Source of the DNA: Melioribacter sp.
GTDB taxonomy: Bacteria > Bacteroidota > Ignavibacteria > Ignavibacteriales > Melioribacteraceae
NCBI GenBank assembly: GCA_023250955.1
Contig: JAHEZQ010000022.1
Location: forward strand, 4,958 to 68,957
Direction: 5' to 3'
DNA: 64,000 nucleotides
The position numbers and the translations under genes were made by a program. Every line of letters begins with the position of its first letter. The stretch's first letter is position 1. Shown here one piece after another: positions 1 through 64,000 of the stretch. The notes below the pieces were generated by a model. The model made no database searches, had not been told where the DNA came from, and saw only the letters and a list, made by a program, of their open reading frames with translations.

Positions 1-397
1 TTGAATTATTCTTACTAAAAATAATTATCCATTTTTTTTCACCTGGAATAAAATGGAGTCCGTATTTACCGGCAGGTAAATTATTGCCTTCAACAGTAAC
101 GTCTTTACTAAATTCAATTGTGGTATTTTCGTTAGCACCGCCTCTCCACGGGAAAGGATTATTGTTTGAATATTTATTGCCGGGGGCTAAACCGTATGGA
201 ACAAGATCGCCCCAAATTTTTCTTCCTTTAACACCGGGCCTGCTGTAAATGATTGTAATGTCGTTGTCAACACCAATTCTTTGAGAAACGCTTGCTTTAA
301 GACTCTGTCTTGGTTTATTATCTTGTTGAGCAATTGTTGTAACTGAAAGAATTAATAGGAGTGAAATAACTGAGGTAAAGCATTTATTAAGTTTCAT
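1..397 (-). CDS. DUF2911-like secreted protein, 3' end cut by window edge
   Basis: Own reverse-strand translation from ATG at 397-395: MKLNKCFTSVISLLLILSVTTIAQQ (signal peptide) ...IIYSRPGVKGRKIWGDLVPYG...PWRGGANENTTIEF...LPAGKYGLHFIP. The frame stays open to position 1, so it is absent from the ORF track. The motif pattern matches my recollection of DUF2911. Confidence 0.55.
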   Translation of the reverse strand, partial: MKLNKCFTSVISLLLILSVTTIAQQDNKPRQSLKASVSQRIGVDNDITIIYSRPGVKGRKIWGDLVPYGLAPGNKYSNNNPFPWRGGANENTTIEFSKDVTVEGNNLPAGKYGLHFIPGEKKWIIIFSKNNS

Positions 398-662
398 CTT
401 TTGTCCTTTATTTTTTTTGACGTATTGAATTTATTAGTTTTTTGAGTCAAACAAAATGAGTTTATCTGGTAGTATAAAATACTTTTTTACCCTTTTACTT
501 ATAATAATTATTATTTAAGCTACTTTATAATACCAAAAGTACCCATTATAATTCAATAAGATTACTTTATTATTCCAACATCTTCAATTTGATATTTATA
601 TATAGTAACTTTGATTATTGTAAGTCAAAACTTCAATTAAAATTAAATTAAAGAGTCTAAAA

Positions 663-1838
663 ATGAAAAAAGTTGTAATAACACATGCAAAAAGAACGGC
701 AATCGGATCATTTAATGGATCATTAAACAGCTTTAGTGCTCAGCAATTGGGAAGTATTGTAATTAAATCACTTTTAGATGAATCAAAAATAGATTCATCG
801 AAAATTGATGAAGTAATTATGGGCAATGTATTAACTGCGGGATTAGGGCAAGCTCCTGCACGCCAAGCCGCATTGTTCGCGGGTCTTCCTGAGAGGACAG
901 AGTGTTTAACAATCAATAAAATGTGCGGCAGCGGATTGAAAGCCGTTATGCTTGCTCATCAAGCAATAATGTGCGGAGATGCGGATGTAATTATAGCAGG
1001 CGGACAGGAAAGTATGTCTAATGCGCCATACATTTTACAAAATGCACGGAATGGATATCGTTTGGGTAACTCATCAATTTATGACACAATACTTGTAGAT
1101 GGTCTAACGGATGTGTACAACAATATTCACATGGGTAATTGTGCAGAGGCAAGCGCGAAAGAATTTAACTTCACAAGAAAAGATTTGGATGATTATGCAA
1201 TTCAGTCGTACCAACGAACGTTGAATGCTCAGAAAGAAGGAAAATTTGATGAAGAGATAGTTGGAGTAAAAGTAAAGACTAAAAGTGGAGAAATAATTGT
1301 AACTAAAGATGAAGAACCGGAAAAAGTAAATTTTGAAAAGATACCTACACTACGTCCTGCATTTGATAAGAATGGTGTCGTAACTGCCGCCAATGCCTCC
1401 AAAATAAATGATGGGGCCGCAGCAGTTTTGATAATGAGTGAAGAAAAAGCAAAAGAACTTGGATTCAAACCGATGGTGGAAATTATTTCACAAAGCTCTG
1501 CAGCAAAAGCACCGGTACAATTTACAACAGCTCCTGCAGATGCAATTAATAAAGCATTAGCAAAAGCAAATCTGAAACATTCGGATATTGATCTGTATGA
1601 AATTAACGAAGCATTTGCAGTTGTTAGTTTAGCGGTTAATAAATTAGTTGGACTCAGCACAGATAATGTAAATGTTAACGGCGGCGCAATTGCATTAGGA
1701 CATCCGATTGGTGCAAGCGGTGCAAGAATTTTAACAACTCTTCTTTATGAAATGAAAAGAAGAAATTCAAAATACGGATTAGCATCTCTGTGTATTGGAG
1801 GAGGCGAAGCTTCTGCCCTGATTGTAAAGAGTTTCTGA
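663..1838 (+). CDS. acetyl-CoA C-acetyltransferase (thiolase II)
   Basis: 391 aa. Thiolase signatures NKMCGSGLKA (acyl-Cys), GHPIGASGARIL and CIGGGEA. Confidence 0.9.
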   Translation: MKKVVITHAKRTAIGSFNGSLNSFSAQQLGSIVIKSLLDESKIDSSKIDEVIMGNVLTAGLGQAPARQAALFAGLPERTECLTINKMCGSGLKAVMLAHQAIMCGDADVIIAGGQESMSNAPYILQNARNGYRLGNSSIYDTILVDGLTDVYNNIHMGNCAEASAKEFNFTRKDLDDYAIQSYQRTLNAQKEGKFDEEIVGVKVKTKSGEIIVTKDEEPEKVNFEKIPTLRPAFDKNGVVTAANASKINDGAAAVLIMSEEKAKELGFKPMVEIISQSSAAKAPVQFTTAPADAINKALAKANLKHSDIDLYEINEAFAVVSLAVNKLVGLSTDNVNVNGGAIALGHPIGASGARILTTLLYEMKRRNSKYGLASLCIGGGEASALIVKSF

Positions 1839-1867
1839 TAATAAAAATTTGTCAATTATAATATTGT

Positions 1868-3409
1868 ATGAAAGATAAAAATGTAATGGAAAAACCAGTT
1901 GATTGTATTTTAGTAATATTTGGTGCATCTGGAGATCTTACCAACCGGAAATTAATTCCGGCAATTTTTGAATTGCAAAACCAAAATCTTCTTCCTAATA
2001 AATTTGTTGTTCTCGGTGTAGGAAGAACAGAAATGACCGATGATAGTTTCCGAAAAAAAATGGAAGAAGGTGTAAGGAATTTTTCCAGCGAAAAAGATTT
2101 TAACAATGATACTCTTCAACAATTCATTAAAAAGTTAAACTATGTTTCGATCAATACGGAGAATGTTTCCGATTTTGAAATATTAAAAAGAAAGTTAGAG
2201 TCACTTAATCTTGATCATCAAATAGGTGGGAATTATTTATTCTATCTTGCAACTCCGCCGATTTTGTATGAACAAATTGCCGAGAATCTTGGTGCGGTCG
2301 GACTTCAAAAAGAAGGTGATGGATTTAGAAGGCTAATTCTTGAAAAACCTTTTGGTTATGATCTAACATCTGCAATAAAATTAAATCTAAAATTACACGA
2401 ATCATTTAACGAAGAACAGATTTACAGAATAGATCATTATTTGGGAAAAGAAACTGTACAAAATCTATTAGTTACAAGATTTGCGAATGGAATATTTGAA
2501 CCGCTCTGGAATAGGAATTATGTTCAGCATGTCGAGATAACTTCCGCAGAAAGTATCGGAGTTGAAAACCGGGGCGGATATTATGATTCTGCTGGCGCTC
2601 TTCGTGATATGGTTCAGAATCATTTATTGCAGATGGTCGGCTTAACTGCTATGGAACCACCTTCAACTTTTGATTCAAACTCAATTCGAAATGAAACATT
2701 AAAAATTTTTCAATCACTCCGTCCTTTTAAGGAAGAAGATATTGATAAATATGTTATTCGCGGTCAATATATTTCTTCAAAAGTAAAAGGTGAAAATATT
2801 ACCGGATACAGAAACGAAAAGGGAGTTAATCCCAAATCCCGGACAGAAACATTTGTAGCAATAAAATTTTATATTGATAATTGGAGATGGGGCGGAGTAC
2901 CGTTCTATATCCGCGCTGGCAAAAGACTTCCCACACGTGTTACGGAAATTGTAATTCATTTCAAACCAACTCCGCATTATTTGTTCTCACTGGAAGAACA
3001 AGATAATTCAAGTAATCAACTTATAATTCGTATTCAACCGGATGAAGGAATTCTATTAAAGTTTGGAATGAAAGTACCCGGTGCAGGTTTCAAAGTAAAA
3101 AATGTAAATATGGATTTTCACTATTCCGATTTATCAAATGTTCATGTTCCCGGTGCATACGAAAGACTTCTTTATGATGCGATGGTTGGTGATTCAACTT
3201 TATATACCAGAGCAGATGCAGTTGAAGCTGCCTGGAAATTTGTTGAACCGATTCAAAAAGCATGGGAGAATAATCATAACATAAAAATCCACGGATACCC
3301 GGCCGGAACATGGGGCCCGGATATTGCTGATGACCTTATTAAGGAAGATAAGACGTGGCGTTATCCATGTAAAAATCTAGCCGATGATGGAAATTATTGT
3401 GAGCTTTAA
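1868..3409 (+). CDS. zwf: glucose-6-phosphate 1-dehydrogenase
   Basis: 513 aa. FGASGDLT dinucleotide loop and RIDHYLGKE active-site motif. Followed by pgl. Confidence 0.92.
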   Translation: MKDKNVMEKPVDCILVIFGASGDLTNRKLIPAIFELQNQNLLPNKFVVLGVGRTEMTDDSFRKKMEEGVRNFSSEKDFNNDTLQQFIKKLNYVSINTENVSDFEILKRKLESLNLDHQIGGNYLFYLATPPILYEQIAENLGAVGLQKEGDGFRRLILEKPFGYDLTSAIKLNLKLHESFNEEQIYRIDHYLGKETVQNLLVTRFANGIFEPLWNRNYVQHVEITSAESIGVENRGGYYDSAGALRDMVQNHLLQMVGLTAMEPPSTFDSNSIRNETLKIFQSLRPFKEEDIDKYVIRGQYISSKVKGENITGYRNEKGVNPKSRTETFVAIKFYIDNWRWGGVPFYIRAGKRLPTRVTEIVIHFKPTPHYLFSLEEQDNSSNQLIIRIQPDEGILLKFGMKVPGAGFKVKNVNMDFHYSDLSNVHVPGAYERLLYDAMVGDSTLYTRADAVEAAWKFVEPIQKAWENNHNIKIHGYPAGTWGPDIADDLIKEDKTWRYPCKNLADDGNYCEL

Positions 3410-3443
3410 TACTTTCGAATTACTTTACTAACTTTTACAATTA

Positions 3444-4181
3444 ATGACTTCTATAAACCCAGAAATAAAAATATTTTCTACTACGGAAAGCGCTGCTGAA
3501 GGTTTAGCTGAAGTCTTTTTTAATTTGAGTGATGATTATTATCTCAACAACAAAAAATTATTTGTAGCTATTTCGGGCGGTAATACCCCCCAAATTTTTT
3601 TTAACAAACTCGTTGAAAAATATAAAGAGAAGATCCACTGGAACAATATTTGTTTTTTTTGGGTGGATGAGAGATGTGTAGCACCAACCGACAACGACAG
3701 CAATTACGGAATGACAAAACAATATCTCTTTGACAAAATTCAAATACCCGCCGAAAACATATTCAGAATTCAAGGTGAAAACAATCCATTGAAAGAAGCT
3801 GTGCGGTACTCTTCAGTTATAAAAAAATATGTTCCGGAAAGAAATAACTTACCATCATTTGATTTAACAATACTTGGAATGGGAGGCGATGGACATACTG
3901 CATCAATATTCCCGGATCAACTTCACTTGCTCAAGTCAGATAAGATTTGTGAGACAGCAATTCACCCAATTACATTTCAGAAACGGATAACACTTACCGG
4001 GACAACCATTAATAACTCATCTCAAATTATATTTTTTGTAACCGGCGAAAACAAATCAAAAATATTAGCCGACATTTTAAGTTTATCTGAAAATTCAAAA
4101 TTATTTCCGGCAGCGTACATTAAACCGATTGATGGTAATTTAAGCTGGTATTTAGATAAAGATTCGGCTTCCAATCTTTAA
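3444..4181 (+). CDS. pgl: 6-phosphogluconolactonase
   Basis: 245 aa. SGGNTP and GMGGDGHTASIFP motifs. Directly downstream of zwf. Confidence 0.85.
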   Translation: MTSINPEIKIFSTTESAAEGLAEVFFNLSDDYYLNNKKLFVAISGGNTPQIFFNKLVEKYKEKIHWNNICFFWVDERCVAPTDNDSNYGMTKQYLFDKIQIPAENIFRIQGENNPLKEAVRYSSVIKKYVPERNNLPSFDLTILGMGGDGHTASIFPDQLHLLKSDKICETAIHPITFQKRITLTGTTINNSSQIIFFVTGENKSKILADILSLSENSKLFPAAYIKPIDGNLSWYLDKDSASNL

Positions 4182-4195
4182 TAAAGGAGAGATTC

Positions 4196-4540
4196 ATGGA
4201 AAATCAATTTGGAGTAACCGGATTTATATTTAACAATGATCACCAATGGGAAAAATTTGGTGAAGGAATAAGAAGAAAAATATTGGGTTATGAAAAAAAT
4301 ATTATGCTTGTAGCTGTTGAATTTAAGAAGGACGCTGCAGCAAACATTCATAAACACCCACACACACAAATTAGTCATATAGTAAGAGGATCGTTTGAGG
4401 TCACAATAAATGACGAAAAGAGAATTATGAAAGCAGGCGATGTATTTCTTGTGCTGCCAAATCTTGATCACGGTGTTACTGCACTAGAAGAAAGTATGTT
4501 AGTTGATGTGTTTACACCTTACAGGGAAGATTTTGTTTGA
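4196..4540 (+). CDS. cupin domain protein
   Basis: 114 aa. HKHPHTQISHIV...G...LPNLDHGV resembles the two-motif cupin metal site. RBS AAGGAGA lies upstream. Confidence 0.6.
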   Translation: MENQFGVTGFIFNNDHQWEKFGEGIRRKILGYEKNIMLVAVEFKKDAAANIHKHPHTQISHIVRGSFEVTINDEKRIMKAGDVFLVLPNLDHGVTALEESMLVDVFTPYREDFV

Positions 4541-4544
4541 TTTT

Positions 4545-4835
4545 TCATTTCCTTAGTTGATCTGATATTGTATCAATCCTATCTACAATTCCCACAATTA
4601 TACTTCTTAACGGCTCACGATTTTTTAATTCAAGTATATCCATCGTACTTCTTCCTTCAGACATAACAAGTACTGTATCTCCTTCACCTGCACGTACAGT
4701 ATCTATCGCAACCATTGTTCCTGATTTAAATTTGCCGTCAGGTGAGATTGGTCTGACGATCATAATTTTTTTGTTTCTATATGAATCGTGTTTAATTGTA
4801 GAAACAATACTTCCAATTACTTTACAGAGAATCAT
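4545..4835 (-). CDS. EutN/CcmL-family microcompartment vertex (BMC-P) protein, paralog 3
   Basis: 96 aa. MILCKVIGSIVST...VAIDTVRAGEGDTVLVMSEG...IVGIVDRID matches the EutN/CcmL pattern. Its start overlaps the upstream paralog by 4 nt. Confidence 0.8.
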   Translation of the reverse strand: MILCKVIGSIVSTIKHDSYRNKKIMIVRPISPDGKFKSGTMVAIDTVRAGEGDTVLVMSEGRSTMDILELKNREPLRSIIVGIVDRIDTISDQLRK

Positions 4836-5110
4836 AATTTTTTTAAATCCATTCTATCAACCAATCCGACAATTGTAACGTCGCTTGGTATTTGTTTATC
4901 AGGGAAAGCTAAAGTTGCTTCTCCGCCGCCAACCCAGTAAACTAAATCACCTTCGCGGGAGCTAACTGTATCAACAGCAACTTGCGCCATACCGATTGGA
5001 TTTTCATCTTCATCAACGGGCTGAAGAATGTATAATGTGCAATTATTCAGTTTAGGATCTTTTACTGTTGCCCAGACTTTTCCTTGAATTCTACCGAGTT
5101 TCATAATCAC
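4832..5110 (-). CDS. EutN/CcmL-family BMC-P protein, paralog 2
   Basis: 92 aa. KLGRIQGKVWATVK...VAVDTVSSREGDLVYWVGG...IVGLVDRMD. Abuts paralog 1. Confidence 0.8.
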   Translation of the reverse strand: MIMKLGRIQGKVWATVKDPKLNNCTLYILQPVDEDENPIGMAQVAVDTVSSREGDLVYWVGGGEATLAFPDKQIPSDVTIVGLVDRMDLKKL

Positions 5111-5401
5111 TCAACTTTTTCTAAAAACTACTTTGCCTTTAAATTCTACCGAATCTACAATTGCAACGATACTCGAATCGGTTGGAACATTTGTAAGTTT
5201 CTCCGCTTGCCGTGCGGAACTTCCGCGAACAACAATAACTACTTCACCTTCTCCTGCGCCAACTGCATCAACCGCTACAACATAATTATTTGATGAACTC
5301 ATATCCGGGTTAATTAGATTAAGTAAAAGCAATTTGTAGCCGAGAAGTTTTTCCGATTTAGCAGTGGAGACAATTGTTCCTTCGACTTTTGCCAATTCCA
5401 T
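5111..5401 (-). CDS. EutN/CcmL-family BMC-P protein, paralog 1
   Basis: The ORF track gives 5111..5449. I prefer the internal ATG at 5401 (MELAKVEGTIVSTAKS...), which has GGTGA 5 nt upstream and gives the usual ~96 aa length. AVDAVGAGEGEVVIVVRGSSARQA closely resembles E. coli EutN. Confidence 0.8.
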   Translation of the reverse strand: MELAKVEGTIVSTAKSEKLLGYKLLLLNLINPDMSSSNNYVVAVDAVGAGEGEVVIVVRGSSARQAEKLTNVPTDSSIVAIVDSVEFKGKVVFRKS

Positions 5402-5614
5402 TATTTCACCGTTAATTTTTCTATCTATAATTAACTTTTTCCGATACAAAACTCAATTGTTTTGTTAACAATGAAATTCTAATGTCAAATTATATAAGAT
5501 AATCGGTTCGTAAAATTTTTGAACAAACCATTTGAATTTATAATCAAGTATAGCTTAATTTATTCTTAGGATTGGCTAGTTAATCGATTATTGTTCAACG
5601 GATGTCGGTAAAGT

Positions 5615-6448
5615 ATGCTGGTATTTTATAATGGTAAAATTTTAGATCTGGAAAGTGTAGCAATTTCTCCTTTTGACAGAGCATTTCAATTTGGGGACGG
5701 GGTATACGAGGTAATTAGATATTATCCATCAGAATTTTTCAAATCCGAGTTACATATAAATCGTTTGAAAAACAGTTTAAAAGAAGTCGGAATTCCTTAT
5801 AACAATTGCGATAGTATCGAATCAAATTTGAATGAACTTATAAAACTGAATAATCTTACTGATGAAGTTTCGATTGGCTATATACAAATTTCCAGAGGGT
5901 ATCATATTCCACGCAGACATTATTTCGATGATGGAATGGAACCGACAGTATTTATGTACGTGGAAAAATATCCGGCAAGACTAGAAGAAATGACAAATGG
6001 CGTTAAGATTGGTTTGGAAGAAGATATTAGATGGCTGCGTTGTAATATTAAAGCAACTTCACTTCTTGCAAATATTTTAACAAGAAACAAAGCAGTTAGA
6101 AAAGAACTTTCGGAAATTGTCTGGCACAGAAATGGAATTATTACGGAAGGAACACAGACAAATATCTTCTTTGTAAAAAACGGAGAATTATTTACTCCTC
6201 TGCTAAGTAATTTTATTTTACCCGGAGTTACTAGAAGAGTTGTTCTTGATTTATGCGGCAAAAATGGAATTCCTTTTACTGAAAGGAACATTACTATTGA
6301 TGAGTTAACAAAATCCGATGAAATATTTTTAACCAGTACCACAGCGGAAGTAACACCTGTAATTGAAATTGAAGGAACGAATGTTAAAGATTTGAAACCC
6401 GGTCCAATCAGCAGAATATTGCAGAAAGAGTACAGTAAATTATATTAG
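5615..6448 (+). CDS. dat: D-amino-acid (class IV) aminotransferase
   Basis: 277 aa. RWLRCNIKATSLL (PLP-Lys region as in Bacillus D-amino-acid transaminase) and EGTQTNIF. A branched-chain aminotransferase is not fully excluded. Confidence 0.7.
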   Translation: MLVFYNGKILDLESVAISPFDRAFQFGDGVYEVIRYYPSEFFKSELHINRLKNSLKEVGIPYNNCDSIESNLNELIKLNNLTDEVSIGYIQISRGYHIPRRHYFDDGMEPTVFMYVEKYPARLEEMTNGVKIGLEEDIRWLRCNIKATSLLANILTRNKAVRKELSEIVWHRNGIITEGTQTNIFFVKNGELFTPLLSNFILPGVTRRVVLDLCGKNGIPFTERNITIDELTKSDEIFLTSTTAEVTPVIEIEGTNVKDLKPGPISRILQKEYSKLY

Positions 6449-6470
6449 TAATAAATTTATCCGGCAGAAT

Positions 6471-7085
6471 ATGATAAAAAAAGAATGGATGTTTCTAAAA
6501 CAATTTAAGAAACCGTTTGATATACAAACCTACCTTAATGATTTAAAATACAATTCGGAATATGTAACAAAATCCCCAAGAAAAGTTTTTAAAGAAAAAA
6601 CTGCAAACTGTTTTGAAGGAGCTCTGTTTGCAGCGGCAGTATTAAGAACAATGGGGCATAAACCGCTTATAGTAGATATTGTTGCTGAAAATGATGATGA
6701 CCATGTAATTGCAATTTATAAACAGAATAATTGTTTCGGCGCGGTTGCGAAATCAAACACAACACTTTTGCGTTTTAGAGAGCCTGTTTACCGTAATTTG
6801 CGGGAATTAATAATGTCTTACTTCGATTTTTATTTTAACACTATAGGTGAAAAATCTTTGCGCACGTATTCTAATTCGGTTAATCTTTCCAAGTTTGATA
6901 AATACAATTGGATGACAACCGATGATGACTTGGAATTTATCGGAGATTATCTATATACAATTAAGCATCATAAGATTTTAGATTCAAAATCAGTACGTTT
7001 ATTAAACACAGCAGATAAAGAAATTGTTGATCTATGTTTCAGCGGATCAATCGAAGAAGGATTGTTTAAACCCAAGAAGAAATAG
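6471..7085 (+). CDS. hypothetical protein with transglutaminase-like Cys-His core
   Basis: 204 aa. ANCFEGALFAAAVLRTMGHKPLIV followed by DDHVIAIY resembles the transglutaminase-like cysteine protease core. By-eye motif only. Confidence 0.45.
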   Translation: MIKKEWMFLKQFKKPFDIQTYLNDLKYNSEYVTKSPRKVFKEKTANCFEGALFAAAVLRTMGHKPLIVDIVAENDDDHVIAIYKQNNCFGAVAKSNTTLLRFREPVYRNLRELIMSYFDFYFNTIGEKSLRTYSNSVNLSKFDKYNWMTTDDDLEFIGDYLYTIKHHKILDSKSVRLLNTADKEIVDLCFSGSIEEGLFKPKKK

Positions 7086-7088
7086 TAA

Positions 7089-7550
7089 ATGGCAAACACA
7101 TATTCACAAATGTACATACAGATTATATTTTCAGTTAAAGGAAGAGTTAATCTAATCCGTAAAGAATTTCGAGATGAATTATACAAATACATTGCCGGTA
7201 TAATTAAAAACGAAAAACAAAAATTACTAGCCATTGGCGGTACCGGTGATCATATACATATTTTTATATCTTTGAATCCTGATAAAAAATTAGCAGATCT
7301 AGTCAGAGTGATAAAATCAAATTCTAGTAAATTCATTAATGAGAAAAAATATATAAGAGGAAAATTTAACTGGCAGGAAGGTTACGGTGCATTTTCATAT
7401 GCGCATTCACAAAAGGAAACTGTGATTAATTATGTTTTGAATCAAGAGAAGCATCACGCTAAAAAGACGTTTAAAGAAGAGTATTATAAATTGCTAAAAC
7501 TTTTTGAAATTGGATTTGATGAAAAATATTTATTTGATTGGATCGATTGA
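7089..7550 (+). CDS. IS200/IS605-family Y1 (HUH) transposase-like protein, RAYT type
   Basis: 153 aa. HUH motif in HIHIFISL and C-terminal Tyr region INYVLNQEKHH. Single gene without tnpB. Followed immediately by a REP-like hairpin array. Confidence 0.8.
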   Translation: MANTYSQMYIQIIFSVKGRVNLIRKEFRDELYKYIAGIIKNEKQKLLAIGGTGDHIHIFISLNPDKKLADLVRVIKSNSSKFINEKKYIRGKFNWQEGYGAFSYAHSQKETVINYVLNQEKHHAKKTFKEEYYKLLKLFEIGFDEKYLFDWID

Positions 7551-7557
7551 ATTTTAT

Positions 7558-7952
7558 GCCGCTCCTACGGAGCTGATGTTTTATATGTTATGTTTTGTTA
7601 TCTAGATTTCGCCCCTACGGGGCTAAATGAATAAAGATTAATTAATCTATAGTCAGTGCCTTTAGGCACGACATATTGGTAGAGCCTTTAGGCACGACAT
7701 ATTGGTAGAGCCTTTAGGCACGACATATTGGTAGTGCCATAGGCATGAAATATTGGTAGTGCCATAGGCATGAAATATTGGTAGAGCCTGTAAGCACGAA
7801 AAATTGGTAATGCCGTAGACACGAAATATTGGTAGTACCGTAAGCACGAAAAATTGGTAGTGTCGTTGACATGAAATATTGGTATTACCGTAGGCACGAC
7901 ATATTGATAATAAGGTAGTCATGGCATTTAAATAGCTCCGTTAGGAGCGGCA
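7558..7952. repeat. REP-like hairpin region downstream of the RAYT-like gene
   Basis: Short GC hairpins GCTCCTACGGAGC (7562-7574), GCCCCTACGGGGC (7611-7623) and GCTCCGTTAGGAGC (7935-7948). The outermost 18-19 nt (7558-7575 tgccgctcctacggagct and 7934-7952 agctccgttaggagcggca) are reverse complements apart from one loop base, and they bracket the tandem array. Confidence 0.8.
7656..7909. repeat. tandem array of ten 25-26 bp hairpin-containing units
   Basis: Unit starts at 7656, 7682, 7708, 7734, 7759, 7784, 7810, 7835, 7860 and 7885. Consensus is GTGCC-(T)TTA/ATA/GTA-GGCAC GA(C/A)ATATTGGTA. Each unit has a 4-5 bp stem and the units abut with no spacers. Confidence 0.9.
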
Positions 7953-8004
7953 TAAGTTTGTTAAATCTTAATTAAAATATTTAATATTCATAAGGAACAA
8001 TTCT

Positions 8005-9681
8005 ATGCAGGCAATCGGACTAACATTCATAGATTGGGTAATTATACTGATCTACTTTGCATTTGTTCTCGGTATCGGGTGGTATCTAAGAAGATTCACA
8101 AAAAATGAAGAGGATTTTTTCCTTGCCGGAAGAAAAAATTCTTCATGGGTAGCCGGACTCGCTTTTCTTTCCGCAAATCTTGGTGCACTCGAACTTTTAG
8201 GAATGACAGGCAACACTTTTAAGTATGGAATGTACGTTGCTCATTTTTATTGGATCGGTGCAATTCCCGCCATGGTCTTCCTCGGAATTTACATGATGCC
8301 TTTCTATTATAGCAGCAAGATCAAATCAGTTCCGGGTTATTTAAAATTAAGATTTGATGAAAAGACGCGCGTACTAAACGGTTTTGCTTTTGCAATTATG
8401 ACCTTGCTCGTTTCCGGAATTAATCTTTACGCAATGGCTCTTGTGCTTCATACATTTCTCGGCTGGAATTGGGATTACGCAATGTGGGCTTCTGCAATTA
8501 CTGTTGCCGGTTACGTGGGATTAAGCGGATTAATGTCCGCGATCTTTACAGAGATAATTCAATTCTTCTTGATCTGGTTTGGATTGTTTCTTGTTTCCAT
8601 TTTTGGAATTCTTGAAATCGGAAGTCTAAAAGAAATTATGGCAAGGATAAATGAATTTGGTTCCCAAGGTTCATTTACAACACTTTGGTCAACTTCTTCC
8701 AACCCGATGCAGAACGGAATGTTAGTTCATTGGGGAGGAATTGTATTAGGACTTGGTTTTGTTTTATCGTTCGGTTATTGGACTACAGATTTTCTTGTTG
8801 TACAGAGAGCATTCTCTGCAAAAGATTTACGGTCGGCAAGAATGACTCCTTTGCTTGCTTCGTTTTTCAAAATGGCTTTACCGTTTCTAGTTATACTTGC
8901 CGGATTAATAGCAATTGCGCTTTCGATGGATCCTAACAGCGGATTTAAATTATTAAATGACGGAGGACAAGTAAATTATGATTCCGCACTTCCTCTTTTG
9001 ATCGCACGATATTATCCATCCGGTTTGGTTGGATTAGGTGTAACAGCTTTGCTTGCCGGATTTATGGCCGGGCAAGCGGGAAACATCAGCGCATTCAACA
9101 CTGTTTGGACTTACGATATTTATAAATCTGTTCTGAATAAAAAAGCTACGGATTCACATTTACTTTGGATGGGACGCGTTTCTACAATTGTTGGAGTTTT
9201 AATTTCTCTCGGAACAGCATACTGGGCAAAAAGTTTTCCAAGCATAATGGATTATATGCAGGCAATTTTTTCCTGGGTGAACGCGCCTCTGTTTGCAACA
9301 ATGCTTCTTGGAATGTTTGTATGGTGGATAACACCTAACGGTGCTTTCTGGGGATTAGTAACAGGAATGACTTCATCATTTTTTATGTGGATGGCAGTTA
9401 GGTTTCATTGGTTCCATGAAAGTATAATTACAATGTCCGGCGTTCAAAGTGATATGGCGGCAAATTTTTGGCGTGCCTGGTGGGCTTGGGTAATTTGTGC
9501 TGTTGTTACAATTGTGATTAGTCTCTTCACTAAAAGAAAACCGAAAGAGGAATTGATTGGTTTAGTTAAAGGATTGACCGATCAAAAACATGATCAGCAT
9601 TTGCCGTTTGTTAAACGTCCCGAGTTTGTTGCGATTATTGCTCTGATAGTATTAGTGATTCTAAACTTATTATTCTGGTAA
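8005..9681 (+). CDS. sodium:solute symporter (SSS) family transporter
   Basis: 558 aa, about 13-14 hydrophobic segments, typical SSS N-terminal region (FFLAGRKNSSWVAGLAFLSANLGA). Substrate unknown; a sugar is plausible from the gal/PPP context. Confidence 0.8.
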   Translation: MQAIGLTFIDWVIILIYFAFVLGIGWYLRRFTKNEEDFFLAGRKNSSWVAGLAFLSANLGALELLGMTGNTFKYGMYVAHFYWIGAIPAMVFLGIYMMPFYYSSKIKSVPGYLKLRFDEKTRVLNGFAFAIMTLLVSGINLYAMALVLHTFLGWNWDYAMWASAITVAGYVGLSGLMSAIFTEIIQFFLIWFGLFLVSIFGILEIGSLKEIMARINEFGSQGSFTTLWSTSSNPMQNGMLVHWGGIVLGLGFVLSFGYWTTDFLVVQRAFSAKDLRSARMTPLLASFFKMALPFLVILAGLIAIALSMDPNSGFKLLNDGGQVNYDSALPLLIARYYPSGLVGLGVTALLAGFMAGQAGNISAFNTVWTYDIYKSVLNKKATDSHLLWMGRVSTIVGVLISLGTAYWAKSFPSIMDYMQAIFSWVNAPLFATMLLGMFVWWITPNGAFWGLVTGMTSSFFMWMAVRFHWFHESIITMSGVQSDMAANFWRAWWAWVICAVVTIVISLFTKRKPKEELIGLVKGLTDQKHDQHLPFVKRPEFVAIIALIVLVILNLLFW

Positions 9682-9695
9682 AAGGAGATTATAAA

Positions 9696-9911
9696 ATGAC
9701 GGAACATAAAATGAAACCGATTTGGTTCTTTGTAGGGCTAATTTTATTGGTAATGGGCGGAATAATATTTCTAACCGGAATATTTCAGATTATTATTCCA
9801 TCTGAACGGGTAACAGTACTTAGTAACACGCATCCTAATATTTGGTGGGGTGCTGTAATGTTTTTATTCGGCGGATTTATGTTTTGGAAAACAAGAAAGC
9901 AGACTGTGTAG
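9696..9911 (+). CDS. small two-TM membrane protein
   Basis: 71 aa with two hydrophobic helices. AGGAGA RBS, 14 nt after the symporter stop. Confidence 0.45.
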   Translation: MTEHKMKPIWFFVGLILLVMGGIIFLTGIFQIIIPSERVTVLSNTHPNIWWGAVMFLFGGFMFWKTRKQTV

Positions 9912-9950
9912 TTAATATCACTTGCTATCACTGCTGGACTGTGACAGCTT

Positions 9951-10144
9951 GTAAACAACGGCGTTGCAACTAAACCGCCGCCCAGAACAGCAATGCAACT
10001 TTGATAAACTAACGCCAATGATTTTATAAATACTTTTTTATTGCAACCTACCTTTAAGAGCAACCAACTTTTACAATGCAACTTTATTACCTAATAAATG
10101 CCGCTATGTTTAAAGCGGACGGCTTGAAGAACTTGTTAGCTGCA
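9951..10144 (-). repeat. attC-like long junction element, copy 1 (3' frame of locus A)
   Basis: In gene orientation: TGCAGCTAAC AAGTTCTTCAAGCCGTCCGCTTTAAACATAGCGGCATTT ... GGGCGGCGGTTTAGTTGCAACGCC GTTGTTTAC. Homologous to 53296-53487 (last 39 nt 34/39 identical) and more distantly to 54786-54959. Confidence 0.75.
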
Positions 10145-10780
10145 TTCACCTTTAGATTTTACTTTTTCATCAAGTAACGCTTTATAAGTCAATTTTTCCT
10201 TTATTAATTCAGCTATTATTTTTTGTGAACTTTCGTTATTTGCGGCAACATTTGATACCTCAAATTCTGCTATTCGTAGCGTTGGATTTAAACCATTTAC
10301 TGATGGTAACAAATCTCTAAAACAATCAAGATATGCCCTTTGAGCTGTTCGTCCACCAACAAAATTAAAATCAACAGTAGTTTTTGATTTTCTATACTTA
10401 TCAGCTTCAACTTTGTGCACATTACAAAGTAATTTGTATTTTTTTATATCGAAAGCCGTAGCCAGTTCATTGGGATAACAATCAAGAGTTTTTAACCGAT
10501 ATGAACTAAAATGCTGATATTCATCAAACTCAAAAATGAAATTATAATCACCACCGAAATATGCATCACAATCAAGTGACACATTTTTTTTGTTCTGATT
10601 TGCTTTTATATCACCTTTCAACGTATCGAATATTTTTGAAATAACTTGGAAATGATGTCCAAAATATTCTTCGCTATGTTTATTTATGAACCAAGGAAAA
10701 GTAATATTCGTTTGTGCTGACACATTTAATACTTTTGCGACTATTTCTGTTATTAATTTTTGTTTATCACCAACTGGCAT
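10136..10780 (-). CDS. hypothetical protein, possible restriction-endonuclease-like fold
   Basis: 214 aa. LDCDAYFGGDYNFIFEFDEYQH resembles the D...E-x-D-x-x-H arrangement of Vsr/DUF559-like nucleases (weak, by eye). GAGG RBS. Same module as the DUF2130-like gene. Confidence 0.35.
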   Translation of the reverse strand: MPVGDKQKLITEIVAKVLNVSAQTNITFPWFINKHSEEYFGHHFQVISKIFDTLKGDIKANQNKKNVSLDCDAYFGGDYNFIFEFDEYQHFSSYRLKTLDCYPNELATAFDIKKYKLLCNVHKVEADKYRKSKTTVDFNFVGGRTAQRAYLDCFRDLLPSVNGLNPTLRIAEFEVSNVAANNESSQKIIAELIKEKLTYKALLDEKVKSKGECS

Positions 10781-10844
10781 ATTACCTCAAAATTTTTAAG
10801 TGAGAATATTTTTTTAATATCACACGTTTACGATAAATTGTAGC

Positions 10845-12104
10845 CTATTCTAATTGTTTATTGCTGTCTTCAAGTTGTTTAACTTCTTGAGTAAGTGAAT
10901 CAATTGCAATTCCATCTACTCGACCCCAAAAATTAATTACACTTTGCTTGGCTTGGAAAATATGCGCTTCTCTTTCTGCAAATCTTTTCAATGATTCTTC
11001 TTTCTCTTTTTGTAGTGATTTATCCATTTTTTTAAATGCATCAAGAATTCCAATTATATGATTTTGAAAATCACTGCTTCTTAGATAGTCGTAAAGCATT
11101 TCCATTTTTGTGCCCTTATCAGTTTGCGAAGCTAAAGCCGAATATTGTTTAATTAATCCATCTCTTAATAGCGTTGTCATTATTTTAATATCATTTAAAT
11201 TACAAACCCATACTCCATCTCTGAAGTGTGTTTCTTTATTATCCGTTGGCATTGTTTGCGAAACTATTACACAAATGTCCGCCTTAACTCGACGACCATC
11301 ATCTTTGAGTTTTGAAACCCAATCTTTTCCAAATGTCTGAGTTTGTTTTCTTTCATATAGTATAATCCCACTTGGCTGACCAACATTATTTTTCACAACT
11401 TGAAGAATATCTGCACCGGTAACACCGGAAGGAACATCTTTTATCTCATCAATAGGAAAGCTATATCTTAGAAAATCTCGAAGCTCGATTTCTTTAACTT
11501 CACCAGATAATTTGTTTGAACCTTGCTCTAGTTTTGTTTGAGCATCTTCAAGTCGTTTGTTTAAATCATCAATTAGTTTATCTCGTTTTTGAAGCTCTGT
11601 CTTGCTCTTTTCAGTCTCGGTCACTTTTATTTTTTCTTTTTCTTGCAAAAGAAGTTCATTGAATTTCTTTTCGGCATCAGCCTCAATCTTATCTTTTAAT
11701 TCAGATTTCTCTCTTTGAACCCTTGCTAGTTCGCCCTTTGTTTTGTTTAGCTCTTTTACTTGTTCTGACTTTTGCTGCAATTCAGTTTCAAGCGCTTTTA
11801 GTTGTTCTGATTTTTCTTCATCAATTTGTTGACGAACAGTTTTTTCGATTTTTGTTTTTTCTATCTTGAGTTTACCTTGAACTTGTTTTTCAACAAGTTC
11901 AGTAAGTTTTTCCTTTTCTTTTTCTAATTCTTTTTTGTCGGATTCAATTTCTTGAAACTTAGATTGAAGTTCTTTCTCTTTTTTGACAATTTTTTTGTCA
12001 TAGTCTTTCTTAATTTGTGTTTCAAGTTGGTCATAAAGAACATCATTAACATTAATTGCAGCACCACATTCTGGACATTTGATAAAATTATCTTTCTCGC
12101 TCAT
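10845..12104 (-). CDS. DUF2130-like protein: CxxC knuckle, long coiled coil, C-terminal PD-(D/E)xK nuclease-like domain
   Basis: 419 aa. N-terminal KCPECG, about 200 aa of K/E-rich heptad-like sequence, then GADILQVV...GIILYERK (D...ExK). Paralog of 53513..54751. Confidence 0.7.
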   Translation of the reverse strand: MSEKDNFIKCPECGAAINVNDVLYDQLETQIKKDYDKKIVKKEKELQSKFQEIESDKKELEKEKEKLTELVEKQVQGKLKIEKTKIEKTVRQQIDEEKSEQLKALETELQQKSEQVKELNKTKGELARVQREKSELKDKIEADAEKKFNELLLQEKEKIKVTETEKSKTELQKRDKLIDDLNKRLEDAQTKLEQGSNKLSGEVKEIELRDFLRYSFPIDEIKDVPSGVTGADILQVVKNNVGQPSGIILYERKQTQTFGKDWVSKLKDDGRRVKADICVIVSQTMPTDNKETHFRDGVWVCNLNDIKIMTTLLRDGLIKQYSALASQTDKGTKMEMLYDYLRSSDFQNHIIGILDAFKKMDKSLQKEKEESLKRFAEREAHIFQAKQSVINFWGRVDGIAIDSLTQEVKQLEDSNKQLE

Positions 12105-12124
12105 AATAATGACTCCAATTTAAT

Positions 12125-12149
12125 TGCAGCTAACGGCTTGTTATAGCGC
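12125..12149. other. short module junction TGCAGCTAAC-GGCTT-GTTATAGCGC
   Basis: The right inverted-repeat arm of the DUF2130-A module and the left arm of the OLD module are separated by only 5 nt. Confidence 0.8.
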
Positions 12150-12152
12150 TAC

Positions 12153-13934
12153 TTAAGAATATATTTTAATTATCTTTTCCTTAAAACCTTGTTTAATAAC
12201 AAAATCATCCGCATCAACTTTCTTCAAAGCAAAGAATGGTTTACTTTTATTAGACTTATCAGTTATTCCAATTTCTTCTTCTATATCATTTTCTAATATG
12301 ATAGTGCTACCGTAATTTTTATCTATTGCATCTTCTATACGTTTGGAAGATTTATCAGCACTTGCAATACCATCTGGTTTTTTATCTGCTTGATGGTCTT
12401 TGTCATAAATTGCTATATAGGGTAAGCGGAATTTATTTAGTAATTCTATATATGGAACAAAAGCGTCTTTACTTCCACATTCAATCAGAGTATAATCATA
12501 CCTAAAAATATTTAGTTGTTTTGCTAAGAAAGGAATAACTGTTTTATCGGAAGGACCTTCAACTAAAACAACCTTTTTTGAGAAAAATAATTCACTTCTA
12601 TCCGGATTAAACCAGTGGACAAGATTAAAATTCTTCTTGTCATCGACATCTGAAAATAAGTCTGTTTTGCATTGAAATATTGTTGTGCCAGCGGTATCAT
12701 TTTCTTTTTTCACAATACAAATTGACTTATACATATTCATATCAATAAATGAACTTGAATGAGTGCAAAGCAATATTTGATTGTCAGAAGCAGAAAGTAA
12801 AACCAACGATGAAAACAACTCTCTTTGTGCTTGCGGATGCAAGTATAACTCTGGTTCTTCAAAAATGAAATACGCGGAATTAGACGTTTGCCTAATAGGA
12901 CGATCTTCCTCTGGCGTGGTAGTAGCATTTTCTCTTTCTTCTCTAATAATATTTGCCCAAGTTTTAATTAACGCAAATATTAGTGCCCTTTGTAAGCCGT
13001 GCCCCTTTCTTGAAATATCTGTTTTAATGCCATCATTTACCCAAACAGAAGTTCCAACTTTGAAAACATCATCAAAATTAGGTGGAGTTATTTCAACATC
13101 TATTTTAGTATTCCAAGATGATAATTCTCGTTCGAGACGTTGTTCAAATAGATTTAGTTCTGGTGGACGAGCTGTGTTTGCATTTCCATTCTCATCAATT
13201 TTATTTAATGAGTTTACCATTGTAACGATTTTATTCTTTGCGTCTTTGTAATCTTGGTTTGTCTCAGACAATTTTTGAATTACAGAAGAATATAATTGGT
13301 TAAAGAGTGTGCTTCCTTTCAGATTCAATTCTTCTGAAGCCGACTTGACGGATGGGATATAAAACACTGAACCAAATATTCCTTTTGCAACATTTTTAAG
13401 ACCCAAAAAGTTGGTAGTCTCTAATTCGTAAGAAAAAGTAATAGCAGTATGATTTTGTTCAATGTATTGGTTTATAGCATTAATAAATATTTCTTTAGTG
13501 ATTCTTCCATCGGCAGGGATTAAATTATATAAAGGTAGCTGACTTGCCGTTTCTCTTTTTAAATAGTTTGAAACATTTTCTTCTTTCAGCCATTCTTCAT
13601 TCGGATTTTGTATGTAACCATTATAAGAAAATTGACCAGATTTATTTGCGGTTTTTCTAACCCTAATTTCATTTTCAGATGTCAGATATTTCTTAAACTG
13701 ATTCTTATCAAAATCATCCAAATTAGAAAATGTTACTTCGACAAATAATTCATCAGAATTTTGGTTGAAATCAAGTTCATCATGTTTGATTTCTCCAAAG
13801 AAATACAACAAGGCGGAAAGTAGATTTGATTTACCGTGATTATTTTGACCGATGAAAATCATTACTTTTTCGTAATCAAGTTCAATCTCTCTTATAGAAC
13901 GCCAATTTTTAATATGAACATTTTTAATAACCAT
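12153..13934 (-). CDS. OLD-family nuclease (ABC-type ATPase fused to Toprim domain), P2 Old-like class 1 architecture
   Basis: 593 aa. Walker A GQNNHGKS, Walker B/D-loop FIFEEPELYLHP, H-loop CTHS. C-terminal Toprim VVLVEGPSDK ... IAIYDKDH. No helicase partner gene. Confidence 0.8.
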   Translation of the reverse strand: MVIKNVHIKNWRSIREIELDYEKVMIFIGQNNHGKSNLLSALLYFFGEIKHDELDFNQNSDELFVEVTFSNLDDFDKNQFKKYLTSENEIRVRKTANKSGQFSYNGYIQNPNEEWLKEENVSNYLKRETASQLPLYNLIPADGRITKEIFINAINQYIEQNHTAITFSYELETTNFLGLKNVAKGIFGSVFYIPSVKSASEELNLKGSTLFNQLYSSVIQKLSETNQDYKDAKNKIVTMVNSLNKIDENGNANTARPPELNLFEQRLERELSSWNTKIDVEITPPNFDDVFKVGTSVWVNDGIKTDISRKGHGLQRALIFALIKTWANIIREERENATTTPEEDRPIRQTSNSAYFIFEEPELYLHPQAQRELFSSLVLLSASDNQILLCTHSSSFIDMNMYKSICIVKKENDTAGTTIFQCKTDLFSDVDDKKNFNLVHWFNPDRSELFFSKKVVLVEGPSDKTVIPFLAKQLNIFRYDYTLIECGSKDAFVPYIELLNKFRLPYIAIYDKDHQADKKPDGIASADKSSKRIEDAIDKNYGSTIILENDIEEEIGITDKSNKSKPFFALKKVDADDFVIKQGFKEKIIKIYS

Positions 13935-13954
13935 TTGTTCCTCAAATTAAATAT

Positions 13955-14181
13955 GCGCTATAACTATTAATTAACCCGCCAAAAAGAAGGCGGACAAGCC
14001 CGCCAACGGATAGCATGGTGGAAGTTGTTTATCTACTTGTAAATTATTTGTTTTTATTTCATTACAAAAAGCAGAAAAGGAAAATCTATTTTCTTTGTTC
14101 TATGTATCTAAACAAAGTACCCCATTTATAGAAGCGTTTTTGGTACTAATTTAACTTAGTGTAAAAGAAAATTTTAGTCAA
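13955..14181 (-). promoter_or_regulatory. conserved 5' frame of locus A: promoter-like boxes plus structured leader
   Basis: Gene orientation: TTGACT (14181-14176), 17 nt, TAAGTT (14158-14153). The leader has stems AGTACC/GGTACT (14116-14147) and CTTTGTT/AACAAAG (14093-14117). It ends GGCGGGTTAATTAATA-GTTATAGCGC. Homologous to 55795-55992. Confidence 0.6.
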
Positions 14182-14422
14182 CCGTTTTCTTGACCCAGCC
14201 AAAAAGATCCGTCAAAAAGATGCCGGACAAGCGGCGGGCAAGCTCACCCGCCCGGATTAACCGGGCACCCTCTCCTTTGTAAGGAGAGGATGGGGTGAGG
14301 TTCTTAGTTGTAAAGACGGGATATATCCCGTTTCTACGTTTTAATTTGTTGTGTTATATCATGGAATAATTGTAATCAAAACAGATATTAAATAAGTTGT
14401 AATAACTAAAATTTAAGAAAAT

Positions 14423-15580
14423 ATGTTATCCAAACTTGTCACACAAAAATTTCAAGAATTATTTAATGAGAAACCCCTGCTTGTCCGCTCACCCGGAAGA
14501 GTAAATCTAATTGGAGAGCATACAGATTATAATGAAGGATTTGTTCTTCCCGCCGCAATTGATAAAGCAATTTACTTTGCAATTTCTCCGCGCAATGATG
14601 AGAAATGTAATTTATTTGCTCTAGATATGAACGACAGTTTTCAGTTCTCAGTTAACAGTTTGCAGTTTACAGAAAAGCATTGGCCAAATTATTTGATGGG
14701 TGTTGTTGATCAGATTTTAAAACTCGGTTGCAATCTCAAAGGATTTAATTGTGTCTTCGGCGGAGATATTCCTATCGGTGCAGGTATGTCCTCATCAGCA
14801 GCAATTGAAGCGGGATTGGCATTCGCACTTAATCACATTTATAATTTAGGAATTGATAAATTATCACTTGTAAAACTTGCACAGAAAGCCGAGAATGAAT
14901 TCGTCGGTGTTAACTGCGGTATAATGGATCAGTACATAAATATTTTTGGGAAGTCCGGGAACGTACTTCGTATTGATTGCCGCTCGCTTGAGTATGATTA
15001 TTTCCCTTTCGATTACAAAGATATTTCCATTGTCTTATTTGATACTGGCGTCTCACACTCTTTGGCTTCATCGGAATATAATCAAAGAAGAAAGGAATGC
15101 ACTTTAGGAGTTGAGTTAATAAAAAAAGATCATAATCAAATAAAAAGTTTGCGGGATGTAACTTTAACAATGTTGAACGGTTATAAAAATAAATTAGATT
15201 CAAAAATATTCCGGCGCTGTAAATATGTTGTGGAAGAAAATGATAGAATGATGAAAGCATGTGAATCATTAAATAAGAAAGACTTGAAATCATTCGGTAC
15301 GCTTATGTATCAAACTCATGAAGGTTTGAGCAAAGATTACGAAGTAAGCTGTAAAGAATTAGATTATTTGGTGGAGCTTACAACTAATAACCCCGGAGTT
15401 TACGGTGCAAGAATGATGGGTGGCGGGTTCGGCGGTTGTACAATCAATCTTATCGAAAATAAAATTGTAGATGAGACTAAGAAAATTATTTCTGAGAAGT
15501 ATAAACAAAAATTCAATATAGATTTGAAAACATACATTACTTCAATTGGTAATGGTACAAGTGTAATGGATGAGAATTAA
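14423..15580 (+). CDS. galK: galactokinase
   Basis: 385 aa. GEHTDYNEG and GAGMSSSAA GHMP-kinase motifs. Confidence 0.92.
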   Translation: MLSKLVTQKFQELFNEKPLLVRSPGRVNLIGEHTDYNEGFVLPAAIDKAIYFAISPRNDEKCNLFALDMNDSFQFSVNSLQFTEKHWPNYLMGVVDQILKLGCNLKGFNCVFGGDIPIGAGMSSSAAIEAGLAFALNHIYNLGIDKLSLVKLAQKAENEFVGVNCGIMDQYINIFGKSGNVLRIDCRSLEYDYFPFDYKDISIVLFDTGVSHSLASSEYNQRRKECTLGVELIKKDHNQIKSLRDVTLTMLNGYKNKLDSKIFRRCKYVVEENDRMMKACESLNKKDLKSFGTLMYQTHEGLSKDYEVSCKELDYLVELTTNNPGVYGARMMGGGFGGCTINLIENKIVDETKKIISEKYKQKFNIDLKTYITSIGNGTSVMDEN

Positions 15581-16628
15581 GATGCCGACAAATAATTATC
15601 CCCACAGAAGAAAAAATATTCTAACAGGAGAATGGATATTAGTCTCACCTCACCGTACACAGCGTCCATGGCAAGGAGAAATCGCCGATCAAGAAAACCA
15701 AATTCGTCCGTCGTACGATCCGGAATGTTATTTATGTCCGGGAAATAAACGGGCGAACGGGGAAGTAAATCCAAATTATACCGGCACATTTGTCTTCACA
15801 AATGATTATTCAGCTTTGATGGAAGATATTCCTACCAAAAAAATTAATCAGAAAAATTTATTAATTGCAGAAAATGAAAAAGGAATTTGCAGAGTTGTAA
15901 ACTTTTCACCTCGGCATGATTTAACTTTAGCTGAAATGAATGTTGATGAAATTGAAAATGTAATTACAACCTGGCAGGATGAGTTTAAGAATTTAAGTTC
16001 GAATAAGAATATTAATTATGTGCAGATCTTCGAGAACAAAGGTGCGATGATGGGCAATAGCAACCCTCATCCGCATTGTCAAATATGGGCACAAGAAAGT
16101 ATTCCGCTAGAACCACAAAAAGAATTAAAACAATTTCAGAAATATTATTCCAAGAATAAAAAAAGTTTATTAAGTGATTATCTAAAGTTAGAGCTGAAAC
16201 AAAAAGAAAGAATTGTTTATGAGAATGATTCTTTCACTGCTGTAGTTCCTTTTTGGGCGATATGGCCGTATGAAACTTTAATAATTTCAAAAAGAAAAGT
16301 TGCAAATCTTCTTCAGCTGAATGCTAAAGAGAAAAGAGATTTTGCAAAAATTATAAGTACAGTTACAATTAAGTATGATAATCTTTTTAATATATCATTC
16401 CCATATTCTGCCGGCATTCATCAAGCTCCCACCGACGGAAATAAATACCCAGAATGGCATTTCCACATGCATTTTTACCCGCCGCTATTGCGTTCGGCAT
16501 CAATAAAAAAATTTATGGTCGGTTATGAAATGTTGGCTGAACCGCAGAGAGATATTACTCCGGAAGCGAGCGCAATTATATTAAAAAATTTGTCTGTTAA
16601 ACATTATAAATCTTACATGAATCATTGA
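15570..16628 (+). CDS. galT: galactose-1-phosphate uridylyltransferase
   Basis: 352 aa. HPHCQIW (His-Pro-His active site). The start may be the ATG at 15582, just after the galK stop. Confidence 0.9.
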   Translation: MRIKMPTNNYPHRRKNILTGEWILVSPHRTQRPWQGEIADQENQIRPSYDPECYLCPGNKRANGEVNPNYTGTFVFTNDYSALMEDIPTKKINQKNLLIAENEKGICRVVNFSPRHDLTLAEMNVDEIENVITTWQDEFKNLSSNKNINYVQIFENKGAMMGNSNPHPHCQIWAQESIPLEPQKELKQFQKYYSKNKKSLLSDYLKLELKQKERIVYENDSFTAVVPFWAIWPYETLIISKRKVANLLQLNAKEKRDFAKIISTVTIKYDNLFNISFPYSAGIHQAPTDGNKYPEWHFHMHFYPPLLRSASIKKFMVGYEMLAEPQRDITPEASAIILKNLSVKHYKSYMNH

Positions 16629-16715
16629 ATATTTGATTGCAATAATTTTTATAATTAAACTTTGAAAGACAAACTTTGAGTTTTATTATTAATTATTAAA
16701 GAGGACTAACTTAAT

Positions 16716-18167
16716 ATGAATAAGGCAGATATCGGTTTGATTGGTCTTGCTGTAATGGGAGAAAATCTTGTATTAAATATGGAAAGTCATGGTTTTACAG
16801 TTACAGTATATAATAGAACAGTTGACAAGGTAAATAATTTTTTAGCCGGACGCGGTAAGGGAAAAAAGTTCATCGGTGCTCATTCAATTGAAGAATTAGT
16901 TGCTAGTTTAAATTCTCCAAGAAAAATTATGATGATGGTAAAAGCCGGGAAACCGGTTGATGATCTAATTGAATTGCTGATTCCTCATCTCGATAAAGGA
17001 GATATTATTATTGATGGAGGTAATTCTCATTTTCCTGATTCCACCAGAAGAACAAAATACTTAGAGAGCAAGGGATTGTTGTTTATAGGAACCGGAGTTT
17101 CCGGCGGAGAAGAAGGTGCATTAAAAGGTCCGTCAATCATGCCCGGCGGTTCTCCGAAAGCTTGGCCTTTTGTTAAACCGATTTTCCAATCAATTTCCGC
17201 AAAGGTTGAAGATGGTACACCATGCTGTGATTGGGTTGGTGAAAACGGTGCCGGACATTTTGTTAAAATGGTTCACAACGGAATTGAATACGGCGACATG
17301 CAATTAATAACCGAAGCATATTTGATAATGAGAGATTTATTAGGAATGACCGCAGATGAAATGCATGATGTATTTAAGGAATGGAACAAAGGTGAATTGA
17401 ATAGTTATCTTATAGAAATCACAAGAGATATTCTTGCGTTTAAGGATGAAGACGGGAAACCGCTTGTAGATAAAATATTAGATACTGCCGGGCAAAAGGG
17501 AACAGGTAAATGGACAGGAATTTCATCGCTTGATCTTGGTATTCCTTTAACTTTAATCGGTGAGGCAGTTTATGCCCGTTGTCTTTCTGCAATGAAAAAT
17601 GAAAGAGTAGAAGCATCAAAAATATTACATGGGCCTAAACCTAAATTTGAAGGCGATAAAAAATTATTCATCGAAGATATTAGTAAAGCATTATTTGCCT
17701 CAAAACTTGTTTCGTACGCTCAAGGCTATGTTTTAATGAAAGCAGCAGCTGAAGAATACAAATGGAACTTGAATAATGGCGGAATCGCTTTGATGTGGCG
17801 GGGCGGTTGTATTATTCGTTCCGTATTTCTTGGTAAGATCAAAGAAGCATTTGATAAGAATCCTACTCTTTCAAATTTATTGTTGGATCCATTCTTCAAA
17901 GAAAAAATTGAGAGTTCACAAGAAGCTTGGAGAAAAGTTGTTGCTGCTTCTGTTCTAAATGGGATTTGGATTCCTGCAATGACCACCGCCTTAAATTATT
18001 TTGACGGATATAGAACAGAAAAATTACCGGCTAATCTTTTGCAAGCACAGCGCGATTTCTTCGGTGCACATACTTATGAGAGAGTTGATAAACCACGTGG
18101 AGAATTTTTTCATACAAATTGGACAGGACACGGTGGGACAACAGCCTCAACAACTTATTCAGTATAA
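16716..18167 (+). CDS. gnd: 6-phosphogluconate dehydrogenase, decarboxylating
   Basis: 483 aa. GLAVMGENL NADP loop, GGNSHF, long C-terminal all-helical domain. Confidence 0.92.
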   Translation: MNKADIGLIGLAVMGENLVLNMESHGFTVTVYNRTVDKVNNFLAGRGKGKKFIGAHSIEELVASLNSPRKIMMMVKAGKPVDDLIELLIPHLDKGDIIIDGGNSHFPDSTRRTKYLESKGLLFIGTGVSGGEEGALKGPSIMPGGSPKAWPFVKPIFQSISAKVEDGTPCCDWVGENGAGHFVKMVHNGIEYGDMQLITEAYLIMRDLLGMTADEMHDVFKEWNKGELNSYLIEITRDILAFKDEDGKPLVDKILDTAGQKGTGKWTGISSLDLGIPLTLIGEAVYARCLSAMKNERVEASKILHGPKPKFEGDKKLFIEDISKALFASKLVSYAQGYVLMKAAAEEYKWNLNNGGIALMWRGGCIIRSVFLGKIKEAFDKNPTLSNLLLDPFFKEKIESSQEAWRKVVAASVLNGIWIPAMTTALNYFDGYRTEKLPANLLQAQRDFFGAHTYERVDKPRGEFFHTNWTGHGGTTASTTYSV

Positions 18168-18194
18168 TTTATCATCATTAAGGAATTTTGAATA

Positions 18195-20204
18195 ATGCCG
18201 ATTGACAAAACAAATATTTCACTAGAGAAATTAGCAGCTAATACGATAAGAATTTTATCAGTGGAAGGTGTTCAAAAAGCAAACTCCGGTCATCCCGGTA
18301 TGCCTATGGGTATGGCTGATGTTGCTTCTGTTTTATGGAGTGAATTTCTGAAGCATAACCCCGATGAACCTAAATGGGTAAACAGAGATCGTTTTGTTTT
18401 ATCAGCCGGTCATGGTTCAATGCTATTATATTCTTTACTACATGTTAGCGGATATGCTGTAACAATTGATGATTTAAAATCTTTCAGACAATGGGGCAGC
18501 AGAACGCCGGGGCATCCCGAGTACAATCATCTTCCCGGTGTGGAAACAACAACTGGTCCGTTGGGACAAGGATTTGCAAACGGAGTCGGAATGGCGATCG
18601 CATCAAAAATGATTGCCGCAAGATTTAACGATGATAAAAATCAATTGTTTGGAAACCATTATATCTACGGTATTGTTAGTGATGGCGATCTTATGGAAGG
18701 AATTTCTCACGAAGCGGCTTCGATTGCAGGACATTTGAAACTTGGTAACATAATTTATTTTTATGACGACAACAGCATAACAATTGAAGGGAATACCGGA
18801 CTAACTTTTTCGGAAAATATTGCAAAAAGGTTTGAAGCTTACGGATGGCAAACTTTACAGACAGATGCGTATGATCATGAAACTATTAGAACTTCAATAA
18901 AAATTGCACAGAGCGAAAAAGAAAAGCCAACAATTATAATCACAAAGTCTCACATCGGGTTTGGAAGTCCGCATAAAGTTGATACACCGGAAGTTCACGG
19001 CTCACCTTTAGGTAAAGAAGAATTAGCTGAAACCAAAAAGAATTTAGGATGGAATTACGAACAGGATTTTTATGTGCCTGAAGAAGTTAAAAATTTATTT
19101 GGAGCGAGAAAAAAGTTATTAATAAATGAATACTATGATTGGACTAATAAATTCGAATCGTGGGAAAAAGAAAATCCCGACAAAGCAGAATTGTTTAACA
19201 AATATGAAAATAATTGGCTACCCGAAAATCTATATGAGGAATTGCTAAACGCTGTAGGTAAAGAAGCCAACGCAACACGGGTTTTATCTAGCAAGGTAAT
19301 TCAAAAAATTGCAGAACTTGTACCAAATTTTATTGGCGGCTCTGCAGATCTCGCTCCTTCAACAAATACTTTAATGAAAAACTACAGCGCAATCGCTCCC
19401 GGAAAATTTGAAGGAAGAAATTTTCATTTCGGAATCCGCGAACATGCAATGGGTTCAATTCTTAACGGCATAACACTTTACGGCGGCTTCAAAGTATTCG
19501 GTGCAACTTTTTTAGTCTTTTCAGACTACATGCGCCCTTCAATTAGACTTGCTGCTATAATGGGATTACCTGTTGTTTATGTTTTTACTCACGATAGTAT
19601 TTTTCTCGGTGAGGACGGACCTACTCATCAACCGATTGAACATCTATCGGTACTTCGTGCAATTCCAAACGTTACCGTCTTAAGACCGGCAGATGGAATT
19701 GAAACTGCTGCCGCTTGGTATTATGCTTTACATCATAAAGGTGGACCGGTTGCATTAATTCTTACAAGACAAAAAATTGATCCAATTGTTCGAGGACTAG
19801 ATTTTGATCCTAAAGAAGTTTTGAAAGGTGGATATATAGTATCGCAAGAAAATGGAAAGAGTATTGATTTGGTTATTGCATCTACCGGCTCCGAACTACC
19901 AGTAGCTATTGCTGCACAAAAAATATTGGAAGGAAAATTATCAGTTAGAGTCGTTTCTATTCTTTCAAAAGAAATTTTTGAAAGACATAACGAAGATTAT
20001 AAAAAGAAAATCGTTCCCGATAATGTTCCCGTTGCTGTAATTGAAGCTGCATCTATGACCGGTTGGGGAGATTTGTTTAGAAATAAATTATTAACCATTG
20101 GAATGACTGGATTCGGTGCTTCGGCTCCATATCAAACTTTAGCTGAGAAATTTGGCTTTACCGGAGAACAAGTAGCAAAGAAAATTGAGGACTGGCTTAA
20201 ATAA
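18195..20204 (+). CDS. tkt: transketolase
   Basis: 669 aa. GHPGMPMGMADV and HDSIFLGEDGPTHQPIEHL motifs. Confidence 0.93.
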   Translation: MPIDKTNISLEKLAANTIRILSVEGVQKANSGHPGMPMGMADVASVLWSEFLKHNPDEPKWVNRDRFVLSAGHGSMLLYSLLHVSGYAVTIDDLKSFRQWGSRTPGHPEYNHLPGVETTTGPLGQGFANGVGMAIASKMIAARFNDDKNQLFGNHYIYGIVSDGDLMEGISHEAASIAGHLKLGNIIYFYDDNSITIEGNTGLTFSENIAKRFEAYGWQTLQTDAYDHETIRTSIKIAQSEKEKPTIIITKSHIGFGSPHKVDTPEVHGSPLGKEELAETKKNLGWNYEQDFYVPEEVKNLFGARKKLLINEYYDWTNKFESWEKENPDKAELFNKYENNWLPENLYEELLNAVGKEANATRVLSSKVIQKIAELVPNFIGGSADLAPSTNTLMKNYSAIAPGKFEGRNFHFGIREHAMGSILNGITLYGGFKVFGATFLVFSDYMRPSIRLAAIMGLPVVYVFTHDSIFLGEDGPTHQPIEHLSVLRAIPNVTVLRPADGIETAAAWYYALHHKGGPVALILTRQKIDPIVRGLDFDPKEVLKGGYIVSQENGKSIDLVIASTGSELPVAIAAQKILEGKLSVRVVSILSKEIFERHNEDYKKKIVPDNVPVAVIEAASMTGWGDLFRNKLLTIGMTGFGASAPYQTLAEKFGFTGEQVAKKIEDWLK

Positions 20205-20231
20205 AATTTGATCAAATTTTCATTTTATATA

Positions 20232-20262
20232 AAGCCCGGCATATTTAGTCGGGCTTTTTTGT
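20232..20262 (+). terminator. rho-independent terminator after tkt
   Basis: AGCCCG-gcatatttagt-CGGGCT followed by TTTTTT. Confidence 0.8.
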
Positions 20263-20271
20263 TTACACGAT

Positions 20272-20288
20272 GTAAAAATATTTTACAT
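20272..20288. promoter_or_regulatory. palindromic candidate enhancer (UAS) site 1
   Basis: TGTAAAAATATTTTACA, within the 9+3+9 palindrome GATGTAAAA-ATA-TTTTACATC (20269-20289). About 125 bp upstream of the sigma-54-type promoter. Confidence 0.45.
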
Positions 20289-20326
20289 CATCTATCTCAT
20301 TGCATTGATTAGTCTTACAGAATAAC

Positions 20327-20343
20327 TGCAAAATATTTTAACA
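20327..20343. promoter_or_regulatory. candidate enhancer (UAS) site 2
   Basis: TGCAAAATATTTTAACA, related to site 1. Centres are about 55 bp apart. Confidence 0.35.
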
Positions 20344-20403
20344 CACCGCAAATTCTCATCATCAAAAACATCTCATTAACAACGCAATTTGAGTATTACT
20401 AAC

Positions 20404-20419
20404 TGGTATGTTCCTTGCA
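20404..20419 (+). promoter_or_regulatory. sigma-54 (-24/-12) type promoter
   Basis: TGGTATGTTCCTTGCA against consensus TGGCACG-N4-TTGCW. GG (20405-6) and GC (20417-8) have the exact 12-nt offset. It lies 38 nt before the ATG at 20457, and an NtrC-type activator is encoded in the same cluster. Confidence 0.65.
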
Positions 20420-20456
20420 CAGTTAAGTGCAATTATTCAATAAGGAGAAACTAAAA

Positions 20457-21452
20457 ATGCAAAAGAGAATATTATTAATAGACGACGAGCCATCGTTAAG
20501 ACGATCACTTTCATTAGGGTTAAATCAGAGAGGAATTGAAGTTGACCTAAGCGAAAACGGAATTAATGCACTCAAGAAAATTGATCTATACAAAAAAAAT
20601 GAAATCACTTTGGATACGGTAATTCTTGATATTCAGTTGCCTGATATAGACGGAATAAAACTTGGTAAGATTATTAAATCAAAATATCCAAACACATCAA
20701 TGATTTACATTACCGGTTATGCCGATAAACTTGAAGAAACGGAGATTGATGATTTAAAGGTAGATGCATTTCTAGAAAAACCATTTGATGCTGATGATCT
20801 AACTGCGGAGATCAATCGAATACTAGAGAAGAAACCAAAAACTCCCAACAAAGAGATCGAAGAAAAAAAAGAAGAAAAAACCGTTGCTGCATATATGCTC
20901 TTAAAGGTTGATCCTAAGGCGGACTTCTTTGCAGTTTATAAAAAATTATACTTTATGGAAAACGTATTGTATTGTGATGCTACAAAAGGTGATATAGATA
21001 TTTTCCTACTTGTACAATCCGACTCGATAGAAAAATGTAAAGAATTATTTGAAAAAGAAATTCGAAGTATGGATGGAATTAAAGAAGCTGAATTTCTTCC
21101 TGTTAGTGTACCGATGATGACAGATAATATTAAAGAAATTATAAACTCAGCCGGTATATCACTTTCAAACGAGATTCCAAGCCTTGGCGCAGTAAGAGAC
21201 TCAAGTCAATCCGTCTGTTCATATGTGTTAGTTGAAGTTGAGAGAGAGAAGATCGAAGATATTTACCCAATACTAAAACTCACAGAAAATGTAGTCTATT
21301 GCGATTTCATTTCCGGGAAATTCAATTTAATAATGATGGTAAGTGGAACGCACTTTGGCCAGATTGATAAATTTCTCGAAAATAAATTAGTCAACCTAGA
21401 AGGTGTTGTAAAAATAAAAGAGTATCCGATCATCAATATATATGAAATGTAA
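20457..21452 (+). CDS. response-regulator receiver protein with two Lrp/AsnC-type (RAM) ligand-binding-like domains and no DNA-binding domain
   Basis: The ORF track starts at GTG 20427. I prefer ATG 20457, which is preceded by AAGGAGA. REC domain (ILLIDDEPS ... DIQLPDIDG ... K), a K/E linker, then two ~75-aa beta-alpha-beta-beta-alpha-beta units (LLKVDPK...GDIDIFLLV...GIKEAEFLPV; VLVEVERE...GKFNLIMMV...GVVKIKEYPI). Confidence 0.65.
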   Translation: MQKRILLIDDEPSLRRSLSLGLNQRGIEVDLSENGINALKKIDLYKKNEITLDTVILDIQLPDIDGIKLGKIIKSKYPNTSMIYITGYADKLEETEIDDLKVDAFLEKPFDADDLTAEINRILEKKPKTPNKEIEEKKEEKTVAAYMLLKVDPKADFFAVYKKLYFMENVLYCDATKGDIDIFLLVQSDSIEKCKELFEKEIRSMDGIKEAEFLPVSVPMMTDNIKEIINSAGISLSNEIPSLGAVRDSSQSVCSYVLVEVEREKIEDIYPILKLTENVVYCDFISGKFNLIMMVSGTHFGQIDKFLENKLVNLEGVVKIKEYPIINIYEM

Positions 21453-21487
21453 AAGCCGCTTTATCAACTACAAAGTGAGTAAAAATT

Positions 21488-21994
21488 ATGAACGATACAG
21501 AGGTTCAAGAGAAAAAAAGTATTCTAAATTTTAAAATTGATCTTGTAAACAAGAGACATCAAAATGGTTCGCTCATTCCGTTGCTTCAAGCAGCACAGGA
21601 TTCTTACGGATACATTCCCGAAAAAGTTATCTATTATATAAGTGAATTAGTTGGAATACCTGCCGCAGAAATTTATGGAGTCATCACTTTTTATTCACAA
21701 TTCAGATTGAAACCGCTCGGTAAAAATTTAATTAGAATTTGCGAAGGCACCGCATGCCATGTTAATGGAGCTAAAAGTATTCTAACTGCACTTCAAGATG
21801 AGTTAGGTATTACTGTTGGAGAAACTACCGATGATGGAATTTTCAGTTTGCAGTCGGTAGCGTGTTTAGGCTGCTGTTCCTTAGCTCCGGTGGTAATGAT
21901 AAACGATGCAACGCATGGAAATCTTACAATGGATAAGATCAAAAAGATATTGAAGAAGTACAAAACCGAAGAAAAAATCCGGATCGCATCATGA
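21488..21994 (+). CDS. NuoE/HydC-like thioredoxin-fold [2Fe-2S] subunit
   Basis: 168 aa. CEGTACHVNGA ... CLGCCSLAPV four-Cys pattern. Confidence 0.85.
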   Translation: MNDTEVQEKKSILNFKIDLVNKRHQNGSLIPLLQAAQDSYGYIPEKVIYYISELVGIPAAEIYGVITFYSQFRLKPLGKNLIRICEGTACHVNGAKSILTALQDELGITVGETTDDGIFSLQSVACLGCCSLAPVVMINDATHGNLTMDKIKKILKKYKTEEKIRIAS

Positions 21995-23754
21995 AAAAAA
22001 TTAAAGTCGGTTTAGGCACATGCGGAATTTCTGCAGGCGGAGAATTGGTTTTCAATAAACTCAAAGAAGAGATAAAAACTAGAAATCTTGGAATTGAGGT
22101 CAACGAAACCGGCTGCATGGGAATGTGTTATGAAGAGGCTTTGGTAGAAGTTGTTGATGATAACGATAGTTTTCTTTATTCAAATGTTACTGTTGATAAA
22201 GTCGGCAGAATTGTAAATGAACATTTGATAAATAATAAACCGGTTATCGAATGGATAATTAAAAGCAATGAAGTTTCTAAAGAGGATGCTTTTCTAAAAA
22301 ATCAAAAACGAATAGTTCTACGCAATTGCGGTGTTATAGATCCGACATCTATAGATGAATACATTGAACAAGACGGTTACAAAGCAATTGAGAAAGTTTT
22401 GAAAAATTTTACACAACAGGAAGTTATTGATCTGATTATTAAATCCGGTTTGCGAGGTAGAGGCGGTGCCGGATTTACAACAGGAATGAAATGGAAATTT
22501 GCCAATCAAGAAAAAAGTGAAAAAAAATATATTGTCTGTAATGCCGATGAAGGTGACCCCGGTGCATTTATGGACAGAAGTGTTTTGGAAGGAGATCCGC
22601 ATTCCGTGCTTGAAGGGATGATGATTGCAGCTTATGTAATCGGCTCTGATGAGGCATACATTTACTGCCGAGCAGAATACCCGCTTGCAATAAAAAGATT
22701 ACGGACAGCATTAAGGCAATGCGAGTTGAAAGGATATTTAGGAAAAAATATTCTTGGTTCAAATTTCAACTTTACAATAAAAATTAAAGAAGGCGCCGGC
22801 GCATTTGTTTGTGGTGAAGAAACTGCGTTAATGGCTTCGGTAGAAGGAAAGCGCGGAGTACCACGGCTTCGTCCTCCGTTTCCTGCTCACAAAGGTTTAT
22901 GGGGTAAACCAACAAACATCAACAACGTTGAAACTTTTGCAAATGTACCGTGGATTATAAATAACGGCTGGGAAAAATATTCTTCTCTTGGAACCGAAAA
23001 AAGCAAGGGTACAAAAGTTTTTGCTCTTGCCGGAAAAATAAAAAGAAGCGGACTTGCAGAAGTACCGATGGGAATGACGATTAATGAAATTGTTTTTGAT
23101 CTTGGCGGCGGAATTAAGAACAATAAAAAATTTAAAGCTGTGCAAATGGGCGGACCATCCGGCGGTTGTATACCCGCAAGTATGGGTAATCTTAAAATTG
23201 ATTACGATGAGATCGTGCGCACCGGTGCAATAATGGGCTCCGGCGGATTGATCGTTCTTGATGAAACTACCTGCATGGTAGATCTTGCGAGATACTTCTT
23301 AAACTTTACACAAAATGAATCTTGCGGCAAATGTACATTCTGTAGAGTCGGTACGAAAAGAATGCTGGAAATTTTGGAAAGAATTACAATTGGTAAAGGA
23401 AAAGAAAATGATGTTGATATACTTCAAGACTTAGCAAACAAAATTACAAAGAACAGTCTTTGCGGATTAGGGCAGTCTGCACCAAATCCGGTTTTAACAA
23501 CTATCAAATATTTCAGGGAAGAATATGTATCGCATATACACGACAAAAAATGTCCCGCGCATAGCTGCTCAGCATTAATTGATTATACAATTGACGAAGT
23601 GAATTGTAAAGGATGCGGACTTTGTATTAAAGCATGTTCATCCAATGCAATTACCGGAAGCAAGAAAGCGGTTCACTACATCAATCAAGAATTGTGTATT
23701 AAGTGCGGGCGTTGTTTTGATGTATGCAATTTAGATGCAGTAATTAAAAACTGA
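21991..23754 (+). CDS. NuoF/HydB-like NAD(H)- and FMN-binding iron-sulfur subunit with extra N- and C-terminal cluster domains
   Basis: 587 aa. N-terminal thioredoxin-like 2Fe-2S region (GTCGISAGG...GCMGMC), GRGGAGFTTGMKW FMN loop, SCGKCTFCR cluster, C-terminal 2x[4Fe-4S] (CKGCGLCIKAC; CIKCGRCFDVC). Confidence 0.85.
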   Translation: MKKIKVGLGTCGISAGGELVFNKLKEEIKTRNLGIEVNETGCMGMCYEEALVEVVDDNDSFLYSNVTVDKVGRIVNEHLINNKPVIEWIIKSNEVSKEDAFLKNQKRIVLRNCGVIDPTSIDEYIEQDGYKAIEKVLKNFTQQEVIDLIIKSGLRGRGGAGFTTGMKWKFANQEKSEKKYIVCNADEGDPGAFMDRSVLEGDPHSVLEGMMIAAYVIGSDEAYIYCRAEYPLAIKRLRTALRQCELKGYLGKNILGSNFNFTIKIKEGAGAFVCGEETALMASVEGKRGVPRLRPPFPAHKGLWGKPTNINNVETFANVPWIINNGWEKYSSLGTEKSKGTKVFALAGKIKRSGLAEVPMGMTINEIVFDLGGGIKNNKKFKAVQMGGPSGGCIPASMGNLKIDYDEIVRTGAIMGSGGLIVLDETTCMVDLARYFLNFTQNESCGKCTFCRVGTKRMLEILERITIGKGKENDVDILQDLANKITKNSLCGLGQSAPNPVLTTIKYFREEYVSHIHDKKCPAHSCSALIDYTIDEVNCKGCGLCIKACSSNAITGSKKAVHYINQELCIKCGRCFDVCNLDAVIKN

Positions 23755-23776
23755 AACTCTTCTAAGGACTGAAGTT

Positions 23777-26700
23777 ATGGAAAATGTAAAAGTAATTATC
23801 AATGATAAAGAAATTATTACAACCATTGATAAAACAATATTAGAAGTTGTTGACGAAAATAAAATTGATAAAATTCCAACACTATGTCATGATAAACGTC
23901 TTGAACATTTTACATCATGTTATCTTTGTGTTGTTGAAATTGAAGGAATGAACAAACATGTTCCTTCATGTGCTACACTTGTACGCGACGGAATGAGAAT
24001 TCACACCAACAGTGAAAGTGTATTAAGTGCTAGAAAAACCGCGTTGGAACTTCTCTTCTCAAATCATTATGCGGATTGTATTGGTCCTTGTAAAAGTAAT
24101 TGCCCTGCTGGAGTTGATGCGCAATCATATATAGCGTTAATCTCAGTTGGTAATTACAAAGGTGCAATCAAACTAGTGAAAGAAAATAATCCGCTGCCTT
24201 TATCAATAGGGAGAGTTTGTGTTAGAGATTGCGAAACAGCTTGCCGTAGAAATTTTGTTGATGAACCTGTCGGTTGTAATTATTTGAAAAGATATATCGC
24301 AGACATAGACAGCAGCGATAAATGGATTCCCGAATTAAAACCGAGAAAGAATAAAAAAGTTGCAATCATCGGCGGAGGACCTGCGGGATTAACATGCGCA
24401 TATTATCTTACTCTCGAAGGTTACTCTCCAACAATTTTTGAAAAACTACCTGAACTTGGCGGAATGCTTAGATACGGAATTCCAGAGTATCGTTTGCCCA
24501 AAAAAGTTCTTGACGATGAGATCAATTGGATTCTTGATCTTGGTGTTGAAGTAAGAACCGGAATTGAATTAGGTAAAGGTGTTTCAATAAAAGAATTGAT
24601 GGATAAAGGTTTTGAATCTGTATTTGTTGGAGTCGGCGCGCACAAAGCATCAACGATGGGATTAAAAGGAGAGAATGAAATTGAAGGAGTATTTGATGGG
24701 ATCGGTTTCTTGCGGGAAGTTGAGAATGGAAATGTTCCTAAGCTAAAAGGAACAGTTGTGATTGTAGGCGGCGGTAACACTGCAATTGATGCAGCAAGAA
24801 CTGCATTGAGATGCGGTGCTGAAAAAGTAAAAATCGTTTACAGAAGAAGCATAAAAGAAATGCCCGCACATCATGAAGAAATTGAAGCAGCTCAAAAAGA
24901 AGGAATTGAAATTTTGTTTCTTACAAATCCTAAATCTATTGTTGAAGAAAATAAAAAATTAAAAGGGGTTGAATGCTTAAAACAAAAACTTGAAGAGGCA
25001 AAACCTGGAGAACGTCCGCAGCCCGTTCCGATTGAAGGATCGGAATACATAGTTGAATGTGATTTTCTCATTGGTGCAATTGGTCAAAAAGTGGATACAG
25101 CTTTTGTAAATCTTGATAAAGACTGCTCACTTGAAAAATGGGGAACAATAACAGTAAATAAAAAAACACTTGAGACATCAATTCCGGGCGTATTTGCCGG
25201 GGGTGATGCAGTAACCGGTCCTTTAACTGCAATAAGTTCTATTGCTCAAGGCAAACTTGCAGCACAATCTATTATGAGTTACTTGGGGTTAGGAACAATT
25301 ATGAAGTCTGAAAAAAGTTTCTTGAGTTCTAAAAATAGATTTGGTGAATTATCCGAAAGGGAATTTTCGCAAATTAAAAAGTTAGCACGCGAAAAAATGG
25401 CTGAACTAAACGTAACGGATAGAATTCACACATTTGAGGAAGTAGATTTAGGAATTACTGAAGAGCAGTCGCTGAATGAAACAGCACGGTGTTTAGAATG
25501 CGGTTGTTCTGAATACTACGATTGTGCTCTCAGAAAATATTCCGAAGATTTTAATTTGGATATTTCGGAATACATCGGTGAGACAAAAAAATATTTAGTT
25601 GATAACAGACATCCGTTTATTTCTTTAGATCCCAACAAATGTATTAACTGCGGAAAATGTGTACGAACTTGTACGGAAATATTAAAAGTATCGGCACTTG
25701 GATTTGTTTACCGTGGATTCAAATCGGTTGTTAAACCAGCAATGGAAAAACCTCTTCTCGATACAAACTGTATTGCATGCGGTAATTGTATTGATGTTTG
25801 CCCGACCGGGGCTATAAGCGAAAAATTCCCGTTTAAAGTTATGGGAACGTTACCAAAAGAAAATCATGAGACTATTTGCGGGTTCTGTTCCGTTGGATGC
25901 AAGGTTAATTTCAAAAAGATCAATGATGATATTTTCTATGTGTCAAATTCTACAGAAGAGATAATTGATACCCATAACAAGGGTTATCTATGTGTTAAAG
26001 GAAAATTCGGGCATAGATACTTGATGGGAAAGAATAGAGTAAGCAACGCTATTATTAGAAAAGATGATTTGGTGCATGAAGCAGGAGTTGATGAAGCTAT
26101 TCTTTATTCAGAGAAAAAAATAAAAGAGATAATTAATAAATACGGATCCGATTCAGTCGCCGTTTTTGCTTCACCGAATTTATCTAATGAAGAATTATAT
26201 CTTCTTCAAAAATTCACTCGTGTTGGATTGAAAAACAATAACGTCTCCAGTTTCTCGAATCTGTTCCAGAATAAAGAACTCGATGCGCTTGATGAATCTC
26301 AAAGACTTACTATATCAACAACAACAATGGATAGATTGAAATATGCTGACGTGATCATTGTAATCAATTCAAATCTCTCCGAAGAAAATTTAGTAATGGA
26401 ATTGAAAATTAAAGACGCACAAAAAGGAGGAACAAAACTAGTTGTTGTGAATTCATCGGAGATCCAACTTGTAAGACAATCAGGTCTTTGGATTGACAGT
26501 ACTAAAGGGACAAATACACTTTTGCTCGATATATTAATGAAAAAGTTTATTGAGAATGGATGTACTGATCAAGAATTTATTAATTCAAGAACAGAAATGT
26601 TTAACGACCTTAAAAAGAAACTTGAGATGATGAATCTTGATGAAGCGATTGAGTTGATAAATATTGACTATGAAAAATTTCAACAACTGTATGATTTAAC

Positions 26701-27532
26701 AAAAAATAAAAATTCAAATATTGTTTTCATTTATAATCCGGATTCAACAAGAGAAAAATCCAATAATGATCTTAGAGCAATTGGTAATTTTTTATTAATG
26801 ACAGGAAGAATTAATAAGGAAAACAGCGGAATAATTTTGTTGAGAGATAATTGTAACTCAGCCGGACTTTTAGATATGGGAGTTAACCCGAATTACTTGC
26901 CCGGTTATGTTAAACAAGATGAATTAGACGAGATCGAGAGGATTGGAAATAAGTGGGGAGTAAACCTGAATTCAATATTTAAGAAGGTTGATCTTGAGAA
27001 CAAAATGGTCCGTGGAGAAATTAAAGCTGCACTAATTTTTGGAGAAGACCCTTTAACATCTAGTGTTCACAGAAAATTCCTTAGCAATTTAGAATTCTTA
27101 CTGGTAAGCGATTCATTTTATACAGATTCAGTTTATGAAGCTGATGTTGTCTTACCTGCGCGAACTTATATCGAACAAGATGGAACATATACAAGGTGTG
27201 ATCATACTTTGCAGAAAGTAAATAAATTTATTGATCACGGCGATATCACTAACTTGGAAATAATTGAGAAACTCGCTAGCCGCTTTGTCCAGGGCTTCAA
27301 ACATAAAACCACAGATGAAATTTTTGATGAAATAAAAAGTGTAAATAAATTTTACAGTACAATTGAAATTGGAAAATCTTGGATTGAAGACCTGACTGAT
27401 AATGATATTATGCAAAAGAAATTGAAATTCTCAATAACCAAATCAGACTTAACAACTTTTGAAGCGATCAAACCAGTAATTCATTTCCCGGAGAATTATT
27501 ATGTTTCAAATGTAAAAATGCAGTTGGTTTAG
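23777..27532 (+). CDS. 1251-aa fusion: NuoG-type [2Fe-2S] N-terminus + GltD/NfnB-like FAD/NAD(P)H module + 2x[4Fe-4S] + molybdopterin-oxidoreductase-like (NuoG C-terminal-like) domain
   Basis: TLCHD..SCYLCVV..PSCAT 2Fe-2S. HYADCIGPCKSNCPAG + VAIIGGGPAGLTCAYYL + VIVGGGNTAIDAART (GltD-like). CINCGKCVRTC and CIACGNCIDVCPTGAI. ICGFCSVGCKV (MopB-type 4Fe-4S), then about 550 aa of MopB-like sequence. No [FeFe]-hydrogenase H-cluster motif seen. Confidence 0.7.
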   Translation: MENVKVIINDKEIITTIDKTILEVVDENKIDKIPTLCHDKRLEHFTSCYLCVVEIEGMNKHVPSCATLVRDGMRIHTNSESVLSARKTALELLFSNHYADCIGPCKSNCPAGVDAQSYIALISVGNYKGAIKLVKENNPLPLSIGRVCVRDCETACRRNFVDEPVGCNYLKRYIADIDSSDKWIPELKPRKNKKVAIIGGGPAGLTCAYYLTLEGYSPTIFEKLPELGGMLRYGIPEYRLPKKVLDDEINWILDLGVEVRTGIELGKGVSIKELMDKGFESVFVGVGAHKASTMGLKGENEIEGVFDGIGFLREVENGNVPKLKGTVVIVGGGNTAIDAARTALRCGAEKVKIVYRRSIKEMPAHHEEIEAAQKEGIEILFLTNPKSIVEENKKLKGVECLKQKLEEAKPGERPQPVPIEGSEYIVECDFLIGAIGQKVDTAFVNLDKDCSLEKWGTITVNKKTLETSIPGVFAGGDAVTGPLTAISSIAQGKLAAQSIMSYLGLGTIMKSEKSFLSSKNRFGELSEREFSQIKKLAREKMAELNVTDRIHTFEEVDLGITEEQSLNETARCLECGCSEYYDCALRKYSEDFNLDISEYIGETKKYLVDNRHPFISLDPNKCINCGKCVRTCTEILKVSALGFVYRGFKSVVKPAMEKPLLDTNCIACGNCIDVCPTGAISEKFPFKVMGTLPKENHETICGFCSVGCKVNFKKINDDIFYVSNSTEEIIDTHNKGYLCVKGKFGHRYLMGKNRVSNAIIRKDDLVHEAGVDEAILYSEKKIKEIINKYGSDSVAVFASPNLSNEELYLLQKFTRVGLKNNNVSSFSNLFQNKELDALDESQRLTISTTTMDRLKYADVIIVINSNLSEENLVMELKIKDAQKGGTKLVVVNSSEIQLVRQSGLWIDSTKGTNTLLLDILMKKFIENGCTDQEFINSRTEMFNDLKKKLEMMNLDEAIELINIDYEKFQQLYDLTKNKNSNIVFIYNPDSTREKSNNDLRAIGNFLLMTGRINKENSGIILLRDNCNSAGLLDMGVNPNYLPGYVKQDELDEIERIGNKWGVNLNSIFKKVDLENKMVRGEIKAALIFGEDPLTSSVHRKFLSNLEFLLVSDSFYTDSVYEADVVLPARTYIEQDGTYTRCDHTLQKVNKFIDHGDITNLEIIEKLASRFVQGFKHKTTDEIFDEIKSVNKFYSTIEIGKSWIEDLTDNDIMQKKLKFSITKSDLTTFEAIKPVIHFPENYYVSNVKMQLV

Positions 27533-27535
27533 ATT

Positions 27536-29425
27536 ATGTTGAGAACAACTAGCTATAAATTGATTTACGAGCTATTTGATCATGTATTAATCTTTGATCG
27601 AAATAATGAAGTAGTATTCGAAGGTAATGCTTTTAAAAGATTATTAAATAGTACTGCTAAAAATATTAACAGTCTTCTCTCTGAGTCTCTTCAAGCTAAC
27701 TATAAATCCAAAACACTTTTTGAAACCATTGAGCAAGTCAAATCTGATTTAGAACCACACACAATTAAATTAAACGGAATTAAAGAAGAATATATTTTAT
27801 TTCCTCTTAATTTTGATTTAGATCCGCACATTCTCTTAACACCGAAAGATAAAGTTGTAGAGATAACAAGAATCGAACATGATCTAAAAGAAAGAGTAAA
27901 AGAATTACGTTGCCTTTATAATGTAAGCAAGGAGTTAGAAACTCCTCAATCAATTAATGAAGCTTTTGAAAAGTGTATTAAACATGTTCAAGCGGCTTTT
28001 CAAATTCCTAACGATGTTATAATCAACTTTGAAATTGGTAAAAAAATATTTGGCGATACTTCATGGAATCCCAAAACAATTAACTCAATTTATTTTTCCG
28101 ATATAAATGTTAATAATAAAAAACACGGTGAGATTAAAGTATTATTAAAAAGTAATGTCGGTTTTCTCGAAGAAGAACAGAGCATGATCAATGAAATCTC
28201 CGGTAAATTTGCGAGAGCTATTGAAGAATCGGAGAAGACAATAAATCTTGAAAAACAAAAAAAAATATTACTTGCCAAGAACGAAACCCTATTAAGGTTA
28301 ACAGAAGAATGTCATCAGAAACAAGAGAAGCTTCGCACCTTCTTCAGCGCAATATCAGATCGTATCGTTGTTATAGATCATGAATTCAACATTATTATGT
28401 CGAATAAAGATAACATTGGTGACTCAGGTAAATGCTACAATAAATTATTCGGACTAAATGAGCGATGTACTAATTGTCCTGCATTAAATACTTTTAAATC
28501 CGCGGAAAATTGTTCGTTAGAAAAAGATGAAGGTGATATTTATTATACGTTAAGATCATATCCAATCTTTGATCAGGACAGCAAAGTTGATAGAGTCTTA
28601 GAAGTTTGCAGAGATATAACTGTTCAGAAAAGAATGGAAGCCCAACTTTTACAATCGTATAAATTAGCATCACTAGGCAAACTAGTTGCCGGAGTAGCCC
28701 ATGAAATCAATAATCCGAATACGTTTATACTTGGCAACTTAAAAATCATACAAGAAGCATTGGATGATATTTTTCCGATACTTGATAATTATTATTCAAC
28801 TAAAAAAGATTTGAAAATTGCACGATTAGATTACGATGTTTTTAAGGATAACATTTCCACATTAATTACAGATATGATTAATGGTGCGAATAGGACAAAA
28901 AAAATAGTTGGTGATCTGAGAAACTTTGCCAAAAAAGATGATGGAACGCTGACTGATAATATTGATCTGAATTATATTATAAAAAATAATCTTACACTCA
29001 CAAGGAAACATGTAAAGAAATACGCTGAATTGGAAATGATTCTTGCTGAAAACTTGCCGGTGTTTAAAGGTAATATTAATAAGATTGAGCAAGTGATTCT
29101 AAATTTGGTAATGAATGCTTCTGAAGCAATTGAAAAAAGTGATGGTCTGATAGTAATCAAGACTGCTTATGATGAAAATAAAAAAGAAGTTTTGTTGACA
29201 ATAATGGATAACGGCTGCGGAATGAATGAAACAACAATAAAAAATATTTTCGATCCGTTTTTTACTACTAAAAGAAATAAAGGCGGAACTGGATTAGGAC
29301 TATCAATTACTTATGGAATAATTAAAGATCATAATGGATACATAAATGTAGATTCAAAAGTGGGAGTGGGGACCACATTTACAATTCATTTTCCAATAAA
29401 AATTTATGCGGGAAAAGATGAATAA
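27536..29425 (+). CDS. cytoplasmic sensor histidine kinase (PAS-containing)
   Basis: 629 aa, no obvious TM segment. H-box VAGVAHEINNPNTF, N box NLVMNASEA, G boxes DNGCGM / GTGLGLS. Cys-rich insert GKCYNKLFGLNERCTNCP...ENC. Confidence 0.85.
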   Translation: MLRTTSYKLIYELFDHVLIFDRNNEVVFEGNAFKRLLNSTAKNINSLLSESLQANYKSKTLFETIEQVKSDLEPHTIKLNGIKEEYILFPLNFDLDPHILLTPKDKVVEITRIEHDLKERVKELRCLYNVSKELETPQSINEAFEKCIKHVQAAFQIPNDVIINFEIGKKIFGDTSWNPKTINSIYFSDINVNNKKHGEIKVLLKSNVGFLEEEQSMINEISGKFARAIEESEKTINLEKQKKILLAKNETLLRLTEECHQKQEKLRTFFSAISDRIVVIDHEFNIIMSNKDNIGDSGKCYNKLFGLNERCTNCPALNTFKSAENCSLEKDEGDIYYTLRSYPIFDQDSKVDRVLEVCRDITVQKRMEAQLLQSYKLASLGKLVAGVAHEINNPNTFILGNLKIIQEALDDIFPILDNYYSTKKDLKIARLDYDVFKDNISTLITDMINGANRTKKIVGDLRNFAKKDDGTLTDNIDLNYIIKNNLTLTRKHVKKYAELEMILAENLPVFKGNINKIEQVILNLVMNASEAIEKSDGLIVIKTAYDENKKEVLLTIMDNGCGMNETTIKNIFDPFFTTKRNKGGTGLGLSITYGIIKDHNGYINVDSKVGVGTTFTIHFPIKIYAGKDE

Positions 29426-30788
29426 AATCTTAGTCGTTGATGATAATCAAGCAGTTCTTAATTTCTTAAATATTTTCTTGCTACAAACGGAAAAGTATCA
29501 TATAAAAACATTACAAGATAGTACACAAACATTTAATCTTTTAGATTCGGGGAAATATGATTTGTTACTATTAGATATGGATATGCCAAACGTAACTGGG
29601 CTGGATATTTTAAAACATATCACTGAAAATAAAATTAACATAACAACAATTGTGCTTACAGGCGTAGAAGATATTGATCTTGCTATTTCAGCAATGAAGT
29701 TAGGTACTTACGATTATATGCTTAAGCCAATTGAGGAAGAAAGATTAATCAAAACTATTGATTCTGCGCTTGAAAAGAGAAAATTTGAATTGAATGAAAG
29801 CAGCATAACGCAACGATTATCTTTAGATACACTAGCTTATAAAGATGTTTTTGAAAACATAATCACTAACGATGAAAAGATGGTTAAAATTTTTCATTAT
29901 GTTGAAAAATTTGCCATCACGGATAACAGCGTTTTAATTTGGGGAGAAAGCGGGTCCGGGAAAGAACTTATAGCGCAAGCAATTCATAAAATCAGTAACA
30001 GACGGAATAAAAAATTTGTTGCTGTTAATGCCGGTGCATTTGCTCAAGAATTATTCTCATCAGAATTTTTTGGTCATGAAAAGGGTGCTTTTACAGGCGC
30101 ATCATCTGATAAGATTGGTTTTATTGAAGATGCTAATGGCGGAACATTGTTTTTAGATGAAATAGGCGAGCTATCTCTACCCATCCAAGTAAAACTTCTT
30201 CGAGTACTGCAGGAAGAAGAGTTTTACCGTCTGGGTTCAATAAAAAATATCAAAGTTGATGTAAGGATTATTGCAGCGACTAGTAAAAATCTTTTTGAAG
30301 AAATTAAAAAAGGAAATTTTAGAAAGGATCTTTTTTTCAGATTGAATATTAATTCTATCAACCTACCTCCATTAAGAGAAAGAAAAGGTGATATCGAATT
30401 ATTGGCAGATTATTTTCTCAAAATGTTCAATGAGAAGTATAAAAAGAATGTAGAGAAAATCTCTTCGCAAGTATTAAATTGTTTTAAGGGCTATTCTTTC
30501 CCAGGTAATGTTCGTGAGCTGATGAATTTAATTAACAGCGCGATAATTGTTGAAAATTCAAACGAGCTGCATAAAAAATCACTTCCAAATTACTTTTTAG
30601 AAAACAACAATTCTTATAGTGAGTTGGACAGAGAAATTATACCACAATCTTTAGAAGAAATGGAAAAGAATCATATTAAAAATGTTTTAGAGTTTACAAA
30701 TAAGAATCGTTCTAAAGCGGCCGAGATATTACACATATCACGGGTAAATTTAATTTCGAAAATAAAAAAGTATAAAATCGAGAAATAA
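29406..30788 (+). CDS. sigma-54-dependent response regulator (NtrC family)
   Basis: 460 aa. REC domain, AAA+ GESGSGKE, GAFTGA motif (EKGAFTGA), C-terminal Fis-type HTH. The start may be the ATG at 29418. Confidence 0.9.
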   Translation: MREKMNKILVVDDNQAVLNFLNIFLLQTEKYHIKTLQDSTQTFNLLDSGKYDLLLLDMDMPNVTGLDILKHITENKINITTIVLTGVEDIDLAISAMKLGTYDYMLKPIEEERLIKTIDSALEKRKFELNESSITQRLSLDTLAYKDVFENIITNDEKMVKIFHYVEKFAITDNSVLIWGESGSGKELIAQAIHKISNRRNKKFVAVNAGAFAQELFSSEFFGHEKGAFTGASSDKIGFIEDANGGTLFLDEIGELSLPIQVKLLRVLQEEEFYRLGSIKNIKVDVRIIAATSKNLFEEIKKGNFRKDLFFRLNINSINLPPLRERKGDIELLADYFLKMFNEKYKKNVEKISSQVLNCFKGYSFPGNVRELMNLINSAIIVENSNELHKKSLPNYFLENNNSYSELDREIIPQSLEEMEKNHIKNVLEFTNKNRSKAAEILHISRVNLISKIKKYKIEK

Positions 30789-32090
30789 CTAATTAACTTG
30801 CTTAACATTCCACAAAAATAATTTTGTCTCCTTCCTTAATTCATAAATAAAAATTGCAATTACAGGAATGTATTCCAACATCAATACAATTGGATATTCT
30901 TCCCACAATCCATTTAGCTGATAATTTAAAACTGTAAACACAGTCAAGGAGCTTAATCCAACATAGAAAATTCCACTCCATTTTGGAAATACAGGCAGCA
31001 ACACAGCTAACCAAGCAATATACCACGGATGAACAACAGGGGAGAAAATCATAAGTAGTAATACCGAATAATAATATTTATGTAGCAAATCAAGTTTATT
31101 GAAGACAAATGGAAGGAAACAAATAACTAAAAGTATTCCGCAGATAATTCTTGCCGTTTGATTGTTTTGAATAAATGAATCAATAATGTTGAACACAATA
31201 CCGTTGAACATCCAATTCTTTGCGTAAACAAAAAATGCTTCAAATGGATTAGAAGAAAATATATAAGGTAAAAATTGAAAACCAAAAGCTATTAATGGAA
31301 TAAAAACAATTTTAATCTTGTCCGTAAATTTATTTTCGTAGAAGAAGAGGATCGGAAGGAAAAGAAGTCCTACAGGTTTTATCGAAAAAGATAATCCGAG
31401 AAAAATTAATGAGAGTATTTTTTTATTATCTACATAGAAAAATAATGCAAGAATTAAAAGAGGTAATCCAAAACCGTCAAGATGAGCATCAAGAGAGAAT
31501 TGAATTATCGGTAAAGGGCATAATGCATAAAGTAAAATATATTTATCGGGGAGATTCTTCTTCCTTATTAAAAGAAAAAGTGCTAATAAAGTTATCAATT
31601 CGGAAATGAGCAACAATAATTTATAGCCCCAGGCAGCTTCTCCGCTTAATGAGTAACCTGCATAGAACAACCATTGACTCAAAGGGAAATAAATTGTTTT
31701 TAGTTCAGGATTGTTGACAAACTTTGGAATAATCTCAGAATGAAGTTTTTGTAAGGCCGGATCATTCGGCAAATAAAGATAAGGGTTGATTCCGGCTGAT
31801 TGGACTTTCCCATCCCACATGTATCTGTAATAATCATCGGAACCAATTGGATTAACGGAAATAAAGCTCACTCGTAGTAAAATTCCAACAGCAACAAATC
31901 CAACCACATATCTAAAAGGGATTTCATTTTTTAGAATTAAATAACTGATAAAAATAAAAATTATAGAGGAAGATATATAAATGATTGAGTAAGTTATAAT
32001 TGGCCTGATATTAAGTATATGTATCAATAGAAAAAGGAAACACAATACTAATGCGGATAAGATTAACAAGACTTTGCTTTGTGATTTCAT
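30789..32090 (-). CDS. polytopic membrane protein, GT-C-type glycosyltransferase-like (DUF2029-like)
   Basis: 433 aa, more than 10 TM segments, periplasmic loop GSDDYYRYMWDG typical of GT-C mannosyl/arabinosyltransferase-like families. By-eye assignment. Confidence 0.5.
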   Translation of the reverse strand: MKSQSKVLLILSALVLCFLFLLIHILNIRPIITYSIIYISSSIIFIFISYLILKNEIPFRYVVGFVAVGILLRVSFISVNPIGSDDYYRYMWDGKVQSAGINPYLYLPNDPALQKLHSEIIPKFVNNPELKTIYFPLSQWLFYAGYSLSGEAAWGYKLLLLISELITLLALFLLIRKKNLPDKYILLYALCPLPIIQFSLDAHLDGFGLPLLILALFFYVDNKKILSLIFLGLSFSIKPVGLLFLPILFFYENKFTDKIKIVFIPLIAFGFQFLPYIFSSNPFEAFFVYAKNWMFNGIVFNIIDSFIQNNQTARIICGILLVICFLPFVFNKLDLLHKYYYSVLLLMIFSPVVHPWYIAWLAVLLPVFPKWSGIFYVGLSSLTVFTVLNYQLNGLWEEYPIVLMLEYIPVIAIFIYELRKETKLFLWNVKQVN

Positions 32091-32218
32091 TTGTAATGAA
32101 TGTTTTATTAGGATTAAAGATAAACAAAAGAAAATAAATCGGGGAAATGCATAGCTGTTTTTAATTAAATCATTATTTTGTTATAGGTTTTTGTCAACAC
32201 TATTTATATAAAACATAC

Positions 32219-33562
32219 ATGTTGAAAAAAGAATTGATCGCAGCGTTGATCCTCTTCATACTTTTTCAAGGTTGTTCATCAATGTTGATAAAAGAAAATA
32301 ATAGTTTCATAAAAGTTAAGAACACTCATTTAGAACTTAACGACAAACCATATTACTTTACCGGCACTAATTTTTGGTACGGGTGTTATCTCGGCTCACA
32401 AACGAATCCAGGAAACAGAGAAAGATTAATAAGAGAGTTGGATAATCTCCATTCAATTGGAATAACCAATTTAAGAATCTTAGCTTCCTCCGAAGATTCC
32501 TACATTCAGAAGTCTCTCAAACCAACAATTCAAAATGAACCTGATGTTTTTAACGATGATCTATTGGATGGATTAGATTTTCTAATTTCAGAAATGAAGA
32601 AACGAGACATGCACGCAGTGATTTTTCTAAATAATTATTGGGAATGGTCCGGTGGAATGGCTGTTTATAATAAGTGGTTTAATAATGGTAAGGTTATTGA
32701 TCCTTATGATACAACACAAGGTTGGACTGCATTCATGGATTACACAGCTTCTTTTTATAAGAATGAAAAAGCCAACGAATATTTCAGAAAGTACATTAAA
32801 AAAATTGTTACCAGAGAAAATTCATATACAAAACAACTCTATTTTGAAGATCCCACAATTATGGCTTGGGAATTAGCAAATGAACCGCGCGCGGGGAGTT
32901 TAGATAACGGTTTTAATAATCTTAATAATTATTATAAATGGATTGACGAAACAGCAAGGTATATTCATTCTATTGATCCCAATCATTTAGTCACAACCGG
33001 AAGCGAAGGAGTTATAGGAAGTTTACTTAAGGAAGATATTTTTCTGAAAGCGCATGAAAGTAATTATATAGATTATGCAACATTTCATCTTTGGGCAAAA
33101 AATTGGAATTGGTTCGATGCTAAAAAAAATGATGAAACTTATATGACAGCAGAAAAAAATGCGATTGAATATTTCAACCAGCACATGATTCTTTCACGTA
33201 AATTAAATAAGCCAATTGTTCTTGAAGAATTCGGGCTACCTCGCGATAATGAAAATTATAATTCCGGAACACCAACAATCGCTCGAGATAAATATTACGA
33301 AAAATTGTTATCTGTGGTTTATGATAGCGCTGCTGCCGGAGCTCCTATAGCCGGGACAAATTTTTGGGCATGGACCGGAGAGGGGCGCGGAAAGAATGAA
33401 GATAATTTTTGGCGCGTTGGAGATCCATTTACTGGCGATCCTCCTCACGAACCTCAAGGAATAAATTCTGTTTACGATACTGATTTTACAACAATTAATA
33501 TTTTAAAAAATCATGCTGCAAAAATGAATATTCTAAATGAAAAAAATTTTATTAATAAATAA
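32219..33562 (+). CDS. glycoside hydrolase family 5 (beta-mannanase-like) lipoprotein
   Basis: 447 aa. Lipobox LFQGCSS, acid/base WELANEPR, nucleophile VLEEFG. Confidence 0.8.
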   Translation: MLKKELIAALILFILFQGCSSMLIKENNSFIKVKNTHLELNDKPYYFTGTNFWYGCYLGSQTNPGNRERLIRELDNLHSIGITNLRILASSEDSYIQKSLKPTIQNEPDVFNDDLLDGLDFLISEMKKRDMHAVIFLNNYWEWSGGMAVYNKWFNNGKVIDPYDTTQGWTAFMDYTASFYKNEKANEYFRKYIKKIVTRENSYTKQLYFEDPTIMAWELANEPRAGSLDNGFNNLNNYYKWIDETARYIHSIDPNHLVTTGSEGVIGSLLKEDIFLKAHESNYIDYATFHLWAKNWNWFDAKKNDETYMTAEKNAIEYFNQHMILSRKLNKPIVLEEFGLPRDNENYNSGTPTIARDKYYEKLLSVVYDSAAAGAPIAGTNFWAWTGEGRGKNEDNFWRVGDPFTGDPPHEPQGINSVYDTDFTTINILKNHAAKMNILNEKNFINK

Positions 33563-33579
33563 AATGGCGAGGGATAATT

Positions 33580-34752
33580 ATGAAATCATTTTCAAAAACA
33601 TTTATGAAATATGCTTTAGTTAGTTTATTTCTATTAGTTAATATTACTTTAATCTCATGCAAGAATAAGGAGAAAAATGAGGCAATGGAAGTGAAGAAAG
33701 AATCCTTTGGCAAAACTGCTGATGGGCAGAATGTTGATATTTATACTTTGATAAATAAAAACGGCATGACTGTAAAAATCACAAACTACGGTGCAGCTGT
33801 GGTCTCTTTAACTGCTCCGGATCGAAACGGAAAATATGAGGATGTTGTTTTAGGGTATGAAAACATTGAGGGATATGAAGCAGACAAATCTTATTTCGGT
33901 GCGATAGTAGGCAGATATGGAAACAGAATCGGAAAAGGTAAATTCAAGCTGGATGGAAAAGAATATCAACTCTCTATCAACAACGGTGAAAATCATCTTC
34001 ATGGAGGAACAATCGGTTTTAACAAAAAAGTGTGGCAGGTTCTTGGTTATGATTATTTAATGGACGGTTCATTTATAACAATGAAATATATTAGTAAAGA
34101 TGGAGAAGAAGGATATCCCGGTACAGTTGAATTAACAGTTAGTTATAATCTCAATAATGAAAATGAACTTACAATTAATTATTCGGCATGGACGGACAAA
34201 AACACAATTCTAAATCCTACACATCATTCATACTTTAATTTAACTGGCGATCCGAACAAAACAATTCTTGATCATGAATTAATGATTGATGCTGATAAAT
34301 TTACTCCGGTTGATAAGGGATTAATTCCAACAGGTAAGTTCGCAGATGTAGCAAATACTCCGATGGATTTTCGTAAACCGACAAAGGTTGGCACACGTAT
34401 AAATGAAAACTATGAACAATTAAAATTAGGTATTGGCTATGATCATAATTGGGTTTTGAATAAACATCAAGAACTTCAACCTATGATTGCTACTGTATAT
34501 GAACCAATTTCCGGAAGATTTATGCAAGTATGGACTGATCAACCCGGTGTTCAATTCTATTGCGGTAATTTTCTAGATGGAAAAGTAAAAGGTAAGAATG
34601 GGGTTATGTATCAGTATAGAACCGGATTATGTTTGGAAACTCAGCATTTCCCTGATTCCCCGAACAAACCTGATTGGCCTTCTACAGTTTTGAAAGCAGG
34701 TAAAACTGAATCTTATAAACAAACTACGACTTATAAATTTTCGGCAAAATAA
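33580..34752 (+). CDS. galM: aldose 1-epimerase (galactose mutarotase), secreted/lipoprotein
   Basis: 390 aa. NHLHGG, NPTHHSYFNL and CLETQHFPD motifs. Signal peptide with ISCKN. Confidence 0.85.
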   Translation: MKSFSKTFMKYALVSLFLLVNITLISCKNKEKNEAMEVKKESFGKTADGQNVDIYTLINKNGMTVKITNYGAAVVSLTAPDRNGKYEDVVLGYENIEGYEADKSYFGAIVGRYGNRIGKGKFKLDGKEYQLSINNGENHLHGGTIGFNKKVWQVLGYDYLMDGSFITMKYISKDGEEGYPGTVELTVSYNLNNENELTINYSAWTDKNTILNPTHHSYFNLTGDPNKTILDHELMIDADKFTPVDKGLIPTGKFADVANTPMDFRKPTKVGTRINENYEQLKLGIGYDHNWVLNKHQELQPMIATVYEPISGRFMQVWTDQPGVQFYCGNFLDGKVKGKNGVMYQYRTGLCLETQHFPDSPNKPDWPSTVLKAGKTESYKQTTTYKFSAK

Positions 34753-34767
34753 TTTGATGGAGGAATA

Positions 34768-37347
34768 ATGCAAAAGATGTTATCAGTTCTATTACTTGTT
34801 TCTTACTCATTTATTGTTGGACAAAATTTAAAATCTCCTGAAGAATTTCTGGGATATAAAGTCGGCGCCGATTATAAAATTGCCGACTATGCAACAATCA
34901 CAAAGTATTTTAAGCACCTTTCGGAAAACTCAGATAAAATCCTTTATCAAAATATTGGTAAGACTACTCTAGGTAAAGAAATGTTCATGGCAATAATTAG
35001 CTCACCCGAGAATTTAAAATCAATTGATAAATACAAAAAAATAATTCAACAGCTTTCTGATCCACGCAAAATAAATGATGCAGATGCATTGCAGTTAACT
35101 AAAGATGGAAAAGTTGTAGTGCTCGTTACTTGCAATATTCATTCTACAGAAATTGCTTCATCCCAAATGTCTATGGAATTTGCTTACACACTTGCAAGCG
35201 GAACAGCACCGGATAAATCTAATAAAGCTCTCAATGATGTTATCTTCATAATAATCCCGTCAATTAATCCAGATGGTACCACGATGGTGGTTGACTGGTA
35301 TAACAAATATTTGAATACCGAATATGATGGTGCTTCTATGCCATACTTATATCATCCATACGCCGGGCATGATGACAACCGTGACTGGTTTATGTTCAAT
35401 CTGAAAGAAACACAAAATGTTGTTAAGGTTGCTTTCTACGAGTGGTTTCCGCAAATATGGTTGGATGAACATCAAATGGGAAGCAATGGTGCACGCTTGT
35501 TTGTTGTACCTTATAAAGATCCGATCAATCCGAATGTGAATCCGCTTATTTGGAGATGGCAAAAAGTAATAGGCGGATTAAGTGCACTGGATCTTCAAAA
35601 GAAAAACTTTACTGGTGTGATTGATCAAGCGTTATATGATGCTTATTGGGAAGGTGCAACAGAAAATTCTCTTTGGCATAATCAAATCGGTATGCTATCT
35701 GAAATGGCAAGCTGTAATGTTGCAAGTCCGATCTTTATTGATTCATCCGAAGTTAAAGCAACTCAAGAAATTACTACTTATGATGTTCGAACAAATTATC
35801 CTTCGCCATGGCGCGGCGGCTGGTGGCGTTTGCGTGATATAGTTGATTATGAACTTGGTCTTACTTACAGTTTGCTTGAAACATCGGCCATGTTTAAGGA
35901 AGATTTATTAAAAACTTATTATACAATGTGTAAGGAAGCAATTGAAAAAGGAAAGGAAGGCAATCCTTACGCATATATAGTCCCGAGAGATCAAAAAGAT
36001 CCTATTACTACCTCATTAATGATTGAAAAACTTCAAATGGGCGGCGTTGAAGTTCAATTTTCTGAAAAGGAATTTAAAGTTGGTAACACTATTTATCCTG
36101 CTAACAGTTATATAATATTTTTAGCACAACCGAATGGAAGATATGTTAAAGATCTTTTTGAAGAGCAAACGTATCCAGATCTTAGAAGATCAAGAAGCGA
36201 AACCCCATTACGTCCTTATGATGTTGCCGGATGGACGCTTCCTTATCAAATGGGTATAAAATTTTTTACTATAAACGAATCAGTTCAAATTGATGCTAAA
36301 ATTATAAATGACCCTCTATATCAATCTGCAATAATACCTACTGATGGGAATTACTTTGTCTCACCTGCGGGATTAAATGTTAATTCGACTTTTATTAATA
36401 GACTTCAAAAAGAAAATATTCCGGTCTATTGGAATAACGAAAAAATCAAGAACGACTCAAACGAATTTGAAGACGGATCAATATTCGTTCAGGTAAATGA
36501 TAGATCAACAAAAGCAGTTAAAGAATTAGCAAATGAACTTCATTTAAAATTAGTTTCTACTGATGTAACAGATAAATCTAAATTGAAAGAACTAAAAAAA
36601 GTTAAAGTTGGATTGTATAAATCTTATTCCGCTAGTATGGATGAAGGGTGGACAAGATTACTTTTAGAAAATTATCAGTTTGAATTTTCACCTATTGTAA
36701 ATAAAGATTTCAAGAATAAAAAATTGAAAGAGAATTTTGACGTTATCATATTTCCTGATATGTCCGGAGACATAATTAAAGCCGGTAAACCAAGCGGCGA
36801 GAATGCGCGTTTCTCCAGACCGAAACCACCTGAATATGAGGGGGGAATTGAAAAAGACGGTGTAGAAAACCTAAAAACATTTATTGAAAAAGACGGTGGC
36901 TATGTAATAGCTCTTGGCCAGGCTTGTAATTTTGCCATTGATGACTTAGGATTGAAAATAACGAATGTTATGAAGAATGTTAAGAGCGATGACTTTTATT
37001 GTCCAGGCTCTTTAGTTAGGATTAATGTAGATAATACAAATCCAATTGGTTACGGAATGGATAGAGAATCAATTGGTTATTTAAGTGATAATATGGCTTT
37101 TGCAACATCAACACCATTTGGTCAGTTCGATAGAAGTGTGGTGGTAAGATATCCGTCAAATAATTTATTAAAGTCTGGATTTTTATTAGGTGAAGATTAT
37201 TTATTCAAACGAAATGCTGTTGTAGATGTTAAACAAAAAAACGGCCATGTAATTTTATTTGGTTTCAAAGTTCAAAACCGTCATCAAACATTTGGGACAT
37301 TTAAGCTACTCTTCAACGCGATTCATTTAGCAGGTATGCAACAATAG
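34768..37347 (+). CDS. M14-family zinc carboxypeptidase-like protein with large C-terminal extension
   Basis: 859 aa. Signal peptide, HSTE (HxxE), INPDG and DDNRDW motifs. Confidence 0.65.
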   Translation: MQKMLSVLLLVSYSFIVGQNLKSPEEFLGYKVGADYKIADYATITKYFKHLSENSDKILYQNIGKTTLGKEMFMAIISSPENLKSIDKYKKIIQQLSDPRKINDADALQLTKDGKVVVLVTCNIHSTEIASSQMSMEFAYTLASGTAPDKSNKALNDVIFIIIPSINPDGTTMVVDWYNKYLNTEYDGASMPYLYHPYAGHDDNRDWFMFNLKETQNVVKVAFYEWFPQIWLDEHQMGSNGARLFVVPYKDPINPNVNPLIWRWQKVIGGLSALDLQKKNFTGVIDQALYDAYWEGATENSLWHNQIGMLSEMASCNVASPIFIDSSEVKATQEITTYDVRTNYPSPWRGGWWRLRDIVDYELGLTYSLLETSAMFKEDLLKTYYTMCKEAIEKGKEGNPYAYIVPRDQKDPITTSLMIEKLQMGGVEVQFSEKEFKVGNTIYPANSYIIFLAQPNGRYVKDLFEEQTYPDLRRSRSETPLRPYDVAGWTLPYQMGIKFFTINESVQIDAKIINDPLYQSAIIPTDGNYFVSPAGLNVNSTFINRLQKENIPVYWNNEKIKNDSNEFEDGSIFVQVNDRSTKAVKELANELHLKLVSTDVTDKSKLKELKKVKVGLYKSYSASMDEGWTRLLLENYQFEFSPIVNKDFKNKKLKENFDVIIFPDMSGDIIKAGKPSGENARFSRPKPPEYEGGIEKDGVENLKTFIEKDGGYVIALGQACNFAIDDLGLKITNVMKNVKSDDFYCPGSLVRINVDNTNPIGYGMDRESIGYLSDNMAFATSTPFGQFDRSVVVRYPSNNLLKSGFLLGEDYLFKRNAVVDVKQKNGHVILFGFKVQNRHQTFGTFKLLFNAIHLAGMQQ

Positions 37348-37360
37348 TTGTTAATTAATA

Positions 37361-37387
37361 ATTGCCCGGATTTATATTCGGGCAATT
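37361..37387 (+). terminator. putative terminator hairpin
   Basis: ATTGCCCG-gatttatat-CGGGCAAT followed by an A/T-rich tail (weak U-run). Confidence 0.5.
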
Positions 37388-37538
37388 ATTATTAATTAAA
37401 AAAACATCAAGCTCTTTTACTCCTTTCGTTTCAACACAAATCACATTTTATATTTTGGATATTAATTTATCTTGAAGGTAATTAAACTTTCTTTTAACAT
37501 CGCATGTCAATTAATCAGACAATAGGTATACATATTCT

Positions 37539-38951
37539 ATGGGCACTTCAAATTATCTGAAAAAAATTTCTGTTTGGGATGCAGATGCAGCACGACATAT
37601 TTTATCGCGTTCACTTTTTGGTTTTACAAAAGATGATGTAACATTTGCACTTACGAAAACTCTCGACGATTTTGTTGATAATTATCTTCTCCAAGATCTT
37701 ACCGAGCCGGCCGCACCTCAATATAATGGTGCTGATTGGGTTACATTGCCGAACAACGTTACTAATCAAACTAGCTACACTAATTGGTTCCGATCAATGG
37801 TTTATTGGTGGTATAATTTAATGATCACTCAAGGTTATTCACTTAGAGAGAAGATGGTGCTGTTTCTACACAATCATTTTGTTTCAGAATATAACACAGT
37901 ACAAATTCCGCAATTGATGTACATTCAAAATAAATTATTTCGACAATATGCTTTTGGAAATTTTATTGACCTTACAAAAAAAGTAACTATTGATTCTGCT
38001 ATGCTGATTTATCTAAATGGAAATGTCAGCACAGGCTCAGCCCCGAATGAAAATTATGCTCGCGAGTTACAAGAATTATTCACTTTAGGTATTGGGAATT
38101 ATACTGAAGATGATATTAAAAATATGGCACTTGCGTTAACAGGCTGGCAAGTAAATGGAGGCTCACTCACATCATTTTTTACCCAGAGTAGATGGGCTAA
38201 TAAATCAAAAACAATTTATGGTAAAACAGGAAATTACACCTATGATCAGGCCGTTGATTTGATATTCTCTGAAAAAACAATACCCGCTTCAGAATTTTTA
38301 TGCAGAAAACTTTACAAAGAATTTGCATACTATGAACCAAACACAGATTACATTACACAACTTGCAGCAGTAATGCGGAATAATAATTTTAATTTGAAAC
38401 CGGTTCTTTCTACTATGCTTAAATCAGAATATTTTCATTCCGTAGATATACGCGGTGCAAGAATAAAACCGCCGGTAGAGTTTTTACTTTCCTCATTGAA
38501 ACAACTTAGCATTACATATTCGAATAATGATCTGCCGAATTACATTCGAACAACTGCTGATTCACTTCAACAGTCTCTATTTAATCCGCCGGATGTTCGC
38601 GGGTGGGAAGGGCAGCGCAAATGGATCAGCACGATTACTTATCCAAACAGAAATGTTTATACGGATGCATTGGTAAACGGGAAAACATATAATAGTATTA
38701 ATTATAAAATGAATGTACTTGCATATGCCAGAAGTTATCCTAATTCTGAAAATGCAGTACAGTTTGTGGAAGATGTTACTAAGCAGCTGATTCAATTTCC
38801 GTTAAGCCAGGCAAGAAAAGATTCGCTATTAAGTACAATGTTAGACGGAACAGTTGTGGGTAATTGGACAACTTACAGCCCCGGTGCAGATACGCGACTG
38901 CAAAAATTGTTTAAGGCATTAATGCGGTTACCAGAATTTCAGTTATCATAA
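37539..38951 (+). CDS. DUF1800 family protein
   Basis: 470 aa. LFLHNHFVSE motif. Paired with DUF1501 downstream, as is usual for these two families. Confidence 0.7.
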   Translation: MGTSNYLKKISVWDADAARHILSRSLFGFTKDDVTFALTKTLDDFVDNYLLQDLTEPAAPQYNGADWVTLPNNVTNQTSYTNWFRSMVYWWYNLMITQGYSLREKMVLFLHNHFVSEYNTVQIPQLMYIQNKLFRQYAFGNFIDLTKKVTIDSAMLIYLNGNVSTGSAPNENYARELQELFTLGIGNYTEDDIKNMALALTGWQVNGGSLTSFFTQSRWANKSKTIYGKTGNYTYDQAVDLIFSEKTIPASEFLCRKLYKEFAYYEPNTDYITQLAAVMRNNNFNLKPVLSTMLKSEYFHSVDIRGARIKPPVEFLLSSLKQLSITYSNNDLPNYIRTTADSLQQSLFNPPDVRGWEGQRKWISTITYPNRNVYTDALVNGKTYNSINYKMNVLAYARSYPNSENAVQFVEDVTKQLIQFPLSQARKDSLLSTMLDGTVVGNWTTYSPGADTRLQKLFKALMRLPEFQLS

Positions 38952-38967
38952 TTTTTTAGAGTTTAAA

Positions 38968-40509
38968 ATGAAGAGAAGAGAATTCTTAAAAAATCTTGGA
39001 ATAGTGACCGGTGCCGGGGCAGTTACACTTACAATCTCCGGAATTCCGATCAAAGCTTTTTCCCGACCATTTATGAATATAAAATCTACTAACGGGAAAA
39101 TTTTAGTTCTCATTCAGCTTAAAGGCGGCAATGACGGATTGAACACTATCATTCCCTATGAAGATTCTGTCTATTATAATAAAAGGCCCGTTATAGGAAT
39201 ACCGAAAGCAAATGTTGTTCAATTAAACAGTTTAACAGGAATGAATCCATCTCTTCAACCGTTAAAACAACTTTTTGATGATGGCAAATTTACTGTAATA
39301 CAAAATGTTGGTTACCAGAATCCAAATCGTTCACATTTTAGAGCCACTGATATTTGGCTTTCTGCTTCTGATTCTAATCAATATATATATGATGGTTGGG
39401 TTGGAAGATATTTATTAAAAACTTATCCAGATTTTCCAAATATTCCCCCACCTCACCCGATGGCAATTCAAATCGGTTCCGTTCAATCTGGTGTATTCGA
39501 TAGTACAGAAGGAGGATTAGCAGTTTCATTCGATAATCCGGATAATTTTTACACGTTAGTTAATGGGATTAATGCCGATACTGATCCACCCCCAGCTACG
39601 ATTGCGGGAGACGAACTAAAATTTTTAAAAGAAGTTGCCGCTCTTTCAATTCAATATGCAAGTGTAATAAAACAGAAAGCTGACTTAGGAAATCCTGTTG
39701 CAAGTTATACTGCTGGAGGCACTTTTGGATCTCAGCTAAAAATTATTGCAGATTTAATTTTGGGCGGATTGGAAACCCCGGTATACTTAGCCACACTTGA
39801 AGGATTTGATACTCATTCAAATCAGAACGGTACAAACTCTCACCCGCTTTTATTAACAAGATTGGCAGAATCTATTAAAGCTTTTCAATCTGATCTTGAG
39901 AAATATGGATTGGCAGATAAGGTTGTTATTCTAACCTTCTCGGAATTTGGAAGGAGAGTTAATGAGAATGCAAGTGCGGGAACCGACCATGGTACTGCAG
40001 CACCAATGTTCTTGATTGGGAAAAATGTTAACGGCGGAGTATTTGGAAATAATCCAAGCTTAACAGATTTAGACAGCAACGGAGATATTAAATATATATT
40101 TGATTTCCGCCAAGTTTACGCTACTATGCTTAAAGATCATTTTGGAATGTCAGCAACAGAAGTAGATCAAGTTTTATTAAAACGTTTTGAAACTCTTGCT
40201 TTGATAAAAACTACTAGCGACGTTAAATATGATTTTAATATTCCTACAGATTTTACATTAAAACAGAATTATCCTAATCCTTTCAATCCGACAACAAGAA
40301 TTGAATATTCATTGCCGCAATCAACAGATGTTAGGTTGAAGGTATACGATACACTTGGAAGAAATGTTGCAACAATTGTAGATGCATTTCAAGCAGCCGG
40401 TAGTTATACGGTAAATTTTAACGGAAGCGCTTATGCAAGCGGCACATATCTTTATTCGTTAGAAGCCGGTTCAGAAAAAATTGTTAAAAAAATGATTCTT
40501 GTTAAATAG
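38968..40509 (+). CDS. DUF1501 (sulfatase/phosphatase-fold) protein with Tat signal and T9SS C-terminal sorting domain
   Basis: 513 aa. MKRREFLKNLG twin-arginine motif; GGNDGLN, GFDTHSNQ, SEFGRR and GTDHG motifs. C-terminal NYPNPFNPTTRIEYSLP...YLYSLEAGSEKIVKKMILVK (Por secretion tail). Confidence 0.85.
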   Translation: MKRREFLKNLGIVTGAGAVTLTISGIPIKAFSRPFMNIKSTNGKILVLIQLKGGNDGLNTIIPYEDSVYYNKRPVIGIPKANVVQLNSLTGMNPSLQPLKQLFDDGKFTVIQNVGYQNPNRSHFRATDIWLSASDSNQYIYDGWVGRYLLKTYPDFPNIPPPHPMAIQIGSVQSGVFDSTEGGLAVSFDNPDNFYTLVNGINADTDPPPATIAGDELKFLKEVAALSIQYASVIKQKADLGNPVASYTAGGTFGSQLKIIADLILGGLETPVYLATLEGFDTHSNQNGTNSHPLLLTRLAESIKAFQSDLEKYGLADKVVILTFSEFGRRVNENASAGTDHGTAAPMFLIGKNVNGGVFGNNPSLTDLDSNGDIKYIFDFRQVYATMLKDHFGMSATEVDQVLLKRFETLALIKTTSDVKYDFNIPTDFTLKQNYPNPFNPTTRIEYSLPQSTDVRLKVYDTLGRNVATIVDAFQAAGSYTVNFNGSAYASGTYLYSLEAGSEKIVKKMILVK

Positions 40510-40583
40510 ATTTAACACTTTTTAAATTGTTTGAATTGATTGTGTTATTTATTTTAATCACATACAACAAATAGGATGGAAAT

Positions 40584-40961
40584 ATGAAACCAAGATTCGT
40601 AGTTATTTTGTCAATACTCTTCTTATTCGGGTTTACAGCACAAACATTTTCTCAAGGTATGGGAGGAATGAATCCACAAGAACGAATGAAGCAGCAACTT
40701 CAGACCTACAAAGAAAGACTTAAACTCACAGATGCTCAATTCAATAAAATTGATACTATTCTTAAAGATCAAATGGGCGAGATGCAGAAACTTAGAGACA
40801 GCAGCAGCGGTGATAGAGATGCAATGAGAGAAGCAATGATGAGCTTAAGAGAAAAAATAAATAAAAAAATTGAAGCACTTCTAGATGATACACAAAAAGC
40901 AGAATTTAAAAAGATTCAGGAAGAAGCAGCTCAAAGAAGACAGGGAATGGGTAGGGGATAA
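40584..40961 (+). CDS. periplasmic Spy/CpxP-like (LTxxQ) protein
   Basis: 125 aa. Signal peptide, LTDAQ motif, helical K/E/Q-rich sequence. Confidence 0.5.
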   Translation: MKPRFVVILSILFLFGFTAQTFSQGMGGMNPQERMKQQLQTYKERLKLTDAQFNKIDTILKDQMGEMQKLRDSSSGDRDAMREAMMSLREKINKKIEALLDDTQKAEFKKIQEEAAQRRQGMGRG

Positions 40962-41235
40962 TAATTTGATAAATCTATATATCGGATGCCGGATATATTA
41001 CGGTATCCGGTATATAATATCAATAAAAATCCAACAGTGATAAGATTTAATCTTAATAAAAACCACTTCTCCTTTGAAAAAAAATATTATTAGCTTTATC
41101 TTAATATTGAAATTAAAAATTACTTATCAGAACTGTGCTCAATTTATTCAAATCACGTAAAAGACTTATCTCAAGTTTAATTCAACCAACCTTATCTATT
41201 ATCAAGGTCAATCATCTTAAAATAGGAGAGAACTA

Positions 41236-41904
41236 ATGGGCTGGGTTTGGAAAAGTTTGAACTCCTCCATCGGCAAAAAGTTGGTAATGGCAATTACAGG
41301 AATATGTCTAATCTTATTTTTAGTAATCCATTTAATTAACAACTTAACACTGTATGCAGGACCGGATTTATTTAACACCGTAGTAAAAAGTTTAGACGGC
41401 ATTAAACCATTAATTAGAGTTGTAGAAATAATTCTTGGCCTCATCTTTATTCTTCACATCATTAACGGAGTACGGTTGTGGATCGAAAACAAAAAAGCGC
41501 GGCCAGTTAATTATACCGTTAACGGTTCATCAAAGAACACAACTGTATTTTCCAGAACTGCTTTTTTTACCGGCAGTATCATATTTATTTTTCTTGTTAT
41601 CCATCTTAGAACTTTTTGGGTTGCATTTAATATGGGAAGTGAGTTAGCAGAAAGCCACAGGTATTATGATATTCTTGTCGAAGCATTTCAAAGTCCGATA
41701 TATTCAGGACTTTATGTTGTAGCTGTATTGCTTTTGGGATTTCATCTTAATCACGGTTTCCAAAGTGCGTTTCAAACTTTCGGATGGAATCATAAAAAAT
41801 ATTTTCCATTGATTGAAAAAATTGGAACTATTTATGCCGTGATTATGACGATCGGTTTTGCTTCAATTCCAATTTACTTTTTATTTTTCTTCGGAGGCAA
41901 GTGA
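41236..41904 (+). CDS. sdhC: succinate dehydrogenase/fumarate reductase cytochrome b subunit (b558 type)
   Basis: 222 aa, five hydrophobic helices with conserved His residues. Precedes sdhA/sdhB. Confidence 0.85.
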
Positions 41905-43814
41905 TGATAAAATTAGATGCGAAAGTACCTGCGGGTAAATTAGAAGAGAAGTGGACAAGTCACAAATTCAACATGAAACTTGTTAATCCCGCCAACAAAC
42001 GTAAATACGATGTAATTGTTGTAGGAACAGGATTAGCCGGCGCTTCTGCGGCCGCTTCATTAGGTGAACTTGGTTATAATGTTAAAGCATTCACTTTTCA
42101 TGATAGTGCAAGACGTGCACACAGTATTTCTGCACAAGGCGGAATCAACGCCGCAAAAAATTATCAGAATGACGGTGATTCAGTTTATAGATTATTCTTC
42201 GATACAGTAAAAGGCGGAGACTTCCGTTCGCGTGAATCAAACGTTTACCGTCTTGCAGAAGTAAGCAACGGAATTATTGATCAATGTGTTGCCCAAGGCG
42301 TGCCTTTTGCACGTGAATACGGAGGTTTACTTGATAACAGATCTTTCGGCGGTGCTCTTGTATCAAGAACATTTTATGCAAGGGGGCAAACAGGTCAGCA
42401 GCTTTTACTTGGCGCTTACACTGCAATGAACCGTCAAATCAATCTTGGAAAAGTAAAACTCTACACCCGGCGTGAAATGCTTGATGTGGTAGTTGTTGAC
42501 GGTGTAGCTAAAGGAATTGTTGTAAGAAATATGATAACAGGCGAGATAGAGAAATATTCTGCGCATGCAGTTATTCTTGCAACAGGCGGATATGCCAATG
42601 CATATTTCCTTTCTACCAGTGCTATGAATTGTAACGCAACTGCTATATGGCGTGCACATAAACGCGGCGCCGCTTTTGCAAATCCGTGCTTCACACAAAT
42701 ACATCCTACATGTTTGCCTGTTCACGGAGAAAATCAATCTAAGTTAACATTGATGAGTGAAAGTTTGCGGAACGACGGACGCATTTGGGTTTCCAAAATT
42801 AAAAAAGATATGCGCAAACCAAACGACATTCCTGAAGAAGAACGTGATTATTATCTCGAAAGAAAATATCCTACTTACGGAAATTTAAGTCCGCGCGATA
42901 TTTCATCACGCGCCGCAAAGGAAGCTATTGATGACGGAAGAGGCGCTCAGGGACAAGACGCTGTTTATCTTGATTTTCAAGATGCGATCAACCGTCTTGG
43001 ACAACATGTAATTGAAGAACGTTACGGAAATCTTTTTGAAATTTACGAAACAATCACCGGTGATAATCCTTACAAATCACCGATGAAAATTTATCCTGCA
43101 CCGCATTACACTATGGGCGGTTTATGGGTGGATTACAATTTGATGAGTACGATTCCCGGATTGTTTGTAGCCGGTGAAGCTAATTTTTCAGATCACGGTG
43201 CAAACCGTCTTGGTGCAAGCGCTTTAATGCAAGGATTAGCAGACGGTTACTTTGTTATACCTTATACAATCGGAAATTATCTTGCTGGAGATAAACCTAC
43301 TTTAGTTAAAGCTGATCATGCAGAATTCAACAAAGTTCAAAAAGAAGTTGAAGATATGACAACAAAACTGCTTTCGATCAAAGGAAAGAGAACTGTTGAT
43401 GACATACACAAACAACTCGGCAGAATTATGTGGAATAAAGTAGGCATGGGTAGGAATGAAAAAGGATTGAAAGAAGCAATAGTTGAGATAAAAGCTTTGA
43501 GAGAAGAATTTTGGAAAGATGTAAATGTAGTTGGTGATTCGAAAGATGTTAATCAATGTCTGGAACGCGGTGCAAGAATTGCAGATTACCTTGAGCTTGG
43601 AGAATTAATGGCTCTTGATGCTCTAACACGCAATGAATCATGCGGCGGACATTTCAGAGAAGAATATCAAACGCCCGAAGGTGAAGCTTTAAGGAATGAT
43701 GAAGATTATACTTTTGTTTCAGCATGGGAATTTAAGGATGTTGGTAAATGGGAATTGAATAAAGAACCTCTTGAATTCACTTCTGTTAAATTAGCTACAA
43801 GGAGTTATAAATAA
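41901..43814 (+). CDS. sdhA: succinate dehydrogenase/fumarate reductase flavoprotein subunit
   Basis: 637 aa. [13 protein letters not shown] loop, [10 protein letters not shown] flavinylation His region. Confidence 0.93.
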
Positions 43815-44584
43815 TGGAACATAAAAAAATAAATTTAACTCTTAAAATTTGGCGCCAGCATGGTCCCAAAACACCCGGCAGTTTTGTTGCATATAAAGTA
43901 GCTGTTTCACCGGATTCATCGTTCTTAGAAATGCTGGATGATATTAATAATGACCTTGAAAGCAAAAGTCTTGAGCCGATTGCTTTTGAAAGCGATTGCC
44001 GCGAAGGAATTTGCGGAACTTGCGGACTTGTAATTAACGGACAGCCTCACGGACCAATTCCAAGAATTGCTACTTGCCAATTGCACATGAGAAATTTCAA
44101 AGAGGGCGATACAATTTATATTGAACCGTTCCGTGCAAAAGCATTTCCGATCATTAAAGATTTGATGACAGACCGTTCTGCTATGGATAGAATTATGGAA
44201 GCAGGCGGATTTATTTCTGTTAATACTGGTAGTGTTCCGGATGGAAACGCAATTCCGATCGCAAAAGAAATTGCATCCGAATCAATGGATGCCGCACAAT
44301 GTATCGGATGCGGTGCATGTGTAGCTGCTTGCAAAAATGCATCGGCAATGTTGTTTGTAAGTGCTAAAGTTTCTCAATTTGCACTTCTTCCTCAAGGAAT
44401 GCCTGAGCGTTATCAGCGTGTAGAAACAATGGTGAAAGTGATGGATGAATACGGATTCGGAAGCTGCTCTAACACTTATGCATGCGAAGCTGAATGCCCT
44501 AAAGGAATTTCCGTAAAGAACATTGCACGTATGAACCGAGAGTATTTTATGGCTAAAATTAAATCTACTAATGTAAAAGTGTGA
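43814..44584 (+). CDS. sdhB: succinate dehydrogenase/fumarate reductase iron-sulfur subunit
   Basis: 256 aa. [20 protein letters not shown] and CEAECP cluster motifs. Confidence 0.92.
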
Positions 44585-44606
44585 AAACCTTGAAGGTTGC
44601 ATAATT

Positions 44607-44638
44607 AAATCCCGGCTAATTAAGTCGGGATTTTTTTA
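44607..44638 (+). terminator. rho-independent terminator after sdhB
   Basis: AAATCCCG-gctaattaagt-CGGGATTT followed by TTTTT. Confidence 0.8.
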
Positions 44639-44705
44639 TGGCTTTTTGGTATTATTGACCGTGCACTTTGATTTTTCGGTGTTGTTAAAGGAGAATTACT
44701 GATTC

Positions 44706-46355
44706 ATGTTCGAAAGAGAAATAAAATTCATCTATGATTTCAATCTGAATAAGGTTAATAAACTCGGACCTTTTTTCACATTCGAACAACTTCTTGCTTC
44801 CGATGTACATCCGGCAATCCTTCAATATATATCAGCGGAAATAGATTACTTGATTTTTGAGGATCGGCAGAAACTTCTTAAAAATTCCGTCTTCGATTAT
44901 TCGGGGGAAAAAATTTCATATCATTTTAACCAGATATCGGAAGAAGTTAAAAAGACAAAACGTTTTGCTGTTGAGTACATTGCTAAGTTAGTACTGCACG
45001 CTTCATCGTTTACTGTAAATTATCTTATACATCCTAAGTGGACGTTACAAAAATTTGTATTTGATGAATCCCCGACCAAAACAACAAATGAAATCAAACA
45101 GATTCTGAATTATGTTCATTATTACAAATACACAAACAGAATTCTAATATCATATATCAACACAAAAAAGATTTTATCAATGAACTCGCAAGAGTTCGAG
45201 GAACTTCTGAACAAAGCCGATAAGCTTGGAACGGAAACTTATTTAGAAGCTATTTTATCGAATGCACTTAAATCAATGGCTGAGTTTTTAAATATCGGCG
45301 AGATCAAGAAATCAAAAGTGCCTCTTTCAGCAGTAGAAATGTTTTTAGAAGAAAAAGAATTAATATCATATTTGCAAAAGGTCAGCGAAACATTTGGTAA
45401 AGATGAAAATGCAAAGATTGAGATCAGTGATATATTAAAAGTTATGAAAAATGTTATGATTGTTAAAGAAGAACCTTTACCCGAGATCGAGGAAGAAGAG
45501 AAATTTGAAACTGAAGAAATAGAAGCGGAAAAACCAAAAAATGAAGAGGGTAAAGCAGAAGTAAATTTGGAAGAAGAACAACAGCAAGAGCATGAGAAAG
45601 AAGAGATTGAAACATTTGACGAACAAACAGATACTGTAGAAGAAGAGCTTTCAGAAGAAGAAGTTATGGTAGAGAAAGAAATTTCTATTCCACAATCTGC
45701 TAAGCTAAGAATTAGAATGGATGAGGATATTAGAATTGAACCTGTGTATGAAGAACAAACTGCGAGTGTTGCGGAAAACACATTAGAAGAAAGTGATGAA
45801 ATTGACGATTCAACTGCGGCTGTAAACAATACTGTTGACTTGAATGTTGCAGAAGAAAAACACGAAGAAGATTTATTCGATAAATCCGAAATGCCTAATG
45901 AAGAAAACGAAGAACAGGATCGCCTCTCATTTATAATTAAACAAAAGGAAAATGTACAAACTGATGTTAAAAACAAAAAGTTGAAAGAAGAAGAATTGAC
46001 CAATAGTGAAAATGCTGTTGAAAGTGGTGATAACACTGATTCTGAAAAAGAATTTGAATATGTAGATAAGGCAAATGAGTTAGCAGAAAATTTTCAGCAG
46101 GAAAGTGATGAGTCATTCAAAGTTGATCTCGCAGAGATTCTTGAACATAAAGAGATGACAAAAATAATAGAAATCATCTATGATTATGATATTGAAGACT
46201 TTGCAAAAACTCTCGATGAAATTTCGAGCTGTAGAAATGCTGATGATGCACATTTGGTAATTAACCAAACTTTGATAACCCGCCGTATTAATCGCAATTC
46301 AAAAGAAGCAGAAATTTTTAGATCAATCATTTCAGAATATTTCGGCGGTAAATAA
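44706..46355 (+). CDS. hypothetical protein with long Glu-rich acidic central region
   Basis: 549 aa. Structured-looking N- and C-terminal parts flank about 200 aa of E/K/D-rich low complexity. Its stop codon directly abuts the obg start (TAAATG). Confidence 0.5.
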   Translation: MFEREIKFIYDFNLNKVNKLGPFFTFEQLLASDVHPAILQYISAEIDYLIFEDRQKLLKNSVFDYSGEKISYHFNQISEEVKKTKRFAVEYIAKLVLHASSFTVNYLIHPKWTLQKFVFDESPTKTTNEIKQILNYVHYYKYTNRILISYINTKKILSMNSQEFEELLNKADKLGTETYLEAILSNALKSMAEFLNIGEIKKSKVPLSAVEMFLEEKELISYLQKVSETFGKDENAKIEISDILKVMKNVMIVKEEPLPEIEEEEKFETEEIEAEKPKNEEGKAEVNLEEEQQQEHEKEEIETFDEQTDTVEEELSEEEVMVEKEISIPQSAKLRIRMDEDIRIEPVYEEQTASVAENTLEESDEIDDSTAAVNNTVDLNVAEEKHEEDLFDKSEMPNEENEEQDRLSFIIKQKENVQTDVKNKKLKEEELTNSENAVESGDNTDSEKEFEYVDKANELAENFQQESDESFKVDLAEILEHKEMTKIIEIIYDYDIEDFAKTLDEISSCRNADDAHLVINQTLITRRINRNSKEAEIFRSIISEYFGGK

Positions 46356-47342
46356 ATGTTCATAGACTACGCAAAGATTTATATCAAAGCCGGCAACGGC
46401 GGCGATGGTGCTGTGGCTTTTAGGAGAGAGAAGTATGTTCCTAAAGGCGGACCCGCAGGAGGCAACGGCGGCACCGGAGGAAGTGTAATTTTCCGTGCGG
46501 ACCGGAATCTAACTACACTTTTAGATTTTCAGTATAAAAGAAAATACATTGCTGATGACGGAGACCCGGGCGGATCTTCATTAAAAGACGGAAAGAACGG
46601 TCAAGATATTATTATTAAAATTCCTATCGGAACTTTGATTAAGGACGCAGAAACAAATGAAATAATTTTTGATTTGGACTCAGATCAAAAAGAATTTGTA
46701 GCAGTAAAAGGTGGCAAGGGCGGCAAGGGGAACAGTAACTTTGCAACTCCTACAAATCAAACCCCGCGCTTTGCAGAACCCGGAAGACCGGGTGCAGAAA
46801 AAAATATTGAATTGGAATTAAAATTAATTGCCGATGTCGGTCTTGTTGGATTTCCAAATTCCGGTAAATCGACTTTGATCTCTGTGATCTCAGATGCAAA
46901 ACCGAAAATTGCAGATTATCCTTTCACTACACTTGAACCTAATTTGGGAATTGTTCGTTATAAAAATTATCAAAGTATTACAGTTGCGGATATTCCCGGA
47001 ATAATTGAAGGCGCACATCTTGGTAAAGGACTCGGATTAAAATTTCTAAGGCATATCGAAAGAACTAAAATTCTTTTGATAATGATTGACATCACTTCGG
47101 AAGATTACGTTAAAGATTATAAAACACTTCTTGGAGAACTTGAGAAGTATTCAAAAATTTTGAGTAAGAAGAAAAAATTTGTAGCATTAACTAAATCCGA
47201 TCTAATCGAACCAAAAGAATTAAAAAAATTACGTAGCAAAAAAATCCCCGGTTATAAAGGAGAAATGTTAATTTTTTCCTCTGCAACAAAAGACGGTATT
47301 GATAAATTACTCGATGTACTTTGGAAAGAATTGAATGATTAA
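46356..47342 (+). CDS. obg: GTPase Obg
   Basis: 328 aa. Gly-rich Obg fold (GNGGDG, GGNGG), G1 GFPNSGKST. Confidence 0.92.
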   Translation: MFIDYAKIYIKAGNGGDGAVAFRREKYVPKGGPAGGNGGTGGSVIFRADRNLTTLLDFQYKRKYIADDGDPGGSSLKDGKNGQDIIIKIPIGTLIKDAETNEIIFDLDSDQKEFVAVKGGKGGKGNSNFATPTNQTPRFAEPGRPGAEKNIELELKLIADVGLVGFPNSGKSTLISVISDAKPKIADYPFTTLEPNLGIVRYKNYQSITVADIPGIIEGAHLGKGLGLKFLRHIERTKILLIMIDITSEDYVKDYKTLLGELEKYSKILSKKKKFVALTKSDLIEPKELKKLRSKKIPGYKGEMLIFSSATKDGIDKLLDVLWKELND

Positions 47343-47392
47343 CTATTCGATTTTTTAAAAAGATTCTGTACATCCAAATAGAAAGGTTTACC

Positions 47393-48226
47393 ATGGAAAA
47401 GAAAAACTTAAAAATCATTTTTATAGTACTGATTCTTATTATTGCCGCATGTTCAACCGGCTTGAATATTTTTACTGATCAAGATGAAGTGAATTTTGGT
47501 GCGCAAATGGATCAGGAGATTCGTAAAACTCCTCAGCAATATGTTATTTACAAAGGTGACCCTTCAATAAAAGATTATATTGATAAAAATATTTTTCGAC
47601 CAATTTTAGCATCACCTGAAGTTGCCAAAAAGAGTGTGTATAAATATCAATTAGAAATTCTACAGAACGACACAACTCTAAATGCATTTGCGACACCAGG
47701 CGGTTACGTTTATGTCTATACAGGTTTATTAAAGTATCTTGATTCTGAAGCAGCGCTTGCCGGTGTTATAGGACATGAAATTGCACATGCTGAAAGAAGA
47801 CATGCAACACAAAGAATGACTGAGATGTATGGTTTTCAAATACTAGCAAGTCTAGCACTAGGACAAAATCCATCACAGGTTGCAGAAATTGCTGCAAATT
47901 TAGTTACAGGTCTAACTCTATTAGCTAACAGTCGTGCAAATGAAGATGAAAGTGATCAATTCTCAGTTAAATATTTAGCATCAACAAAATATTATCCGGG
48001 CAGTGTAAAATTCTTTTTTGAGAAATTACGTGATGACGGTAAAGTTGCTCAGCGTGGTAGTGGAATTGGTACTTTTCTTTCAACTCATCCTGACCCGATA
48101 GCAAGAATAACATCTACGGACCAACGTTTACAAGCTCAGGGATTAGAAATTAAGAATTATAAAGCAACAGGCAAGGGAATCTATAAGGACGAATACAAGA
48201 AAAATATACTCGCTAAATTAAGATAA
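47393..48226 (+). CDS. M48-family zinc metallopeptidase lipoprotein
   Basis: 277 aa. Lipobox IAACS, HEIAHAERRH. Confidence 0.8.
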   Translation: MEKKNLKIIFIVLILIIAACSTGLNIFTDQDEVNFGAQMDQEIRKTPQQYVIYKGDPSIKDYIDKNIFRPILASPEVAKKSVYKYQLEILQNDTTLNAFATPGGYVYVYTGLLKYLDSEAALAGVIGHEIAHAERRHATQRMTEMYGFQILASLALGQNPSQVAEIAANLVTGLTLLANSRANEDESDQFSVKYLASTKYYPGSVKFFFEKLRDDGKVAQRGSGIGTFLSTHPDPIARITSTDQRLQAQGLEIKNYKATGKGIYKDEYKKNILAKLR

Positions 48227-48304
48227 CAGAGCAAAAACAAGCCTATCATTGGCTTGAACTTGGAAGGGTGATGCTTTATATTTACACCCCGTTTTAAGCG
48301 ATTT

Positions 48305-48378
48305 GGCGAGGTAGCTCAGCTGGTTAGAGCAATGGAATCATAATCCATGTGTCGGGGGTTCGAATCCCTCCCTCGCTA
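48305..48378 (+). tRNA. tRNA with CAU anticodon (elongator Met, or Ile2 if lysidine-modified)
   Basis: Hand-folded cloverleaf: acceptor GGCGAGG/CCTCGCT (G1-U72 wobble), D arm GCTC-AGCTGGTTA-GAGC, anticodon arm ATGGA-ATCATAA-TCCAT, T arm GGGGG-TTCGAAT-CCCTC, discriminator A. No encoded CCA. Confidence 0.85.
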
Positions 48379-48397
48379 CTATTAACAAGGAGTCTAT

Positions 48398-48742
48398 ATG
48401 TACACATTACTTATTATGCTTTCAGTTATTATTGCATTTTTTCTGATAATTGTTGTTTTGCTTCAATCAAGCAAAGGCGGCGGATTAGCAGGTTCGTTCG
48501 GCGGTGCTGGTCAATTTGGAACAGTTTTCGGCACAAGAAGGACAGCAGATTTCTTAAGCCGAATTACCTGGTGGTTGGGCGGCGCACTGTTAATTTTGGC
48601 AGTAGTTATTAATTTATTCTTTTTACCGGGTCAATCAACATCTGCACAGCAAGAAAGTATTATTCAGGGCGGAGGAAGACAACCGGTACCAACTGCACCT
48701 GCCTTACCGCAGCAGCGATCAACTCAACCGGCTCAAAAATAA
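48398..48742 (+). CDS. secG: preprotein translocase subunit SecG
   Basis: 114 aa. MYTLLIMLSVIIAFFLIIVVLLQSSKGGGL typical SecG N-terminus, second TM, Q/P-rich tail. Confidence 0.85.
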   Translation: MYTLLIMLSVIIAFFLIIVVLLQSSKGGGLAGSFGGAGQFGTVFGTRRTADFLSRITWWLGGALLILAVVINLFFLPGQSTSAQQESIIQGGGRQPVPTAPALPQQRSTQPAQK

Positions 48743-48840
48743 ATTTTGGATTAAGCCTCGGACACTCGGGGCTTTCTTCTCATAAGTTAATCATGAATAC
48801 TATTCTTAAATCTGATCTTATTTATTTTATTTGGTGAAAA

Positions 48841-49671
48841 ATGAAAAATGGACATAAGCCGCCTGTAAAGGCTTACAATAATTTAGAATTCTTAAATTCT
48901 GCAGACGGCAGGACGATTAGAATTCTATCGGAATTTTATGAACCTAAAGCACGTTTCAGAAAAAATAAAATTGTTGATACAGTAGTTTTTTTCGGTTCGG
49001 CAAGAATAATTTCCAGAAAAGATGCTTTAAAACTTTTGAATCAAGCAAAGAAAGAAAAATCATCTTCTTCAAAGAAAAAATTTGAACATGCTCTAAAACT
49101 TTTGGAAATGTCTCAGTATTATGAAGATGCTGTTGAACTTTCAAAAAGATTAACAGAATGGTCTATGGCTCTTCCTGTTAATGAGAAGAGATTTATTATA
49201 TGCAGCGGCGGCGGTCCGGGTATTATGGAAGCTGCTAATAAAGGAGCTAAACTTGCAAACGGGCATTCAATAGGTTTGAACATCAGCATTCCTTTCGAAC
49301 AATTTGTTAATAAATATGTTGATCCCGAATTAGCTTTTGAGTTTCACTATTTCTTTATGAGAAAATTTTGGTTTATTTATCTGGCAAAAGTTCTTGTTGC
49401 ATTCCCGGGTGGATTTGGCACGATGGATGAACTAATGGAAGTTATCACTTTGATTCAGACGAAAAAAGTTACCAAGCCGCTTAAAGTAATTATATATGGC
49501 GAGAGCTATTGGCGCGAGGTTATTAATTTTGATGCAATGATTGAACATGGAATGATTAACAAAACAGATATGAAAATTTTAGATTTTTGTTCCAACGTTG
49601 ACGAAGCATTTGAAAAAATCACTTCACATCTTAGAAAACATTATCTCAATAATCACAATAATGGTAAATAA
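48841..49671 (+). CDS. LOG/TIGR00730-family (lysine-decarboxylase-like) nucleotide-binding protein
   Basis: 276 aa. GGGPGIMEAANKGA and PGGFGTMDE motifs. Confidence 0.8.
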   Translation: MKNGHKPPVKAYNNLEFLNSADGRTIRILSEFYEPKARFRKNKIVDTVVFFGSARIISRKDALKLLNQAKKEKSSSSKKKFEHALKLLEMSQYYEDAVELSKRLTEWSMALPVNEKRFIICSGGGPGIMEAANKGAKLANGHSIGLNISIPFEQFVNKYVDPELAFEFHYFFMRKFWFIYLAKVLVAFPGGFGTMDELMEVITLIQTKKVTKPLKVIIYGESYWREVINFDAMIEHGMINKTDMKILDFCSNVDEAFEKITSHLRKHYLNNHNNGK

Positions 49672-49672
49672 G

Positions 49673-49702
49673 AAAAAACCCCGCAAGTGCGGGGTTTTTT
49701 TT
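49673..49702. terminator. bidirectional rho-independent terminator
   Basis: AAAAAA-CCCCGC-aagt-GCGGGG-TTTTTTTT, between the convergent LOG-like gene and rpsU. Confidence 0.85.
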
Positions 49703-49703
49703 G

Positions 49704-49910
49704 TTATGACGATTTTCTATCGCGCATAGCTTGATCTCTTGAAGCTCTTCGCTTTGCTTTAATTCCTTCCAATCTTTTTTCAACGGACGGTTTAACAAAG
49801 AAAGTTCTCTTCTTGAATTCTTTTAGAACACCTGAACGCTCATATTTTTTCTTAAAACGCTTTAACGCTTTATCAATATTCTCGTTCTCTGAAACGGTAA
49901 TTCCAACCAA
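49704..49910 (-). CDS. rpsU: 30S ribosomal protein S21
   Basis: 68 aa. [30 protein letters not shown] matches the S21 pattern. TTG start. Confidence 0.9.
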
Positions 49911-50012
49911 CTGATATCACCTACCTTATTGTTGATAAAATTTTTGCGGCGTAAACCTATAAAAATCGGTACTGAGAATCAAATCAGGCAAGTAATTGGT
50001 ATTACAACCCCT

Positions 50013-50465
50013 TTAATCTTCATCGGGTTTAATCACTAAAACCGGGCATTTTGCATACCTGATAACCTTTTCAGCTACACTGCCCATTAAAGTATGCAGA
50101 ACACCTGTCCTTCCGTGTGTAGCAATGACAATCAAATCACAACTATTCTCATTAGCATATTTGATGATCTCCTCGTAATCAATTCCTTTTCTTAATACCT
50201 CAATAACATTTAATGAAGAATCTTCTCTCAAATCTTCTGCAGCTTCATTTAATTGTAATTTTGCATCATCTTCCATCTTACGAAGAATATTTTCTTTAGA
50301 ATCACCTTGGTTTCCTGAAGTCGAAAATGGCGGAGTTTTTTCTAATACATGGATCAAATGAACATTTGCATTCATTCTTTCTGCAAGATCTTTAGCATAA
50401 CTAAATGCACTGGCAGAAAATTTACTTAGATCGGTTGGAACGATAATGTTTTTGATGATGAACAT
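50013..50465 (-). CDS. universal stress protein (UspA family)
   Basis: 150 aa. ATHGRTGVLHTLMGSVAEKV ATP-binding motif. Confidence 0.85.
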   Translation of the reverse strand: MFIIKNIIVPTDLSKFSASAFSYAKDLAERMNANVHLIHVLEKTPPFSTSGNQGDSKENILRKMEDDAKLQLNEAAEDLREDSSLNVIEVLRKGIDYEEIIKYANENSCDLIVIATHGRTGVLHTLMGSVAEKVIRYAKCPVLVIKPDED

Positions 50466-50487
50466 ATTTTTAGCTTAATGAAGAAGA

Positions 50488-50715
50488 TTAGTTGTTAATG
50501 TTTTGCGATATATATAGAAATATTTTTTTGTCTAAACCAATTGGGGATTTACAGCAGGCGAACCGTGTTCTTAAAAGATCTTTCATACATTTTTGAATCA
50601 TATATTCTTTCCGGATAACACAATCATCAGCAATAAGTCTTTTCATGCGGAAGCAAATATTCTGATCTTTTAATTCTTCATCCACGTAAGATGTTATTTC
50701 TTCTAACAATTCCAT
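50488..50715 (-). CDS. putative small Cys-rich anti-sigma factor
   Basis: 75 aa, 2 nt downstream of the ECF sigma gene. Several Cys residues. Assignment rests on position only. Confidence 0.45.
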   Translation of the reverse strand: MELLEEITSYVDEELKDQNICFRMKRLIADDCVIRKEYMIQKCMKDLLRTRFACCKSPIGLDKKIFLYISQNINN

Positions 50716-50717
50716 TT

Positions 50718-51335
50718 TTATAAACTGGATTTTTTTGCGAGAATTTTTTTCTTAATGAAACCTTTGTCTTTGGCGTAATCGAAAAGTTGGACATAAAGCA
50801 TTTTGCGTGCACGGTGTAAACGCGATCTAACTGTTCCTACCGGGATATCAACAAAGTCGGCAATCTCTTCGTATGTAAATCCTTCAATATCACTTAAGAT
50901 TACTACCGTTCTAAAGTCTTCCGGCAATTCCGATATTGCTTTCGAGACATCATCATCAAGCAGATTTGCAAAAGCATCTTCTTCATAGTGCTGGGTCTCA
51001 ACTTCATCGGCTTTTATATTCTCATAAAAATTTTGAATGTCGTCGTAATCAACTTTATTTGGTTCTTTGGTCGTCTTGCGGTAATCGTTAATGAATGAGT
51101 TCTTTAAAATTCTAAAGAGCCATGCTTTGCAGTTTGTACCTTTTTCAAATTTATCGAAGAAGCGGAATGCTTTTAGATAGGTTTCTTGAACGAGATCATC
51201 GGCGTCATCTTCATCGCCGGTCATCCTTAGTGCGAAGTTATATACTGCATCAAGATGAGGAACTGCTTCTTTTTCAAATTCTGCATACCTCTGTTGAAGT
51301 TCTTTATCATTCAACGTATTTGTTATTGCGCGCAT
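50718..51335 (-). CDS. ECF-type RNA polymerase sigma-70 family factor
   Basis: 205 aa. Region 2 (DLVQETYLKAFR) and region 4 (YEEIADFVDIPVGTVRSRLHRARK). Confidence 0.88.
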   Translation of the reverse strand: MRAITNTLNDKELQQRYAEFEKEAVPHLDAVYNFALRMTGDEDDADDLVQETYLKAFRFFDKFEKGTNCKAWLFRILKNSFINDYRKTTKEPNKVDYDDIQNFYENIKADEVETQHYEEDAFANLLDDDVSKAISELPEDFRTVVILSDIEGFTYEEIADFVDIPVGTVRSRLHRARKMLYVQLFDYAKDKGFIKKKILAKKSSL

Positions 51336-51417
51336 TGTAGTCGCTTTCTAACAATAAAAAATTATTGTTATCATTAAAATAATTAATTAGCTCTCCATTT
51401 GATAATGAAGTAATCTG

Positions 51418-52629
51418 CTATTTAACCTTTTCTATAATGAATCCGTTCCTAACTTCTTTTTTAAGTTGACCGTTAAATAAGATTTTCAGATCGGCAGGTT
51501 CATCAACATTAAGTTTATTATCCGGAATTACTTGATAACCGGTTAGATCGTGTTCTTCTATACCGTAGAAAATTGAAAGATCGCCTAAATCGGCAATTTT
51601 ACTTTTATAATAGAATGATTGTAATTCTTTATTAAGTTTTTTCTCACGCTTAATTCCGATATCAATCTTAAAATTTCTTCCGTTATAGTTTAAGGTTAAA
51701 TTTCTTAAAAGTAGATCAAAAAGAAGTTCTTCGTTTTCCGGAATATCGAAATACTTTTTATGTTCAATACTTTCATAATCTTTTTCCGCAATTGATTTGA
51801 AAGCGGAAAGTAAAGCAACGAAATTCAATTTGCGGACAAAATCTTTTTTTACATCGTTTTTATAAAAGCCGGACTCAATTAAAATTATGCTAATACCATT
51901 CCTGGTAAAATTATCACCGAATGCACGCGGTTCAAAATCATCTTTGTAACGCGCAATGTTTTGAGGAATGAAAAGTGAAAGAGCTTCCTTGATTCTGCAA
52001 ATTACCTGCATACTTTTTTCGCGCGTGTAATTTATACTTTTAACATAATTCATCGGCGAAGATAAAAGAGAAATTGCCGAAGCGTTATTTGATTTTCCCG
52101 CTGTGTAATAGCTGTTTTGATCGTGTAAATTAAAGCCGAACTCTGGTTCAAGCTTTTCTGCATAATCCCAAATAATTTTTGATTCATCGGATTGCAAACG
52201 CAAAGCATCACGGTTGAGATCAACACTATAAGCATTCTCGCGCGTGAACATTTCGGCACCGTCGGGATTTAACATCGGGATAAAATGAAATGTAATTTTC
52301 TTTAGAAGGATTTCTCGCAGATCATCATACTTATCACTTGAAGAGAAAAAATTGAACAGATCGAACAGTGCTGAAGTTGCGGTTGGTTCATCACCGTGCA
52401 TCTGTGACCAAGCTAAAATTTTTGTTTCACCTTCACCCAACACAGCAGAAAATATTTCTTTTCTTTCAAGCGACTCACCAATTTTTTCAATTCGGAAAAG
52501 ATTGTTGGTTTGCATTCCGGCAATAAGTTCTTTGAGCTGTGCGTGACTAATAAAATCTGAATTAAGTTTTTTCTCGCGGTAATTATCATAATCGTTAAAA
52601 AGTGACTTAAAGAGTTCGTTGGAATTCAA
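51418..52629 (-). CDS. M14-family zinc carboxypeptidase-like protein (cytoplasmic type)
   Basis: 403 aa. MHGDE (HxxE), NPDGAE and DLNRD motifs. No signal peptide. Confidence 0.7.
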   Translation of the reverse strand: MNSNELFKSLFNDYDNYREKKLNSDFISHAQLKELIAGMQTNNLFRIEKIGESLERKEIFSAVLGEGETKILAWSQMHGDEPTATSALFDLFNFFSSSDKYDDLREILLKKITFHFIPMLNPDGAEMFTRENAYSVDLNRDALRLQSDESKIIWDYAEKLEPEFGFNLHDQNSYYTAGKSNNASAISLLSSPMNYVKSINYTREKSMQVICRIKEALSLFIPQNIARYKDDFEPRAFGDNFTRNGISIILIESGFYKNDVKKDFVRKLNFVALLSAFKSIAEKDYESIEHKKYFDIPENEELLFDLLLRNLTLNYNGRNFKIDIGIKREKKLNKELQSFYYKSKIADLGDLSIFYGIEEHDLTGYQVIPDNKLNVDEPADLKILFNGQLKKEVRNGFIIEKVK

Positions 52630-52724
52630 TTTATACTCCGTTATTTTTCACTAAGTAAATTTCAACAAGTTTAGTATTGATTCAAAAATAATTTAAGAAA
52701 TATTTTAGATACACGGAGGATTTT

Positions 52725-53264
52725 ATGGCAACCGATACATTAAAAATCGGCTCTTTGGCACCGGACTTTAACTTGTCTGCAACCAACGGCAAGAAATATT
52801 CGCTTAACACATTTGCAGATAAAAAAGCACTTATAGTGGTATTCAGTTGTAATCACTGTCCTTATGTTCAAGCTTATGAAGACAGGATTATGGAAATACA
52901 AAAAGATTACGCAAAAGATCTTCAGGTAATTGCGATTAGTTCAAACGAGGATGAAAATTATCCGGAGGATTCTTTTGAGAATATGAAAGCACGTGCGCAG
53001 ATGAAGAAGTTTAATTTTCCGTATTTGCATGATGAAACTCAAAACGTTGCAAAAGCTTACGGTGCAACTCACACGCCGGAAATTTTTCTTTTTGACAAAG
53101 AAAGGAAAATGGTCTTCCACGGAAAGATTGACGATAACTGGCAAGAACCTCAAAGTGTAAAAAGTAAATATTTACGAAATGCAATTGATGAACTCTTAAG
53201 CGGAAAACAAATCTCTGTGCCGGAAACGTTTACTATAGGTTGTACGATTAAATGGAAAAAATAA
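52725..53264 (+). CDS. thioredoxin-fold (AhpC/TSA-redoxin-like) protein
   Basis: 179 aa. FSCNHCPYV CxxC-type motif in a redoxin-like context. Confidence 0.7.
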   Translation: MATDTLKIGSLAPDFNLSATNGKKYSLNTFADKKALIVVFSCNHCPYVQAYEDRIMEIQKDYAKDLQVIAISSNEDENYPEDSFENMKARAQMKKFNFPYLHDETQNVAKAYGATHTPEIFLFDKERKMVFHGKIDDNWQEPQSVKSKYLRNAIDELLSGKQISVPETFTIGCTIKWKK

Positions 53265-53295
53265 ATTTTAAGTAATAAATGTTAAGTTCTGGATA

Positions 53296-53487
53296 GTGGT
53301 AACGACGGGGTTTTTAAGCCGCCGCTCATAACTGCAATGCCGCTTTGAAAAACCTACGCCAATAATTATTTACAAATGTGTTTTGTCCACTATATTCAAA
53401 AAGCAACTAAATTTTGCAGAGCTACTTTATAACAACACAAATGCCGCAATGTTTAAAGCGGACGCCTTGGAAAACTGGTTATACCGC
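53296..53487 (-). repeat. attC-like long junction element, copy 2 (3' frame of locus B)
   Basis: Gene orientation: GCGGTATAAC CAGTTTTCCAAGGCGTCCGCTTTAAACATTGCGGCATTT ... GAGCGGCGGCTTAAAAACCCCGTC GTTACCAC. Homologous to 9951-10144. Confidence 0.75.
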
Positions 53488-53512
53488 CTTCGTATTAAAC
53501 AAGAACAGAAAA

Positions 53513-54751
53513 TCATTTTTCCAATTCTTCGATTCTAATAAATTTACTTTTTTCAGTAAGTAACAACTTAGATTTTTGTTCAATTCTGTTTTGAATTAAG
53601 TCCTTAAGTTTATAGTCAATTATACCAATATCGGAAAATAGATCACGATAAATATGATAACGTTTCTCCCACGTCTTCTTGTGAGATGAAATTTCCACTT
53701 TGAGATCTCTTCCTAGTTCCATTAGCTGACCAGCGACATCATTCATTTTATTGTTATAATCATTGCTTGATAGATAATCATAAACACGTTGAACAGCTTT
53801 TTGTTTTGCCTCGTTTGACATTTTCAGCAATGCTATTTTTACAAGACTTTCACGGAGAGTATAAGTTATTGGTTCAAGACTTACTGGACTTATAACAAAG
53901 ACGGTATTTTCCACAAAGTAATATTGTTTCTTTGAAGGGAATGCATTTGTAACCAATATTGCAAAATCAGCTTGGCGTATTTTGCGAGCTTCTTTAGCTT
54001 GTTCGATATGATTTTTGCTAAATGTTTTTACTTTTTTGCATTCGTAGACAATTTTCCCAATTTCTTTTTCTTGTTCGAGAACTATCTGAATAATGTCGCC
54101 AGCTTTTCCAGGATGTTCAAATTTGTCTTGGGGAAAAAGCTCCTTGAGCTTTGCAAGAAGTTTATCTTCTTCTAATAAACCTTCAATTTGTGGAGTTATA
54201 CCTTTCTCTATTTGCTCTTTCAGTTTTTTGATTTCGTCATTAGCTTGTTCATATTTCTTAGCAGATACTTTGAGACTGTTTTCGAGCTGAGACATTTTGT
54301 TTTTAGTTTTTTTAAGGTCGTCTTGCTGCTTCTTGAATTCTTTTTTCTGAGTCTCAACTCCTTTATCAACTCCTTTTTTAATCTCAGTCTTCAATTTATG
54401 GTTGAAAGATTTTTCTAATTGATTTCGCTGATTTTTCATTTGCAACGAAGCTTTCTTTGCTTGTTCAGTCAAAATGCGTTTAGAATCACGCAATAATTTT
54501 GCTTGTTGTTTCTTAAATTCATTCGCTTGTCCCTTAACTTGATCTTTATAAACTTTTTCTTGCTCTTTAAGTTTCTTCCTCTCGGCTTCCAACTTCTTTT
54601 TATTAAGTTGTTCTTGTGCTTTCATTTTCTTCTGTTCAGCTACAAGATGTTTTATATGTTCTTGTTTGTCTTTCCACAAGCCAAGAGCTTTATCATATTC
54701 AGTTTCTGTCAAAGGTTTTCCACAAACTGGACACTTTAATGTTCGTTCCAT
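53513..54751 (-). CDS. DUF2130-like protein (CxxC knuckle, coiled coil, PD-(D/E)xK-like C-terminal domain), paralog B
   Basis: 412 aa. KCPVCG, long K/E/Q-rich coiled coil, GDIIQIV...GKIVYECK (D...ExK). AAGGAG RBS. Confidence 0.7.
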   Translation of the reverse strand: MERTLKCPVCGKPLTETEYDKALGLWKDKQEHIKHLVAEQKKMKAQEQLNKKKLEAERKKLKEQEKVYKDQVKGQANEFKKQQAKLLRDSKRILTEQAKKASLQMKNQRNQLEKSFNHKLKTEIKKGVDKGVETQKKEFKKQQDDLKKTKNKMSQLENSLKVSAKKYEQANDEIKKLKEQIEKGITPQIEGLLEEDKLLAKLKELFPQDKFEHPGKAGDIIQIVLEQEKEIGKIVYECKKVKTFSKNHIEQAKEARKIRQADFAILVTNAFPSKKQYYFVENTVFVISPVSLEPITYTLRESLVKIALLKMSNEAKQKAVQRVYDYLSSNDYNNKMNDVAGQLMELGRDLKVEISSHKKTWEKRYHIYRDLFSDIGIIDYKLKDLIQNRIEQKSKLLLTEKSKFIRIEELEK

Positions 54752-54785
54752 ATTTAGACTCCTTTACATTTTAGTAAAAACATAT

Positions 54786-54959
54786 GCGGTATAACGGCGT
54801 TACGGTTAAGCGGACGCCACGAAGTGTCGGATACCAACAACATGATTTATTGTTTATAAATTTCATTTGCACAAATGTCGAACAAAAACCAAATCAACTA
54901 AAACTACAAATACCACGACCGACTACAGCGTTCCGCATGAGACGCTTGTTATACACAAA
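54786..54959 (-). repeat. attC-like long junction element, copy 3 (between the two modules of locus B, diverged)
   Basis: Gene orientation: TTTGTGTATAAC AAGCGTCTCATGCGGAACGC ... GGCGTCCGCTTAACCGTAACGCC GTTATACCGC. It shares end motifs and central blocks (caaatgt, caactaaa) with copies 1 and 2. Confidence 0.65.
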
Positions 54960-54964
54960 CTCAA

Positions 54965-55786
54965 TTAACTATTTGCATATTCAACACACTTTGCTCTTAA
55001 TTCTGATATTTCATTAAGTGCTACTGGATTTTTGGCGAGATTAATTAATGGAAGATATTTTCTAATTAGATAACTCTCCATATTCTCAAAATCACCAGCA
55101 AATTCTATCCAGTTAACTACTAAGTTTGTATTAATCCAGTTGATAATGGTGGATTCGTTTCCTTTGTTGAACTTATAATTACGTTTGTTAGAATGGTTTT
55201 TCAATGAACCTTTTATTGGAAGGAAACCTAAAATAGCACCAAGGCTTCTAAAAAACGTTCCGTGACCCCTCGCCCTTAATTCTTGATTTAAAAAACGAGT
55301 ATTTAGACTTTCTGTCGCAATACCAATGTAAATGATATTGTGATTCCGTTTTTTAAGATGTTCGTTAAATGGGGCGGGAATTGAATCTTTATTTTTAATT
55401 CTGATACAATATATTCCAGGAACAGAGGGCACTTTTTCATCAATAGTATTTGCATCAATATAGTTGTCGGAATTAAATAAATATTTTTCCAGCTCTTTTG
55501 AATCAACAGAATTTTGAAAATCAACTTTGGGAGGATGTTCATTGATTAATTGAACAGGTGAATTTTTAGATAATCCAGAAATAACTTTTAAAATGACAAT
55601 ATTTCCTTTGCGATCAAATAAATGTGAATATTTTCTAGTTCTTCCGTGAATTTGAAATGCTGTAATTAAAGAGCCATCTTTCTTTTCATACCACTTACTT
55701 TTATTTAGTAGGTCTGCAATTTTTTGTGTGGTCATCGAGTTTTTATTCTCAGCTAATACTTTTATTATTGCCTCGTGAAGTGTCAT
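54965..55786 (-). CDS. HARE-HTH-like winged-helix domain fused to GIY-YIG-like nuclease domain
   Basis: 273 aa from ATG 55786 (RBS AAGGAAG); see the rejected 55858 start. N-terminus MTLHEAIIKVLAENKNSMTTQKIADLL...HLFDRKGNIVIL resembles HARE-HTH. C-terminus VPGIYCIRI...NIIYIGIA...R...E...N resembles GIY-YIG. Confidence 0.6.
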   Translation of the reverse strand: MTLHEAIIKVLAENKNSMTTQKIADLLNKSKWYEKKDGSLITAFQIHGRTRKYSHLFDRKGNIVILKVISGLSKNSPVQLINEHPPKVDFQNSVDSKELEKYLFNSDNYIDANTIDEKVPSVPGIYCIRIKNKDSIPAPFNEHLKKRNHNIIYIGIATESLNTRFLNQELRARGHGTFFRSLGAILGFLPIKGSLKNHSNKRNYKFNKGNESTIINWINTNLVVNWIEFAGDFENMESYLIRKYLPLINLAKNPVALNEISELRAKCVEYANS

Positions 55787-55794
55787 ATTCTTCC

Positions 55795-55992
55795 TTTGTG
55801 TATAACTATTAATTAGCCCGCAGCAGACTTCAACTCTTGGAATGTTATCTACCAACATTTATTTTGTTTTAATTAATTTGCAGACAGAAAAGGAAATCTA
55901 TTTTCTTTGTTCATATCTTCAAACAAAGTACCCCAATTATAGAAGCATTTTTGGTACTATCTCAACTTAGCTTAAAAGGAAATTGATGTCAA
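55795..55992 (-). promoter_or_regulatory. conserved 5' frame of locus B: promoter-like boxes plus structured leader
   Basis: Gene orientation: TTGACA (55992-55987), 17 nt, TAAGTT (55969-55964). Same two stems as in locus A. It ends GCGGGCTAATTAATA-GTTATACACAAA. Confidence 0.6.
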
Positions 55993-56070
55993 TACTTAGT
56001 TTACAGTAGACAGTTATCAGTAAACAGTTGCAGTTTTAATACTGCCAACTGTAAACTGCATACTGCAAAC

Positions 56071-56778
56071 TTATTCAAACTTTTGTAATTCTTTCATCGG
56101 CTGAGGCGAGATTGCGAAGCAGTAGAGCGGGTAAAGTGTGGTTATGGTTTTCATCATCTCGGGAATAATATCACTCGAGTATAATTTTTTTAGACTTGGT
56201 TTTTTCTTCTTATGAAGAATTATCATTTCAATTTCTTCCAGCTTGCCGTAATGTTTTTCCGCATTAAACTTTCCGACAATTTCTTCATCTTCTTTGTTTA
56301 ATTCATACAAACTGAAATTATCATTTATACCAAAACGGCCGCAGACGGAAATAATTTCTTTCTTGAACTTTGCCAAATTTTGTCGGAAGTAAAGATTTTC
56401 ACCGTTTGTGTTGTTGATGAATAATCCTATTTGATAGTCGTTAGGTTCAAAGTAGAGAAAAAATTCGCTGTCTAATTTAAATCTGCCGAAGTGAATCAAT
56501 AAAAATGCGCGGTAAGGATCGCCTTTTGAAAAACGCATATCTTTATTCAAACGCATTATTGTTTTGTTAAATTTTGGCTCGGTTCTAATTGCGGGATTAA
56601 GCTGGTTTAAGAATGGTGCAAGATCTGTAATAAATCCTTTTGCAGGTTCAACTAAAAATTTTTGGTACCGTTCTTTATTCTTATGAAACCATTCAACGGA
56701 ATTATTTTTATCTAAACCGCGCAGAAATTTAAAAATCTCTTCGCTGAAACCGTTGAAAGAATTGTTCTCGGATTTCAA
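56071..56778 (-). CDS. DUF2461 (TIGR02453) family protein
   Basis: 235 aa. N-terminal FSEEIFKFLRGLDKNNSVEWFHKNKERYQ is typical for this family. Confidence 0.75.
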   Translation of the reverse strand: MKSENNSFNGFSEEIFKFLRGLDKNNSVEWFHKNKERYQKFLVEPAKGFITDLAPFLNQLNPAIRTEPKFNKTIMRLNKDMRFSKGDPYRAFLLIHFGRFKLDSEFFLYFEPNDYQIGLFINNTNGENLYFRQNLAKFKKEIISVCGRFGINDNFSLYELNKEDEEIVGKFNAEKHYGKLEEIEMIILHKKKKPSLKKLYSSDIIPEMMKTITTLYPLYCFAISPQPMKELQKFE

Positions 56779-57416
56779 TACATTATCCCGACGGTAAGAG
56801 TTAAAGCAAACTGCCCGAAATTTTTTCTAAAAATATTAGTAATGTTTTCAATTCCATCACCCAAAACATAGGTGTAGTAATATCTAACATTTAAGCCAAT
56901 CAAATTTGATTTGCTCACCCCCATGTTAGCGCCAAATCCAACATACCCGCCAATAGCATATTTGGTTTGTGCAGAACCGAATGCATTAAAAAATTCTTTA
57001 TTGTAAGGAGTGGTTATAATTAAAGTTGGTCCAACACCGGCAGTTAAATATGGGCGGAGGTTTTCAGTTAAAGATTCTGAAAATAATCTGTATTGAACAC
57101 CAAAATTTATTGGTAGCTGGAAAGAACGGTTTACTTTATCTGGAGTAAAAGTATTTCCGAAATAATCTATGTATGTAACTTCGCGTTCATCTTTTGTTTC
57201 AGATATCGAGAAATCAATAAATCCGGTGAGATCAGTTCCTAACGATTTCCGTAAAAAAGTGCCGAGACCAAATCCGCCCTCGGTAAACATAACATCAACA
57301 CCCCAGGCGTTGTTTGGAAATATTTCCGGCGGCCGTTCCGGCGCTAGTTCGCCGATTTTTTGAGCACTTGATAAACCGAACGGAACAATTAATAGAAGAA
57401 TCATTAACGCTTTCAT
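56775..57416 (-). CDS. outer-membrane beta-barrel (OmpW/porin-like) protein
   Basis: 213 aa. Signal peptide, alternating hydrophobic strands, C-terminal aromatic residue (GIMY). Confidence 0.65.
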   Translation of the reverse strand: MKALMILLLIVPFGLSSAQKIGELAPERPPEIFPNNAWGVDVMFTEGGFGLGTFLRKSLGTDLTGFIDFSISETKDEREVTYIDYFGNTFTPDKVNRSFQLPINFGVQYRLFSESLTENLRPYLTAGVGPTLIITTPYNKEFFNAFGSAQTKYAIGGYVGFGANMGVSKSNLIGLNVRYYYTYVLGDGIENITNIFRKNFGQFALTLTVGIMY

Positions 57417-57547
57417 CTTATATTTCCTTTTGCTAAGCTTCTTATTAAAGATATGGATTATATGTTAAAAATCAACCGGAGAAATTAATTCACACTAGGG
57501 TTAATCTTAACTCTTAGACAACACAAACCAAAAATAAGTTCAAAAAA

Positions 57548-58045
57548 ATGCCTCTAAATTTAGAACTAAAAATCAAAGTAGAATCACATACAAAATTAAT
57601 AAATGCGCTTAGAAGAATAAATGCTGAAAAAAAAGGCATTCTTAAACAAAAAGACGTTTACTACAAAACTAGGAACGGTTTACTCAAACTACGTATAGAG
57701 GGAAGTTCCTACACTTTAATAAAATATTTACGTAATGAAAAAGGAAAACGTTGGAGTAACTATGAATTACTGCGGTTAGAAGGGAAGAATCCGGAAAAAT
57801 ATTTGAAAGATGTCTTTGATGTTGATACAATCGCTGAGAAAAAAAGAATTTTATATCTATATAAGAATACACGGATTCATCTTGATGAAGTTAAAGGACT
57901 CGGAAAATTTCTTGAACTGGAAACACTTTTGGTTTCAACACGAAAAGATGCAGAAGCGCGTTTTAAGGAAATAATAAAATTGTTGAACCTTGATCTTAAC
58001 AAACAAATTAGAAAGTCTTACAAATTATTAATGCTTAGTAAATGA
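57548..58045 (+). CDS. CYTH-domain protein (class IV adenylate cyclase / triphosphatase-like)
   Basis: 165 aa. N-terminal NLELKIKV ExExK-type motif. Size typical of CyaB-like CYTH. Confidence 0.7.
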   Translation: MPLNLELKIKVESHTKLINALRRINAEKKGILKQKDVYYKTRNGLLKLRIEGSSYTLIKYLRNEKGKRWSNYELLRLEGKNPEKYLKDVFDVDTIAEKKRILYLYKNTRIHLDEVKGLGKFLELETLLVSTRKDAEARFKEIIKLLNLDLNKQIRKSYKLLMLSK

Positions 58046-61000
58046 TTCTGACAAAAGAAAATATTGGAAATGTAAATGTTGATCTTTTGATTAGCGAAAA
58101 GATTGATGCATCCAAGCTGAGCGAATTATTGCTGATTGTTCCAACGAACCGTAAAGCAAGAAATCTTAGGAAAGAATTTATATCAAGAATTCCAAACCGT
58201 GCAACATCCGGATTAAATATTGAAACACTCGGAACGATTTCAACAAAACTTCTTTCTGTTTCACACCCCTTCAAGCAGTTGAGTGAAGCTGCAGCAACTG
58301 TTTTTATCAGACAAAGTGCTGCTGAAATTGAACTGAAATATTTTTCTCTTTATAAGAATGAAATTCCTTTTGGTGCGTTAGACCGGATAAAGAATGTAAT
58401 TTCAGAATACAAACGGCAAGGAATTACACCGAGCTTGTTGCGAAGCGAAGCCGGGAAGCTGGAACAATCAGAAAAGCAAAAAGCATTAGACATCGCCGAC
58501 ATTTATGAAAATTACCGCAATAAATGCTTTGCGCTAAATGCTTATGAAACCGGAGATATTTATTCTCAGCTGAATCAGCTAACAATCAAAGAATTTATTG
58601 TAAACTTCCGCAAACTGTATGATGAAGTTAATTTGATAATTATAGATGGATTCAATGAGTTTTCTAATCCGGAAATAGAAATCATTCAAAAACTTTCCAG
58701 CGTTGGCAACACAAAATTATTTTTGAGTTTCGATTATTCACCAAATAATAAATCAATCTTTTCCCATCTTGATAAATGTTACGATAAACTTTATCAACTA
58801 GGATTTATTAACATCGAAGAGAAAAACATTCATAACCAAAATAAATTTCACACGATCTTGCGTGATAAATTATTCAATTCGCAAAAGCTTACATCAAAGA
58901 TTGATTATACTGTAAGCATTTCAAAAATTATTGCCAACGACCGCGAAAAAGAAATCGAACTAATCACACGGGAAATAAAAAAAATAATCACTTATGAAAA
59001 TTGTGAACCGCATAGAATATGTCTAGCGTTTAATCTAATTCAGAATTACTCATCGACCATTAAAGATGTATTCGAGAAGTACGGATTGCCGTATAATCTA
59101 TCGGATAGAACACCGCTTGATAATTCTAATCCCGTTACCGCAATTGTAAATTTTTTAGAGATAGCTGAAAACGATTTTTATTTCAAAAACATTTTTCGCG
59201 CATTAAGCAGCGGATTCATAGATACTAATAATGTTGATGTCTCTAATCTTTACAGACTATCATCAGAATTAAAAATCGTTTCCGGAAAAGAGAATTGGAC
59301 CAACTCACTTAAAGATGCAATCGCAAATCTTGATTACAGCGGTGATGATGATAACGACAGCGACGCAAAGAAAAGCCTTTATAATAAGGCTTTGAGCGAC
59401 ATTCAATTTATATCGGAATTACTAAAACCTTTCGAAGGGAAATTACCGATTGAGGTATTTCATAAGAGGTTTAGTGATTTTATTGTTAAGACAAAAATTC
59501 CTTTTAAGCTTCTTTCGATAGAAATAGACCAGGAGAAAAATGTAAGAGCGTTTACCGATTTTCTTGAAACAATGTCTGAAATATTCCAGCTCTTATCCGA
59601 AGAATATGGTAATGAAAAAGCATTTACGATTGATTTTTATATGGACCAAATACGCACAGCATGCAACTGGGCGCGTTTCAATGTAAAAGAGAAATCAGAT
59701 TACGGCGTGCAGATCACTACTCTCGATGAAATTCGTGGATTGGAGTTCGATTATCTTTTTATAGGCGGGCTATGCGATGGGGATTTGCCTACGCGTTATT
59801 CACCGGAAATATTTTCTTCAGGTTCATTCAAGAAACAAGCAAAGATTCATCAAACCGAAGAACGCTACCGTTTTTATCAAGCGCTTTGTACATGGAAGAA
59901 GCAATTATTTTTGACTTACCCGCTGACCGAAAGCGGAAAAGAAATTATTGTCTCAACTTTTCTGGACGAGTTTGAGGAAGTCTTTTCTATTTCATCAAAA
60001 AATGAAAACGATTATGAAGACATAATTTTTTCGAATGAAGATTTGCAAACTCTTATTGGAAAAAACGGAACGGAGTCTGTCAGCGGTAAAATGAAAAGTA
60101 ATCTAACGGTTGATCTTGATAAAATATCACACGCACTAGAAATAGATAAGATCAGAAATTCTGAAGAGCAAGTTGAATCTCCGTATTCCGGAAATATTTC
60201 TTCCGATGATCCGGAAATCACAACTAAGTTGAATTCATTCCTATCAAAACAATATTCTATTTCACAGCTGGAAACTTACGCTAAGTGCCCGTTCAAGTTT
60301 TTTGTTGAGCGTGTATTGGGAATAGAAACAATTGAAGAACCAACCGAAGATATTGAAGCGATAGAAATGGGAAGATTGCTTCACTCAATATTATATGAAT
60401 TTTATTCTTCGCTGAGAGAGAAAAAAATAAAACTGGTTAATTGCGATGAAAAAACTTTTCAGCAGGCAGAGAAAATAATTTTTGAGATTGCTACAGACCA
60501 GCTTCAGTTAACGGCATTTAGATCGCCACTAACATTTTATGAACGCGAAAAAATTCTTGGTCTAAACGGAAATAAAAAAGAATCAATTCTGTATAAGTTC
60601 TTAGAGACCGAACGGAAATGCGAAGATGATTTTATCCCTATGTTCTTCGAGGTAAGTTTTGGAAGGTTAAAAGAAAGTGGTTCTGATAAAATATTAAGCG
60701 ATCAGGAACCGATCATAATTGACAACATAAAACTTCGCGGAAAGATTGACCGGATAGAGGTAGATGAAAAAATAAAATCATTCAACATTGTTGATTACAA
60801 ACTTAGCGGAGCAAAACCAAGTTTTGATGATCTGAAAACAGGAATATCGCTTCAGCTTCCGGTTTATCTTTTCGCTGCAAGTGAATTACTTAGCAGAAAA
60901 TTCAATGGTAAATATTCTCCCAATGAAATGTTCATCTACTCTTTGAAATATGCTGTAGATGATTTTGGAAAAGATAGAGTAACATCAACAAAAAAAGGAG

Positions 61001-61176
61001 ATGAGATTCAATCGGTGGAGCAGCTTGTTGATAAATCAATAGAACATGTTAAAAATTATGTTGAAGATATATCGAAAGGGAAGTTTTACCTCTCAAAACT
61101 TGAAGAAAGGGAAAACAAGGTATGCCGTTTTTGCCAGTTTAGAACTGTCTGCAGGATAGACGAGGTGAGCAACTAA
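58042..61176 (+). CDS. AddB-like PD-(D/E)xK nuclease family protein with C-terminal Fe-S Cys cluster
   Basis: 1044 aa. Degenerate helicase-like N-terminus (LLIVPTNRKARNL), C-terminal nuclease (CPFKFF ... GKIDRIE ... IVDYK ... CRFCQFRTVC). ATGA overlap with the CYTH gene. No AddA/UvrD-like gene is adjacent. Confidence 0.7.
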   Translation: MILTKENIGNVNVDLLISEKIDASKLSELLLIVPTNRKARNLRKEFISRIPNRATSGLNIETLGTISTKLLSVSHPFKQLSEAAATVFIRQSAAEIELKYFSLYKNEIPFGALDRIKNVISEYKRQGITPSLLRSEAGKLEQSEKQKALDIADIYENYRNKCFALNAYETGDIYSQLNQLTIKEFIVNFRKLYDEVNLIIIDGFNEFSNPEIEIIQKLSSVGNTKLFLSFDYSPNNKSIFSHLDKCYDKLYQLGFINIEEKNIHNQNKFHTILRDKLFNSQKLTSKIDYTVSISKIIANDREKEIELITREIKKIITYENCEPHRICLAFNLIQNYSSTIKDVFEKYGLPYNLSDRTPLDNSNPVTAIVNFLEIAENDFYFKNIFRALSSGFIDTNNVDVSNLYRLSSELKIVSGKENWTNSLKDAIANLDYSGDDDNDSDAKKSLYNKALSDIQFISELLKPFEGKLPIEVFHKRFSDFIVKTKIPFKLLSIEIDQEKNVRAFTDFLETMSEIFQLLSEEYGNEKAFTIDFYMDQIRTACNWARFNVKEKSDYGVQITTLDEIRGLEFDYLFIGGLCDGDLPTRYSPEIFSSGSFKKQAKIHQTEERYRFYQALCTWKKQLFLTYPLTESGKEIIVSTFLDEFEEVFSISSKNENDYEDIIFSNEDLQTLIGKNGTESVSGKMKSNLTVDLDKISHALEIDKIRNSEEQVESPYSGNISSDDPEITTKLNSFLSKQYSISQLETYAKCPFKFFVERVLGIETIEEPTEDIEAIEMGRLLHSILYEFYSSLREKKIKLVNCDEKTFQQAEKIIFEIATDQLQLTAFRSPLTFYEREKILGLNGNKKESILYKFLETERKCEDDFIPMFFEVSFGRLKESGSDKILSDQEPIIIDNIKLRGKIDRIEVDEKIKSFNIVDYKLSGAKPSFDDLKTGISLQLPVYLFAASELLSRKFNGKYSPNEMFIYSLKYAVDDFGKDRVTSTKKGDEIQSVEQLVDKSIEHVKNYVEDISKGKFYLSKLEERENKVCRFCQFRTVCRIDEVSN

Positions 61177-61257
61177 AACTTGGTAAAAACCGACTTCTTA
61201 AAGACGTAGGGTTCTTGTAATAGTTGAAATCAATACAATATTTTTATAAGTTTGGAC

Positions 61258-61290
61258 TGCCACTGCATAAAAGCAGTGGCAATTTTTTTT
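61258..61290 (+). terminator. rho-independent terminator
   Basis: TGCCACTGC-ataaaa-GCAGTGGCA followed by ATTTTTTTT. Confidence 0.85.
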
Positions 61291-61319
61291 ATTAGACCAC
61301 ATAAATAGGAGTTTATTAA

Positions 61320-61790
61320 GTGACGAATTTTGTCTACTTAAGCAAAGAGAGAATCAGAGAGCTTGAAAAAGAGCTTAGCGAAATGAAAAATGGCGGCAGA
61401 AAAGCAATGGCTGAAAGAATTGCTGAAGCCCGTTCTCACGGCGATCTTTCCGAGAATGCAGAATATGATGCAGCAAAAGAAGAGCAGGGATTGCTTGAAT
61501 TAAGAATCAGCAAGATGGAAGATGTCCTTTCCAGAGCGTCAGTAATTGATATTACAAATATGCCGAAAGATCAAGCTCACATTCTTTCAACGCTTACAGT
61601 GAAAAACATAAACAATTCCAAAACTTATAGATATACTTTAGTTTCTCCGGAGGAAGCTGATATTGATAAAGGAAAAATTTCTATTACATCACCGGTCGGG
61701 CAAGCTCTGATGGGTACAAAAATCAAGCAAGTTGTTCAGGCTAAGGTTCCGGCAGGTCTTATAAAATTTGAAATTTTGAAAATAGAATAG
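61320..61790 (+). CDS. greA: transcription elongation factor GreA
   Basis: 156 aa. GTG start after AGGAG. GDLSENAEYDAAKEEQ motif. Confidence 0.9.
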   Translation: MTNFVYLSKERIRELEKELSEMKNGGRKAMAERIAEARSHGDLSENAEYDAAKEEQGLLELRISKMEDVLSRASVIDITNMPKDQAHILSTLTVKNINNSKTYRYTLVSPEEADIDKGKISITSPVGQALMGTKIKQVVQAKVPAGLIKFEILKIE

Positions 61791-61822
61791 TTTTAAGAAA
61801 AATTCTGCGGATATTAACTGAG

Positions 61823-61849
61823 AGTCTCATTTGAGACTTTCTTTTTTTT
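61823..61849 (+). terminator. rho-independent terminator after greA
   Basis: AGTCTC-attt-GAGACT followed by TTCTTTTTTTT. Confidence 0.75.
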
Positions 61850-61864
61850 ATTGTCATTAATAAA

Positions 61865-63226
61865 ATGAAAAAGACAGAGCAAAAAGTTTTAAGATTTATT
61901 GAGCAGAATAAATTAATCTCTGCAGGCGATAAATTATTGGTTGCTTTCAGCGGCGGACCCGATTCTGTTTTTGCTTTGCATTTTTTAGAAAAGTTTAGAA
62001 GAAAATATAAAATTGATTTACGGGCTGTCCATTTTAATCATGGATTACGCGGCAAAGAATCCGATGCCGATGAAATTTTTTCCAAAGAGTTTTGTAAGAA
62101 AAATTCTACTCCGCTAGATGTTGTAAAACTAAATGTAAAATCATTTTCTAAGAAAAATAAAATTTCAATTGAAGAAGCTGCACGAACTCTCCGTTATGAA
62201 AATCTACAAAAGATTGCGGAAAAAACTCATTCAACAAAAATTGTAACTGCTCATAATCAAAGCGATAACACAGAGACAATCCTATTAAATTTATTCAGCG
62301 GTACCGGATTCTCCGGATTTAGCGGAATTCCAATCCAACGCGGAAATATTATCCGTCCATTCCTATGCTTGACTAAGCAAGAGATCAGTGATTATTTAGA
62401 ACATGAAAAAATTTCTTTCCGAGTTGATTCATCGAATATGAAGGATGATTATAAAAGGAATTATATCCGCAATAGAATTCTTCCATTGGTTCGGCTAAAA
62501 TTAAATCCTTCGGTTGATGAAGCATTGTTCCGCTCATCCAAAAATTTTGAGAATACGTTATTCCTTAATTATAAACTGATTGATCATATCGTTGCGGAAT
62601 ACGTTACACATAATTCAAATGAAGTAAGCTTTCCTTTACTTTTTGCGGATTTATTTGACGGGAAGATCCCGGGTGAGATTTTAAAAATTATTTTTAAGAG
62701 ATATCTAAAACATGAATTTGAATACGATGATTACGTTAAGATCAATTCATTGATCACAAAACAAAAAGGAAAGAAGATTCAGCTTTCTAAAACATTAGAT
62801 GCAATTCGTGAAGAAGAAAGTATTAGAATCGAATTAAGCGGTAAAACATCTAACCAAATTGTTACATTAAAAACTGGTAATCAGATTAAACTTGGATCTA
62901 AATTAATTGGCATAGAACAAGTGAATAGCGAAAACGTCCAATTCAAGAATAACGGAAAAATTGAATTTATTTCTGCAGATGGTATGAATGAAAATTTTAT
63001 TTTACGTACGTGGAAATTTGGAGATAAATTCAAACCGCTCGGTATGAAAAATTTCAAAAAGATTTCTGATTTCCTAACTGATCAAAAAGTTTCTGTATCA
63101 GAAAGAAAAAACCGACTTGTACTTACTAACCGGAACCAAATTGTGTGGATAGTTGGTTTAAGAATAGACGACAGATACAAACTGAATTCAAAAACAAAAA
63201 AGATTTATAAATTATGGGTGAAATGA
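61865..63226 (+). CDS. tilS: tRNA(Ile)-lysidine synthetase
   Basis: 453 aa. PP-loop SGGPDS. Conserved tilS-hpt-ftsH order. Confidence 0.9.
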   Translation: MKKTEQKVLRFIEQNKLISAGDKLLVAFSGGPDSVFALHFLEKFRRKYKIDLRAVHFNHGLRGKESDADEIFSKEFCKKNSTPLDVVKLNVKSFSKKNKISIEEAARTLRYENLQKIAEKTHSTKIVTAHNQSDNTETILLNLFSGTGFSGFSGIPIQRGNIIRPFLCLTKQEISDYLEHEKISFRVDSSNMKDDYKRNYIRNRILPLVRLKLNPSVDEALFRSSKNFENTLFLNYKLIDHIVAEYVTHNSNEVSFPLLFADLFDGKIPGEILKIIFKRYLKHEFEYDDYVKINSLITKQKGKKIQLSKTLDAIREEESIRIELSGKTSNQIVTLKTGNQIKLGSKLIGIEQVNSENVQFKNNGKIEFISADGMNENFILRTWKFGDKFKPLGMKNFKKISDFLTDQKVSVSERKNRLVLTNRNQIVWIVGLRIDDRYKLNSKTKKIYKLWVK

Positions 63227-63774
63227 AAAATCAGAAAAACGAGATTTGGGTTGGAACTGATAAATTTGTTCCGTTCCTATCCGAAGAAGAAATTCAGAAA
63301 AGAATTGCCGAAATGGGCAAACAATTATCGGAAGAGTATCAAGCAAAACTTCCAATATTTATTGGTGTGCTCAACGGTTCATTTATGTTCATGGCGGATC
63401 TTCTTAAACACGTTACAATAAACTGTGAAATGGATTTCTTCAAATTATCTAGCTATGGCGATGAAAAAATTTCATCAGGCAAAGTAAAAATGGTTAAGGA
63501 TTTAAACGCAGATATCAACGACCGCCACTTAATAATAGTTGAAGATATAATTGATACCGGTCTTTCAATTAACTACATCGAACAACTTATTAAAGAACAC
63601 ACGCCTGCAAGTTTGAAAGTAGCAACGCTCTTAGTGAAGCCCGAGAGTTTAAAATATGATGTCCAAATTGATTATATTGGCTTCAAAATTCCAAATAAAT
63701 TTGTGATTGGTTACGGTCTCGATTACGCACAGAAGTATCGAAATCTAAGCTCAATCTATGTTTTAAGTGAATAA
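63214..63774 (+). CDS. hpt: hypoxanthine phosphoribosyltransferase
   Basis: 186 aa. IVEDIIDTG PRPP-binding motif. Confidence 0.9.
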   Translation: MGEMKNQKNEIWVGTDKFVPFLSEEEIQKRIAEMGKQLSEEYQAKLPIFIGVLNGSFMFMADLLKHVTINCEMDFFKLSSYGDEKISSGKVKMVKDLNADINDRHLIIVEDIIDTGLSINYIEQLIKEHTPASLKVATLLVKPESLKYDVQIDYIGFKIPNKFVIGYGLDYAQKYRNLSSIYVLSE

Positions 63775-63791
63775 CGGAGAAAGAATTAAAA

Positions 63792-64000
63792 ATGCAAGAT
63801 ATTGTGAATAAATTATTCATGGCTGACGAAGGAAAAAAATCGAAACAGAACAAACCCAAGAAAGGATTTACTCCGCCTCAGAAACCGGATGGTGAATTTG
63901 ATTGGGGAAAAATTATAAAAACTGTTTTCAGCTGGGGCGCTGTTATTGTTGCCGCAGTAATTGTTATGCAGTTTATGAGAGCAAGTTCCTCCGGAAATGT
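63792..64000 (+). CDS. ftsH: probable ATP-dependent zinc protease FtsH, N-terminal fragment (runs off window)
   Basis: Own translation MQDIVNKLFMADEGKKSKQNKPKK...FSWGAVIVAAVIVMQFM (basic tail plus first TM). The call rests mainly on the conserved tilS-hpt-ftsH synteny. Confidence 0.55.
   Translation, partial: MQDIVNKLFMADEGKKSKQNKPKKGFTPPQKPDGEFDWGKIIKTVFSWGAVIVAAVIVMQFMRASSSGN

Follow-up and report, generated by a model that had tools for sequence, protein, structure and literature searches.

Two loci with shared flanks in a Melioribacter-like genome as probable short integron cassette arrays with a common promoter-like leader

The window (the whole 64-kb stretch of DNA that was analysed) comes from an Ignavibacteriales/Melioribacter-like genome and contains two loci, A and B, in which nuclease and DUF2130 genes are enclosed by related sequences, referred to as the 5′ frame and the 3′ frame (Table 1). 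Locus A is found on the minus strand, between a solute-symporter operon and galK. Its first gene codes for an OLD-family ATPase-Toprim protein (AAA_15 and OLD-like_TOPRIM in Pfam; Old, E 1e-71, in PADLOC). A preceding sequence-only reading had found that the enclosed proteins differ, and its domain calls were correct for both loci; the two DUF2130 proteins, which it had described as only distantly alike, share 25% identity. The flank homology that it had reported could be confirmed by blastn and is well over background. The 3′ frames align with 74.6% identity over 169 nt (9971-10138 versus 53315-53481, E 5e-25) and the 5′ frames with 80.7% over 135 nt (14047-14181 versus 55863-55992, E 8e-29), and the block with 34 of 39 identical positions and the common strings quoted before are visible as well. 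A 21-nt block (13959-13979 versus 55801-55821, 95% identity) is located immediately 5′ of the first start codons. As the first gene of locus B most likely starts at 55786, not at 55858, this block is non-coding in both loci. Outside loci A and B, no further copies of the flanks occur within the 64-kb window.

Each locus had been interpreted as one cargo inside one frame. A third copy of the 3′-frame family between the two genes of locus B (54787-54952, E 5e-20 with nhmmer) and a collapsed remnant of about 24 nt in locus A (12126-12149) had been missed and, because of these, each locus is composed of two units. Both boxes of the remnant match the ends of the partner cassettes, and it lacks about 170 bases from the interior of a normal unit, which effectively fuses cassettes A1 and A2. 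The two frames also turned out to be different kinds of element and not two copies of the same site.

We consider it highly probable that loci A and B are two short integron gene-cassette arrays with two cassettes each. They are CALIN/SALIN-like because no integron integrase lies near them; a tblastn search of the 64-kb window detected neither intI nor an intI pseudogene. As the attC site of the chromosomal integron of this lineage, the 3′ frame has about 190 nt and forms an imperfect hairpin of two arms; the 5′ frame is probably a common promoter-bearing entry site. This assignment is carried by the homology of the 3′ frame to integrase-linked attC repeats, the covariation of the arms, a signature at the cassette boundaries and the turnover of the cargo.

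Table 1 Parts of loci A and B. Positions refer to the window.
Feature	Position	Strand	Description
5′ frame of locus A, conserved core	14054..14181	-	homologous to 55858-55992
Terminator-like hairpin and T-run in leader A	13981..14004	-	GGCGGGCTTGTCCGCC TTCTTTTT
Entry junction A (attI-like)	13955..13974	-	TTAATTAATA-G|TTATAGCGC; G at 13964, A1 from 13963
Cassette A1	12134..13963	-	OLD gene 12153-13934; R″ GCGCTATAAC 12140-12149; AAGCC; G at 12134
Collapsed attC remnant A1/A2	12126..12149	-	R″ GCGCTATAAC, AAGCC, R′ G|TTAGCTGC; direct sequence reading
Cassette A2	9959..12133	-	start TTAGCTGC; DUF2130 10845-12104; DUF7255 10136-10780; own attC
attC of A2 (= 3′ frame of locus A)	9951..10143	-	R″ GCAGCTAAC (10135-10143) to R′ G|TTGTTTAC (9959-9951); ~190 nt
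5′ frame of locus B, core	55858..55992	-	TTGACA -17- TAAGTT; TTGAGA -18- TATAAT; two hairpins as in A
Entry junction B	55798..55816	-	CTAATTAATA-G|TTATACAC; G at 55806
Cassette B1	54795..55805	-	HARE-HTH/GIY_YIG_2 gene 54965-55786; own attC 54787-54952 with R″ GTGTATAAC (54948-54956) and R′ G|TTATACCGC (54795-54786)
Cassette B2	53303..54794	-	start TTATACCGC; DUF2130 53513-54751; own attC
attC of B2 (= 3′ frame of locus B)	53296..53487	-	R″ GCGGTATAAC (53478-53487) to R′ G|TTACCAC (53303-53296)

Seventeen units of the 3′-frame family were compared. Most have a length of 187-194 nt, B1 has 168 nt, and two insertion-bearing units from L020 have 226 and 289 nt. All 17 start with (C/T/A)TAAC, an R″ box of the YYTAAC type, and end with the GTT of the R′ box G|TTRRRY. 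For 13 units and 19 proposed arm pairs, 93.9% of the cells are standard pairs, compared to at most 83% in 1,000 shuffles and at most 45% in slid registers; as the 19-pair structure was hand-drawn on these very sequences, the comparison with the slid controls is biased towards it. Double compensatory changes occur in 9 of the 19 pairs. The three bulged bases of the folded arms are conserved, and the joined arms fold better than shuffles in seven of eight units. The structure signal is confined to the arms, as complete units show no folding advantage over shuffled sequence, and the unpaired centre comprises about 130 nt, while 20-100 nt are given for the variable region of attC sites (PMC4889954). 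In the window, the family HMM matches the attC of A2 at 10139-9956 (E 6e-43), where arm pairing and covariation are found, and that of B2 at 53482-53299 (E 5e-41), with a z of -3.8 for folding of the joined arms. The ends of the B1 attC pair in MFE and centroid folds alike.

The cassette boundaries carry a signature of their own. Over a set of 18 cassettes, with all four of the window among them, the start and the R″ box of the same cassette are complementary for a mean of 9.2 contiguous nt, versus 3.95 nt with the R″ boxes of other cassettes, and the observed value was reached in none of 10,000 permutations. Within the window, 9-11 nt of each cassette start correspond to the reverse complement of the own R″ box: 11 nt for B1, nine contiguous nt for A1, counted after the first base that follows the G of the junction, and in A2 the start is the reverse complement of GCAGCTAAC. 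A cassette start would mirror its own R″ box because the tyrosine recombinase IntI would cut out and insert cassettes at G|TT, each unit having the form TTRRRY...gene(s)...R″-attC-G. The gene for the IntI responsible probably lies in another part of this genome, or was present in an ancestor.

Integrase genes are found in relatives. In L016/L017, the DUF2461 gene that borders locus B is directly followed downstream by a gene for a 328-aa integron integrase (NCBIfam TIGR02249, 469 bits versus a cutoff of 265; homologues are named 'integron integrase') and then by small co-oriented ORFs with a 3′-frame homologue after each. L020 carries intI and at least nine repeats of the 3′-frame type, with E-values down to 1e-43. 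In one relative, the site orthologous to locus B is occupied by a complete integron with cassettes separated by 3′-frame homologues, while in another a BsoBI-type restriction-modification system is found behind the same 5′ frame. The comparison of the symporter-galK interval, which had been proposed earlier, gave a consistent picture in that cargo varies while the frames stay: three relatives have kept both frames, and their cargo is a TIR-NTPase, a PLD nuclease and a 272-aa protein. This retention of frames with changed cargo at orthologous sites supports the earlier reading, which had suggested testing for an integron and had taken the flanks for sites with a function, as a cassette platform or insertion hotspot, and not for the product of a recent duplication. 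The cargo appears to be of the anti-phage type, both in the window (OLD nuclease, GIY-YIG nuclease, DUF2130) and in the relatives (TIR-NTPase, PLD nuclease, restriction-modification system).

It might be argued that the frames are conserved mainly as portable homology arms and that IntI plays no part in this genome: incoming DNA, acquired for instance through natural transformation, would recombine with the 5′ frame on one side and with an attC or a flanking core gene on the other, and so replace the cargo. The frames are indeed 75-93% conserved at the level of primary sequence between loci and relatives, the window is devoid of intI, and transformation is reported to drive cassette shuffling in chromosomal integrons (PMC12614218). 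In L013, locus A has a 3′ frame that resembles the B copy of the window (83.7%) more than the A copy (75.5%), which suggests exchange between copies. However, this explanation, to which we assign a rather low probability, does not account for the initial joining exactly at G|TT with a start complementary to the own R″ box, nor for the covarying hairpin arms. Replacement by homologous recombination is a complement to the integron mechanism and not an alternative to it.

With nhmmer, seven copies of the 5′ frame were found in six contexts or relatives (E 2e-20 to 2e-38), all with a sharp outer edge at TTGAC. Its sigma-70-like hexamers are conserved, the promoter call being a consensus match only; in locus A these are TTGACT (14181-14176) -17- TAAGTT (14158-14153) and an overlapping second pair, TTAAAT -18- TATAAA. 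They are accompanied by hairpin 1 (GTACC-N20-GGTAC in locus A), which shows the compensatory change GCACC/GGTGC in L010, and by hairpin 2 (CTTTGTT-N11-AACAAAG, 14117-14093 in locus A), which has invariant stems and variable loops. Six different first cassettes are joined to the frame, always at the same G|TT; the junction TTAATTAATA(G/A)|TT precedes different cassettes in locus B, L011 and L012, and in relatives different first cassettes follow it in at least three chromosomal contexts. As a promoter-like leader with TTAATTAATA-G|TT at its end, the 5′ frame most likely supplies transcription of the cassettes in a Pc-like manner. The junction behaves like an attI-type entry site, and the first cassettes that were placed there differ between lineages; the 5′ frame would then combine an active promoter with a functional attI-type site.

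A competing interpretation of the 5′ frame, which we regard as possible yet doubtful, is that a cassette with a promoter but no ORF has left its tail there, or that an ordinary promoter region happens to have an attG-like genomic secondary site as its 3′ edge; later cassettes would have entered this site by recombination of attC with attC or with attG. The 5′ frame does not adjoin intI in L016, L020 or L021, its similarity to the L016 attI region is limited to about 12 nt at the junction, and IntI is able to use genomic GWT sites in the neighbourhood of promoters for cassette insertion (bioRxiv 10.1101/2022.09.11.507474). In addition, the reverse complement of GATAAACAAC in leader A (14024-14033) matches GTTGTTTA after the last attC (9959-9952) over 8 nt, a pattern that resembles a short palindromic site divided by the insertions. 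However, this relation is absent from locus B, a G stands before the outer edge of the frame in A and L011 only, with A or T in the other copies, and the 5′ frame contains no R″ box complementary to TTGAC... Use of an identical junction by six different cassettes suggests a preferred site and not a chance secondary one.

Ordinary duplicated regulatory regions, with a promoter and a terminator common to two paralogous DUF2130 operons, kept similar by selection or gene conversion and having no function as recombination sites, are a highly improbable explanation. Both loci have a DUF2130 gene, the 5′ frame is promoter-like and the 3′ frame contains a weak terminator-like hairpin, but this scenario is contradicted by 3′-frame copies between the two genes of locus B and after every ORF of the arrays adjoining an integron integrase, by 3′ frames that flank unrelated genes in relatives, by the covarying long-range arms and by the boundary signature. 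Also highly improbable is that the frames mark the two ends of a mobile element of another kind (a MITE/PATE-like IS200/IS605 derivative or a Tn7-like element) that depends on a transposase acting in trans: the ends are distinct, have hairpins and lack terminal inverted repeats as in IS200/IS605, and L005 has a Y1 transposase gene at a distance of about 4 kb from the DUF2130 cassette, but no transposase was found in or adjoining any locus, no target duplications or terminal repeats were seen, searches of viral contigs and plasmids gave no match, copies of the 3′ end recur within arrays next to intI, and the boundaries follow the G|TT rule of integrons.

We favour integron cassette arrays, a known kind of gene-capture system, which here belong to a phylum that has been little studied and are unusual in lacking an integrase. 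Integrons have been described for Ignavibacteriae (PMC9024848), and CALINs and SALINs are common (PMC4889954; bioRxiv 10.1101/2022.09.11.507474). Similarities to sedentary chromosomal integrons (the Vibrio cholerae superintegron with its VCR repeats) include a homogeneous, lineage-specific attC after each co-oriented cassette, R″/R′ boxes with paired arms and bulged bases, G|TT crossover boundaries, an intI that heads the array in relatives (L016, L020) and a cargo rich in defence/toxin-type genes. In contrast, the units of about 190 nt are longer than classical attC sites and have a large, poorly paired centre, the intI of relatives is on the cassette strand with a small conserved ORF between intI and cassettes, and the window lacks intI. 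As in CALINs and SALINs (Cury 2016, Neron 2022, Loot 2023), an integrase is missing from locus B with its two attC sites and from locus A with one full attC and a remnant; two cassettes are the commonest CALIN size reported, and 95% of CALINs likewise have no intI pseudogene nearby. Unlike CALINs, the arrays in the window and in relatives (three chromosomal contexts) are headed by a conserved promoter-like leader of about 130-250 nt with a reused G|TT, and no description of such a shared head element was found in the CALIN literature examined. This orphan 5′ platform is the only feature that may be new. It resembles attI and Pc of classical integrons in having hexamers that read into the cassettes and a G|TT crossover right before the first cassette, but is found away from intI and at several loci, and its similarity to the intI-linked attI of relatives is restricted to about 12 nt at the junction. 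Unlike attG secondary sites, it is a conserved, duplicated and repeatedly reused sequence.

Defence systems are known as integron-cassette cargo (bioRxiv 10.1101/2024.07.02.601719; PMC12614218). Compact defence-type genes as cassettes and turnover between close relatives are common to that class and the arrays described here, and the families apparently shared are OLD, GIY-YIG, TIR, PLD, restriction-modification and toxin-antitoxin. The host here belongs to the Ignavibacteriota and not to the Proteobacteria, and DUF2130 genes, which elsewhere travel together with GIY-YIG or OLD-like genes, reside here in separate, adjacent cassettes. The terminator-like hairpin with T-run in the leader is absent from B, L010, L013 and L014 and present in A, L011 and L012.

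The two loci share both of their noncoding ends, as the sequence-only reading had claimed. By blastn, the 3′ frames (9971-10138 versus 53315-53481) show 74.6% identity (E 5e-25) and the 5′ frames (14047-14181 versus 55863-55992) show 80.7% identity (E 8e-29), in a window with a G+C content of 34%. A 21-nt block (13959-13979 versus 55801-55821) is also shared, directly upstream of the first start codons. As the first gene of locus B probably starts at 55786, this block is noncoding in both loci. Further copies of the paired flanks were not found in a search of the whole window. The protein identities proposed for both loci were upheld by domain calls. Locus A codes for an OLD protein (AAA_15 plus an OLD-like Toprim domain), a DUF2130 protein and a DUF7255 protein, and locus B for a protein with HARE-HTH and GIY_YIG_2 domains and a second DUF2130 protein. 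The DUF2130 proteins from A and B have 25% identity, and thus the flanks are indeed far more alike than the genes which they enclose. For the OLD gene, the best PADLOC model is the stand-alone 'Old' (E 1e-71), with weaker matches to GajA models; an assignment to Gabija (GajA-GajB) was rejected because its neighbours are the DUF2130 and DUF7255 genes, with no UvrD-like helicase.

The nature of the 3′ frame is evident from related genomes. DUF2130 homologues and genome matches affiliate the window with Ignavibacteriales/Melioribacter-like MAGs, and orthologues of locus B were retrieved via its neighbour gene, DUF2461. In two of the retrieved contigs (L016 and L017, 74% protein identity), DUF2461 is directly followed by a 328-aa integron integrase, which for L016 (8180-9166) scores 469 bits on TIGR02249 (cutoff 265) and has homologues named 'integron integrase'. 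The integrase gene is followed by small ORFs on the same strand, each with a homologue of the 3′ frame behind it. Another contig, L020, codes for an integrase (328-1317) which is 84% identical to that of L016. A small ORF comes next, and in the array behind it no fewer than nine consecutive spacers between ORFs are homologous to the 3′ frame. Complete integrons, with intI beside the array, are therefore found in L016 and L020. In the 64-kb window, neither intI nor an intI remnant was found, and the best tblastn match to the L016 integrase had an E-value of 5.6. An HMM built from 17 of the repeat units matches the arrays of the relatives with E-values from 1e-30 to 1e-43 and finds exactly three copies in the window (10139-9956, 53482-53299 and 54952-54787), the last of which separates the two locus-B genes. 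From these matches and from the position of the homologues behind ORFs beside intI, we conclude that the chromosomal integron of this lineage has the 3′ frame as its attC-type repeat. The earlier idea of a cassette platform, for which an integron test had been suggested, is thereby supported and sharpened.

A small ORF (113-130 aa) directly follows intI on the same strand in L016 (9184-9531), L020 (1332-1724) and a further contig, L021 (11015-11356), and no family match was obtained for it in any of the three. In all three integrase-bearing relatives it precedes the attI region, which contains repeated TATAGGAAAA / TTTCCTATATA motifs.

The attC units are mostly 187-194 nt long, the exceptions being that of cassette B1 (168 nt) and two units from L020 (226 and 289 nt). 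All 17 start with (C/T/A)TAAC and end with GTT and a purine-rich tail, the end pattern being ..C(G/C)(C/T)C-GTT followed by a variable tail. The R″ (RYYYAAC) and R′ (G|TTRRRY) boxes of attC sites are thus present, several of them with one departure from the strict consensus (e.g. GTATAAC). Folding of whole units did not yield energies below those of shuffled sequences (z from +0.1 to +1.0), and the proximal part of the 3′ frame alone (86 nt, first taken as a possible attC) folded no better than shuffles either. When the distal arms were joined, seven of eight units folded better than shuffles, with z down to -3.8; the structural signal is visible only when the two distal arms are analysed across many units. 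For 13 units a structure was drawn by hand, from the same sequences on which it was then scored, with an R box, four short helices and, on the R″-side (5′) arm, three conserved bulges of one base each. In this set, 93.9% of the cells are standard pairs and compensatory double changes occur in 9 of 19 pairs (for example GCAACT/AGTTGC, GCCGCT/AGCGGC, GCGCCT/AGGCGC and GCAAAT/ATTTGC, but also CCGC/GCGG, CAGC/GCTG and CTGC/GCAG), compared to at most 83% pairing in 1,000 column shuffles and at most 45% in slid registers. Thus, the units show the imperfect palindrome with paired arms and extrahelical bases which is characteristic of attC sites, in a structure that was drawn by hand from the scored sequences. 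The bulged bases are C, A/G and A/T when read from the top strand and hence G, T/C and T/A on the bottom strand, where they recall the G and T that are extrahelical in classical attC sites. Classical attC sites span about 60-140 nt, and the units have neither this usual size nor a well-folded whole site, features which are typical of attC sites and not defining. The variable region of attC sites has been described as 20-100 nt (PMC4889954). No Rfam family matches the units; a search of the window at gathering thresholds, and of both frames at E <=10, returned tRNA-Met and chance-level matches only. Exact-pattern scans of viral contigs for both frames and blastn searches of plasmids gave nothing.

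The two long units of L020 (7414-7703, 289 nt; 10128-10351, 226 nt) are enlarged by central insertions, one of which carries a long perfect palindrome, GGGCGTGAGATA...TATCTCACGCCC, and so the unit centre tolerates insertions. A 98-aa ORF (9785-10081, minus strand) and a 51-aa ORF (53383-53538, plus strand) overlap attC sites of the window; they are unconserved between the copies and most likely are not genes.

As the crossover in integrons occurs at G|TT, every cassette opens with the TTRRRY half of its attC, and its first bases consequently read as the reverse complement of the R″ box found at the 3′ end of the same cassette. All 18 cassettes analysed match their own R″ box for 6-11 contiguous nt. 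The mean match is 9.2 nt, compared to 3.95 nt for the boxes of other cassettes, and the observed value was reached in none of 10,000 permutations. The match is 9 nt for A1, A2 and B2 and 11 nt for B1. These signatures define two cassettes per locus. Of the claim that conserved frames surround a cargo, the shared frames therefore stand, and the single cargo per locus has to be replaced by a pair of cassettes. Between A1 and A2, the attC has collapsed: the remnant is an attC which lacks about 170 internal bases. We regard it as very probable that loci A and B are integron cassettes with attC sites. Locus B, with two close attC sites (54787-54952 and 53299-53482) and no intI nearby, is a CALIN (a cluster of attC sites without integrase). 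Locus A has one full attC (9956-10139) and a 24-nt remnant, so that it is formally a SALIN (a single attC without integrase) or a borderline CALIN.

Cassettes and attC sites of loci A and B, and cargo of the orthologous interval in three relatives
Feature	Start	End	Strand	Content
Cassette A1	G|TTATAGCGC (G at 13964)	R″ box GCGCTATAAC (12149-12140)	minus	OLD
Collapsed attC A1/A2 (12126-12149, 24 nt)	R″ box of A1	G|TTAGCTGC (12134-12126)	minus	AAGCC alone between R″ box and G|TTAGCTGC
Cassette A2	TTAGCTGC	GCAGCTAAC (10143-10135)	minus	DUF2130 and DUF7255
attC of A2		G|TTGTTTAC (9959-9951)	minus	full site
Cassette B1	G|TTATACAC (G at 55806)	GTGTATAAC (54956-54948)	minus	GIY-YIG gene
attC of B1		G|TTATACCGC (54795-54786)	minus	
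Cassette B2		GCGGTATAAC (53487-53478)	minus	DUF2130
attC of B2		G|TTACCAC (53303-53296)	minus	
L011 cargo				TIR-NTPase (PDC-S60/ThsB-like) and DUF1016 gene
L012 cargo				PLD/DrmC-like nuclease
L012, beyond 3′ frame				215-aa protein; Gp49/HTH pair
L013 cargo				uncharacterised 272-aa protein
L013, beyond 3′ frame				ORF6N protein

An exact-pattern scan detected the core of the 5′ frame in two metagenome contigs (L010 and L011) and in two contigs of species-representative MAGs (L012 and L013). Three of these (L011, L012 and L013) cover the orthologous interval between symporter and galK, where the flanking genes are 82-88% identical at the DNA level. The comparison of this interval, which had been suggested as a check, shows that the frames have been kept and that the cargo differs in each of the three: the 5′ frame is found in all of them and the 3′ frame also in L012 and L013. 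In L010, the same 5′ frame occurs in a third chromosomal context, with a cytochrome c gene as neighbour. Among the locus-B orthologues, L014 (89% protein identity) shows, in this order, DUF2461, the 5′ frame (nhmmer E 2e-20), a methyltransferase, a BsoBI endonuclease, an 88-aa ORF and AhpC, and thus carries restriction-modification cargo behind the 5′ frame that it has in common with locus B. A more distant orthologue (L022-L024) has other defence genes at this position and neither the 5′ frame nor an attC, which makes the position behind DUF2461 a generally variable spot.

This non-integron defence island (L022 10733-18055, also in L023 and L024, from a relative with 73% identity) comprises a nucleotidyltransferase pair, HTH/DUF4411, M78 peptidase-HTH and a CAP12/PCTIR TIR protein. 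L022 has a run of short TTTT(C/G)ACC-type repeats just after DUF2461, and also an assembly gap. In L012 (3568-4650), a pair of Gp49/HigB-like toxin and HTH antitoxin genes lies between a 71-aa gene and a 127-bp duplicate of the 3′ end of this gene (4524-4650); this insertion appears to have come with a long target duplication.

The core of the 5′ frame (about 100-130 nt) is near-invariant in its seven copies and always starts with TTGAC. It contains promoter-like hexamers, TTGAC(A/T)-17-TAAGTT and, overlapping, TTGA(A/G)(T/A)-18-TATAA(A/T); in a consensus scan, the locus B copy scores 11 of 12. Two hairpins are part of the core: GTACC-N20-GGTAC, with one compensatory variant in L010, and CTTTGTT-loop-AACAAAG, with invariant stems and variable loops. 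Downstream of the core, a terminator-like hairpin with a T-run is found in locus A, L011 and L012 and is absent from locus B, L010, L013 and L014. The frame ends at the junction TTAATTAATA(G/A)|TT in loci A and B, L011 and L012, TAAGTAATA(G/A)|TT in L010 and L013, and TTATCTAA|TT in L014. In all copies, cassette-specific sequence begins immediately after it. Six different first cassettes are found at this G|TT, which means that the junction has taken up a different first cassette from one lineage to another. Judged from its sequence, the 5′ frame would read into the cassettes in the manner of a Pc promoter. That it is a working promoter with an attI-type entry site is a prediction which we consider plausible, with the balance about even. 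Against a classical attI, the 5′ frame was not found beside intI in L016, L020 or L021, nor in the locus-B orthologue L022-L024. Beyond about 12 nt at the junction, which reads GTTAATAATAG|GTTAGGT in L016, it is not significantly similar to the putative attI region of this contig.

The 5′ frame was rejected as a cassette of its own, as it holds no R″ box complementary to the TTGAC start and the preceding base varies. The frames are not linked to DUF2130, given that most DUF2130 loci of other organisms (L003, L004, L007-L009) are without them; the frames go with the integron. A transposon with terminal inverted repeats is contradicted by the outer ends, which show no inverted repeats and no target duplication. 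An IS200/IS605-type, MITE or Tn7-like element was dismissed since the loci contain no transposase gene.

The DUF2130 genes (10845-12104 and 53513-54751 in the window) adjoin nuclease-type genes outside integrons too (L004 7001-9130, L007 7001-10331). In L004, an A-type DUF2130 gene is followed by that of a GIY_YIG_2 protein with 43% identity to the B1 protein of the window, and in L007-L009 a B-type DUF2130 gene is followed by that of an OLD-like AAA_15 ATPase. In the window, the partners of these pairings occupy neighbouring but separate cassettes. The recurrent pairing is a hint of a defence system with two genes, DUF2130 and a nuclease, that is absent from the PADLOC list.

Integrons have previously been reported in Chlorobi and Ignavibacteriae (PMC9024848). 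CALINs and SALINs occur frequently, are small in most cases and usually lack intI pseudogenes (PMC4889954; bioRxiv 10.1101/2022.09.11.507474), IntI is able to insert cassettes at genomic sites near promoters (bioRxiv 10.1101/2022.09.11.507474), and phage defence is among the known functions of integron cassettes (bioRxiv 10.1101/2024.07.02.601719; PMC12614218). Loci A and B thus represent a further case of a known gene-capture system. Compared to known integrons, less usual features are the attC family, which is long (about 190 nt), homogeneous and poorly paired at the centre, the co-orientation of intI with the cassettes in the relatives, and the collapsed attC which fuses the OLD to the DUF2130 cassette. 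The most unusual feature is the conserved, duplicated head element without integrase. The range of well-supported arrays of integron cassettes is hereby extended to Ignavibacteriota MAGs, whose arrays have a long attC family of their own; in this clade, anti-phage-type genes are turned over at fixed chromosomal sites by the integron route. Boundaries at cassette level now delimit the uncharacterised candidates DUF2130, DUF7255 and the 272-aa and 215-aa proteins as self-contained units.

More doubtful is the possibility that the 5′ frame is a new integron component, a duplicated 'orphan platform' without integrase. A single integrase with its gene elsewhere would act on the copies in trans, which would give one genome a distributed integron with several independently expressed entry points for defence cassettes. 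Such a platform would combine a promoter with a structured leader and a G|TT site of attI type, and would be present next to galK, next to DUF2461 and, as a third context, next to the cytochrome c gene. The conserved hairpins, together with the leader terminator of some copies, might provide a common regulatory switch for captured cassettes. If functional, the head element would bear on the origin of CALINs and SALINs and on how, with no integrase nearby, their cassettes come to be expressed and exchanged.

At 7648-7934 of the window, the stretch between the SSF symporter gene and a 153-aa ORF contains about 11 tandem copies of a 25-26-nt unit (TAGGCACGACATATTGGTAGAGCCTT-like). The array is absent from the syntenic region of L012 and, having no spacers, is not CRISPR-like. 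In the leader of locus A, GATAAACAAC (14024-14033) has 8-nt complementarity to GTTGTTTA (9951-9959), which follows the last attC, an arrangement suggestive of a small palindromic site that cassettes have interrupted on insertion. Locus B did not show a comparable match. The spacer between the upstream gene and the 5′ frame carries different G+C-rich palindromic repeats in each relative (14182-14330 of the window, on the galK side; L013 2356-2560; L012 6978-7047; L010 625-800). The repeats, for example of the types ctcaccc..ctctcctt acaa aggagag.. and cattgcgaa...gaagcaatc, are REP/MITE-like and differ even between orthologous loci.

What the first reader, a model, noticed from the sequence alone, without database searches (positions are those of the whole stretch)
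10135..13964. Every gene module is bracketed by a perfect inverted repeat with shared GTTA...TAAC ends and module-specific inner bases
On the + strand, GTTAGCTGCA (10135-10144) and TGCAGCTAAC (12125-12134) bracket DUF2130-A plus the 214-aa gene. GTTATAGCGC (12140-12149) and GCGCTATAAC (13955-13964) bracket the OLD gene. Locus B follows the same rule. GTTATACCGC (53478-53487) and GCGGTATAAC (54786-54795) bracket DUF2130-B. GTTATACACAAA (54948-54959) and TTTGTGTATAAC (55795-55806) bracket the GIY-YIG-like gene. That is four modules out of four. The inner 4-6 bases differ between modules, yet each matches its own partner 0.8-2 kb away. The chance expectation for those roughly 20 specific bases at aligned positions is of order 4^-20. 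This is what results if each module once existed as a circle carrying a palindromic site (NNNNTAAC-spacer-GTTANNNN) and integrated by crossover inside the spacer. Integron cassettes follow the same logic: the inverse core RYYYAAC at a cassette's end is complementary to the GTTRRRY at its start. Caveats: GTTATAC deviates from GTTRRRY, and no integrase lies in the window.
Basis: seen in the sequence. Interest (0 to 1): 0.85.

Follow-up and report, generated by a model that had tools for sequence, protein, structure and literature searches.

The report
Integron gene cassettes without their integrase
The private inverted repeats are the two halves of integron attC recombination sites, so these are ordinary integron gene cassettes, mostly anti-phage genes, in two integrase-less arrays in the chromosome of an uncultured Melioribacteraceae bacterium.

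Summary
All four GTTA…/…TAAC pairs are at the stated coordinates and each brackets one module. The signal is positional and replicated. Own-arm complementarity is 10-13 nt, against a mean of 6.0 for foreign arms, and at least nine further cassettes in related genomes follow the same rule.

The arms are the R″ and R′ boxes of canonical integron attC sites. The sites have a 5-nt unpaired spacer and an extra-helical C at top-strand position 16 in all 11 sites. A covariance model trained on them finds the textbook aadA1 attC of plasmid R100 exactly.

The OLD cassette recurs arm-to-arm at 95% identity in a genome whose galK is only 74% identical. That copy has a full attC, so the window's 5-nt spacer is a deletion stump.

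Both loci begin with a shared promoter/attI-like platform. In one relative that platform holds the C-terminal stump of an integron integrase. A near-complete intI that passes TIGR02249 exists in the lineage.

The window encodes no integrase, so these are CALIN-type arrays. This is a new member of a known kind, of moderate-to-low interest.

The parts
13965..14185 (-). Platform A. On the cassette-sense (minus) strand it holds promoter-like boxes (TTGACT-N17-TAAGTT, TTAAAT-N18-TATAAA), a CTTTGTT…AACAAAG hairpin, a terminator-like hairpin (14004-13989) and the attI-like junction …GGCGGGTTAATTAATA|GTTA.
   Evidence: It is 80-90% identical to platform B and to copies at the same site in L002, L003, L022, L084, L086 and L088, and at other sites in L082 and L087. 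In L084 the equivalent stretch contains an integron-integrase C-terminal stump.
12134..13963 (-). Cassette A1: the OLD-family ATPase/TOPRIM nuclease gene (12153-13934) with private arms GTTATAGCGC (13964-13955 in sense direction) and GCGCTATAAC (12149-12140). Its attC is reduced to the stump AAGCC+G (12139-12134).
   Evidence: Pfam AAA_15 plus OLD-like_TOPRIM, and PADLOC Old at 1e-71. The arm-to-arm 1825 nt is 94.8% identical to L089, 92.1% to L092 and 88.7% to L094, all in unrelated contexts. L089 has identical arms and a full attC that begins TAAC-AAGCC-GCTCAAC.
9959..12133 (-). Cassette A2: a two-gene cassette holding DUF2130-A (10845-12104) and a DUF7255 protein (10136-10780). Its arms are GTTAGCTGCA and TGCAGCTAAC. 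The stop codon of the second gene is the TAA of R″.
   Evidence: There is no TAAC/GTTA junction between the two genes.
9953..10141 (-). attC of cassette A2 (189 nt, R″ AGCTAAC to R′ GTTGTTT): TAAC-AAGTT-CTT[C]AAGCCG[T]CCGC … GCGGCGGTTTAG-TTGCAACGCC-GTTG.
   Evidence: Profile hit at 9991-9957 on the minus strand, E = 2.5e-6. Register table. Reconstructed circular form folds with a closed R box, z = -3.0. Member of the alignment behind model R1.
55807..55998 (-). Platform B: promoter-like TTGAGA-N18-TATAAT (55965-55936) reading into the cassettes, a hairpin, and the attI-like junction …GCGGGCTAATTAATA|GTTA.
   Evidence: The promoter scan scores it 11 of 12.
54795..55805 (-). Cassette B1: a GIY-YIG nuclease with a HARE-HTH domain (gene 54965-55786; public gene calls give 273 aa). 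Its arms are GTTATACACAAA and TTTGTGTATAAC.
   Evidence: Pfam GIY_YIG_2 at 3.7e-34. Gene length.
54789..54954 (-). attC of cassette B1 (166 nt): TAAC-AAGCG-TCT[C]ATGCGGA[A]CGC … GGCGTCCGCTTAA-CCGTAACGCC-GTTA.
   Evidence: Profile hit at 54825-54792, E = 4e-5. Register. Fold z = -4.3. A homologous site exists in L003.
53303..54794 (-). Cassette B2: DUF2130-B (53513-54751), only 25% identical to DUF2130-A. Its arms are GTTATACCGC and GCGGTATAAC.
53297..53484 (-). attC of cassette B2 (188 nt): TAAC-CAGTT-TTC[C]AAGGCG[T]CCGC … GCGGCGGCTTAA-AAACCCCGTC-GTTA. It is the last site of array B.
   Evidence: Profile hit at 53336-53300, E = 2.8e-6. Register. The fold shows an R stem, a spacer and a bulged L stem, z = -3.8.

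Best explanation
The two loci are short chromosomal integron cassette arrays that have lost their integrase (CALIN-type). They should be read on the minus strand. Each array starts with a conserved platform (promoter-like region plus an attI-like junction …TTAATTAATA|GTTA) and then holds two cassettes.

Each cassette is a promoter-proximal gene or gene pair followed by its own attC site. When a cassette is excised it is a circle with one complete attC. Folded as a single (bottom) strand, that attC is a hairpin whose R″ (…TAAC) and R′ (GTTA…) boxes pair. An integron integrase cuts between G and TT of R′ and joins the circle into attI or another attC. In the linear array the TTA-nnnnnn part of R′ then lies at the cassette's 5′ start, while R″ and the rest of the attC lie at its 3′ end.

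That split is why each module is bracketed by a private inverted repeat with shared GTTA/TAAC. The private bases are complementary because the hairpin stem must pair, not because a protein reads them.

Shown: the anatomy, the identity of the sites as attC, the mobility of a cassette as an arm-to-arm unit, and the existence of integron integrase and an integrase stump in the lineage.

Inferred: that an integrase acting in trans, or one since lost, placed these particular cassettes; and that the platform promoter drives their expression.
For: 1. attC anatomy. All 11 full-length spacers of the lineage have R″ xxxTAAC, a 5-nt spacer, then xT[C]AAr with the unpaired C at top-strand position 16 (bottom-strand G16). 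This is the same register as the R100 aadA1 attC, GTT[C]AAG. A second or third unpaired base lies at position 20/23/24, and the 3′ arm reads GCGGCGGCTTAr-spacer-GTTA. L093 shows G16/T20/T24, as described for VCR2 in PMC5027507.

2. Named structure. It pairs in 77% of cells, against 27-44% when partners are slid by 1-3 columns.

3. Reciprocal model test. Covariance model R1, built only from nine of these sites, finds the aadA1 attC of R100 at exactly 2601-2660 on the correct strand, aligned end to end (26.4 bits, E = 5.6e-6).

4. Same site, different cassettes. Close relatives have the same platform and flanks but different genes, each with its own arms of 8-13 nt.

5. Same cassette, different sites. 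The OLD cassette is 94.8% identical over exactly the 1825 nt from arm to arm in L089, whose galK is 74% identical. It is 92.1% identical in L092, whose galK is 73% identical.

6. Crossover point. In L088 the first-cassette junction is …AATAA|TTAGGTGTATT. Only the base before TT differs, and the cassette's TTAGGTGTATT still matches its far arm.

7. Integrase. L096/L097 encode a protein that scores 425.6 bits on TIGR02249 'integron integrase' (cut-off 265). It is 45% identical to IntI1 and has the IntI-specific insertion. L084 has a 25-aa C-terminal stump, 88% identical to it, inside the platform and co-directional with the cassettes.

8. Literature. Complete integrons are already reported in Ignavibacteriae (PMC9024848). 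CALIN elements are defined in PMC4889954.
Against: No integron integrase is encoded in the window (Pfam scans of all ORFs of 100 aa or more) or within 10 kb beyond its right end. The rest of the source genome could not be searched.

The only near-complete intI found in the lineage carries one in-frame stop and comes from a more distant relative, about 67% nucleotide identity in tilS.

The sites are 166-222 nt, and one is about 337 nt. That is longer than the 57-141 bp usually quoted (PMC5027507).

GTTATAC and GTTAGCT do not fit GTTRRRY.

Full-length spacers folded alone are not more stable than shuffles, and RNAalifold on five full-length sites did not recover the end-to-end pairing.

Covariation support is weak because the sites are related.

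Platform A has a terminator-like hairpin between the promoter core and the first cassette, so expression from the platform is uncertain.
Confidence: 0.9

Rival explanations
1. The reader's literal model, or a Xer/dif-module-like system. Each junction is a double-stranded site made of two inverted recombinase-binding arms around a short central region, and modules integrate by a crossover inside that spacer.
For: The locus A junction TGCAGCTAAC-GGCTT-GTTATAGCGC looks like two 10-bp arms around a 5-bp core.
Against: This is the only short junction, and it is a deletion derivative. The same OLD cassette in L089 and L092 is followed by a full spacer of about 190-240 nt that begins TAAC-AAGCC-G…. 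The other junctions are 166-337 nt. The arm sequences are private, whereas a sequence-reading recombinase needs conserved arms. The spacer stays with the upstream cassette. The L088 junction places the exchange at G|TT.
Confidence: 0.03
2. Each module is a small transposon or MITE-like element, and the arms are its terminal inverted repeats.
For: Inverted repeats lie at both ends of mobile gene-carrying units.
Against: The modules encode no transposase. There are no target-site duplications. Terminal repeats of one transposon family would be shared, but here only GTTA is shared and the rest is private. The internal spacer has attC anatomy, and a model built on it finds a textbook attC.
Confidence: 0.01
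3. A single-strand hairpin system run by the nearby IS200-like Y1 (RAYT-type) transposase at 7089-7550 moves the modules.
For: A Y1_Tnp gene lies about 2.5 kb from locus A. Y1 transposases act on DNA hairpins.
Against: It is not near locus B, nor near the OLD cassettes in L089, L092, L093 or L094. Its own neighbouring repeats at 7648-7934 have an unrelated sequence. The sites match integron attC in register, and an IntI stump lies in the platform.
Confidence: 0.01
4. The cassettes are genuine integron cassettes, but the differences between strains at site A arise mainly by homologous recombination through the conserved platform and flanks after DNA uptake, not by site-specific recombination in these genomes. 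On this view the arrays are fossils.
For: No integrase is present in the window. The platform and flanks are 85-93% identical between relatives, which gives ample homology. Several attC sites and arms have decayed (L002, L084, L086, L092, L094). The attC of the OLD cassette is truncated. Transformation-driven cassette shuffling is described in PMC12614218.
Against: This explains replacement of whole arrays. It does not explain the same OLD cassette appearing at four unrelated sites with intact arms, which requires site-specific insertion at some point.
Confidence: 0.3

Closest known systems
CALIN elements (clusters of attC sites lacking an integron integrase; Cury et al. 2016, PMC4889954) and sedentary chromosomal integrons
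   Same: There are two or more attC sites in one orientation, each following a co-oriented and mostly promoterless gene. No intI lies nearby. The cargo is not antibiotic resistance. attC sites within the lineage resemble each other, as in chromosomal integrons.
   Different: Each array keeps a conserved upstream promoter/attI-like platform. That platform recurs at several chromosomal sites, two of them in this window, and is conserved across species at one site. The arrays are very short, with two cassettes each.
Class 1 integron cassette, for example aadA1 and its attC in In2 on plasmid R100
   Same: It has the same R″-spacer-L″…L′-spacer-R′ layout. The unpaired base sits at the same position 16 in T[C]AAG. 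The cassette's first bases complement its inverse core. Model R1 finds this site at E = 5.6e-6.
   Different: The R100 site is 60 nt with a 4-nt terminal loop, whereas these sites are 166-222 nt (one about 337 nt) with long terminal structures. Here the private R stem is 10-13 bp rather than about 7. In R100 intI1 is adjacent and divergent, whereas the L084 stump is co-directional with the cassettes.
Integron cassettes encoding anti-phage defence ('biobanks' of defence systems in chromosomal integrons; bioRxiv 10.1101/2024.07.02.601686; PMC12614218)
   Same: The cargo is dominated by compact defence genes: OLD, GIY-YIG and DUF2130 in the window; bSEFIR, TIR/ThsB-like, DrmC-like PLD nuclease, PDC-S45 and PDC-S05 in relatives.
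   Different: Those studies concern large Vibrio-type arrays with an integrase. These are two-cassette, integrase-less arrays in Ignavibacteriota.
Isolated cassettes inserted at genomic attG sites (SALIN; Loot et al., bioRxiv 10.1101/2022.09.11.507474)
   Same: Single OLD cassettes sit in otherwise ordinary chromosomal neighbourhoods in L089 and L094.
   Different: Most insertions here follow a recognisable …TAATTAATA|GTTA junction (a diverged form in L089), which suggests a preferred attI-like site rather than dispersed attG sites.

Membership tests
Integron attC recombination site | R″ and R′ boxes with the conserved AAC / GTT triplets at the two ends of the site | tested here: met
   TAAC…GTTA is present at every full site. 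The four R-box pairs hold in 100% of cells. One terminal site reads GTTG (wA_last).
Integron attC recombination site | Extended consensus RYYYAAC / GTTRRRY | tested here: not met
   The sites read GTATAAC, AGCTAAC or CTATAAC, with GTTATAC or GTTAGCT at the other end. PMC5027507 states that only the AAC triplet is conserved among all sites, so this is a weak criterion.
Integron attC recombination site | Unpaired central spacer of 5-6 nt between the R and L boxes | tested here: met
   A 5-nt spacer (mAGyy) lies on the 5′ arm in all 11 sites. The 3′ arm spacer is 6-10 nt.
Integron attC recombination site | Extra-helical bases: bottom-strand G at position 16 and a further one at 23/24 (sometimes also 20), with a 6-bp stem between the first and last | tested here: met
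   The top-strand base at position 16 is C in 11 of 11 sites. The second unpaired base is at position 23 (wA_last, wB_last, L093_2) or 24, with a third at position 20 in L093_1 and L003_a. Six paired positions lie between them. The base at 23 is T on the top strand in the two terminal window sites, which gives A rather than T on the bottom strand.
Integron attC recombination site | Length 57-141 bp | tested here: not met
   The sites are 166-222 nt, one is about 337 nt, and there are also truncated forms of 13-29 nt. The excess length is all in the variable terminal structure, which is known to be long in chromosomal integrons (PMC5027507).
Integron attC recombination site | Recognised by a covariance model of attC sites | tested here: met
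   This was the reciprocal test. Model R1, built from nine of these sites, finds the R100 aadA1 attC exactly (26.4 bits, E = 5.6e-6). IntegronFinder's own model was not available. Rfam holds no matching family.
Integron gene cassette | The unit of mobility is the gene plus its attC, bounded at G|TT, and is found in different arrays or sites | tested here: met
   The OLD cassette is 88.7-94.8% identical over exactly arm-to-arm in four unrelated contexts, while housekeeping galK is 73-74% identical. The L088 junction supports G|TT.
Integron gene cassette | Excision as a circle and integrase-dependent re-insertion | not testable with these tools
   This needs read-level data or experiments.
Complete integron | An integron integrase (IntI, with the specific insertion) adjacent to attI and the array | tested here: not met
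   There is no Phage_integrase domain in any window ORF of 100 aa or more and none within 10 kb to the right. In relatives there is a stump in the L084 platform and a TIGR02249-positive intI with one stop in L096/L097.
CALIN (cluster of attC sites lacking integrase) | At least two attC sites on one strand, within 4 kb of each other, with no intI nearby | tested here: met
   Locus B has two full attC sites 1.5 kb apart. Locus A has one full site plus one truncated site. All are on the minus strand, and there is no intI.
Xer/dif modules | Conserved 11-bp XerC and XerD arms around a 6-bp core at every module boundary | tested here: not met
   The arms are private beyond GTTA(TA). Own-arm complementarity is 10-13 nt, against a mean of 6.0 for foreign arms. 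The spacers are 166 nt or more, except for one deletion stump.

The most novel reading that the evidence does not exclude
A 'distributed' integron. Several integrase-less promoter-plus-attI platforms sit at fixed chromosomal sites, two of them within this 64-kb window, with others in L082 and L087. The one next to galK is conserved across species. Their first slots are repeatedly refilled, mostly with anti-phage genes, by a single integron integrase acting in trans from elsewhere in the genome or from a transient element. The attC sites involved have unusually long terminal structures (166-337 nt) and 10-13-bp R stems.
Probability: 0.25. Interest if true: 0.55.

Novelty: new member of a known kind. 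Interest (0 to 1): 0.3.

Why it matters
The finding explains a striking sequence pattern fully through a textbook mechanism, so it should not be carried forward as a candidate new recombination system.

It still adds something. It documents integron cassettes and integrase-less arrays in Melioribacteraceae (Ignavibacteriota), a phylum in which integrons are barely described.

It shows that a fixed chromosomal slot next to galK holds a different defence gene in each relative: OLD, bSEFIR, TIR, PLD nuclease or protease. This fits the recent view of integrons as stores of anti-phage genes.

It also flags DUF2130 (alone or with DUF7255) and a GIY-YIG/HARE-HTH protein as cassette-borne candidates for defence functions.

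The repeated, conserved, integrase-less platform raises the question of whether attI sites can be used in trans.

Tried and rejected
- **Exact-match scan for the left frame.** A scan of the reference-genome collection found nothing, so the source species is not represented there.
- **Folding full-length spacers alone.** This gave z-scores of -0.5 to +0.65, no signal.
- **RNAalifold on five full-length sites.** It returned only local helices, not the end-to-end pairing. The long terminal structure masks the R and L stems, which became clear only after trimming.
- **Rfam.** The gathering-threshold search found only one tRNA.
It is not discriminating: 2.4 pairs expected against 6 observed.
- **Integrase in or near the window.** None was found.
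- **Short-peptide homology searches.** These failed twice on parameter limits before a padded query worked.
- **Other integrase stumps.** A tblastn search with the lineage IntI found none in the window's platforms or in the other relatives.
- **Alternative mechanisms.** Xer/dif-like sites, transposon terminal repeats and the neighbouring Y1 transposase were considered and rejected (see the rival explanations).

Full report
**Observation**

Each brackets one module, and all module genes lie on the minus strand:

| Module | Genes | Coordinates |
|---|---|---|
| A2 | DUF2130-A plus a DUF7255 protein | 10845-12104 and 10136-10780 |
| A1 | OLD-family nuclease | 12153-13934 |
| B2 | DUF2130-B | 53513-54751 |
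| B1 | GIY-YIG/HARE-HTH protein | 54965-55786 |

The flanking genes are housekeeping: a Na+/solute symporter plus a small ORF, and galK, at locus A; AhpC and DUF2461 at locus B.

Perfect GTTA-anchored 10-mer inverted pairs 300-4000 nt apart are expected 2.36 times per 64 kb in Markov-1 simulations. Six are seen, and two of them are evidently chance. What is significant is position and replication. The arms sit exactly at boundaries defined independently by conserved sequence. A cassette's start complements its own end over 10-13 nt, but complements other cassettes' ends over only 6.0 nt on average, with a maximum of 8 across 88 pairings.

**Anatomy**

The two loci share a non-coding frame. On the plus-strand right of each lies a platform of about 200 nt, 80-90% identical between the two loci. 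On the left lies an element of about 185 nt that begins TAAC and ends GTTA when read on the minus strand. The 160-nt sequence between the two modules of locus B is a third TAAC…GTTA element. A profile of the conserved 3′ arm finds exactly these three elements in the window, all on the minus strand.

Read on the minus strand, each locus is: platform, …TTAATTAATA|GTTA, cassette 1, site, cassette 2, site.

**The sites are attC sites**

The count starts at the first base of the 7-nt R″ box. All 11 full-length sites collected from this lineage then show the following:

- TAAC at positions 4-7.
- A 5-nt spacer.
- An xT[C]AAr motif whose C at position 16 has no partner.
- A second unpaired base at position 23 or 24, with a third at position 20 in some sites.
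- A 3′ arm reading GCGGCGGCTTAr, a spacer, then GTTA.

This is the register of the aadA1 attC of plasmid R100: GTCTAAC-AATTC-GTT[C]AAGCCG[A]CGCCGC…GCGGCTTAAC-TCAAGC-GTTAGAT. I fetched that site and confirmed that it lies directly after aadA1 and next to intI1. The register also matches the published definition: R and L boxes, an unpaired central spacer of 5-6 nt, extra-helical G16 and T23/24 (sometimes also position 20) on the bottom strand, a 6-bp stem between them, and a variable terminal structure (PMC5027507).

Three further tests agree:

- The named structure pairs in 77% of cells, against 27-44% when partners are slid by 1-3 columns.
- Reconstructed circular-form sites fold with a 10-12-bp R stem made of the private arms, z = -3.0 to -4.3.
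- A covariance model built only from nine of these sites finds the R100 attC at exactly 2601-2660, on the right strand and end to end (26.4 bits, E = 5.6e-6).

The sites differ from the usual description in two ways. They are longer, at 166-222 nt and one of about 337 nt, against 57-141. They also do not fit RYYYAAC/GTTRRRY beyond the AAC/GTT triplets.

**Cassettes are the mobile unit**

galK identified the organism as a member of the Melioribacteraceae. At the same site between the small ORF and galK, close relatives carry the same platform and the same kind of attC but different genes, each with its own private arms:

| Locus | Arms | Arm length | Bracketed genes |
|---|---|---|---|
| L022 | GTTATACGCTT | 11 nt | 371-aa ORF |
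| L022 | GTTATAAG | 8 nt | toxin-antitoxin-like gene pair |
| L003 | GTTATACAGAA | 11 nt | 245-aa ORF |
| L003 | GTTAGAACACACG | 13 nt, one base lost | 83-aa and 807-aa ORFs |
| L084 | GTTATATGGTAG | 12 nt | 279-aa ORF |
| L086 | GTTATACGTAA | 11 nt | 490-aa ORF |
| L088 | GTTAGGTGTATT | 12 nt, one mismatch | 875-aa ORF |

Some boundaries in L002, L084 and L086 have decayed.

The converse also holds. The OLD cassette is found in four unrelated chromosomal contexts. From arm to arm, 1825 of 1825 nt, it is 94.8% identical in L089, 92.1% in L092 and 88.7% in L094. galK from the same assemblies as L089 and L092 is only 73-74% identical.

L089 has the identical arms GTTATAGCGC/GCGCTATAAC, followed by a full attC that begins TAAC-AAGCC-GCTCAAC. 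The window's GGCTT, which is AAGCC in the sense direction, is therefore the stump of a deleted attC. The OLD and DUF2130-A/DUF7255 cassettes are now fused.

L093 carries a 78%-identical OLD as the last gene of a three-gene cassette with 13-nt arms. A second cassette there has 11-nt arms.

**Crossover point**

In L088 the platform/cassette junction reads …AATAA|TTAGGTGTATT. Only the base before TT differs from the usual G, and the TTAGGTGTATT still complements the cassette's far arm. The attC sequence also co-varies with the cassette it follows, not with the cassette it precedes. Both observations fit exchange at G|TT of R′, as in integrons. They do not fit a crossover inside the spacer.

**Integrase**

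No window ORF of 100 aa or more has a Phage_integrase domain. None is called within 10 kb beyond the right edge of the window in the source contig.

IntI1 was used as a probe against 1.49 Mb of fetched Ignavibacteriota DNA and gave one hit. It lies inside the L084 platform, between the promoter core and the first cassette, and reads toward the cassettes: …EVVLTMIYTHVLKTVMGVKSPLDSIL**.

The only database relative of that peptide (P0241) led to L096 and L097. There, a 322-aa reading frame with one in-frame stop scores 425.6 bits on TIGR02249 'integron integrase' (cut-off 265). It is 45% identical to IntI1, has the IntI-specific insertion ALDKKYINASKEFGWQYVFP, and matches the L084 stump at 88%.

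The platform is therefore best read as the remains of an integron whose intI lay between its promoter and attI, co-directional with the cassettes. Platforms A and B share the same architecture. This suggests that an already integrase-less platform was copied.

**Comparison with known systems and verdict**

Complete integrons have been reported in Ignavibacteriae (PMC9024848). Integrase-less attC clusters (CALIN) and isolated cassettes are described classes (PMC4889954; bioRxiv 10.1101/2022.09.11.507474). Defence genes are known as integron cargo (bioRxiv 10.1101/2024.07.02.601686). The cargo here fits: OLD, bSEFIR, TIR/ThsB-like, DrmC-like PLD, PDC-S45 and PDC-S05 in the first slot of site A in different relatives.

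The finding is therefore real, neat and fully explained by a known mechanism. It is a new member of a known kind.

The less ordinary aspects are:

- the conserved integrase-less platform at several sites;
- the long attC sites with 10-13-bp R stems;
- the fused cassette pair in locus A.

Whether the arrays are still serviced in trans or are fossils maintained by homologous exchange could not be decided with these tools.

Noticed in passing
window 7089-7934: An IS200-like Y1 transposase gene (153 aa, Pfam Y1_Tnp 1e-24) is followed directly by about 11 tandem copies of a 25-26-bp unit, each holding a GGCAC…GTGCC palindrome. This looks like a REP-associated tyrosine transposase (RAYT) with its REP cluster. 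An orthologue is present in L084.
   Followed up: partly
window 13989-14004 (minus strand): A terminator-like hairpin (GGCGGGCTTGTCCGCC followed by TTCTTTTT) lies inside platform A, between the promoter-like core and the first cassette. It is also present in L022 and L088 but absent from platform B. It may be the old intI terminator, or it may define a short transcript.
   Followed up: partly
window 14074-14185 and 55880-55998: The platform core holds two conserved palindromes (GTACC-N20-GGTAC, overlapping a TATAAT-like box, and CTTTGTT-N-AACAAAG). Conservation stops exactly at a TTGAC -35-like box. These may be operator sites of the former intI promoter.
   Followed up: no
window 14190-14400; L086 5938-6038: G+C-rich hairpin or MITE-like insertions lie beside or inside the platform. 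The window has CCCTCTCCTTTGTAAGGAGAGG… next to platform A. L086 has a 100-bp insertion with GGGGGTGAGAGAGG terminal repeats inside its platform. Relatives have different small insertions at the same place.
   Followed up: no
L022 3767-4647: A toxin-antitoxin-like two-gene cassette (arms GTTATAAG/CTTATAAC) is preceded by a 28-nt mini site (TAAC-N20-GTTA). It is followed by TAATTATTAAC and a duplicate of the last ~120 nt of the small ORF that ends the array. This suggests an insertion at a secondary site inside that ORF.
   Followed up: partly
L093 6043-6054 compared with window 12125-12134: The sequence after the last attC of the L093 array begins GTTAGCTGCAC. These are the same 10 bases as the private start arm of window cassette A2, although the downstream genes differ (a histidine kinase/LytTR pair in L093).
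   Followed up: no
source contig, about 4.5-7.3 kb beyond the window's right end (gene list only): A BanI-type restriction endonuclease and an N6/N4 methyltransferase lie after FtsH and two small genes. In the relative L096 an integron integrase gene lies after the same conserved tilS-HPRT-FtsH gene run. This may be another variable slot.
   Followed up: partly
window 10136-12104 and 53513-54751: Two DUF2130 proteins that are only 25% identical occur as separate cassettes. One is paired with a DUF7255 protein and one is alone. Each has an N-terminal zinc ribbon and a long coiled coil. Neither matches a PADLOC defence model convincingly, so they are candidates for an undescribed defence function.
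   Followed up: partly
L095 (plasmid R100) 1633-1671, minus strand: Model R1 gives a second, weaker hit (15.6 bits, E about 0.01) that overlaps the start of intI1, with only the R-box ends and spacers aligned. It is probably chance.
   Followed up: no

Follow-up and report, generated by a model that had tools for sequence, protein, structure and literature searches.

Two genes for DUF2130 proteins lie in the window, the 64-kb stretch of Melioribacter DNA analysed here, each beside genes for other predicted nucleases. A sequence-only reading of this DNA had proposed that DUF2130 is the constant component of a candidate defence system with interchangeable nuclease partners. We asked whether the two loci are indeed versions of a single system, or whether they bring together genes that each function alone.

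Layout of the two loci

Locus A lies on the (−) strand and begins with the gene for a 593-aa OLD family protein of Class 1 type (12153..13934), assigned by Pfam, PADLOC and alignment with TsOLD. It is followed by the gene for a 419-aa DUF2130 protein, DUF2130-A (10845..12104; PF09903, 3e-48), and by that for a 214-aa DUF7255 protein (10136..10780; PF23913, 5e-10). Locus B, also on the (−) strand, comprises a 412-aa DUF2130-B (53513..54751; PF09903, 9e-22) and a 297-aa GIY-YIG endonuclease (54965..55858), with 213 bp between the two genes. All five open reading frames named earlier were present, and profile searches returned the domains that had been guessed for their products. The interval first reported, 10136-13934, covers locus A but omits locus B, at 53513-55858.

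All three locus A genes point the same way and are separated by spacers of 48 bp and 64 bp, neither of which holds a terminator-like site, and because of this arrangement a single transcript is suggested. Terminator-like hairpins on the (−) strand mark both edges of the three-gene unit, one just 5′ of the OLD start (13989..14004) and the other 18 bp past the DUF7255 stop codon (10101..10118). Both loci have housekeeping flanks (sodium:solute symporter and galK; AhpC-type redoxin and DUF2461). Locus A runs on the strand opposite to its flanking genes, and its G+C content is 0.31 versus 0.37–0.39. The explanation we favour, to which we give about an even chance, is that each locus is a small defence islet, acquired horizontally and lying among housekeeping genes, and that the two are not one conserved multi-gene system.

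Predicted enzymes of loci A and B

The OLD protein matched Pfam AAA_15 (9e-36) and OLD-like_TOPRIM (2e-16). Its ABC ATPase carries a Walker A motif at G29-S36, including K35, and an EEPE motif at 359-362, and the Toprim nuclease residues are E459 and D511-x-D513. Among PADLOC models ‘Old’ scored best (240 bits) and the GajA models lower, while the best solved relative was the Class 1 enzyme TsOLD (6P74; E 1e-22), with the VEG and DxD motifs aligned. No UvrD, reverse-transcriptase or AriB gene was found near the OLD gene. In these sequence features the protein resembles Class 1 OLDs (P2 Old, Thermus scotoductus OLD, Vibrio cholerae Vc OLD and Escherichia coli YbjD), which likewise join an N-terminal ABC ATPase to a C-terminal Toprim domain in one polypeptide and have no helicase, retron or AriB partner; the locus A gene differs in lying within a tight three-gene cluster. 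It shares with Gabija (Class 2 OLD GajA plus UvrD-like GajB) an OLD-family ATPase/Toprim nuclease as the central enzyme, but no UvrD-type helicase accompanies it. Its ATPase part also matches the AriA model of PARIS (138 bits), whereas in PARIS the ATPase (AriA) and Toprim (AriB) are separate, and here they are fused and there is no DUF4435/AriB gene. The earlier verdict that this is neither Gabija nor PARIS, given an OLD protein without a UvrD partner and in a single polypeptide, therefore stands. Class 1 OLDs act alone, and such enzymes give single-gene protection by nicking or degrading invading DNA (PMC12392090, PMC13261556, PMC10568477). The OLD protein that opens locus A, in which ABC ATPase and Toprim nuclease form one chain, would likewise protect alone.

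A similar picture emerged for the GIY-YIG protein of locus B, which matched GIY_YIG_2 at 3.7e-34. The proposed HARE-HTH module, at its N-terminus, was recovered weakly (1.2e-3; 19.6 bits, below the cut-off of 25.9). Its domains are arranged as in those modification-dependent (type IV) restriction enzymes that consist of a single protein, and wH-GIY-YIG fusions are known to act alone as type IV enzymes (PMC11037411). Like Ahi29725I and Apa233I, it would combine in one chain an N-terminal reader-like module of HTH type with a GIY-YIG nuclease domain at the C-terminus; the comparison is by domain order, and the N-terminal module differs in being a weak HARE-HTH match. The neighbour of the second DUF2130 gene, in locus B, would then be a type IV endonuclease of winged-helix/GIY-YIG build that works as a single protein. 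Enzymes of both partner kinds, Class 1 OLD and wH-GIY-YIG type IV, are known to function singly, which argues against a single system.

The third gene of locus A bears on whether OLD, DUF2130 and DUF7255 form one obligate three-component system, a reading favoured by the co-directional, tightly spaced and hairpin-bracketed genes. The EFDEYQH motif singled out in the 214-aa protein is real and invariant in the DUF7255 family alignment, in which the conserved residues are D72, E84-x-D86-E87-x-Q89-H90 and R144/Q147/R148. Its structural model (pLDDT 84, pTM 0.79) matched restriction-endonuclease-like and Vsr-like viral proteins weakly (best E 0.03), and the fold is probably restriction-endonuclease-like. 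The usual partner of DUF7255 is not OLD but a Schlafen/AlbA_2 gene that follows it (L017, L020, L114), and no AlbA_2 gene was found in the window. DUF7255 was absent from all 71 OLD loci, the trio was seen at no other locus, and the closest DUF7255 relative (75% identity) stands alone near an MNT-type gene. At one locus, L020, a DUF7255/AlbA_2 pair does lie two genes from a DUF2130, as the three-component reading would allow, but we consider that reading very improbable. From its gene context, the locus A copy appears to be an orphan, the remaining half of a two-gene DUF7255 plus Schlafen/AlbA_2 module.

DUF2130 itself has been catalogued as a PD-(D/E)xK family of unknown function (PMC3424549). 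The AlphaFold2 model of DUF2130-A (pLDDT 81) comprises a CPxC knuckle (C10/C13), a single long helix (19-192), an alpha/beta PD-(D/E)xK core (residues 197-325; 11130..11516, (−) strand) and C-terminal helices (330-418). The core, delimited from the model and the invariant residues, contains E205, D232, E251 and K253, and these residues, together with C10 and C13, are invariant in 62 aligned DUF2130 members; judged by them, the catalytic core is intact. Top Foldseek matches in the PDB include BstEII, MspJI, SPARDA, DdmD and BamHI. DUF2130-B has the same build (C7, C10; D219, E237, K239), and the features first used to pair the two proteins, KCPECG/KCPVCG knuckles, a K/E-rich helix and a D...ExK motif, were all found. 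At 25% identity (E 5e-18), they align as true but distant paralogues. Since just two cysteines are conserved, a full zinc site would need two chains. DUF2130 probably forms dimers, joined by the coiled coil and a common zinc site, and probably cleaves DNA.

This build also fits a non-immune role, in which DUF2130 would be a recombination, repair or replicon-maintenance nuclease of mobile elements with an architecture like RmuC or a Rad50-type tether. As in the Rad50/SbcC zinc hook, a two-cysteine CPxCG leads directly into a very long helix, and weak Rad50 matches start exactly at the hook CxxC (NCBIfam Rad50, E 3-5e-4; 1L8D, E 0.38, not significant). In DUF2130, however, the motif is N-terminal rather than apical between two antiparallel arms, and the head is a PD-(D/E)xK nuclease rather than an ABC ATPase. 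RmuC, which limits recombination in E. coli, consists of a coiled coil and a PD-(D/E)xK domain, so that in it too a restriction-endonuclease-like domain comes after a long N-terminal helical region. No sequence relationship between RmuC and DUF2130 was detected (no Pfam match; hhalign E 0.23), and DUF2130 differs in having a zinc knuckle and in its patchy, mobile occurrence, unlike that of a core gene.

Neighbourhoods of DUF2130 genes

The DUF2130 family, which forms some 2,250 clusters at 50% identity, is spread over defence islands, plasmids and integrative elements. In a tally made by hand and without a matched control, genes for defence, toxin-antitoxin, restriction or mobility lay no more than three genes from DUF2130 at 20 of 28 independent loci. 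Neighbours elsewhere include Gabija GajA/GajB (633 and 897 bits), PDC-S06 (1262 bits), type I and BsoBI restriction-modification, AbiE, SIR2/HerA, RelE toxin-antitoxin and a Ppl-like ATPase, several of which are complete systems, known or candidate. What did not recur were the partners seen in the window. None of 12 independent loci of close DUF2130-A relatives (59-85% identity) had an OLD, DUF7255 or GIY-YIG gene, and the 85%-identical homologue adjoins a HEPN protein. A 95%-identical DUF2130-B homologue lacks the GIY-YIG partner and adjoins a HigBA-like pair. The proposal of a constant component with variable partners was thus right as to changing defence-type neighbourhoods, but the partners are not conserved and so make no single system.

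The same neighbourhoods bear on the non-immune role, under which closeness to defence genes would be mere shared residence in the accessory genome. The remaining eight of the 28 loci had no defence context; housekeeping genes (rsgA, enoyl-CoA hydratase) adjoin some copies, with translational coupling to rsgA in some; and on conjugative plasmids and integrative elements DUF2130 adjoins ParB, ProQ/FinO, ArdC, resolvase and integrase genes. A core repair role is opposed by the patchy distribution and by cross-phylum transfer at ≥60% identity, DUF2130-B relatives 60-95% identical occurring in Ignavibacteria, Bacteroidota, Planctomycetota, Acidobacteriota and Chloroflexota. Two divergent copies share one 64-kb window, and the neighbours are mostly immune rather than repair genes. 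We therefore regard a non-immune role as improbable.

No model in PADLOC-DB v2 represents DUF2130, DUF7255 or the GIY-YIG protein, and full-text literature on DUF2130, DUF7255, COG4487 and PF09903 yielded no defence paper; as had been surmised, we found no characterised system of this composition in either source. We infer a defence role for DUF2130 by guilt by association, and its independence from its neighbours is also inferred.

Pairing of OLD-family and DUF2130 genes

A narrower form of cooperation, between OLD and DUF2130 only, would make locus A a two-nuclease module and define by context an OLD class not yet described. Here the OLD ATPase/Toprim protein would sense or nick foreign DNA, and the coiled-coil PD-(D/E)xK protein would be a second nuclease or tether that completes cleavage. 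Same-strand OLD-family/AAA_15 ATPases abut DUF2130s of five clades (the window, L043-45, L078, L098 and L108). No two of these DUF2130s share more than 40% identity, and therefore the pairings arose independently. OLDs of the window's own subfamily are flanked by a true DUF2130 on one side or the other, upstream with a 27-bp gap in L043-45 and downstream in L078. DUF2130 also lies 1 bp upstream of a bona fide Gabija on an Aliarcobacter butzleri plasmid and abuts an AriA-like ATPase, and in the window the 48-bp OLD-DUF2130 spacer is free of terminator-like sites. On the other side, OLD is a neighbour in 0 of the 12 close DUF2130-A loci, most OLD relatives lack DUF2130, and defence islands often contain OLD-family genes, so that some chance adjacency is expected.

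Related OLDs suggested a further form of this pairing. Of 43 loci with OLDs 50-58% identical to that of the window and an informative same-strand downstream gene, 12 had a gene for a 344-aa protein that either overlaps the OLD stop codon or lies directly against it (−61 to +20 bp), and upstream there is usually a small KTSC gene. The invariant E97, D134, E150 and K152 of the 344-aa protein align in register onto DUF2130 E205, D232, E251 and K253, and hhalign scored the two families at 38.9 (E 2e-4, probability 47%), against 17.0 for a reversed alignment, 17.9 for DUF7255 and at most 24.2 over 22 column shuffles. Such a fixed cassette with a DUF2130-like core favours the two-nuclease module, whose second component would come in exchangeable forms: DUF2130, the 344-aa family and perhaps also DUF2779 proteins. 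The ‘standalone’ definition of Class 1 OLDs does not foresee a conserved downstream PD-(D/E)xK-type gene in many subfamily members. However, OLDs with the 344-aa gene form one clade, sister to the window's OLD, which lies outside it; the link between the 344-aa protein and DUF2130 may be generic PD-(D/E)xK similarity; and the characterised Class 1 OLDs, like Gabija, function without such a partner. We consider this module possible but doubtful.

Under the favoured reading of two acquired defence islets, DUF2130 would be a mobile, self-contained nuclease gene. It would hop among defence islands, plasmids and integrative elements, landing by whatever is present, and the pattern of variable partners would arise mainly because of this movement.

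Gene content and setting of the two loci

Locus A lies on the minus strand and reads as an OLD gene (593 aa, 12153–13934), DUF2130-A (419 aa, 10845–12104) and a DUF7255 gene (214 aa, 10136–10780); locus B, also on the minus strand, holds DUF2130-B (412 aa, 53513–54751) and a GIY-YIG gene (297 aa, 54965–55858). All five ORFs of the sequence-only reading are present in the window, each domain guess is backed by a profile search, and the coordinates of that reading take in locus A and leave out locus B (53513–55858). The three locus A genes are co-directional, with spacers of 48 bp (OLD–DUF2130) and 64 bp (DUF2130–DUF7255) in neither of which a terminator-like site was found, and terminator-like hairpins at 14004–13989 and 10118–10101 enclose the trio. 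Housekeeping genes lie on both sides of each locus. Locus A is on the strand opposite to its flanking genes and has a lower G+C content than they do, and no direct repeats of attachment-site type were detected around it.

Several other features lie nearby. The 490-bp gap between the OLD gene and galK contains G+C-rich palindromic elements (14190–14340), with a perfect hairpin at 14314–14333. An IS200-like Y1 transposase gene (7089–7550, Y1_Tnp 1e-24) is followed by about 11 tandem units of 25–26 nt (7648–7934), each bearing a GGCAC...GTGCC hairpin, and the whole region (7089–7934) looks like a REP-type array beside a REP-associated tyrosine transposase; apparent ORFs at 7662–7922 were discarded as repeat artefacts. 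Near locus B, a CYTH-domain gene followed by an AddB-type helicase-nuclease gene (ADDB_N, UvrD_C, PDDEXK_1) occupies 57548–61176; the two probably serve housekeeping double-strand-break repair.

The OLD protein matches AAA_15 (9e-36), an ABC-type ATPase, at its N-terminus and OLD-like_TOPRIM (2e-16) at its C-terminus in a profile search, and its Walker A motif, GQNNHGKS with lysine K35, can be seen directly in the sequence. Its nearest solved relative is the Class 1 protein TsOLD (6P74, E 1e-22). The alignment of the two spans the EEPE, VEG (E459) and DxD (D511-x-D513) motifs and so pairs the acidic metal ligands of the Toprim domain. The PADLOC “Old” model scores 240 bits against the window’s OLD, higher than every GajA and AriA model. 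The gene’s immediate neighbours are DUF2130 on one side and the non-coding stretch before galK on the other, and among the locus A ORFs there is no UvrD/PcrA/Rep helicase, reverse transcriptase or separate AriB gene beside it. Gabija places the UvrD-like helicase GajB next to its OLD protein, whereas locus A has no such ORF; PARIS carries the ATPase AriA and the DUF4435 Toprim protein AriB on separate adjacent genes, whereas both domains are fused here in one 593-aa polypeptide. The earlier assertions that the protein belongs to neither system are therefore borne out. OLD classes are set by gene context (PMC10568477, PMC12796447), and the window’s OLD, which has neither a UvrD-type helicase nor a reverse transcriptase nor an AriB gene next to it, falls into Class 1 under that context-based scheme. 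Protection by a single gene has been reported for the Class 1 proteins P2 Old, Vc OLD and YbjD (PMC12392090, PMC13261556).

The locus B protein had been described as a HARE-HTH/GIY-YIG-like partner. The second half of this description is secure (GIY_YIG_2 3.7e-34, residues 148–289, by profile search); the N-terminal HARE-HTH match is weak, at 19.6 bits against a cut-off of 25.9. Type IV restriction enzymes that consist of one chain have a winged-helix/GIY-YIG build (PMC11037411), and by domain architecture the locus B protein may be likened to such enzymes, namely Ahi29725I and Apa233I.

DUF2130 as a predicted PD-(D/E)xK nuclease

DUF2130-A (E 3e-48, 164.6 bits) and DUF2130-B (9e-22, 78.0 bits) both match PF09903, whose Pfam gathering cut-off is 26.7, and are distant paralogues of one another (25% identity, E 5e-18). 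An alignment of 62 DUF2130 sequences covering both clades has invariant residues that include C10, P11 and C13 of a CPxC motif as well as E205, D232, E251 and K253. An AlphaFold2 model of DUF2130-A (pLDDT 81) has a small beta-hairpin bearing the CPxC, an uninterrupted helix over residues 19–192, an alpha/beta core at 197–325 and further helices up to residue 418. The E...D...ExK residues would lie on this core in the manner of PD-(D/E)xK catalytic sites. The earlier claim that both coiled-coil proteins carry such a signature thus holds up, on family membership, the four invariant residues and the expected core in the model. The best Foldseek matches of DUF2130-A in the PDB include the PD-(D/E)xK enzymes BstEII, MspJI, the SPARDA nuclease, DdmD, BamHI and ACE1. 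Their E-values, 1.6e-3 to 0.14 for the first five and up to 0.3 overall, are modest, the score being diluted by the long helix. DUF2130 has previously been listed as a PD-(D/E)xK family of unknown function (Steczkiewicz et al. 2012, PMC3424549).

Beyond the CPxC motif no Cys or His is conserved in the 62-sequence alignment, and we therefore infer that one DUF2130 chain supplies half a zinc site. From the CxxC onward, the N-terminal CPxCG and helix align weakly with the Rad50 zinc-hook region (NCBIfam Rad50, E 3–5e-4), and the comparison with the solved Rad50/SbcC hooks 1L8D and 6ZFF was non-significant (E 0.36–0.38). In Rad50/SbcC the CxxC lies at the tip where two antiparallel coiled-coil arms meet, whereas in the DUF2130 model it would sit at residues 10–13 with only one helix after it. 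We take the likeness as a resemblance and no more. Homology to RmuC (PF02646) was not detectable, with no Pfam match at E ≤ 0.1 and an hhalign E-value of 0.23 against E. coli RmuC. Sequence searches brought up no solved structure for DUF2130, DUF7255, the GIY-YIG protein or a 344-aa family found beside related OLDs.

Among 1.84 billion representatives searched by profile, 2,252 DUF2130 clusters matched at E ≤ 1e-30, nearly all 380–550 aa long; at 50% identity the family comprises about 2,250 clusters, from many phyla. One copy (L010 9282–10463), broken into two ORFs, is probably a pseudogene. In two genomes of Ignavibacteria (L013 6261–7793; L014 10001–11533), a 510-aa variant that is extended at its N-terminus comes straight after a tyrosine integrase.

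Genomic neighbours of DUF2130 and DUF7255

The sequence-only reading had proposed that a constant DUF2130 and interchangeable partners form a system. The neighbours do vary, and in a small neighbourhood sample, in which a scan of the genome collection gave 11 loci, a hand tally found genes for defence, toxin-antitoxin, restriction or mobility no more than three genes away from DUF2130 in 20 of 28 independent loci. The partners seen in the window did not recur: relatives of DUF2130-A at 59–85% identity have an OLD, DUF7255 or GIY-YIG gene beside them in none of 12 independent loci. The 85%-identical relative adjoins a HEPN protein, and other neighbours include the PADLOC candidate PDC-S06 within an integrative conjugative element, a giant helicase that includes an MTES_1575 nuclease domain, integrases, and DUF4365, PDDEXK_1 and 8xMP proteins; some relatives sit among ordinary housekeeping genes (rsgA, enoyl-CoA hydratases, an aminotransferase). 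In L007 (8832–14697), DUF2130 and a 145-aa ORF form a two-gene insertion within a fatty-acid oxidation cluster, between its enoyl-CoA hydratase genes, a clean case in which DUF2130 is inserted cargo. Genes for 8xMP (octameric membrane protein, PF24838) occur near DUF2130 in two unrelated loci (L016 11541–12056; L098 8919–9971).

The neighbours of DUF2130-B relatives are equally changeable: a HigBA-like pair at 95% identity; a DISARM-like helicase on one side and an AriA-like AAA_15 ATPase on the other, with Abi_C nearby, at 80%; a BsoBI restriction-modification system on one side and a NOV_C protein on the other at 73%; and a mobile-element-like region at 61%. These four relatives rule out DUF2130-B and the GIY-YIG gene as a conserved pair. 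DUF2130 occurs in 44–47 of 72,556 plasmid records, near type I restriction-modification genes, a complete Gabija system, a reverse-transcriptase-like gene, an NB-ARC protein, a Ppl-like ATPase with a RelE toxin-antitoxin pair, AbiE and SIR2/HerA, PIN-SIR2 or ParB, and in some cases near nothing notable. It is essentially absent from phage collections, and only seven prophage records, from Helicobacter, hold it. In PHROGs, none of DUF2130-A, DUF7255 and the GIY-YIG protein had a family, and DUF2130-B drew coiled-coil-type noise alone. A phage origin was rejected, DUF2130-A, DUF2130-B and DUF7255 being without close relatives in IMG/VR.

These associations point to DUF2130 as an autonomous, roaming defence-island nuclease that would be co-resident with OLD and GIY-YIG and no more, a reading to which we give about half of our confidence. 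We consider it unlikely that DUF2130 serves mobile DNA in recombination or maintenance.

The 214-aa protein is a member of DUF7255 (PF23913; E 5e-10, 39.7 bits against a gathering cut-off of 27), a tightly conserved Bacteroidota family whose members are 57–75% identical to the window’s copy. Its model is confident (pLDDT 84, pTM 0.79) but has no significant match in the PDB; restriction-endonuclease-like, DUF2726 and Vsr-like viral proteins match weakly (best E 0.03). Since the fold matches are this weak, nuclease activity, suggested by D72 and an E-x-D-E-x-Q-H motif, stays a guess. The usual neighbour of DUF7255 is a 385-aa Schlafen/AlbA_2 gene 1–6 bp downstream, as after the 198-aa copies in L017 (6001–7758), L020 (6001–7758) and L114 (5001–6759), sometimes with a third, 202-aa gene; an integrase adjoins the pair in L017, and DUF2130 lies two genes away in L020. 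The two genes seem to be a conserved, undescribed pair that resides in variable regions. The window’s copy and its nearest relative (75% identity) are orphans, and the window has no AlbA_2 gene. A 214-aa protein following DUF2130 and PDC-S06 in L002 was rejected as a homologue (BLASTP E 0.04, no Pfam match), its equal length being coincidental. DUF7255 occurs in none of 71 loci with related OLDs. An obligate system of OLD, DUF2130 and DUF7255 is accordingly highly improbable, and we rejected it, the trio being unique to the window.

Possible pairing of OLD proteins with DUF2130-type nucleases

We fetched 71 metagenomic loci with OLDs 50–58% identical to that of the window, 43 of which had an informative same-strand downstream gene. 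Class 1 OLDs are defined as standalone; the window’s OLD lies in a co-directional three-gene cluster, and a fixed 344-aa gene follows the related OLD in 12 of the 43 loci, at −61 to +20 bp from its stop codon, others having DUF2130 or DUF2779. The 344-aa protein has no Pfam or PADLOC match. Its family invariants E97, D134, E150 and K152 fall in register with the DUF2130 catalytic residues in an hhalign comparison (score 38.9, E 2e-4, probability 47%, 82 columns). As controls, a reversed alignment scored 17.0 and DUF7255 17.9, and none of 22 column shuffles exceeded 24.2. A 71-aa KTSC gene lies upstream of OLD in most of the 12 loci, and because these OLDs form one clade, KTSC-OLD-344aa is an inherited cassette. 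Its ORFs overlap or abut, as in L037 (5789–8833) and L033 (5785–8815) among L025–L060, and frequent neighbours of the cassette are Eco57I-like restriction-modification genes or a primase-helicase of TOTE type.

DUF2779 proteins, one with PDDEXK_1 and RNase_H_2 domains, follow OLD in three more loci, and true DUF2130 genes adjoin the same OLD subfamily upstream in L043–45 (27-bp gap) and downstream in L078. Counting cases linked to Gabija and to AriA-like genes, DUF2130s of five clades (≤40% mutual identity) lie directly beside OLD-family ATPases in the same orientation. On an Aliarcobacter butzleri plasmid (NZ_CP104379.1, L108 4689–9895), DUF2130 ends 1 bp before a genuine Gabija operon (GajA 633, GajB 897 bits), which for that reason looks like a three-gene unit; our literature search for three-gene Gabija variants was unproductive. 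The AAA ATPase adjoining DUF2130 in L122 was rejected as OLD-like, being Lon-like.

That the slot after related OLDs is filled by a DUF2130-type core, and that independent juxtapositions recur, favours some functional tie between OLD and DUF2130. Against an obligate partnership, near DUF2130 relatives have no OLD neighbour, most OLD relatives have no DUF2130, the window’s OLD lies outside the 344-aa clade, and the adjacent systems are known to work unaided. We regard cooperation, argued from association, as less likely than not. Slightly more doubtful is the broader proposition that OLDs of the window’s subfamily normally pair with a second nuclease with a DUF2130-type PD-(D/E)xK core, either the 344-aa protein or, as in the window, L043–45 and L078, full-length DUF2130. 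Since OLD classes are defined by gene context, such a pairing would constitute a new class.

In PADLOC-DB v2.0 no system had all of its components matched, and the OLD protein alone gave a match; DUF7255 and the GIY-YIG protein matched nothing, and both DUF2130s gave weak coiled-coil noise against LmuB (DUF2130-B also against ZorA). As first supposed, no characterised system of this composition was found in that database or in the full-text literature searched, and neither contains DUF2130 as a defence-island nuclease or the OLD/DUF2130-like pairing.

DUF2130 is a sizeable family with no known function, an intact nuclease site and an unusual build of knuckle and long helix, and its position in defence islands makes it a concrete candidate. 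The recurring pairing, KTSC-OLD-344aa above all, provides a specific two-gene hypothesis, and it bears on how Class 1 OLDs act and whether they truly act alone, examination of which has only just begun. Should the pairing be co-residence only, the window would hold an ordinary pair of defence islets, with an OLD of known type and unannotated passengers. If the pairing is real, it would give the DUF2130 family its first function, as a coiled-coil nuclease arm, bridged by zinc, within an immune system.
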